From Acidobacteriota bacterium (GTDB taxonomy: Bacteria > Acidobacteriota > UBA4820 > DSQY01): a stretch of DNA of 11,197 nucleotides. Positions within the stretch are counted from its first letter, which is position 1, and each line of letters begins with the position of its first letter. Shown here in pieces: positions 1 through 11,197 of the stretch. The translations under genes were made by a program, and so were the position numbers. The notes beneath the pieces were generated by a model. It did not search any database. It worked only from the letters and a program-made list of their open reading frames with translations, and was not told the origin of the DNA. The stretch is from contig JBBIKI010000023.1 of assembly GCA_037445535.1 (NCBI GenBank), forward strand, positions 1 to 11,197. The letters are read 5' to 3'.

Positions 1-164
1 TCTCCGGTGCCTGCGCCCTCTCGGGGGGCACCTTCGCGGGAAGCCCCGCCGTCGCGGGCATGCCCGAGGACATTCCCGTGGACCTCGTCATCCCCGGATG
101 CCCGCCCCACCCCCTCACCGTCCTCGACGGGCTTGTGCGCCTCCTCGGGCGGCTCAAAGGATAA
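1..164 (+). CDS. 3' end (C-terminal ~54 aa) of a NuoB-family / group-4 [NiFe]-hydrogenase small subunit (complex I 20-kDa subunit family); 5' end lies outside the window
   Basis: Frame 3 translates to ...SGACALSGGTFAGSPAVAGMPEDIPVDLVIPGCPPHPLTVLDGLVRLLGRLKG*. The (I/V)PGCPP(R/H)P motif and the preceding GGxF segment are the conserved C-terminal signature of NuoB / HycG / EchC-type subunits (fourth Cys ligand of the proximal Fe-S cluster). The TAA stop is at 162-164. The ORF track shows this frame only as part of a spurious downstream ORF. Confidence 0.75.
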   Translation, partial: SGACALSGGTFAGSPAVAGMPEDIPVDLVIPGCPPHPLTVLDGLVRLLGRLKG

Positions 165-206
165 GGCTCGCCCCTGAGACACGGGAAAGGATAGGGAGAA
201 GATTCA

Positions 207-422
207 CCACGGAGACGCGGAGGACGCGGAGAAAAGAGGAGACAAGGACCTGGCGAAAGATTGAGATTCGTAAGAACAAAGCGAGGCAGATCAGGCGAGC
301 ATGTCCCAGTGAACATCGCAGAGAAAGCGAGAAGGACGTCGAGTCCACTTCCTTTTGTTTGCATGGATGGTGTGCTCAAGATTTGTCTTTCATCTTCCTC
401 CGTGTTCTCCGTGTCTCCGTGG
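207..422 (+). ncRNA. Candidate structured 5' leader / cis-regulatory RNA of the AmpG-like gene: 25-bp closing stem (207-231 with 398-422) around a ~166-nt purine-rich, GGA-rich interior
   Basis: Arm 207-231 CCACGGAGACGCGGAGGACGCGGAG pairs with arm 398-422 CTCCGTGTTCTCCGTGTCTCCGTGG over 25 consecutive positions: 22 Watson-Crick pairs plus 3 G-T positions. These are G-U wobbles only if the transcript is the + strand; they would be C-A mismatches in the - strand transcript. The left arm carries 4 GGAG motifs and the right arm 3 CTCC motifs. The interior 180-345 is ~80% purine with about 10 GGA motifs. The element ends 15 nt before the SD (GGAG, 438-441) of the CDS starting at 450. Confidence 0.35.
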
Positions 423-449
423 TGAAGGGGTTTCTCCGGAGTCAGTCTG

Positions 450-1955
450 ATGGTGGATGAAGCGGGGCGGGTGCAAGCGGACGAGGGGCAGCGGGCGTGG
501 CCGCCGGCTTGGGCGATTACGACCTACTTTGCCGAGGGCTTTCCGTACAGCCTCGTGCGGCAGATCTCCACGGTCTTCTTCAAGGATCACGGGGCGAGCC
601 TCCAGGCCATCGGCCTCACGTCGCTCTACGGCCTGCCGTGGGTCCTTAAGGCCTTCTGGGCGCCCGCCGTGGATGCCTTCTCCACCAAGCGCCGGTGGCT
701 CCTGGGCGCGGAAGTGGCGCTCGTGCTTGCCGTGCTCGCCATGGCGGCGGGCTCCTCGCTCGCGAACCCGCTCGAGGCCGTTTCGGTTCTGTTCCTCCTC
801 ACGGCCTTCCTCTCCGCCACGCACGACATCGCCGTAGACGGCTTCTACCTGGAGGCGCTGGACCGGGAGAGCCAGGCGCGCTTCGTGGGCTACCAGGCCA
901 TGGCCTACCGGCTCGCCCTCATCGCCGGCGGCGGCGGCGTGGTGTGGTTCTCGGGCGTCACCGGGTGGCGCGCGGCCTTCGGGCTCGCCGCAGGCGTCAT
1001 GTTCGCCCTCTTCCTCGTTCACGTCTTCCTGCTGCCCGCCCGCGAGACGCCCAAGCGTCCCATGCACGAACTTCTGCGCGTGCTCCTGCGCCCCAAGGCC
1101 CTGGGAGGCCTCGTGCTGGCGGCGGCGGCGGTGGGCGCGGCGTGGTGGGTGTGGGGCATGCCGCGTGTGCAGGCGTGGATCGCGCCGTCCAAGCCGCTCC
1201 TCGGCAAGATCGGCCTCCCCGGTCTTATCACCGCCGGACTGGTGGCGATCCTCCTCGTGCTCCTGGTGAACCTGGGCCGGCTCAAGCGCCGCCTCGAAGC
1301 CTCCGGTTCCTTCTACGCCAAAGCCTTCGTGGACTACCTGGACCAGCCCCGCATGGGCGTCGCCCTGGCATTTCTGCTGACTTACCGAACGGGCGAATCG
1401 GCCCTCCTCGCCATGGTCTACCCGCTCCTCAAAGATATCGGCATCAACCGGGCGCAGTACGGCATCCTCTACGGCACCTTCGGCATTGCCGCGTCCATCG
1501 CCGGGGGTATTTTGGGAGGGTATCTCATCTCCAAGTTTACGCTCAGGCGCGTCATTTGGCCCCTCATGCTGGCGCAGAACGTGCCTCACCTGCTGTACAT
1601 GGCCCTGGCCCTCGTTTACGGTCATCTCGTGGGGCACCCCGAGATGGGCGCCGCCAGCCCCTTCGTCGTGGGGCCCTTCGTCGTCATGGAAGCCTTCGGC
1701 GCCGGTATGGGTACGAGCGTCTTCATGGTCTTCATCCAGCGCACCTGCAAGGCGCAGAACAAGGCCGCGCACTTCTCCATCGCCACCAGCGTCATGAACA
1801 TCAGCTCCACCCTCGCAGGCGTGCTCTCCGGCTACCTCGCCGCCTTCATGGGCTGGCCCCTCTTTTTCGGCTTCACCTTCCTGGTGACCATCCCCAGCAT
1901 GGCCCTCATCCCGTGGCTGCCGAACCTCGGCCGCCCCGCCGCCGGGAAGTCCTGA
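450..1955 (+). CDS. MFS transporter, AmpG family (muropeptide / acetyl-CoA-type permease family); 501 aa
   Basis: ATG at 450 with GGAG 8 nt upstream. The N-terminus YFAEGFPYSLV...GLTSLYGLPWVLKAFWAPAVDAFSTKRRWLLGAEVALVLAVLAMA and the later SATHDIAVDGFYLEAL and GMGTSVFMVFIQRTCKAQNKAAHFSIATSV segments follow the E. coli AmpG pattern (GLPLAL...KFLWSPLMD...RRRGWLL...SASQDIVFDAW...GGMGTSAFVALLMTLCNKSFSATQFALLSA). About 12 predicted TM helices. The antisense ORF 390..1772 is low-complexity junk. Confidence 0.85.
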   Translation: MVDEAGRVQADEGQRAWPPAWAITTYFAEGFPYSLVRQISTVFFKDHGASLQAIGLTSLYGLPWVLKAFWAPAVDAFSTKRRWLLGAEVALVLAVLAMAAGSSLANPLEAVSVLFLLTAFLSATHDIAVDGFYLEALDRESQARFVGYQAMAYRLALIAGGGGVVWFSGVTGWRAAFGLAAGVMFALFLVHVFLLPARETPKRPMHELLRVLLRPKALGGLVLAAAAVGAAWWVWGMPRVQAWIAPSKPLLGKIGLPGLITAGLVAILLVLLVNLGRLKRRLEASGSFYAKAFVDYLDQPRMGVALAFLLTYRTGESALLAMVYPLLKDIGINRAQYGILYGTFGIAASIAGGILGGYLISKFTLRRVIWPLMLAQNVPHLLYMALALVYGHLVGHPEMGAASPFVVGPFVVMEAFGAGMGTSVFMVFIQRTCKAQNKAAHFSIATSVMNISSTLAGVLSGYLAAFMGWPLFFGFTFLVTIPSMALIPWLPNLGRPAAGKS

Positions 1956-2080
1956 TCAACGGCTGCCCTCCAGCGGGGAGCGGCCTACGCGGCCAGATGA
2001 GACGCGCGGGGGCGCCAAATGGGAGATCCTGTGGGGCCAGAGCTCGATCAACGTGGCGATGAAGGCTGGGTGGAACCGTC

Positions 2081-2701
2081 TCACCCGCCCAGGAGGCCTC
2101 GGACGCCGAGCCAGAGCTCGTAGGCGCTGAAGCAGGCCAAGGCCACGGCGGACATGCCCAGCACCATCCTGCGCACCCTCTCCCCGATGCCGCCCAAGGC
2201 GCTTGCGGCCACGATGATGGCCACGGTGACGGCGATCATTGTGGTGTAGAAGCCGGCCAGCAACGCCAAGGCGCGGAGTCCCCCTTCGTGCCAGGCCTTC
2301 ACGGCGAGCGGCCCCATCACCAGGCTCCAGCCGATATACGGATTGGGATTGAGCAAGTTGACCAGGGTCGCCTTGAGGAGGCTCTGTGCTCCCGAACGCA
2401 GCTCCGGCTTCGTCTCTGCACTGAAACGGCGCCACGCGCCAAACGAACCGGCAGCGAGGAAGAGGAGGAAGACACCGCCGCCCAGTTGGAGCACCGAGAC
2501 AAGCACCTTCGGAACCTGGACCAGGATCACGAGGACGAGAGCGGCGACGGGGCCGTCGCTCAGGAGCGGGGCGAAGGCCGCGGGCCACGTGCGCCGCCAA
2601 CCGGCCGTCACGGATTGCGACACGATGTACGTCTGGTAGGGCCCGGGCTGGGCCGCGGCCGTAAAGGCGTAGACCACCCCGATCATGAGGAAGCCCAGCA
2701 T
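2081..2701 (-). CDS. LysE/RhtB-family amino-acid (homoserine/threonine-type) exporter, 206 aa
   Basis: ATG at 2701 (plus strand shows cat 2699-2701). The N-terminus MLGFLMIGVVYAFTAAAQPGPYQTYIVSQS and the internal LVNLLNPNPYIGWSLVMGPL match the LysE/RhtB signature (compare the RhtB segment FVNLTNPKSIVF). Six TM segments. The start lies 1 nt after the TAG stop (2703-2705) of the upstream small ORF, so the two are tightly coupled. Confidence 0.8.
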   Translation of the reverse strand: MLGFLMIGVVYAFTAAAQPGPYQTYIVSQSVTAGWRRTWPAAFAPLLSDGPVAALVLVILVQVPKVLVSVLQLGGGVFLLFLAAGSFGAWRRFSAETKPELRSGAQSLLKATLVNLLNPNPYIGWSLVMGPLAVKAWHEGGLRALALLAGFYTTMIAVTVAIIVAASALGGIGERVRRMVLGMSAVALACFSAYELWLGVRGLLGG

Positions 2702-2702
2702 G

Positions 2703-2900
2703 CTAAGAGTCCTGAAGGCCTCGGGACTGGGCGAGGGTCAGGGAAGAGGCTTGGAACCATTCCTTGGCGCTCTCCTTGGAGAGCACGATGACCGTGCAAA
2801 CCCCGAGAACCGTCCCGAAGGGCATGAACATGCAGGCCATGCCAGCCACGGTGTAATGGAAGATGGACACAAGCCGAAGATGTTCATCATCCTGAGTCAT
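2703..2900 (-). CDS. Small (65 aa) hypothetical membrane protein with one or two TM helices, co-transcribed with the LysE-family gene
   Basis: Internal ATG at 2900 (Met16 of track ORF 2703..2945; the track M at 2945 is not an ATG with an RBS). A strong SD GGGGGAG sits 7 nt upstream on the - strand. Product MTQDDEHLRLVSIFHYTVAGMACMFMPFGTVLGVCTVIVLSKESAKEWFQ... has a hydrophobic core. It lies in the lower-GC island together with the DUF1003 gene. No family recognised. Confidence 0.45.
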   Translation of the reverse strand: MTQDDEHLRLVSIFHYTVAGMACMFMPFGTVLGVCTVIVLSKESAKEWFQASSLTLAQSRGLQDS

Positions 2901-2971
2901 GGGTTCTCTCCCCCTTTGAGATCCGCCTCTTGCCGCTCCCGTCATGCCCGACGGGCGCTCAAAACCATCGC

Positions 2972-3532
2972 TTATGGATTCTTCTTGAAGTCTTCCGCGA
3001 GCTGGCTCAGAAGCGAAAGCTGGTCCTGCTGCATGGCGATGAGTTCACGCCATTGTTTCTCCCTGAGGGAGTCAAGTTTCTCGTGGAGCGTCATGATCTC
3101 GAGCTCCGACTTCAGGTTGACTTCGTAGTCGTGCTCCGCGCTCAGCCGATCCTTAGCGGCTTGCCGGTTCTGAGACATCAAGATGATCGGGGCCTGAATG
3201 GCGGCGAGCATAGACAACACGAGATTCAGCAGAATGTAAGGGTAAGGGTCAAATGCTTTTCGGAGTGTGACAAGAACGAACGAATTCAGGCCGACCCAGA
3301 CAACCATGACGGCCGCGAAGATCGAGATAAAGGTCCATGAGCCCCCGAAGCTCGCGACTCGATCCGCCATTCTCTGGCCGTACGTCATTTGCTCGGAATA
3401 GTCCTTGAGAACATTTCTTGAAATATGGGTTCGATTGGCGATGTGGTGAGCGACGTGCTTTTCTCGTTCGCTGAGCCGCTCATATGCCGTATGCAAATGC
3501 TTCTCGGATACTTGGTCCGCGTTCCCATTCAT
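2972..3532 (-). CDS. DUF1003-family integral membrane protein (about 186 aa from the ATG at 3532; the track ORF extends to a GTG at 3565)
   Basis: GSWTFISIFAAVMVVWVGLNSFVLVTLRKAFDPYPYILLNLVLSMLAAIQAPIILMSQNRQAAKDRLSAEHDYEVNLKSELEI is the characteristic DUF1003 (PF06210) core (FDPYPFILLNL..S..AA.QAP.I.MSQNRQ..DR...E.DY.VNLK.E). The ATG at 3532 has GGAGGA 8 nt upstream. The GTG at 3565 has no SD. GC content (~52%) is clearly below the window average. Confidence 0.8.
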   Translation of the reverse strand: MNGNADQVSEKHLHTAYERLSEREKHVAHHIANRTHISRNVLKDYSEQMTYGQRMADRVASFGGSWTFISIFAAVMVVWVGLNSFVLVTLRKAFDPYPYILLNLVLSMLAAIQAPIILMSQNRQAAKDRLSAEHDYEVNLKSELEIMTLHEKLDSLREKQWRELIAMQQDQLSLLSQLAEDFKKNP

Positions 3533-3803
3533 GGCGCAATCCTCCAGGTTTTCGTCCAAGTTCACTCCGCAGCCGCCGCCATGGCATCACGAAACAAGAT
3601 CCATGAACAGGGAAGGCGGCGAACATAAGGGGCAGGCGCCAAGTCTTCGGCCATGCGTCCTCGCCTCACGCCGATCGCCCCTCCTATTGCCGTTGGAGCC
3701 ACCTTGAGGTGGCGATGGAGCAGAAGGACAACCCATCGGTCTGAAGGAGCGCTCTCAAGGGCACGATCCCTTTCCGTGGGATGGGCCATTCGGGTGTGCG
3801 GGT

Positions 3804-4871
3804 TCATGGCTCCCACTGGAAACCGCACCGCAGGCAGCGGTGCCAAGTCCGGGCGCCCAGGAAACGCTTGAACAGCAGGCCGAGGGCGCTCTCACCCGCG
3901 AAGGGAGGCGGCTCGCAAGGTTCGGTCTCCGGGCTCCCGCACTGGGAGCAGTGTATCGCCGCGCCGGCCACGGCGTCGCCGTCCCGGACGACGGGCAAAT
4001 CGGGAAGGGGAGCGCCCGCCGGGAATGCCTGGTCCCACACCTCGCCGCACACGGTGCAGAGGAACCGCACCGGACCGCCCTTTGCAACCAGCACGTCGTT
4101 CATGCTCAGGTGACGGGACAAACATCTCGGGCACTGCGGGCCTGCCGTGTCGCCGTCGTCCTCCGGGGAGGCCTCCGCGGGCGCCTCGGGAGGCGCTTCC
4201 ACGATCTCCTGCGGCACCGCCTCCAGCTCATGGCGCCGCGAGGGTTCCGCGCTCCCCCCGGCGGCGGCCGTTCCCGGTCCCTTGGCTTCCAGGGGCGATG
4301 GCCATCGGTGCTCGCAATTCTCGCACGCGCACCACGGGCCGTCCTCCGCCTGCTGCATGTCAAAGGCGTCCCGCGGCGGCGGATCCGCCGCCGTCACTCG
4401 GAACGATCCGCACGCCGGACAGGCCGCGGGAAGGATGGGGAAGGTGTCGCTCAGATAGACGGCCTCGGCCACGGGGGTCCGGCGACCGCAGTTCTGGCAA
4501 CGCAGCCACCAGCTTCCCAAAGGCGACTCGCTGGGCGTCACGGCGCAGAATTCCGTAGAATCGCACGATGTGCAGCGGACGTCCCCTCCGGCGTCCCCGC
4601 CGCTTTCCTCGTCCCGCCGGGCCAGCCTCGCCTCCGCCTCCGCGCGCCGTTCGCGGGGAACCTGGAGCCACACTCCCGCCGCCGCCTCGCCCAGAACCTC
4701 CGGAGGCGCCACGCGCCGGTCCAGGAGGGCGCAGGGCAGAGGAACGGCGTGCAAGAGAGCTTGGGTGTCCTCAGCCGGTTCCATTGATTCGAAGATTCTC
4801 AGCAGCTCCCACTGCTCCGGATCGTTCCCCGGAGCGGGCGATGCGGCCTTTTCTCCAACCACCGGCGCCAA
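3804..4871 (-). CDS. Multi-zinc-ribbon protein: four tandem MJ0042-like CxxC...CxxCG zinc-ribbon modules separated by acidic, Pro/Ala-rich linkers; ~355 aa; start uncertain (TTG 4871 vs ATG 4784)
   Basis: Four modules: (1) RCTSCDSTEF..x19..WWLRCQNCGRR; (2) CPACGSFRV..x22..WCACENCEHRW; (3) CPRCLSRHL..x19..FLCTVCGEVW; (4) HCSQCGSPE..x30..WHRCLRCGFQWEP*. Each has the aromatic residue before the second Cys pair and a Gly after it, as in MJ0042-type zinc fingers. The TTG at 4871 lies 4 nt after the TAG stop (4876-4878) of the flotillin gene, with GGAAAGG upstream, which fits translational coupling. The alternative ATG at 4784 has no clear SD. Confidence 0.6.
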   Translation of the reverse strand: MAPVVGEKAASPAPGNDPEQWELLRIFESMEPAEDTQALLHAVPLPCALLDRRVAPPEVLGEAAAGVWLQVPRERRAEAEARLARRDEESGGDAGGDVRCTSCDSTEFCAVTPSESPLGSWWLRCQNCGRRTPVAEAVYLSDTFPILPAACPACGSFRVTAADPPPRDAFDMQQAEDGPWCACENCEHRWPSPLEAKGPGTAAAGGSAEPSRRHELEAVPQEIVEAPPEAPAEASPEDDGDTAGPQCPRCLSRHLSMNDVLVAKGGPVRFLCTVCGEVWDQAFPAGAPLPDLPVVRDGDAVAGAAIHCSQCGSPETEPCEPPPFAGESALGLLFKRFLGARTWHRCLRCGFQWEP

Positions 4872-4875
4872 CCCG

Positions 4876-6960
4876 CTACACCTTTCCCGCCTGCTTGGGA
4901 GGTTCGCTCGCGGCGGCCCCGGACTGTCCCTTGGCGGTGATGAGGTTGGTGAGGTAGGCCGAGAGGAGCCCGCCGAGGTGGTCGCCGCCCTGCACGAGCA
5001 GGTCCGGCGTCACCTTCACGTTGCCCGAGGAGATCTGCTTGGCGATCTCGATGGCCGTCACGCCCTGCTGGCCCACGGCCTTGTTCTGCAGCTCGTAGGC
5101 CTTGGCCGTGGCCTCGCCGATGGCCAGGATCTTGGCGCCCTCTGCCTCGCCCCTGGCCTTGATGCCCGAGGCCTCGCCCACGGCGCGCAGGCGGATGCTC
5201 TCCCCCTCGCCCTCGGCGAAACGGATGGCCTTCTCCTTGTTCTGCTCGGCGATTTTCACCCCGATCTCCGCCTCCACCAGGTTCTTCTGCTGGTCCGCCT
5301 CGGCCCGCGTCTTCTCCGTGGCGATTCGCGTCTGCTCGGCCTTCTGCTGGTCCTGGTACATCGCCTGCTGCTGCTGGGCGATGATCTTCTTGGTCTGCGT
5401 GTCCATGAGGTCCTGCGGGAGGTTGATCTGGCAGATGAGGACCGAGACGCACTCCACGTGGTACTTCTCCAGCTCGGCCTTGGCCCGTTCCTCCGCCTTG
5501 CGCTGCTCCTCCTGGCGGTCCTGCATGAAGTTCATGGCGGAGGTGGAGGAGGCCTGGTTGCGGAAGCTCGAATCGATCATGGGATGGATCACGTGGAGGA
5601 TGAGGTTCTCGATGGAGCCGATCTTCGCCACCATGTAGGGCGCCTGGTCCGGCCTAACGCGGATGACCACCTTGACGGAGACGCTGATTTGGAACCCGTC
5701 TCGGGAGATGACTTTCAGCGGGTCGAAGCGTGTCTCCTTGCTGTCGTCCCAGTCGATGGTGATGTTGGTCGTGTCCACGATGTAGGCCATGAACGCCCGC
5801 AGGTTCAGATAGTAGAAGCCGGGCCCCGCCACCTCCTGCTGGATGCCCCGGAAGCCCTTCGGCACGACGTACCGCTCGATGCCCAGGTCCAGCCGGCCCT
5901 CCAGGGCCTCCCGCGCGCCTTCGCCGCCCTCCGTGCCCTCCCGCTTGGCGGCCTCCTCGATGAGCTGGCGCACCTGGGCGGGCTCCTCGCCCACGTTGGA
6001 GACCACCACGGCCACCTGGCCGCGCTCCACCACCGCCACGTTGTCCAGCTCCACTTTGAAGGCGAGCGGGTTGATGTAGTAGGTTCCCGGCTTGAGCACG
6101 TCGAACTGCGGTCCCCGCTGGCCGCCCGCGTGGAGGAACTTGGAGGCGTCCTGGAAATCGCTGTGGCCCGTCACCGGCTTGGCCACGTACTCCTTGTCGG
6201 GGAGGGGTTCGCCGTCCACGGCCGTCACCAGGCCCACGCTCTTGGCGGGGATGACGGTGGCGTCCATGATCTCCACCTTGAAGAGCGCCATGTTGATGCG
6301 GTAAGTGCCGGGCAGCAGGATGTCGATCTGCGGCCCCTTCTGGCCCCCCAGGTTGAGGAAGGCCTGGCCGTCCTCGAAATTGGCGTGGCCCTCCACGTGC
6401 TGGGCCAAAAGCCGGCCCGGCGGTATGGAGTGGCCGTCCATGGCGGTCACGAGGCCGATGCGCCCCTTGTCTACCACGATCGCCTTGGCCCGCGTCACCT
6501 TGAAGAGGACGGGGTTGATGCGGTACGTGCCGGGCGGCAGGATCTGGATCTGCGGGCCCTTCTCGCCCCCGCTCTTGAGGAACTGCTCGCCCTCCTGGAA
6601 GCTGTTGTGCCCCGGCACCACCTTTGCGAAGATCTTCCCTGGTTCCACAGGGTCGCCGTCGATGGATTCCAGGATGCCCACCTCGTCCTGGGCGATGGTC
6701 GTAAAGGGAACCTTGCTCACACGGTAAAGGAAGGGGACGAGCATGTGGAGTCCCGGCCCAAGCGTCCGCGCCTGGATGCCCACCTCGCCCGAGAGGGCCA
6801 CCACCCGGCCCTGGGCCATGTCCTTTCCGAAATACTTGCGCTCGATGACCGCGATCTGCGTCCCGCCCACGATGACCACGGCCTTCATCAGGAGAAGAAT
6901 GGCGGCCACACCCAGGACATAGGGCCCGTACAGCAAGGAAAACCTTACGACCTCCGACAT
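4876..6960 (-). CDS. Flotillin-family (YqiK-like) SPFH/band-7 membrane protein, ~694 aa, with an N-terminal module repeated in tandem
   Basis: ATG at 6960 with GGGAGGA 5 nt upstream (the track start at 7002 is a GTG without an SD). It has an N-terminal TM segment (FSLLYGPYVLGVAAILLLMKAVVIVGG), an SPFH core (ITIDWDDSKETRFDPLKVISRDGFQISVSVKVVIRVRPD..., compare the YqiK segment LITKDRMRVDVVVAFFVRVKPS) and a flotillin-type Glu/Ala/Gln-rich coiled-coil tail (QQQQAMYQDQQKAEQTRIATEKTRAEADQQKNLVEAEIGVKIAEQNKEKAIRFAEGEGESIRLRAVGEASGIKARGEAEGAKILAIGEATAKAYELQNKAVG). Stop TAG is at 4876-4878. Confidence 0.85.
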   Translation of the reverse strand: MSEVVRFSLLYGPYVLGVAAILLLMKAVVIVGGTQIAVIERKYFGKDMAQGRVVALSGEVGIQARTLGPGLHMLVPFLYRVSKVPFTTIAQDEVGILESIDGDPVEPGKIFAKVVPGHNSFQEGEQFLKSGGEKGPQIQILPPGTYRINPVLFKVTRAKAIVVDKGRIGLVTAMDGHSIPPGRLLAQHVEGHANFEDGQAFLNLGGQKGPQIDILLPGTYRINMALFKVEIMDATVIPAKSVGLVTAVDGEPLPDKEYVAKPVTGHSDFQDASKFLHAGGQRGPQFDVLKPGTYYINPLAFKVELDNVAVVERGQVAVVVSNVGEEPAQVRQLIEEAAKREGTEGGEGAREALEGRLDLGIERYVVPKGFRGIQQEVAGPGFYYLNLRAFMAYIVDTTNITIDWDDSKETRFDPLKVISRDGFQISVSVKVVIRVRPDQAPYMVAKIGSIENLILHVIHPMIDSSFRNQASSTSAMNFMQDRQEEQRKAEERAKAELEKYHVECVSVLICQINLPQDLMDTQTKKIIAQQQQAMYQDQQKAEQTRIATEKTRAEADQQKNLVEAEIGVKIAEQNKEKAIRFAEGEGESIRLRAVGEASGIKARGEAEGAKILAIGEATAKAYELQNKAVGQQGVTAIEIAKQISSGNVKVTPDLLVQGGDHLGGLLSAYLTNLITAKGQSGAAASEPPKQAGKV
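5773..6621 (-). repeat. Intragenic tandem repeat: four copies (three full of ~73-75 aa, ~222 nt each, plus a fourth fused to the SPFH core) of the flotillin N-terminal module
   Basis: Protein repeats: GHNSFQEGEQFLKSGGEKGPQIQILPPGTYRINPVLFKV / GHANFEDGQAFLNLGGQKGPQIDILLPGTYRINMALFKV / GHSDFQDASKFLHAGGQRGPQFDVLKPGTYYINPLAFKV / PKGFRGIQQEVAGPGFYYLNLRAFMAY. Each resembles the single-copy N-terminal segment of E. coli YqiK (AFVRTGLGGQKVVMSGGAIVMPIFHEIIPINMNTLKLEV). The periodicity is also visible at DNA level, e.g. 6092-6180, 6305-6420 and 6527-6630 on the plus strand. Confidence 0.6.
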
Positions 6961-7127
6961 GCAATCCTCCCAATTAAAACTGCACTCCGGCAGCCCGGCC
7001 ACGGGTCCTTTGAACCGGCGACGGGTGCGGCCCCTCGCGCGAACCCGTCCCCTTCGCCGTTCGGCCCGGCCTGCCAGTCCCTGTCACCATCATCCCCACG
7101 CATAGAGGATACCACCGGCGGCGCCCT

Positions 7128-7143
7128 CCGAACACTGGTTCGG
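7128..7143. promoter_or_regulatory. Perfect 6-4-6 palindrome CCGAAC-ACTG-GTTCGG in the divergent intergenic region between the flotillin operon and the small-protein/HD-GYP operon; candidate operator
   Basis: Seen directly in sequence. It lies ~48 nt upstream of the TTG at 7191 and ~170 nt upstream of the flotillin ATG on the other strand. No recognisable sigma-70 -35/-10 was found nearby. Confidence 0.2.
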
Positions 7144-7190
7144 AAGGCGTACACTGTCCACCGGCGCGAAGCCGGGGAGCCGAGGATCCC

Positions 7191-7376
7191 TTGACCTACA
7201 ATTTCGATCCCGGTCGCTGGTACGACAATCAGCGCGCGGCCCTTGAGGCACGGCTGGCGCGAGGCGAGCTGGGGCGGGATGCGTTCGAGGCGGCTCTAGA
7301 CGAATTGCAGCGGCGGCTGGAGGAGATGGAATCCCGGCTCGACGGCACCTTTCAGATTCCTCCGCCCAAGTCCTGA
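7191..7376 (+). CDS. Small (61 aa) hypothetical protein with a SHOCT-like motif; TTG start
   Basis: TTG at 7191 with GAGGA 4-8 nt upstream. Product MTYNFDPGRWYDNQRAALEARLARGELGRDAFEAALDELQRRLEEMESRLDGTFQIPPPKS. The segment LEARLARGELGRDAFEAALDEL resembles the SHOCT short C-terminal domain consensus (L.eL...G.it.eEFea.k..LL). It sits 70 nt upstream of, and on the same strand as, the HD-GYP gene. The overlapping antisense ORF 7090..7908 is judged spurious. Confidence 0.4.
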   Translation: MTYNFDPGRWYDNQRAALEARLARGELGRDAFEAALDELQRRLEEMESRLDGTFQIPPPKS

Positions 7377-7446
7377 CGCGACGCGGGCCAACCTTTTCCC
7401 TCTTCCCCGCAACTCTGCTACTCTGTTCCGGGGGGAGGACAACAGC

Positions 7447-8949
7447 ATGCCCGTTCAAGGCCAGAACGAGAGGCATCCCCGGGGGAAGCGCAAGGCGGGC
7501 GAGCTGGCGGCGCTTCGGGCGGTGGCCGCTGCCTGCGTGGAAGCGGCGGATGAACACGCCCTCATCGAGCGCGTCACGGACATCATCTGCGGGACCCTCT
7601 CCATCACCAATTTCGGCGTGATCCTCTACGATCTCAAGACCGGCCTTCTGCGGGACCACCCCTCCGCCCATCGCCGCAGGGGGAGCACGGCGCTGGAACT
7701 GGTCCTGGGCGAAGGCATCGTGGGAACCGTGGCCCTCTCGGGCCTTCCCAGGCGTGTCCCCGACGTCAGCCTCGATCCCATCTATCGCATGGGGGACCAG
7801 GATACGCGCTCGGAGCTGACGGTTCCCCTCAAGGTGGGCGATCAGATCATCGGCGTCATCAACAGTGAAAGCACGGAGCTGAACGCCTTCACGGAAGAGG
7901 ACGAACACCTGCTCATGGTCCTGGCCGGCCAGGTTGGGCCCACCATCGCGAGGCTCCGGACCATTCAGACCCTTCGGGACAGCGAGGAGAAGTATCGCGC
8001 CCTTTACGAAGACAACCCTTCCATGGTCCTCACGCTTGATGCCCGGGGGACCATCCTTTCGGTCAACCGGTTCGGCGCCCGGCAGCTCGGCTACTGCGCC
8101 GAGGAGTTGGTGGGGCGGTCACTCTTGAGCATCCTCCACCAGGAGGCCCGTGCGGACGCTCTTTCGCTGCTGGCCGGGCGGCTGGCCAAGCCCGGCGAGG
8201 TGGCCCAATGGGAGCGCCGCCACGTGCGGAGCGATGGAGGCGAGCTGATGCTCAAGGCCTCCGGCCGGGCCATCCGCGGAACGGACGGCGAGCCAGTGGT
8301 CCTGGTGGTCTGTGAGGACATCACGGAGCGGAAGCTGGCGGAGGAACGGTCCGAAGAGAGCCTCCGGCAGCTCGAGAAGCTCCTCGACGAAACCGTCCAG
8401 ACTCTGGCGGCGGTCGTGGAGGTGAAGGACCCTTACACGAGCGGCCACCAGCGGCGGGTCGTCCAGCTCGCCACGGCCATCGCCGGCCGGATGGATCTGC
8501 CTCCCTCACAGGTTCAGACGCTACGAGTGGCGGGCCTTCTTCACGACATCGGCAAGATCCAGGTCCCCTCCGACATCCTCTCCAAGCCGGGCAGCCTGAG
8601 CGATGCCGAGCGCACGATCATCCAGACCCACAGCGAAGTGGGTCACCGGCTTCTTCGGGGCATCTCCTTCGAGGGGCCCGCCGCGGAGATCGTCCTCCAG
8701 CACCACGAGCGCATGGATGGATCCGGCTATCCCAACCACCTCAAGGGGAGCGACATCTTGCTGGAGGCAAGAATCCTGGGCGTGGCGGACGTGGTGGAGG
8801 CCATCTCCAGCCACCGGCCCTACCGGCCCGCTCTCGGGATCGGGCATGCGCTGTCGGAGGTGTCCACCCTCTCGGGCGTCCTCTACGATCCGGCCGTGGT
8901 GGACGCGTGCCTCGGGGTCTTCGCAACAGGCGGTTTCGCGTTCGACTGA
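7447..8949 (+). CDS. GAF-PAS-HD-GYP protein (predicted c-di-GMP phosphodiesterase / signalling protein), 500 aa
   Basis: ATG at 7447 with GGGAGGA 8 nt upstream. It has an N-terminal GAF-like region (GEGIVGTVALSGLPRRVPDVSLDPIYRMGDQDTRSELTVPLKVGDQIIGVINSES), a PAS region (YRALYEDNPSMVLTLDARGTILSVNRFGARQLGYCAEELVGRSLLSI...VCEDITERKLAEE) and a C-terminal HD-GYP domain (HQRRVVQLATAIAG...LLHDIGKIQVPSDILSKPGSLSDAERTIIQTHSEVGHRLL...HHERMDGSGYPNHLKGSDI). Confidence 0.85.
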   Translation: MPVQGQNERHPRGKRKAGELAALRAVAAACVEAADEHALIERVTDIICGTLSITNFGVILYDLKTGLLRDHPSAHRRRGSTALELVLGEGIVGTVALSGLPRRVPDVSLDPIYRMGDQDTRSELTVPLKVGDQIIGVINSESTELNAFTEEDEHLLMVLAGQVGPTIARLRTIQTLRDSEEKYRALYEDNPSMVLTLDARGTILSVNRFGARQLGYCAEELVGRSLLSILHQEARADALSLLAGRLAKPGEVAQWERRHVRSDGGELMLKASGRAIRGTDGEPVVLVVCEDITERKLAEERSEESLRQLEKLLDETVQTLAAVVEVKDPYTSGHQRRVVQLATAIAGRMDLPPSQVQTLRVAGLLHDIGKIQVPSDILSKPGSLSDAERTIIQTHSEVGHRLLRGISFEGPAAEIVLQHHERMDGSGYPNHLKGSDILLEARILGVADVVEAISSHRPYRPALGIGHALSEVSTLSGVLYDPAVVDACLGVFATGGFAFD

Positions 8950-8954
8950 TACCG

Positions 8955-9428
8955 TCAGGCCGTCAAGCCAGCCGCGAGAAGGACCTGACGCAGCCCCACC
9001 CCATCCGCTTCGGTGAAGGCCGAGAGTGAGCGGCTGTCCAAATCCAGGACGCCCCAGCAAGAGCCGTCCGGTTCCAGACACGGGACGACCACCTCGGAAA
9101 GGTTGGCGGGGTCGCAGACGATGTGGTCCTCGCCCAGGGCGTGGACGTCCTCCACCACGCAAGGCGCCCGTTCGCGCCAAGCCTTGCCGCAGACGCCGTG
9201 GAGCCCGATGGGTGAGCACGCGGGCTTGGGGCGGCAGACGCGCAGGAGCAGAGCGTTGCCCGCCTCTGCGATCTCGTAGAAGCCGAGCCAGTCCACCCCT
9301 CGGCCTTGAAGATGGCGCCACAGAATGTCGGTGACGGCCTTCATTCGAGCCATGCGGTCCGCGCCGGGAGACATGTCCGTGCGGGCGGCGCCTTGGCAGG
9401 CGCCGTAGTCGCGGAAGGGCCTCGTCAT
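8955..9428 (-). CDS. msrC: Free methionine-(R)-sulfoxide reductase-type GAF-domain protein (fRMsr / YebR-MsrC family), 157 aa
   Basis: GLHGVCGKAWRERAPCVVEDVHALGEDHIVCDPANLSEVVVP matches the fRMsr signature (G.CG.A.......V.DVH...GHIACD..S.SEIV.P), including the three conserved Cys. The ATG at 9428 overlaps the upstream gene's TGA stop as ATGA (9425-9428). The stop at 8955-8957 is only 5 nt from the convergent HD-GYP stop. Confidence 0.75.
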   Translation of the reverse strand: MTRPFRDYGACQGAARTDMSPGADRMARMKAVTDILWRHLQGRGVDWLGFYEIAEAGNALLLRVCRPKPACSPIGLHGVCGKAWRERAPCVVEDVHALGEDHIVCDPANLSEVVVPCLEPDGSCWGVLDLDSRSLSAFTEADGVGLRQVLLAAGLTA

Positions 9429-10756
9429 GGTTCGTCAGCTCCCCCCAAGCCCTCCTCCGCCTCGGCGGCGGAGGAGCCCGAAAGGCCTCCCTCCTCGGCG
9501 GTCCAGGGAATCTCCGCGCCGATGGGGCAATAACGCTCGGGATACTCCGGGGCAATGAGGGGCGTGGCGCTGGTGCGGGCCAGGAAGCCCGCCAGGCGGC
9601 CCAGGAGGACGTAGAGGCCCGGCTGGACGTAGCGCGGCGGCCCTCCCTGAAGGGCCACGGGTTCGGGGCGAAGCATCTCCTGGACCAGGAAGCCACCGTG
9701 GCTCGCGCCCTCTCGGACGGCCTCCTTCCACGTGTCCAAGGGGACGAGTGAGCCCACCACCACGCCCCGGCCTTCGTACCCTCGTACGGGTTTGAGAACG
9801 AACTCGCCCGGGTTTGAGAGGAGGAGGTCCTCCATGTCCCGGGTCTTCCCATCGTGGTCCACGGGACCGGGACGAAGCAGGCGCGTCCACGGGATGCACG
9901 AGCCAAGCTCGGAGGCCAGGGGCGGCGGTAGGATGCGCGCGAAGGCCGGGTCCGAAAGGACCACGAAGAGGGCTTTGCTCCACGCCGGGTCGGTCCTGAA
10001 GCTCCCCGCGAAGCAAGCCGCTCCTTCAAGGTAGCTATCCAGGAAAGGGCGGATTTCGCCCGCGCGCCGGAAGGCCTCCTCGCTCACCACGCGCCGGTAG
10101 ACCAGGTTCACCTCCCCGGAAGGCCCCATGAGCGAGCCCTCCGTGAGGCGAAGAGCCCTGGGGTCCTCCACCGTGGCGGGGTAGCCCGAAGCCGTGAAGA
10201 AGGCGGCCAAGGCCTCCTGCTCGGACCGGGTTCCCACCTCCGCCCAATCCACGATGGCGATGCGCGGCCGCTCGGTGCCGCGCTTGTCCCACTGCCGGAA
10301 GCAGTGCAGGAGAGTGTCCAGAAGGCGGGCGGTAAGAGGGTAGTCTTCCTGCGGCATGCCGTGGCGCTCGCGCCACAGCTTCGTGAGAGCCGCCGAGTAA
10401 TGCCACCCCGCCGTGCCGTCCGTGTTGTACTCCATGAAGCGCGGGCCCCTCGGGAAGAGAAAGGAATCCCAGCGGCCCAGCGGGATGAGGGGACGGTAGC
10501 CCGGGTCCTTCAGGATGAAAGACTCCTGGAAGGCGCCGTAGCCAAAGAGGCGGCGAAGCGGCGGGTCCCTCGGAAAGGCCTCCACCACCACCTCGGCGGC
10601 GGCGCTCGCCGCCTCCACCGCGCGCCGGATGTTATCCACCTGGCCTTCCTCGGGGAGGAAGGGATGGTCCGAGACGGGCAGGGCGAAACCCCGAAACGAG
10701 ATGCCCCTCCCGATCAGCTCGTTGTCGGTCCAGGGGTGCGGCGGCGGCAGGCTCAT
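9425..10756 (-). CDS. Glutathionylspermidine-synthase-family (YgiC/YjfC-like) ATP-grasp amide ligase, 443 aa
   Basis: ATG at 10756. MEYNTDGTAGWHYSAAL resembles the E. coli YgiC segment LENNADTPTSLYEAA. FVLKPVRGYEGRGVVVG resembles YgiC YVVKPIFSREGANVSII (ATP-grasp KP..G.EG.G strand). The rest has similar spacing. It is coupled to the fRMsr-like gene by an ATGA overlap. The antisense/alternate-frame ORFs 8521..10029 and 9435..10016 are judged spurious. Confidence 0.6.
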   Translation of the reverse strand: MSLPPPHPWTDNELIGRGISFRGFALPVSDHPFLPEEGQVDNIRRAVEAASAAAEVVVEAFPRDPPLRRLFGYGAFQESFILKDPGYRPLIPLGRWDSFLFPRGPRFMEYNTDGTAGWHYSAALTKLWRERHGMPQEDYPLTARLLDTLLHCFRQWDKRGTERPRIAIVDWAEVGTRSEQEALAAFFTASGYPATVEDPRALRLTEGSLMGPSGEVNLVYRRVVSEEAFRRAGEIRPFLDSYLEGAACFAGSFRTDPAWSKALFVVLSDPAFARILPPPLASELGSCIPWTRLLRPGPVDHDGKTRDMEDLLLSNPGEFVLKPVRGYEGRGVVVGSLVPLDTWKEAVREGASHGGFLVQEMLRPEPVALQGGPPRYVQPGLYVLLGRLAGFLARTSATPLIAPEYPERYCPIGAEIPWTAEEGGLSGSSAAEAEEGLGGADEP

Positions 10757-10836
10757 GAACGCTCCAGCAGAGCCCTATACCACGAAGGCCGGCCTGCCCG
10801 CAAGGCGGAAGCGATAATGCGGGACGAGAGACGAAC

Positions 10837-11084
10837 GGGGTCAGGTCTTGTAATCACACATGCCAGCGTCATGGGGTGGCCTTCGGCATGTTGCAGCTTC
10901 TGGTGGCGTGGTAATGCCATCAAACAGCAGGTTTGGCTGAACAGGCCGCGTAGGGCCAGGGTACGTCAAAGAATCTCAAGGGCCGCGCCCGGCCCTCGTG
11001 GTTCCGTAAGATGCCCCGCGCCCTCGCACGGCCGTGTAACCCAAGATTGGCATGGCCTAATGTATCATTACAAGACCTGACCCC
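10837..11084. mobile_element. ~248-bp element bounded by near-perfect terminal inverted repeats (MITE-like) or, alternatively, a structured RNA with a long closing helix
   Basis: Left 10837-10856 GGGGTCAGGTCTTGTAATCA; right 11065-11084 TCATTACAAGACCTGACCCC, whose reverse complement is GGGGTCAGGTCTTGTAATGA. That gives 18 contiguous identical bp, extendable to ~23/25. The interior (~52% GC) contains the internal hairpin GGGCCG-cgcc-CGGCCC (10980-10995) and no ORF with an RBS. It sits 80 bp upstream of the ATP-grasp gene start. Confidence 0.35.
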
Positions 11085-11122
11085 ATTGTTGTTTGTTCTT
11101 GGCGAATCAGCGGCGCTTCATC

Positions 11123-11178
11123 CTTTAACTTTCAACTCTCACCTCCCAACTCTCAACATTCAACTTTCACCTCCCGTC
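11123..11178. repeat. Tandem heptamer array, about 8 units of TYTCAAC (CTTTAAC TTTCAAC TCTCACC TCCCAAC TCTCAAC ATTCAAC TTTCACC TCCCGTC), at the window edge
   Basis: Seen directly. It also reads as a 17-bp direct repeat TTCAACTCTCACCTCCC (11131-11147) / TTCAACTTTCACCTCCC (11159-11175) with 28-bp (4 x 7) periodicity. The region is low-GC and pyrimidine-rich on the + strand. It is truncated by the window end. Confidence 0.4.
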
Positions 11179-11197
11179 CATCGCCTTCAGACGGACC

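Follow-up and report, generated by a model that had tools for sequence, protein, structure and literature searches.

A gene pair encoding a repeat-bearing SPFH-domain membrane protein and a DUF2007-type four-zinc-ribbon protein in one small acidobacterial lineage

The stretch of DNA analysed here (the window; 11,197 nt of an Acidobacteriota contig) carries two minus-strand genes lying almost end to end, as an earlier note on this sequence had proposed, and their open reading frames and homologues uphold both as real; all features below lie on that strand. The first gene (4876..6960) encodes an SPFH-domain membrane protein of 694 aa, for which an identical protein is on record. Its frame is open over 4876-7002, with a probable ATG start at 6960, a GGAGG ribosome-binding site (6966..6970) 5 nt ahead of it and a TAG stop at 4876-4878. 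The second gene (3804..4871, TGA stop at 3804-3806) encodes a soluble, acidic protein with a DUF2007-type domain and four zinc ribbons. A TTG codon (4869-4871) indeed lies 4 nt past the SPFH stop (spacer 4872..4875) and would yield 355 aa, but the true start may instead be the GTG at 4860-4862 (352 aa), with a spacer of 13 nt (4863-4875). In a junction alignment the ATG of the orthologue from a second acidobacterial lineage (L002/L007) aligns with this GTG, 13 nt past the SPFH stop, and a gene caller chose the same GTG in the 91%-identical P0001. As judged from these codons, the start is uncertain, and the spacing of 4-13 nt would be tight under either choice; co-transcription of the two genes is likely. 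Promoter or terminator signals were detected on neither side of the pair. The two-gene region has a GC content of 62-72% and contains many long spurious ORFs, such as one of 874 aa antisense to the SPFH gene, and an ORF of 315 aa lies antisense to the zinc-ribbon gene.

The SPFH protein begins with a single transmembrane helix predicted by hydropathy (aa ~8-26; 6883..6939), where the Kyte-Doolittle maximum (19-residue) reaches 2.49 at aa 15-33, with no value above 1.2 elsewhere. Across the family, 0.15 K+R precede the helix versus 4.5 K+R in the next 25 residues, a charge distribution that points, with some reserve, to an N-out/C-in topology with the protein body in the cytoplasm. There follows the first SPFH beta-hairpin unit (aa 35-92, 'GPGLHMLVPF'; 6685..6858), which can be aligned with the beginning of the SPFH domain in Erlin-2 and is itself a weak partial copy of the repeats behind it (partial repeat-HMM match at aa 56-86; BLASTP match of repeat 2 to aa 68-92, E=0.017). 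These are three tandem 74-aa repeats (6016-6681) with pairwise identities of 45-50% and BLASTP E values of about 1e-23: repeat 1 (aa 94-167; 6460..6681), repeat 2 (aa 168-241; 6238..6459) and repeat 3 (aa 242-315; 6016..6237), the outer two each sharing 50% identity with repeat 2 (E=3e-23 and 2.5e-23, respectively). The core SPFH/Band_7 domain (aa 372-542; 5335..5847; PF01145, 79 bits) opens with strands (aa 368-400) that form another weak repeat copy (E=2e-4). The C-terminal region (aa ~521-644; 5029..5400) is Glu/Ala-rich and modelled as long helices (H521-584, H588-597 and H605-629), at low confidence in an AlphaFold2 model that is poor throughout (pLDDT 49), and matches Erlin-2 and YqiK weakly, in the manner of coiled coils.

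The description of this protein as a repeat-expanded flotillin thus holds for the three repeats, but not for the flotillin identity. Band_7 was the only Pfam match, and the Flot domain PF15975 was not matched even at E<=1, although the positive control, E. coli YqiK, scored 139.8 bits; YqiK itself showed no significant similarity to the window protein. We therefore reject a flotillin identity. Instead, the protein belongs to a large SPFH subfamily, with more than 3,644 matches at 61-83% identity in at least seven phyla (Acidobacteriota, Ignavibacteriota, Bacteroidota, Nitrospirota, Desulfobacterota, Spirochaetota and Negativicutes among the host groups). Subfamily proteins have three repeats in 166 cases, four in 22 and five in 6; the repeat expansion is thus usual throughout this very large family and not peculiar to the window locus. 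Distant homologues of 680-690 aa, annotated as 'SPFH domain-containing' or 'flotillin family', occur on Ralstonia and Rhizobium plasmids (WP_012435685.1 and WP_012555099.1; 29-34% identity across most of the protein; Ralstonia, tblastn E=2e-89; Rhizobium, BLASTP E=8e-66). Both match only Band_7 in Pfam. The Rhizobium protein, the only one aligned, shares the repeat-bearing layout and the repeat motif, with about two repeats, as read from the pairwise alignment, versus three in the window. As elsewhere in the subfamily, the genes of both plasmid proteins stand alone; what sets them apart from the window is their much lower identity and the lack of a zinc-ribbon neighbour.

Loci of the subfamily in about 75 further species showed no recurrent NfeD neighbour. 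Among 137 ORFs adjoining its SPFH genes, even the commonest Pfam family occurred just 5 times, NfeD and YqiJ_OB were absent from the 25 commonest families in this set, and half of the downstream genes were convergent; the subfamily gene has no conserved neighbour. NfeD-less SPFH proteins are not without precedent: according to Hinderhofer et al. 2009 (PMC2636767), NfeD pairing is limited to SPFH1, 2 and 5, while SPFH3, 4 and 6-12 are without NfeD. Since the subfamily has no recurrent NfeD and NfeD-less subfamilies are documented, there was no NfeD to be 'replaced' at this locus, contrary to what the earlier note had suggested for the zinc-ribbon protein. That note was correct in that no NfeD or PspA family match occurs among the window's 10 main ORFs (Pfam).

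The zinc-ribbon protein opens with a DUF2007-type domain (aa ~13-92; 4596..4835), missed in the earlier note. It is predicted to adopt a beta-alpha-beta-beta-alpha fold (AlphaFold2 pLDDT 75-82, in a model that is poor overall at pLDDT 60) and aligns by hhalign with 99.1% probability (E=1e-18) to relatives that pass the Pfam DUF2007 cut-off, whereas Pfam DUF2007 gave no direct match to the window protein, whose domain is too diverged for it. The four CxxC...CxxC units previously proposed were borne out: ribbon 1 (C100, C103 ... C125, C128; 4488..4574), ribbon 2 (C151, C154 ... C183, C186, W190; 4314..4421), ribbon 3 (C247, C250 ... C272, C275, W279; 4047..4133) and ribbon 4 (C308, C311 ... C346, C349, W353; 3825..3950), with all 16 cysteines invariant across 10 homologues down to 28% identity. 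Zinc binding is very likely. The expected MJ0042 or zinc_ribbon profile match did not materialise, as no ribbon reached a curated zinc-ribbon threshold (TIGR02098 (MJ0042), 18.7 bits versus a cut-off of 20.9). Ribbon 4, which holds a conserved inserted helix 'ESALGLLFKRFLG' (alignment, AlphaFold2), is the family's most widely conserved module. It is the segment matched by short DUF2007 relatives of 157-219 aa (PF09413, 'putative prokaryotic signal transducing protein'), which share the C-terminal motif 'ES.L...FKR..G.GW.RC..CGH.W' but have one or two ribbons versus four in the window protein. The acidic Pro/Ala/Glu-rich linker (aa 194-241; 4149..4292), also noted before, is predicted to be disordered (pLDDT below 50); among the homologues it varies in length and shows poor conservation. 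Overall the protein has 54 D+E versus 30 K+R and 20 Cys, and neither a transmembrane segment (hydropathy) nor an OB-fold or NfeD signal was found in it.

The possibility that this frame is a chance reading in GC-rich DNA, which the many long spurious ORFs of the region might encourage, is practically nil: the conservation pattern refutes it, as homologues reach down to 28% identity with invariant cysteines, the N-terminal domain folds with moderate confidence and matches DUF2007 proteins by profile, and a dN/dS of about 0.26 (range 0.26-0.39) shows purifying selection at the codon level.

The claim that the pair is conserved in relatives stands in part. It is confined to the clade of the window and a single sister lineage of Acidobacteriota (L002/L007), where the gap is 9 nt and the flanking genes are wholly different, and the zinc-ribbon protein is encoded at none of the SPFH loci of about 75 other species. 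Between the two lineages, the zinc-ribbon proteins are 63% identical (dN 0.28, dS about 1.1) and the SPFH proteins 83% (dN 0.12), the former evolving much faster. In a neighbour-joining tree the two pair-bearing lineages are sisters and the zinc-ribbon gene is missing from the acidobacterial clade that branches next, which is consistent with a single acquisition; because the pair traces to one evolutionary event, its 'conservation' amounts to one observation. The zinc-ribbon family itself is tiny (7 matches below 1e-30 among 1.84 billion representatives), and none of six other zinc-ribbon lineages has an SPFH gene next to it; contexts there include aldehyde dehydrogenase/GH57, PAS-GGDEF-EAL/ECF sigma factor, signal peptidase S26, DUF937/dodecin and ADH/DcuC. 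L002 also carries a paralogous DUF2007-ribbon gene of 170 aa, 3.3 kb off and without SPFH link. In the strain L006, codons 8-172 of the zinc-ribbon gene (165 codons, or half its length) are deleted in frame while the SPFH protein is intact and 99% identical, which argues against an obligatory partnership, although an error of metagenome assembly might also explain it.

Flotillin-NfeD operons (E. coli yqiJ-yqiK; B. subtilis yuaF-floT; SPFH2/NfeD2 in PMC2636767) resemble the pair in their membrane-anchored SPFH protein with a long Glu/Ala-rich helical C-terminus and in their compact arrangement of two genes, the other of which encodes a smaller protein. In contrast, the window SPFH protein has three 74-aa repeats inserted ahead of its core, no Flot domain and no significant similarity to YqiK, and its partner lies downstream rather than upstream, is soluble, combines DUF2007 with zinc ribbons instead of a membrane anchor with an OB fold, and is not conserved across the SPFH family. 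The B. subtilis pspA-ydjGHI (samGHI) module, compared by description, likewise links an SPFH protein genetically to CxxC/zinc-finger components and not to NfeD: SamI/YdjI bears a zinc-finger motif (bioRxiv 10.64898/2026.02.06.704340), a ydjG cloning primer encodes MIISYKCPNC (PMC8581546), and a role in regulating membrane-located partner proteins has been proposed for the module (PMC8581546; bioRxiv 10.64898/2026.02.06.704340). However, SamI is soluble and depends for its recruitment on SamG and SamH, both membrane proteins, whereas the SPFH protein of the window carries a transmembrane helix itself; YdjG and YdjH are integral membrane proteins (PMC8581546), unlike the soluble zinc-ribbon protein, and no PspA-family match was found in the window, so that the analogy drawn in the earlier note is loose. 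The NfeD-less SPFH3, 4 and 6-12 (PMC2636767), again compared by description, share with the window protein the N-terminal transmembrane helix, the missing NfeD neighbour, a patchy phylum distribution and very high within-subfamily conservation.

The proposal that the zinc-ribbon protein is a dedicated flotillin partner in NfeD's place, within an undescribed membrane-microdomain or envelope-stress module, draws on the tight spacing, the conserved cysteines, the loose B. subtilis precedent and the retention of the pair in two diverged lineages with different flanks. The findings named beforehand as fatal to it, unconserved cysteines or a pair never co-localised elsewhere, were not made, because the cysteines are conserved and L002/L007 keeps the pair. 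Nonetheless we consider it improbable, given an SPFH protein that fails the flotillin tests in a subfamily without recurrent NfeD, a zinc-ribbon gene at 0 of about 75 other SPFH loci, an SPFH neighbour in 0 of 6 other zinc-ribbon lineages, the L006 deletion variant, and a partner with neither OB fold, NfeD signal nor membrane anchor. A stronger contender, though still the less probable one, is that the zinc-ribbon gene came to lie behind an SPFH gene with strong expression and shares no more than its transcript, with an unrelated function, for example as an adaptor in the cytoplasm, regulatory or zinc/redox-related, in the way of its DUF2007 relatives. The unrelated contexts of other members of the zinc-ribbon family, the unlinked paralogue in L002, the faster divergence and, again, the L006 deletion would all suit such hitch-hiking; yet the pair outlived the rearrangement of both flanks over a dS of about 1, its spacing is typical of coupled genes, and both products are predicted on the cytoplasmic side.

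We favour, with a probability of roughly 0.6, a two-gene transcription unit confined to one small acidobacterial lineage, in which the zinc-ribbon protein would serve as no more than an accessory of the SPFH scaffold, specific to that lineage. The first gene encodes an ordinary three-repeat protein of an SPFH subfamily that is very large, very conserved and uncharacterised. Members are laid out as an N-terminal transmembrane helix, an SPFH hairpin, three to five tandem 74-aa beta-rich repeats probably derived from that first hairpin region, the SPFH core and a long helical tail rich in Glu and Ala. Other SPFH proteins suggest that the window protein most likely assembles into an oligomeric scaffold or cage anchored in the membrane. 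The second gene encodes a soluble acidic protein of probable cytoplasmic location, whose DUF2007-type domain and four structural zinc ribbons on flexible linkers suit a multivalent adaptor between proteins better than an enzyme, with nucleic-acid binding less likely. A physical interaction between the two proteins is less likely than not. We envisage that the second gene was set directly behind the first once, in the ancestor shared by the BP9.bin43 lineage and the clade of the window, and that the pair has since been retained in place and co-expressed with a spacing of 4-13 nt. The zinc-ribbon protein is thus neither an obligatory partner of the SPFH protein nor a substitute for NfeD, and the pair is a local operon, not a general new membrane module.

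The gene pair is real but lineage-restricted, and varies the theme "SPFH gene plus accessory gene". The SPFH gene lies in an open reading frame at 4876-7002 of the reverse strand, with ATG 6960 as the most plausible start, GGAGG (6966-6970, reverse strand) 5 nt upstream of it and TAG 4876-4878 as the stop codon; a record of exactly identical sequence exists for the resulting 694-aa protein. The zinc-ribbon frame opens with TTG 4869-4871, 4 nt past the SPFH stop, and runs on the same strand to TGA 3804-3806 (355 aa). The coordinates that the earlier note had given for both genes were correct according to the ORF list and the sequence. An in-frame GTG (4860-4862) aligned across the junction with the ATG of the orthologue from the Acidobacteria bacterium BP9.bin43 lineage (loci L002 and L007), and the same GTG was taken as the start by the gene caller in the 91%-identical protein P0001; thus, the spacer between both genes is 4 or 13 nt in the window, and it is 9 nt in L002. 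An exact-sequence look-up found no record of the 355-aa TTG-start version, which fits the use of GTG by gene callers. A promoter and terminator scan gave no signal exceeding the shuffled expectation and Rfam no RNA family within the window. Both genes are likely co-transcribed.

The source of the window is an acidobacterial metagenome-assembled genome, and contigs of the "Acidobacteria bacterium" assemblies WY4.bin4 and BP8.bin17 match it at 99-100%. The pair occurs both in the clade of the window (L001, L004, L005, L006) and in one diverged lineage, BP9.bin43, where the SPFH protein is 83% and the zinc-ribbon protein 63% identical to those of the window (zinc-ribbon dS ~1.1). Within 6-10 kb on either side, the pair comprises the only genes common to both lineages, and the unit has thus outlived rearrangement of both flanks. 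In a neighbour-joining tree of the SPFH proteins the two pair-bearing lineages are sisters, and the next acidobacterial clade (Aminicenantes, QNF bin_258, WY3.bin21; SPFH identity 81-83%) carries different downstream genes; this pattern fits a single acquisition of the pair. At all other loci sampled the pair is absent: tblastn found the zinc-ribbon protein encoded at none of ~75 other SPFH loci, and six homologous proteins (P0126, P0127, P0128, P0129, P0130, P0131) are encoded in six unrelated contexts, on contigs that lack an SPFH gene. The zinc-ribbon neighbour is a peculiarity of one lineage. A check for fusions of the two ("Rosetta stone" proteins) among the weak profile hits (P0139, P0140, P0142, P0145-P0147) showed only unrelated proteins without an SPFH domain.

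Two further observations concern the evolution of the pair. Between the window (3804-6960) and L002 (6919-10064), the SPFH gene has a dS of 0.52, about half that of the zinc-ribbon gene (1.1), which may reflect codon-usage constraint on the SPFH gene, its later exchange, or imprecision of the method near saturation. The L006 strain combines an SPFH protein of 99% identity with a shortened zinc-ribbon gene (6097-6559 of JAKAKG010000063.1): codons 8-172 are deleted in frame (junction ...VVGE|QAEDGPWW...), which takes out the DUF2007-type domain, ribbon 1 and half of ribbon 2. This may be a real deletion or an assembly collapse.

Around the pair, three tightly packed genes follow on the same strand ~240 nt 3' of the zinc-ribbon gene (2081-3565, reverse): a DUF1003 gene (2972-3565), an 80-aa ORF (2703-2945) and a LysE-type exporter gene (2081-2701), a trio not conserved beside the pair in L002. 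Divergent from the SPFH gene lies a 61-aa ORF (7191-7376, forward), which is annotated as a gene in L001, shows 87-91% conservation in both L054 and L006 and matches no family above cut-off. Further away, a 443-aa ORF without a Pfam, NCBIfam or PADLOC match overlaps by 4 nt the frame of a 157-aa protein whose GAF match is below threshold; together they look like a separate two-gene unit (8955-10756, reverse), convergent with a GAF-PAS-HD-GYP gene (7447-8949, forward).

The product of 4876-6960 is a member of the SPFH superfamily, as Pfam Band_7 (PF01145) matched aa 372-542 with 79.2 bits against a cut-off of 23.6. From the N-terminus, it consists of one transmembrane helix (hydropathy 2.49), the first SPFH hairpin ("GPGLHMLVPF" motif), three 74-aa repeats in tandem (aa 94-315; nt 6016-6681, reverse), the SPFH core and a long Glu/Ala-rich helical tail. 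The repeats are 45-50% identical to each other (E ~1e-23) and all three end in a "PGTYRINP.LFKV" motif echoing the SPFH hairpin, with weak partial copies at aa 56-92 and 368-400. An AlphaFold2 model from 40 homologues was unusable (pLDDT 49), its low-confidence prediction including long helices at aa 521-629. The N-terminal membrane anchor and the long C-terminal helical or coiled-coil region are flotillin-like traits, and the earlier note had called the protein a flotillin. This name does not hold in the strict sense (SPFH2: YqiK, FloT), given that the Flot domain, significant similarity to YqiK and an NfeD2/YqiJ operon gene are all missing. For instance, the Flot domain PF15975 had no match even at E<=1, with E. 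coli YqiK as positive control scoring 139.8 bits, and one-to-one BLASTP against YqiK gave no significant similarity (best E=0.039, coiled-coil region only). Furthermore, a profile search of all PDB sequences returned Erlin-2 alone (E=0.04) and no flotillin, the same database returned nothing with the single sequence as query, NCBIfam held no model for the protein, and PHROGs offered only a generic SPFH "lipoprotein" family.

Instead, the protein belongs to an unnamed repeat-bearing SPFH subfamily of ~690 aa, delimited here by full-length similarity of at least 60% and by 3-5 copies of the 74-aa repeat in tandem, placed between the first hairpin and the SPFH core. Databases label its members "SPFH domain-containing protein" or "YqiK", and the subfamily has neither an NCBIfam model nor a close PDB relative or solved structure. 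The window protein is 61-83% identical to members from at least seven phyla across at least 89% of its length. A word-indexed search found more than 3,644 homologues at E<=1e-10, the best 120 of which align over almost their full length with 71-100% identity, nearly all at 75-83%. On contigs representing one genome per species, 173 loci were confirmed; the best 80 of these (61-99% identity) come from Acidobacteriota, Ignavibacteriota, Bacteroidota, Nitrospirota, Desulfobacterota, Spirochaetota and Negativicutes and include the cultured Solidesulfovibrio aerotolerans, Lucifera butyrica and Oryzomonas japonica. Repeat copy number varies within the family (for instance in proteins P0007 and P0008 and at loci L083-L085), and three, as in the window, is the commonest number (166 proteins; four in 22, five in 6). 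Judged from the motifs "GPGxHxxxPF" and "PGTYRINPxxF", the 74-aa repeat apparently represents an enlarged copy of the first SPFH beta-hairpin. Plasmids of Ralstonia and Rhizobium encode distant relatives (29-34% identity), one of them labelled "flotillin family protein" by PGAP, and their genes are also solitary.

A conserved partner gene is likewise not apparent in the subfamily. When 1,624 flanking ORFs were clustered all against all and the 137 immediately adjacent ones were scanned with Pfam, no conserved neighbour emerged: no Pfam family occurred in more than 5 of the 137, and NfeD and YqiJ_OB were outside the 25 commonest families. Those neighbours that do recur reflect clade-specific synteny, namely DUF6159 in Ignavibacteria and a C39-like peptidase and ornithine cyclodeaminase in some Bacteroidales, and genes 3' of the family are convergent as often as co-directional (34 versus 34). 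A 246-aa gene at locus L085 (8577-9317, forward; Oryzomonas japonica Red96), 57 nt past a five-repeat SPFH gene, encodes a protein opening with a zinc ribbon (MICPKCTHEQPDGSDHCLRCG), after which come hydrophobic segments that by eye look membrane-spanning; it is unrelated to the zinc-ribbon protein of the window and absent from the closest SPFH relative, L084. The survey agrees with Hinderhofer et al. 2009 (PMC2636767), who give NfeD partners for SPFH1, 2 and 5 only and none for SPFH3, 4 and 6-12, and a "missing NfeD" is thus the normal state of this subfamily. No ORF of the window matched NfeD, YqiJ_N or YqiJ_OB in Pfam, so that the earlier note was right in seeing no NfeD-like protein; its proposal that the ribbon protein replaces NfeD loses its ground, as these SPFH genes normally have no NfeD neighbour. 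Nor is the zinc-ribbon protein itself of NfeD type: it has no Pfam match to NfeD (PF01957) or YqiJ_OB, no transmembrane segment as membrane anchor, and an AlphaFold2-predicted fold of DUF2007 type plus ribbons rather than an NfeD-type OB fold. An obligatory or NfeD-like role is unlikely.

The zinc-ribbon protein is rare, with only four close homologues among 5.8 billion clusters; HMMER, run as a full profile search on 1.84 billion representatives, yielded 7 matches below 1e-30 and 23 below 1e-3, and the plasmid collection had no relative. That the frame arose by chance is excluded by its dN/dS of 0.26-0.39 and by its invariant cysteines: all 16 ribbon cysteines are conserved in ten four-ribbon homologues with identities down to 28%, and so is the Trp after the second knuckle of ribbons 2, 3 and 4. 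The cysteine pattern described by the earlier note is therefore conserved, whereas its MJ0042-like assignment fell short (TIGR02098, 18.7 bits against a cut-off of 20.9); all Pfam zinc-ribbon matches were below cut-off too, and no curated zinc-ribbon model was reached. AlphaFold2 (pLDDT 60 overall) predicted an N-terminal beta-alpha-beta-beta-alpha domain (pLDDT 75-82), four small ribbon modules with short strands flanking every CxxC knuckle, and a disordered acidic linker (aa 194-241). From sequence and model, the ribbon units are probably generic structural-class zinc ribbons, each with two CxxC knuckles on a beta hairpin. Foldseek found nothing in the PDB at E<=0.001, only weak look-alikes (Rpb9/TFIIS-type ribbons, the PrgK ring motif and the DUF2007 structure 2hfv). 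The N-terminal 96 aa had no Pfam match to DUF2007 (PF09413) at E<=5; hhalign of the window's family (A1) against DUF2007-positive relatives (A6) aligned aa 13-92 to this domain with 99.1% probability (E=1.1e-18). By this profile alignment the domain is homologous to the DUF2007 of shorter relatives of 157-219 aa (P0132, P0137, P0141, P0143), which pass the Pfam cut-off of 25.7 with 28.5-40.4 bits. L002 has a paralogous gene for a 170-aa protein with DUF2007 and a single ribbon, 3.3 kb downstream of its pair (13315-13827, reverse; ~12403-12549 in L007); identity to ribbon 4 of the window protein is 50%. Overall, the protein is acidic (54 D+E versus 30 K+R).

Set against known systems, the pair does not qualify as a flotillin-NfeD operon: the hallmarks of such operons were tested and are lacking. 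With the B. subtilis pspA-ydjGHI/samGHI module it shares only a linkage between SPFH and CxxC-containing components. In B. subtilis, a soluble SPFH protein has membrane proteins as partners (PMC8581546; bioRxiv 10.64898/2026.02.06.704340), whereas in the window the arrangement is reversed, with a membrane-anchored SPFH protein and a soluble zinc-ribbon protein. As the earlier note had stated, a pspA homologue is absent, none of the 10 window ORFs matching the PspA (PspA_IM30) family in Pfam; a module of this type was rejected on that ground and for the zinc-ribbon protein's lack of a transmembrane segment, such as a membrane-integral partner of SamG/SamH type would have. PADLOC matched neither protein to a defence system.

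How could the two proteins work together? By analogy with other SPFH proteins, the first would form a membrane-anchored oligomeric scaffold. Across the family, ~0.15 K+R precede the transmembrane helix and 4.5 fall within the next 25 residues, and by the positive-inside rule this predicts an N-out/C-in topology with the SPFH bulk in the cytoplasm. A cysteine-rich zinc protein is necessarily located in the cytoplasm as well. With five small modules joined by flexible acidic linkers, the zinc-ribbon protein may act as a multivalent adaptor. That it is a physical, lineage-specific accessory of the SPFH protein, as its persistence beside the SPFH gene through rearranged flanks would suit, is possible (about 0.3). 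The main rival is that its gene simply hitch-hikes on the SPFH transcript, an explanation we regard as plausible though short of probable; it would sit well with the unrelated contexts of the zinc-ribbon relatives and less well with the pair's joint survival. Within the accessory reading, the more specific picture of a cytoplasmic client or regulator of the SPFH cage, docking via its ribbons or through the helix conserved in ribbon 4, is doubtful.

In sum, the observation that led to this analysis was largely correct, and its interpretation is only partly supported: the genes and cysteines hold, the replacement of NfeD does not. The question as posed matters little, since the absence of NfeD is normal here and the zinc-ribbon neighbour is lineage-bound. 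The DUF2007 plus zinc-ribbon family is small, uncharacterised and defined by its invariant cysteines. More notable than the pair is the SPFH subfamily, with variable internal repeats (3-5) set into the beginning of the SPFH domain and a conservation unusually strong for an uncharacterised membrane scaffold. If both proteins interact in this lineage, the pair would be an experimental entry into the function of this subfamily; and if the zinc-ribbon protein were indeed a client or regulator, it would represent a new soluble, non-NfeD type of SPFH partner and the first functional handle on a very conserved, uncharacterised subfamily found in many phyla.

What the first reader, a model, noticed from the sequence alone, without database searches (positions are those of the whole stretch)
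3804..4871. Four tandem MJ0042-like zinc ribbons with W/F-Cys and Cys-Gly signatures and acidic linkers
All four modules share a spacing of ~19-30 residues between Cys pairs. Each has an aromatic residue immediately before the second pair (WLRCQNCG, WCACENCEHRW, FLCTVCGEVW, WHRCLRCGFQW). The second module has an extra Cys (CACENC). Linkers are low-complexity acidic/Pro-rich (PQEIVEAPPEAPAEASPEDDGDTAGPQ). The first ~100 residues match nothing I recognise. This beads-on-a-string arrangement of zinc ribbons could be a scaffold or adaptor, possibly for nucleic acid or protein binding.
Basis: seen in the sequence. Interest (0 to 1): 0.55.

Follow-up and report, generated by a model that had tools for sequence, protein, structure and literature searches.

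The report
Rare four-zinc-ribbon protein beside flotillin
This is a real but very rare acidic bacterial protein, with a small signalling-type head domain and four cysteine-built metal-binding knots, that sits directly behind a flotillin membrane-scaffold gene in a few Acidobacteria; its function is untested.

Summary
Window 3804-4871, minus strand, encodes a 352-355 aa protein with eight CxxC motifs forming four CxxC...CxxC modules. Shuffles of the same protein give a mean of 1.06 CxxC, and 0 of 20,000 reach eight. All 16 module cysteines are invariant in ten full-length homologues down to 28% identity, and dN/dS is about 0.26, so the gene is real.

"MJ0042-like" is only a resemblance. Module 3 alone scores 18.7 bits against TIGR02098 (cut-off 20.9), and no Pfam or NCBIfam model reaches its cut-off on this protein.

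The "unrecognised" first ~95 residues are a divergent DUF2007 domain. Profile comparison with relatives that pass the Pfam cut-off gives 96.7% probability, E 4e-10.

The family is very rare: 7 four-ribbon clusters among 1.84 billion representative proteins, plus short DUF2007 + ribbon relatives.

In two Acidobacteria lineages the gene lies 4-13 nt behind a 694-aa flotillin gene. More distant homologues of the protein lack a flotillin neighbour, and the widespread flotillin usually has no such partner.

Best guess: a non-enzymatic, metal-stabilised cytoplasmic adaptor, possibly working with the flotillin. Nucleic-acid binding is unlikely (pI 4.6, net charge -24). It is a new variant built from known domain types, of modest interest.

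The parts
3804..4871 (-). Whole ORF of the DUF2007 + four-zinc-ribbon protein. It is 355 aa from TTG at 4871; the alternative GTG start at 4862 gives 352 aa. The stop codon is 3804-3806.
   Evidence: An identical 355-aa product is on public record (P0152). Homologue P0001 starts at the GTG. dN/dS is 0.26 against two orthologues. GC3 is 0.81 in this frame.
4596..4823 (-). N-terminal divergent DUF2007 domain, residues ~17-92, with a beta-alpha-beta-beta-alpha fold (WELLRIF...LPC.LDRR...GVWLQVP...AEAEARLA).
4470..4583 (-). Zinc-ribbon module 1 (residues ~97-134; C100, C103, C125, C128).
   Evidence: The four Cys are invariant in all 10 full-length homologues. AF2 pLDDT is ~76-92. Weak ECs_2282_CxxC match, 12.7 bits against a cut-off of 37.
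4302..4430 (-). Zinc-ribbon module 2 (residues ~148-190; C151, C154, C183, C186; the extra C181 is not conserved).
   Evidence: Among the modules, its closest relative is module 4 (hhalign 98.4%, E 7.6e-15).
4146..4259 (-). Disordered acidic, Pro-rich tether (residues ~205-242).
   Evidence: pLDDT is below 50 in both models. The segment is variable, and about 25-30 residues of it are absent in P0009-P0011.
4026..4142 (-). Zinc-ribbon module 3 (residues ~244-282; C247, C250, C272, C275). This is the only module with a near-threshold MJ0042_CXXC match.
   Evidence: TIGR02098 scores 18.7 bits against a cut-off of 20.9. The best PDB sequence match of the family profile is the TFS/Rpb9 ribbon 1QYP, E 0.0016. 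The Cys are invariant.
3972..4010 (-). Conserved linear motif PLPDLPVVRDGDA between modules 3 and 4 (residues 288-300).
   Evidence: The motif is recognisable in the seven closest sequences of A2 (identical or conservatively substituted) and is not conserved in P0009-P0011; P290, P293, R296, D297, G298, D299 and A300 are invariant in A1.
3807..3959 (-). Zinc-ribbon module 4 (residues ~305-355; C308, C311, C346, C349, plus C319). It carries an inserted helix, ALGLLFKRFL (nt 3858-3887), and is the module shared with the short DUF2007 + ribbon relatives.
   Evidence: The C-terminal ~50 residues are what the short relatives P0012-P0024 match. The signature is [YFW]A.ES.L...[FL]K[RK]...G.W.RC..CG..W. 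The helix is predicted at model residues 326-335.
4876..6960 (-). Upstream partner gene: a 694-aa flotillin-like SPFH/Band_7 protein. It has an N-terminal TM helix, three 74-aa tandem repeats inside the SPFH domain, and a coiled-coil tail. It ends 4-13 nt before the target start.
   Evidence: Pfam Band_7 E 6.8e-22. Sequence, repeats. The same adjacency is seen in L001, L003, L002 and L004.

Best explanation
The ORF encodes a soluble, strongly acidic cytoplasmic protein with no catalytic signature. It has two halves.
- The head is a divergent DUF2007 domain (an ACT/PII-like beta-alpha-beta-beta-alpha fold) packed with zinc ribbons 1 and 2.
- A ~40-residue disordered acidic tether follows.
- The tail is zinc ribbons 3 and 4.

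Each ribbon is a Cys4 knuckle pair that most likely holds one structural metal ion, presumably Zn, so four per chain. Ribbon 4 is shared with shorter DUF2007 + ribbon relatives and carries a conserved basic, hydrophobic helix.

I read it as a metal-stabilised adaptor. The ribbons and the conserved linear motifs would be protein-binding surfaces, and the DUF2007 head a regulatory or oligomerising module. In this Acidobacteria lineage the gene is probably co-transcribed with a flotillin gene, and the protein may act at the cytoplasmic face of the flotillin assembly. B. subtilis offers a precedent, where the SPFH protein YdjI/SamI and its membrane partner YdjG carry zinc ribbons.

Shown here: the architecture, the Cys conservation, purifying selection, the rarity of the family, and the flotillin adjacency in two lineages. 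Inferred: metal binding, the adaptor role and the flotillin link.
For: - Eight CxxC motifs against 1.06 expected by chance.
- All 16 module Cys are invariant in 10 homologues at 28-91% identity.
- dN/dS is 0.26.
- No enzyme family is hit in Pfam, NCBIfam or PADLOC.
- The head is DUF2007 by transitive homology and fold.
- The AF2 model from 10 sequences has mean pLDDT 73.7, block means of about 75-93 across residues 21-160, and a disordered stretch at 202-239.
- The modules are mutually related, with 2 and 4 the closest pair.
- The gap to the flotillin stop is 4-13 nt here and 8 nt in L001/L003, while the flanking genes differ between the two lineages.
- Papers describe SPFH-zinc-ribbon coupling in B. 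subtilis ydjFGHI: PMC11237479, bioRxiv 10.64898/2026.02.06.704340, and bioRxiv 10.1101/2021.02.15.431232.
- In another genome a flotillin of the same family is followed, after a 182-nt gap, by an 88-aa single-ribbon protein with a similar basic helix.
Against: - The flotillin adjacency is confined to the closest relatives. Homologues P0006, P0007, P0008, P0009, P0010 and P0011, and locus L018, have other neighbours and no flotillin.
- Flotillins of this family usually have no Cys-rich downstream gene. Of the five such contexts examined, four (P0044, P0146, P0078 and the IMG/VR contig L024) have none; the fifth (P0128) has only the small single-ribbon protein noted above.
- The target evolves much faster than the flotillin: 63% against 82% identity, and dN/dS 0.26 against 0.02 for the nearest pair.
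- An in-frame deletion allele that lacks the head exists, so the full protein may be dispensable.
- No interaction, localisation or metal data exist.
- A hydrophobic-moment scan did not single out the module 4 helix.
Confidence: 0.4

Rival explanations
1. The protein is a stand-alone DUF2007 + zinc-ribbon regulator whose position next to flotillin is an accident of gene order in one lineage. Its real partners are elsewhere in the genome, and they may differ between clades.
For: Neighbourhoods of the more distant homologues share nothing. They include aldehyde dehydrogenase and GH57, an ECF sigma factor with a DUF4097 protein, an S26 peptidase, DUF937 with dodecin, and a DcuC transporter. The flotillin family is widespread and, in the four genomic contexts sampled, shows no consistent downstream partner.
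Against: The pair is kept at a 4-13 nt spacing in two lineages that are only 63% identical in the target, while their flanking genes have changed. SPFH-zinc-ribbon coupling is known elsewhere.
Confidence: 0.35
2. The protein handles redox or metal. The Cys4 sites would be rubredoxin-like Fe centres, a zinc-thiolate redox switch, or a metal store or chaperone, and not inert structural sites.
For: There are sixteen invariant Cys, and C319 is conserved in 8 of 10 homologues. The CPxCG/CxxCG knuckles are shared by rubredoxins and zinc ribbons (established knowledge). The recurrent weak matches are to the metal-binding ribbon of HypA, at 16.7 bits here and 33-34.5 bits in P0010 and P0011.
Against: The HypA matches cover only the ribbon part of the profile (positions ~66-100 of 112), not the Ni-binding N-terminus. 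No Rubredoxin family hit was found. No redox or metal genes are conserved nearby.
Confidence: 0.12
3. The protein binds nucleic acid or the transcription machinery, in the manner of TFIIS/Rpb9/TFIIB-type ribbons.
For: The nearest solved relatives by sequence profile and by fold are the TFS/Rpb9 ribbons: 1QYP at E 0.0016, and Rpb9 as the top Foldseek hit at E ~0.05.
Against: None of these matches is significant. The pI is 4.6 and the net charge is -24. There is no HTH or other DNA-binding domain.
Confidence: 0.08

Closest known systems
DUF2007 (Pfam PF09413, 'putative prokaryotic signal transducing protein'; structure 2HFV)
   Different: The window protein itself gets no PF09413 hit even at E <= 1. 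It is followed by four zinc ribbons, whereas the shorter DUF2007 relatives found here carry only one or two. DUF2007 has no known function.
MJ0042-type zinc finger (TIGR02098) / Pfam Zn_ribbon_4
   Same: Module 3 has the CPxC...(21)...CxxCG..W layout and aligns to profile positions 4-37 of 38.
   Different: The score is 18.7 bits against a cut-off of 20.9. Modules 1, 2 and 4 do not match. Zn_ribbon_4 scores 16.5 bits in P0002 and 27.0 in P0007, against a cut-off of 30.3. In my recollection (not checked here), MJ0042 fingers typically sit once at an N-terminus, not in a string of four.
ECs_2282 family putative zinc-binding protein (NCBIfam NF047912)
   Same: The module 1/3-type ribbons of family members match it. 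Seven of 10 members hit, and P0009 reaches 37.1 bits against a cut-off of 37.
   Different: The window protein scores 12.7 bits. ECs_2282 is itself uncharacterised.
B. subtilis PspA-YdjGHI (SamGHI) system: SPFH protein YdjI/SamI with a C-terminal zinc ribbon, and YdjG with two zinc ribbons
   Same: An SPFH/flotillin-type protein is genetically coupled to zinc-ribbon modules that mediate complex assembly at the membrane.
   Different: There is no sequence homology to YdjG or YdjI. No PspA, YdjH or TPM gene was identified in the window. The ribbons here are on a separate soluble protein with a DUF2007 head. The flotillin here has its own TM anchor, whereas SamI is described as lacking one.
Rpb9 / TFS (tandem TFIIS-type zinc ribbons)
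   Same: They are the best, though non-significant, sequence and fold matches, and they also have two ribbons on a flexible string.
   Different: E-values are 0.0016-0.05 at best. The target is acidic and has four ribbons, and has no transcription-related context.

Membership tests
MJ0042_CXXC (TIGR02098) | Score at or above the curated NCBIfam cut-off of 20.9 bits. | tested here: not met
   18.7-18.8 bits, module 3 only. Four of 10 family members match at E <= 0.01, best E 3.7e-4.
MJ0042_CXXC (TIGR02098) | The ~38-aa layout CxxC...~20 aa...CxxC with a hydrophobic or aromatic residue after the second pair. | tested here: met
   Module 3, QCPRCLSRHLSMNDVLVAKGGPVRFLCTVCGEVW, aligns to profile positions 4-37 of 38.
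Zinc ribbon (generic Cys4 two-knuckle fold) | Two CxxC knuckles 15-35 residues apart, conserved in homologues, on beta-hairpins. | tested here: met
   Four such pairs, with all 16 Cys invariant. AF2 places short strands at each knuckle. Only sub-threshold hits to many Zn_ribbon families.
Zinc ribbon (generic Cys4 two-knuckle fold) | Binds one Zn per module. | not testable with these tools
   Metal content needs purified protein. Fe cannot be excluded from sequence alone.
DUF2007 (PF09413) | Score at or above the Pfam gathering cut-off of 25.7 bits. | tested here: not met
   No hit on the window protein or its N-terminal 91 aa at E <= 1. Relatives P0012 (40.4), P0013 (33.9) and P0016 (33.4) pass. 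P0009-P0011 score 16.5-20.8 bits.
DUF2007 (PF09413) | Homology to bona fide members, and the same fold as 2HFV. | tested here: met
   [not shown]
HypA (PF01155) | Full-length match including the N-terminal Ni-binding domain, at or above 28.9 bits. | tested here: not met
   16.7 bits, covering only profile positions 71-98 of 112, which is the zinc-ribbon insert.
SPFH-associated zinc-ribbon partner (YdjG/YdjI-like) | Conserved operonic link to an SPFH gene across the family. | tested here: inconclusive
   Present in the window, L002, L004, L001 and L003. Absent in seven other homologue loci.
SPFH-associated zinc-ribbon partner (YdjG/YdjI-like) | Physical interaction with the SPFH protein. | not testable with these tools
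   No complex prediction or experiment was available.

The most novel reading that the evidence does not exclude
The protein is a lineage-specific cytoplasmic adaptor of a flotillin cage. Its family-defining fourth ribbon, with the basic hydrophobic helix, would dock on the membrane or on the flotillin. Its DUF2007/ACT-like head, which in the model most resembles ring-building motifs, would oligomerise or sense a ligand. Together they would couple a small-molecule or stress signal to flotillin microdomains. That would give DUF2007 its first function and define a new type of SPFH partner distinct from NfeD.
Probability: 0.2. Interest if true: 0.55.

Novelty: new variant of a known kind. Interest (0 to 1): 0.33.

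Why it matters
DUF2007 and most bacterial zinc-ribbon strings have no known function, and bacterial flotillins have few known partners beyond NfeD. A flotillin-linked DUF2007 + four-ribbon protein would be a concrete, testable candidate partner for a flotillin that is about 80% identical across phyla. As it stands, it is a well-delimited but uncharacterised rare family found in uncultured Acidobacteria. It is useful for annotation, because it resolves the domain architecture and the start codon and shows the protein escapes current models, but it is not a surprise in kind.

Tried and rejected
- **Family scans.** Pfam, NCBIfam and PADLOC scans of the target and its neighbours gave nothing above a cut-off for the target and no defence-system hit.
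- **RNA and signals.** Rfam found no RNA family in the window. The promoter/terminator scan found no promoter-like site and one terminator-like site inside the flotillin gene, fewer than in shuffles, so it is uninformative.
- **PDB searches.** Profile searches gave only marginal zinc-ribbon hits. Foldseek against the PDB with both models found nothing at E <= 0.001. The afdb50 library was unavailable.
- **Wider loci.** The metagenome scan for further loci returned only 2, so no statistical neighbourhood census was possible.
- **Amphipathic helix.** The hydrophobic-moment test of the module 4 helix as a MinD-like membrane-targeting sequence was not discriminating. Known MinD targeting sequences also score low on this measure, so the idea stays a sequence resemblance only.
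- **Flotillin length variants.** I considered that the longer flotillin homologues (750-850 aa) might be zinc-ribbon fusions. They are not; they carry 4-5 copies of the internal repeat.
- **Downstream start.** I considered that the true start is the ATG at codon 30, as in some public gene calls (326 aa). I rejected this because WELLRIF, upstream of that ATG, is conserved at protein level across homologues with saturated synonymous divergence.

Full report
**1. What is at 3804-4871**

The coordinates delimit an ORF on the minus strand. It is 355 aa from the TTG at 4871 and 352 aa from the GTG at 4862.

The protein has 20 Cys. Eight CxxC motifs begin at residues 100, 125, 151, 183, 247, 272, 308 and 346. 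Shuffling the same protein 20,000 times gives a mean of 1.06 CxxC and never more than 6. The motifs pair into four CxxC-(21/28/21/34 aa)-CxxC modules.

Codon-position GC is 0.73/0.58/0.81. dN/dS is 0.26 against both a 91%-identical and a 63%-identical orthologue. Both show a translated gene under purifying selection. The overlapping plus-strand ORFs are the usual by-products of about 70% GC.

**2. Start codon**

Public gene calls for this protein or its close relatives use four different starts, giving 355, 352, 332 and 326 aa. Protein-level conservation begins at about residue 17 (WELLRIF), although synonymous sites are saturated against L001 (dS 1.08). The start is therefore the TTG at 4871 or the GTG at 4862, not the ATG at codon 30.

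**3. Homologues and Cys conservation**

A word-indexed search of 5.8 billion proteins found four relatives. A full HMMER profile scan of 1.84 billion cluster representatives found 23 hits at E <= 0.001. Seven are full-length four-ribbon proteins or fragments of them, and about a dozen are short proteins of 157-219 aa.

In the alignment of ten full-length sequences, at 28-91% identity, all 16 module cysteines are invariant. So are W180, W190, W279, W343 and W353 in 355-aa numbering. C47 is conserved only in the closest sequences. C319 is conserved in 8 of 10.

Genome hits are MAGs labelled Acidobacteria, WY4.bin4 and BP9.bin43.

**4. Domain assignment**

No Pfam or NCBIfam model reaches its curated cut-off on the window protein. 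TIGR02098 (MJ0042_CXXC) aligns to module 3 only, at 18.7 bits against a cut-off of 20.9. Four of ten family members match it at E <= 0.01, with a best E-value of 3.7e-4. Other weak matches are scattered over generic zinc-ribbon models: the HypA ribbon insert, Zn_ribbon_4, Zn_Ribbon_TF, Zn_ribbon_8 and ECs_2282_CxxC.

The family profile's best PDB sequence match is the TFS/Rpb9 ribbon 1QYP at E 0.0016. "Zinc ribbon" is therefore supported as a fold class, while "MJ0042-like" is a resemblance of one module and not a membership.

Profile-profile comparison of the four modules shows that all are related. Modules 2 and 4 are the closest pair (98.4%, E 7.6e-15). Modules 1 and 3 align without gaps. 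This suggests an (A-B)x2 origin.

**5. The N-terminus**

The short relatives P0012, P0013 and P0016 pass the Pfam cut-off for DUF2007 (PF09413). The four-ribbon relatives P0009-P0011 match it below threshold. hhalign of the N-terminal ~90 columns of the seven closest four-ribbon sequences against the short relatives gives 96.7% probability, E 4.1e-10. With all ten sequences it gives 99.4%, E 1.3e-21.

- ACT, PII and CutA-like domains;

**6. Overall anatomy**

The model's 10-residue block means of pLDDT stay at about 75-93 from residue 21 to 160, which suggests, but does not show, that the head and ribbons 1-2 form one unit. Residues 202-239 fall below 50; this is the acidic, Pro-rich tether, part of which is missing in P0009-P0011. 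Ribbons 3-4 score about 70-83.

The segments between modules are not all low complexity. KGPG after module 2 is conserved, and PLPDLPVxRDGDA between modules 3 and 4 is recognisable in the seven closest sequences.

Module 4 contains a conserved inserted helix (ES.L..FFKR..G.GW), and it is the module that the short DUF2007 + ribbon proteins share. The helix resembles MinD-type membrane-targeting sequences in sequence. That is my recollection of those sequences, and a hydrophobic-moment scan did not discriminate it, so the idea remains speculative.

The protein has pI 4.6 and net charge -24. I saw no hydrophobic membrane-spanning stretch in the sequence, though I ran no TM predictor.

**7. Genomic context**

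The target starts 4-13 nt after the stop of a 694-aa flotillin-like gene at 4876-6960, minus strand. That gene has Band_7 at E 6.8e-22. The pair is transcribed divergently from a GAF-PAS-HD-GYP gene.

The same flotillin-target pair, with an 8-nt gap, occurs in L001/L003, where the flanking genes are different. It also occurs in L002 and L004.

The link is not general, for two reasons:
- Homologues P0006, P0007, P0008, P0009, P0010 and P0011, and locus L018, have no flotillin nearby. Their neighbours share no theme.
- The flotillin belongs to a family with more than 3,600 homologues at 75-83% identity across Acidobacteria, Ignavibacteria, Deltaproteobacteria and others. In five sampled contexts (four genomic and one IMG/VR viral contig) it has no consistent partner.

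There is one suggestive exception. In L022/L023 the flotillin is followed, after 182 nt, by an 88-aa single-ribbon protein. That protein begins with a similar basic helix, GGLFSAIKRGFRA.

The literature gives a precedent for SPFH-zinc-ribbon coupling. B. subtilis YdjI/SamI is an SPFH protein with a C-terminal zinc ribbon. It is recruited by YdjG, which has two zinc ribbons, and by YdjH.

**8. Interpretation**

The shown facts support a non-enzymatic, metal-stabilised modular protein. The most economical mechanism is an adaptor. Its ribbons and linear motifs would bind partners, its DUF2007 head would regulate or oligomerise, and in this lineage it may be tied to the flotillin assembly by co-transcription. 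I give this 0.4 overall. The architecture alone I put at about 0.9, and the flotillin link at about 0.3.

The rivals are:
- accidental adjacency with other partners (0.35);
- a redox or metal-handling role (0.12);
- binding to nucleic acid or the transcription machinery (0.08), which the charge disfavours.

**9. Novelty**

Both domain types are known, and both are largely uncharacterised. The four-ribbon architecture is a rare, unmodelled family confined so far to a handful of metagenomic lineages. I class it as a new variant of a known kind, of modest interest.

Noticed in passing
window 4876-6960 (-); repeats at aa 131/205/279 = nt ~6070-6570: The flotillin partner has three tandem 74-aa repeats (GGxKGPQ..PGTYRIN) inserted in its SPFH domain. 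Homologues carry 3-5 copies; P0029 has 5. The family is about 75-83% identical across several phyla, and one copy sits on an IMG/VR viral contig (L024). This is unusually high conservation for a protein of unknown role.
   Followed up: partly
L004 6094-6559 vs window 4348-4846: A second contig of the same MAG (WY4.bin4) carries an in-frame 498-nt deletion allele of the target. It joins residue ~7 to residue ~173 at a 4-5 nt microhomology, removing the DUF2007 head, ribbon 1 and half of ribbon 2. The full-length allele is on L002. This is either strain heterogeneity or an assembly artefact.
   Followed up: partly
L022/L023 7246-7512 (+): In another genome (organism not determined), the flotillin of this family is followed by an 88-aa protein. 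That protein has an N-terminal basic amphipathic stretch (GGLFSAIKRGFRA) and a single CxxC...CxxCG..W ribbon, reminiscent of module 4 of the target.
   Followed up: partly
L014 6001-9182; L015; L016: Homologue P0008 (44% identical) lies directly upstream of an ECF sigma factor gene, a small ORF and a DUF4097 'toastrack' protein. That is an envelope-stress-type neighbourhood.
   Followed up: no
window 4784-4871 (-): Public gene calls for this protein or its close relatives use four different starts (355, 352, 332 and 326 aa). The two shorter calls cut into the first strand of the DUF2007 domain.
   Followed up: yes
window 7447-8949 (+): A GAF-PAS-HD-GYP (HD_5) signalling protein, a likely c-di-GMP phosphodiesterase type, is transcribed divergently from the flotillin-ribbon pair. 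The 272-aa ORF at 7090-7908 (-) overlaps it and has no family hit, so it is probably spurious.
   Followed up: no
window 9425-10756 (-) and 8955-9428 (-): A 443-aa protein with no Pfam or NCBIfam hit overlaps by 4 nt with a 157-aa GAF-like protein (GAF 24.9 bits). This is an uncharacterised two-gene unit, also present in L020.
   Followed up: no
window 2972-3565 (-), 2081-2701 (-), 450-1955 (+): The genes downstream of the target are ordinary membrane proteins: DUF1003 (E 5.5e-41), a LysE-type exporter and an MFS transporter. A 238-nt gap separates the target from DUF1003, and no terminator-like site was found in it.
   Followed up: no
[not shown]
   Followed up: no

Follow-up and report, generated by a model that had tools for sequence, protein, structure and literature searches.

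The intergenic region between a DAHP synthase gene and an ATP-grasp-like gene, both encoded on the minus strand, contains a 248-bp element bounded by inverted repeats, which raises the question of what this element derives from. The original prediction for the 11,197-nt stretch of DNA analyzed here (the window) proposed a MITE or, alternatively, a structured RNA. The observation itself is confirmed, and the element belongs to a known kind, the TIRtrons with their TIRYT transposases. Judged from its sequence, it is very probably the decayed, non-autonomous relic of a TIRtron. The element and its surroundings are organized as follows:

9425-10756, minus strand: ATP-grasp-like (glutathionylspermidine-synthase-like) gene, 443 aa, downstream of the element
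10757-10830, minus strand: upstream region of the ATP-grasp-like gene, 74 nt, common to relatives; the homology to all five ends at 10829/10830
10837-10854, plus strand: left TIR core, GGGGTCAGGTCTTGTAAT, the 3'-end arm relative to the gene remnant; extended arm 10834-10861
11067-11084, minus strand: right TIR core, the same 18-mer, the 5'-end arm relative to the gene remnant; extended arm 11060-11087
Search sequence for further copies of the element (up to 2 mismatches): GGGGTCAGGTCTTG

Where the original prediction had near-perfect terminal repeats of 18-20 bp, complementarity is perfect over the 18-nt cores and 89% over the 28 nt of the extended arms, leaving spacers of 212 and 198 nt, respectively. 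Only two sites within the 11.2-kb window match the 18-mer with up to three mismatches; shuffled windows contain 0.01 matches on average, and none of 200 shuffles has two. The other compositional claims hold up as well. The interior, announced as ~210 bp of non-coding DNA, measures 212 nt and contains no ORF of 60 aa or more, with stops in all three minus-strand frames, and the GC content of the element (0.593) is lower than that of the window (0.658) and of the adjacent 1 kb (0.684). The flanks (...gacgaac / attgttg...) show no direct duplication, in agreement with the absence of a target-site duplication noted originally. The independent Logan assembly L001 possesses this element too and differs from the window at 1 position in 6451 nt.

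In other genomes, the 18-mer is the TIR of ~0.9-kb elements encoding a Y1/HUH "REP-associated tyrosine transposase" of about 278-290 aa. In L011, L093, L153, L159, and at least eight other loci, it is found (0-4 mismatches) on both sides of a Y1_Tnp / REP_Tyr_transpos ORF of 278-288 aa. The Pfam profile Y1_Tnp (PF01797) scores 47 bits with the L011 protein and 40 bits with that of L093 (cut-off 23), and the NCBIfam profile REP_Tyr_transpos scores 83.7 and 81.5 bits, respectively, passing its cut-off of 80 only just. HTH_38 is reported below cut-off in L011 (E 7.6e-4), and several homologues carry a precomputed PF13384 (HTH_23) or PF13936 (HTH_38) assignment. With E <= 1e-30 reached by 7993 of the 8000 candidates that were scored, the family is very large; its members are named 'REP element-mobilizing transposase RayT' or 'transposase' at source. 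Three TIRYT homologues from Nitrospira sp. records (P0127, P0159, and P0168) bear the source name 'addiction module toxin RelE', in all likelihood a wrong annotation for proteins of the Y1_Tnp type. L159, which carries the protein P0086, shares its metagenome of origin with a close relative of the window locus, and L160, which carries P0122, comes from an Acidobacteriota MAG. The whole 957-nt contig of L160 (GCA_049967655.1, JBMFSH010000125.1) is one TIRYT gene, and the motif is also present in L040 from the same MAG; this suggests that the assembly broke at a repeated element, and TIRtrons may be multi-copy in that MAG.

RAYT-like genes flanked by long TIRs have been named TIRYT, and the resulting units TIRtrons (Di Nocera, De Gregorio & Rocco 2013, BMC Genomics 14:522, PMC3733652; cited here and below for the sections drawn on). 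According to the same sections, many TIRs share the motif GGGGWSAS, TIR families occur as singles, dimers, and clusters, and an Acidobacteria group is singled out among TIRYT (PMC3733652). TIRYT correspond to subclass 2.1 of the TnpA-Y1 proteins, which are long and possess a C-terminal HTH / Bac_DnaA_C-like domain (Quentin et al. 2018, BMC Genomics 19:475, PMC6006769, likewise for the sections drawn on). Both window arms begin with GGGGTCAG, which fits the published consensus. The left arm continues with CAC-ACAT, as expected from the family extension NNN-RCAT(T), and the right arm, read on the minus strand, with GAT-ACATT, in line with L159 (GAC-ACATT) and with the family consensus. The bases just outside the window arms are C and T, fitting the family pattern in which G is rare at this position. 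The 18-mer is not self-complementary and is devoid of a GTAG/CGTC tag. When 30 TIRtron 5' regions are combined into a DNA profile, nhmmer finds both arms (E ~1e-8).

An exact scan of one genome per species (596 Gb) returned the 18-mer at at least 117 genome loci, as compared with ~17 expected from a uniform-composition estimate. The record titles of the matches listed cover Nitrospirota, Acidobacteriota, Gamma-, Beta-, and 'Delta'-proteobacteria, Actinomycetota, Bipolaricaulota, Neomarinimicrobiota, Thermodesulfovibrionia, and others. Among these listed matches, many of the loci, once oriented by the motif, have an ORF starting with MARPLRIEYPGAVYH ~30-45 nt further on, other copies are followed by the reverse complement of the motif after 10-90 nt, and a TIRYT-like tblastn match adjoins the motif at 27 of 118 loci. 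The inverted pairs among them fall into three size classes: 12 enclose 864-1064 nt with a ~280-aa gene, 7 enclose 121-600 nt, that of the window included, and 37 enclose at most 120 nt, forming short hairpins. A few solitary matches in Paenibacillus/Lysinibacillus DNA look like the chance matches to be expected. The 18-mer gave no match in viral contigs, and a blastn search of the element against plasmids gave none either.

Over 132 copies, the conserved end consists of the 18-mer followed by NNN and RCAT(T), with an outer base that is rarely G. Inspection of the flanks of these 132 copies for a target-site duplication returned no consensus beyond 'not G' at position -1. In 17 full-length elements, arm positions 1-14 are almost invariant and positions 15-18 variable; position 15 is polymorphic (T/C/A) and has changed on both arms in L159 (T15A) and in L141. 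A comparison of G·T wobbles between the arms of the same 17 elements, meant to infer the active strand, revealed no clear strand-specific bias. Across the loci L002-L118, the 18-nt end is identical to the letter in many phyla, while the transposases are only ~45-65% identical.

The ends of several copies exhibit further duplications. In 33 of 131 TIR copies (L028, L043, L047, L070, L071, L102, L105, L114, and others), the window not being among them, the start of the TIR (GGGGTC/GGGGTCA) recurs at least once, in part and in direct orientation, within the 45 nt that adjoin the element on the outside. A second copy of the immediate flank precedes each of these partial repeats, as in acatcattGGGGTCAcatcattGGGGTCAtcacatcattGGGGTCAGG… (chance ~1% by our own estimate). 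They look like iterated end-duplication or iteron-like arrays and might have to do with aborted replication from the nicked end or with the HTH/DnaA-like domain. Larger tandem units are found in L057 (2870-3160, minus strand) and L115 (4660-5050 and 3340-3665, minus strand); each comprises a short flank, a 5' TIR, the leader, and the first 64-91 TIRYT codons, and runs directly into another 5' TIR in the same orientation. These units, like the inverted short forms of L017 (aa 65), L126 (aa 69), and the window (aa ~77), are truncated at points that lie close together, shortly behind the HUH motif.

Between the two arms of the window element, three features can be assigned:

10859-11036, minus strand: putative remnant of a TIRYT (Y1/HUH tyrosine transposase) gene, codons ~16-77, frame broken
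10908-10916, minus strand: candidate HUH motif codon relic, CAT TAC CAC = H-Y-H, preceded by a 5-nt deletion and out of frame with the upstream ...CCLM
10977-10998, minus strand: GC-rich 9-bp hairpin followed by AGATTCTTTG, intrinsic-terminator-like, inside the gene remnant; not significant (shuffles 0.6 +/- 0.7)

The assignment of the remnant comes from local DNA alignments of nt 31-208 of the minus-strand interior (window 11036-10859) with intact TIRYT genes, using 500 dinucleotide-preserving shuffles and the reverse complement as controls. The alignment with the L159 gene scores 39.5 (shuffles 11.6 ± 1.7, z 16.8; reverse complement 11.5), that with L093 34.5 (shuffles 11.9 ± 1.8, z 12.6; reverse complement 15.5), and that with L160 33.5 (shuffles 11.8 ± 1.8, z 12.4; reverse complement 10.5), and in no case did a shuffle reach the observed score. 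The remnant and L159 are identical in 118 of 173 ungapped columns (68%), separated by about 8 gap events, mostly of 1-2 nt, and stop codons are present too. Of the first 30 nt after the 5' arm, only the arm-proximal GATACATT is kept (GACACATT in L159), and these 30 nt replace ~135 nt of leader and the first ~15 codons of L159. At the other end, the sequence passes from the ...SRGM codons straight into TGTG and the 3' arm, and the region beyond codon ~77, which includes the catalytic-Tyr helix and the putative C-terminal HTH, is absent. Comparable derivatives exist elsewhere, since the 265-bp element of L017 retains aa 1-65 and then the 3' arm, and in L126 aa 1-69 are joined to aa 198-271.

Searches at the protein level place the remnant in the same way. 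The tblastx and tblastn matches are collinear, aligning LEIL*RTLALRGLFSQTCCLM with LEILxRTVxLRxWxCHAYCLM of 34 family proteins. Out of 120 family proteins used in tblastn, 34 HSPs are placed consistently, with E values (>=0.008) that do not surpass the GC-rich noise in other parts of the window, and tblastx of the interior against L093 reports two collinear weak HSPs (E 0.024). The nhmmer match of the interior at the HUH region is weak (E 0.067), blastn of the interior against the first 118 loci returned noise only, and hmmsearch with a 12-protein TIRYT profile on the six-frame window returned no match in the element. A frameshift-aware profile alignment of the remnant yields z 1.4; its best path (ARPLRFFD-YPG against the N-terminus) was rejected as chance because it conflicts with the DNA alignment. 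The protein-level tests of the remnant are not significant, and therefore the gene ancestry rests on the DNA alignments to three relatives. By these alignments, the interior is a TIRYT pseudogene fragment, apparently left by two deletions, with the gene oriented on the minus strand.

The left arm of the element begins 80 nt upstream of the ATG (10756) of the 443-aa ORF, so that the position upstream of an ATP-grasp gene given in the original prediction stands, with the qualification that the circularly permuted ATP-grasp / glutathionylspermidine-synthase Pfam domains are found in remote homologues of this ORF, the ORF itself returning no Pfam match. On the other side, the C-terminus of the DAHP synthase ends at ~11187 and its gene runs past the window. 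Five relatives, defined as members of the same 90% protein cluster (L161, L119, L121, L162, and L165), are 88-92% identical to the window DNA over 4-5 kb, and the homology of all five stops at 10829/10830, 7 nt from the left arm. The motif, searched with up to 4 mismatches, is absent in 5 out of 5, and L120 is without it as well. Position 10829/10830 is a synteny breakpoint, with a left side common to the five relatives and three unrelated contexts on the right. The first consists of a DAHP synthase, repeats of 149-168 nt, a PAS histidine-kinase gene, and more repeats; the other two are formed by unrelated hypothetical genes and, in L161, by the contig end, 112 nt upstream of the ATP-grasp-like gene. 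In a more distant relative, the gap between the DAHP synthase and ATP-grasp-like genes is only 50 bp.

From this comparison of sequences, the element is lineage-specific and located exactly at the synteny breakpoint. Since the close relatives lack it, it is new to, or confined to, the DAHP-synthase / ATP-grasp intergenic region of this lineage. The far side is not conserved in the relatives, which precludes the reconstruction of a clean empty site, and the relatives' DNA is equally compatible with transposition into the region and with a rearrangement that brought the element along.

Other repeats of the region are distinct from the element. A 14-nt tandem repeat (11133-11175, 3.1 copies, consensus CAACTCTCACCTCC, GGGAGGTGAGAGTTG-like on the minus strand) lies just downstream of the DAHP-synthase stop and 48 nt from the right arm. 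It was considered as a part of the element and rejected: because its first unit is homologous to single-copy L119 sequence after the DAHP-synthase stop, it represents a local duplication outside the element. L119 (2993-3626 and 5681-5848), and also L120, contain another repeat family of 149-168 nt that includes GGGGAGGGCCACCGTGCCCTCCC, with 5 copies of 65-95% identity in L119, intergenic around the PAS histidine-kinase gene, which is located there between the DAHP synthase and the ATP-grasp-like gene. Neither these repeats nor the kinase gene are found in the window. Within the plus-strand ORF 4570-7194, whose counterpart in the relatives is called as a 694-aa Band_7 protein, the segment 6049-6613 forms an internal repeat with an offset of ~220 nt, the copies 6049-6391 and 6271-6613 appearing as secondary BLAST matches of ~67-69% identity through the relatives.

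These observations lead to the following model. A TIRtron is a small mobile element whose two TIRs of ~25 nt enclose the gene of a RAYT-like transposase of the TIRYT type, a Y1 enzyme with an HUH motif and a catalytic tyrosine. In the window copy, both repeats are intact and the gene would have been gutted by two internal deletions. The initial ~15 codons would have been lost in one of them together with the greater part of the 5' leader, and everything after codon ~77 in the other, the catalytic-tyrosine helix and the C-terminal helix-turn-helix included. Frameshifts and stops are present in the remaining 178 nt. With its transposase gene gutted and broken in frame, such an element could therefore not move alone. 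By analogy with the IS200/IS605 TnpA and the E. coli TnpA-REP, the TIRYT enzyme would recognize and cut the ends as single-stranded DNA, these two proteins being described, in the sections drawn on, as HUH/Y1 nucleases acting by single-strand 'peel and paste' (PMC6006769). The same analogy would explain the lack of a target-site duplication, because the ends would be cut as single-stranded DNA by an HUH/Y1 enzyme; with such a parent the lack is to be expected and raises no difficulty. It also implies that a TIRYT encoded elsewhere in the genome could mobilize the short form in trans, because both of its ends are perfect. The arms could pair into a stem of ~21-28 bp, either as DNA or in a read-through transcript of the DAHP synthase, and this pairing is most likely a passive by-product.

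The relic reading competes with the idea that the element is an active MITE, a short form that a TIRYT transposase from its own genome currently mobilizes in trans and that is present in several copies, which we regard as unlikely yet as the foremost of the alternatives. The two perfect 18-nt arms that match the pan-family consensus down to the NNN-RCAT extension are in keeping with it, and so are the short and intermediate TIR pairs common in other genomes, the lineage-specific presence at this site, and the intact related TIRtron L159 in the same metagenome as a close relative of the locus. The counts argue the other way, as a 21-mer of the interior has no match in the metagenome collection, and no similar interior was found among the 157 fetched loci. 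An extended-TIR scan of metagenomes, which yielded 37 loci, returned no closer relative of the interior either. Moreover, the arms together offer lesions a target of 36 nt, and with the modest number of lesions that the 212-nt interior has received, their perfection is not improbable. Although TIRYT elements are abundant, few papers using the terms TIRYT or TIRtron were found, and no experiment in which a TIRYT is active, cutting or moving its TIRs, was found in the sections of this literature drawn on (PMC3733652, PMC6006769). The MITE proposed originally survives in part: the element is small, bounded by TIRs, free of ORFs of 60 aa or more, internally deleted from a transposase element with the same 18-mer ends, and absent from the same site in close relatives. 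However, its parent is a Y1/HUH TIRtron with its TIRYT and not a DDE transposon, its interior is a recognizable pseudogene fragment instead of anonymous DNA, and no second short form was found in the metagenome collection.

A broader version of the same idea, which we likewise regard as unlikely, would make the window copy a snapshot of a continuum that runs from TIRtrons of ~0.9 kb through deleted remnants of 0.13-0.45 kb to TIR-loop-TIR hairpins of 46-125 bp. A horizontally spreading Y1-transposon family, its 18-nt end unchanged in every letter across many phyla, would thereby seed REP/REPIN-like hairpins in unrelated genomes, and the relic with its perfect ends would still be a TIRYT substrate in trans. 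If this reading is true, the element would be active as a MITE of the single-strand 'peel-and-paste' kind and could serve to demonstrate TIRYT activity for the first time.

Decay of the TIRtron is also to be weighed against its exaptation as a cis-element of the host, that is, a terminator, an mRNA-stabilizing hairpin, or an insulator between the DAHP-synthase and ATP-grasp-like genes. Host roles of this kind have been described for some REP sequences. The element does separate co-oriented genes that are just 50 bp apart in the distant relative, the downstream gene retains its own conserved 74-nt upstream block, and the RNA fold predicted for the minus strand is very stable (-132 kcal/mol, z -8). 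The interior also contains the 9-bp GC hairpin with its T-rich tail, absent from intact TIRYT genes, where the homologous stretch is not palindromic; this hairpin (10977-10998) is the core of the predicted interior fold. However, the z of the whole fold is driven by the arms, the interior alone reaching -2.85, a single terminator-like site corresponds to the shuffle level, and the relatives manage with no such element. Service to the host as a terminator or stabilizer is unsupported, and we rate this explanation as improbable.

The structured non-coding RNA gene of ~250 nt, with the arms as its closing helix, fares worse than exaptation and is very improbable. Predicted folds are strong on both strands (z -6.95 and -8.01), but an Rfam search of the whole window returned no match at gathering threshold, and at E <=10 over 10700-11197 only an irrelevant eukaryotic lncRNA appeared (14 bits). 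In other genomes, the same arms are transposon ends that enclose protein genes or unrelated loops of 10-90 nt, and the interior here reads as decayed transposase coding sequence. No homologue of the whole short element that could serve for covariation was found in the metagenome 21-mer and extended-TIR scans. The RNA alternative of the original prediction is therefore not supported.

Least probable of all is a chance inverted repeat or a pair of solo TIRs around unrelated DNA (a REPIN-like dimer), for although TIR copies often occur as dimers with arbitrary loops, 0.01 matches are expected per window, and the spacer aligns with a TIRYT gene whose orientation and order agree with the position of the 5' arm. 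A retron, in which the repeats would be a1/a2, was considered and rejected, as the arms were recognized as those of a TIRtron and the vicinity encodes no reverse transcriptase.

For annotation, the preferred reading as a decayed TIRtron means that the 248 bp should be labeled as a TIRtron (TIRYT) pseudogene relic, not as an RNA gene or a regulatory element, and position 10830 marked as a synteny breakpoint. Intact, truncated, and minimal forms that share one invariant 18-mer would be ready substrates for biochemical tests, and the catalogue of forms bears on the origin of REP-like hairpins from transposon ends, although neither point will surprise specialists. Of more interest than the element itself are the 18-mer shared across phyla, the size continuum, and the tandem partial end duplications.

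Among known systems, the IS200/IS605 elements (IS608, ISDra2) resemble the ancestor of the window element in the Y1_Tnp fold (PF01797) of its transposase and in the absence of a target duplication. In contrast, TIRYT proteins are about twice as long and appear to possess an extra HTH domain, and IS200/IS605 ends are formed by different subterminal hairpins and not by long TIRs. With MITEs derived from DDE transposons, the element shares its small size, its lack of an ORF of 60 aa or more, its TIR boundaries, and its probable origin by internal deletion of an autonomous element. It differs from them in the absence of a target-site duplication and in the parent enzyme, an HUH/Y1 nuclease.

REPtrons, REPs, and REPINs are said to be mobilized by RAYTs, reportedly in the work of Nunvar in 2010, Bertels and Rainey in 2011, and Ton-Hoang in 2012. 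The TIRYT family resembles these systems, as its enzyme passes the NCBIfam RAYT model, if only just, inverted repeats stand on both sides of its gene, two-arm hairpins are dispersed through genomes as its short derivatives, and a single-strand DNA mechanism without target duplication is presumed; the window itself contains no such gene. However, the 18-mer is identical across many phyla, whereas REP sequences are lineage-specific and vertically inherited. The 212-nt, gene-derived spacer of the window element is also far above the REPIN spacer length. A REP unit is described, in the sections drawn on, as short, imperfectly palindromic, and marked at its 5' end by a conserved tetranucleotide, GTAG or CGTC (PMC3733652), and the window arm is neither palindromic nor tagged in this way.

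The closest match is therefore with the TIRtrons themselves. The window copy differs from them in being devoid of an intact transposase, codons ~16-77 only being left and out of frame, and internally deleted TIRtrons that keep a gene remnant were not found in the sections of the TIRYT/TIRtron literature drawn on (PMC3733652, PMC6006769). Its arms nevertheless fit the GGGGWSAS outer end of the consensus given in the same sections of these papers, and copies of its 18-mer likewise occur as singles, dimers, and clusters. The genes next to it point to Acidobacteriota, a phylum with a TIRYT group of its own. In the relatives of the element, the same repeats flank a RAYT-like Y1 transposase with an HUH motif, a catalytic Tyr, and a probable C-terminal HTH, and the sequence between the window TIRs is homologous to this TIRYT gene by DNA alignment (z 12.4-16.8).
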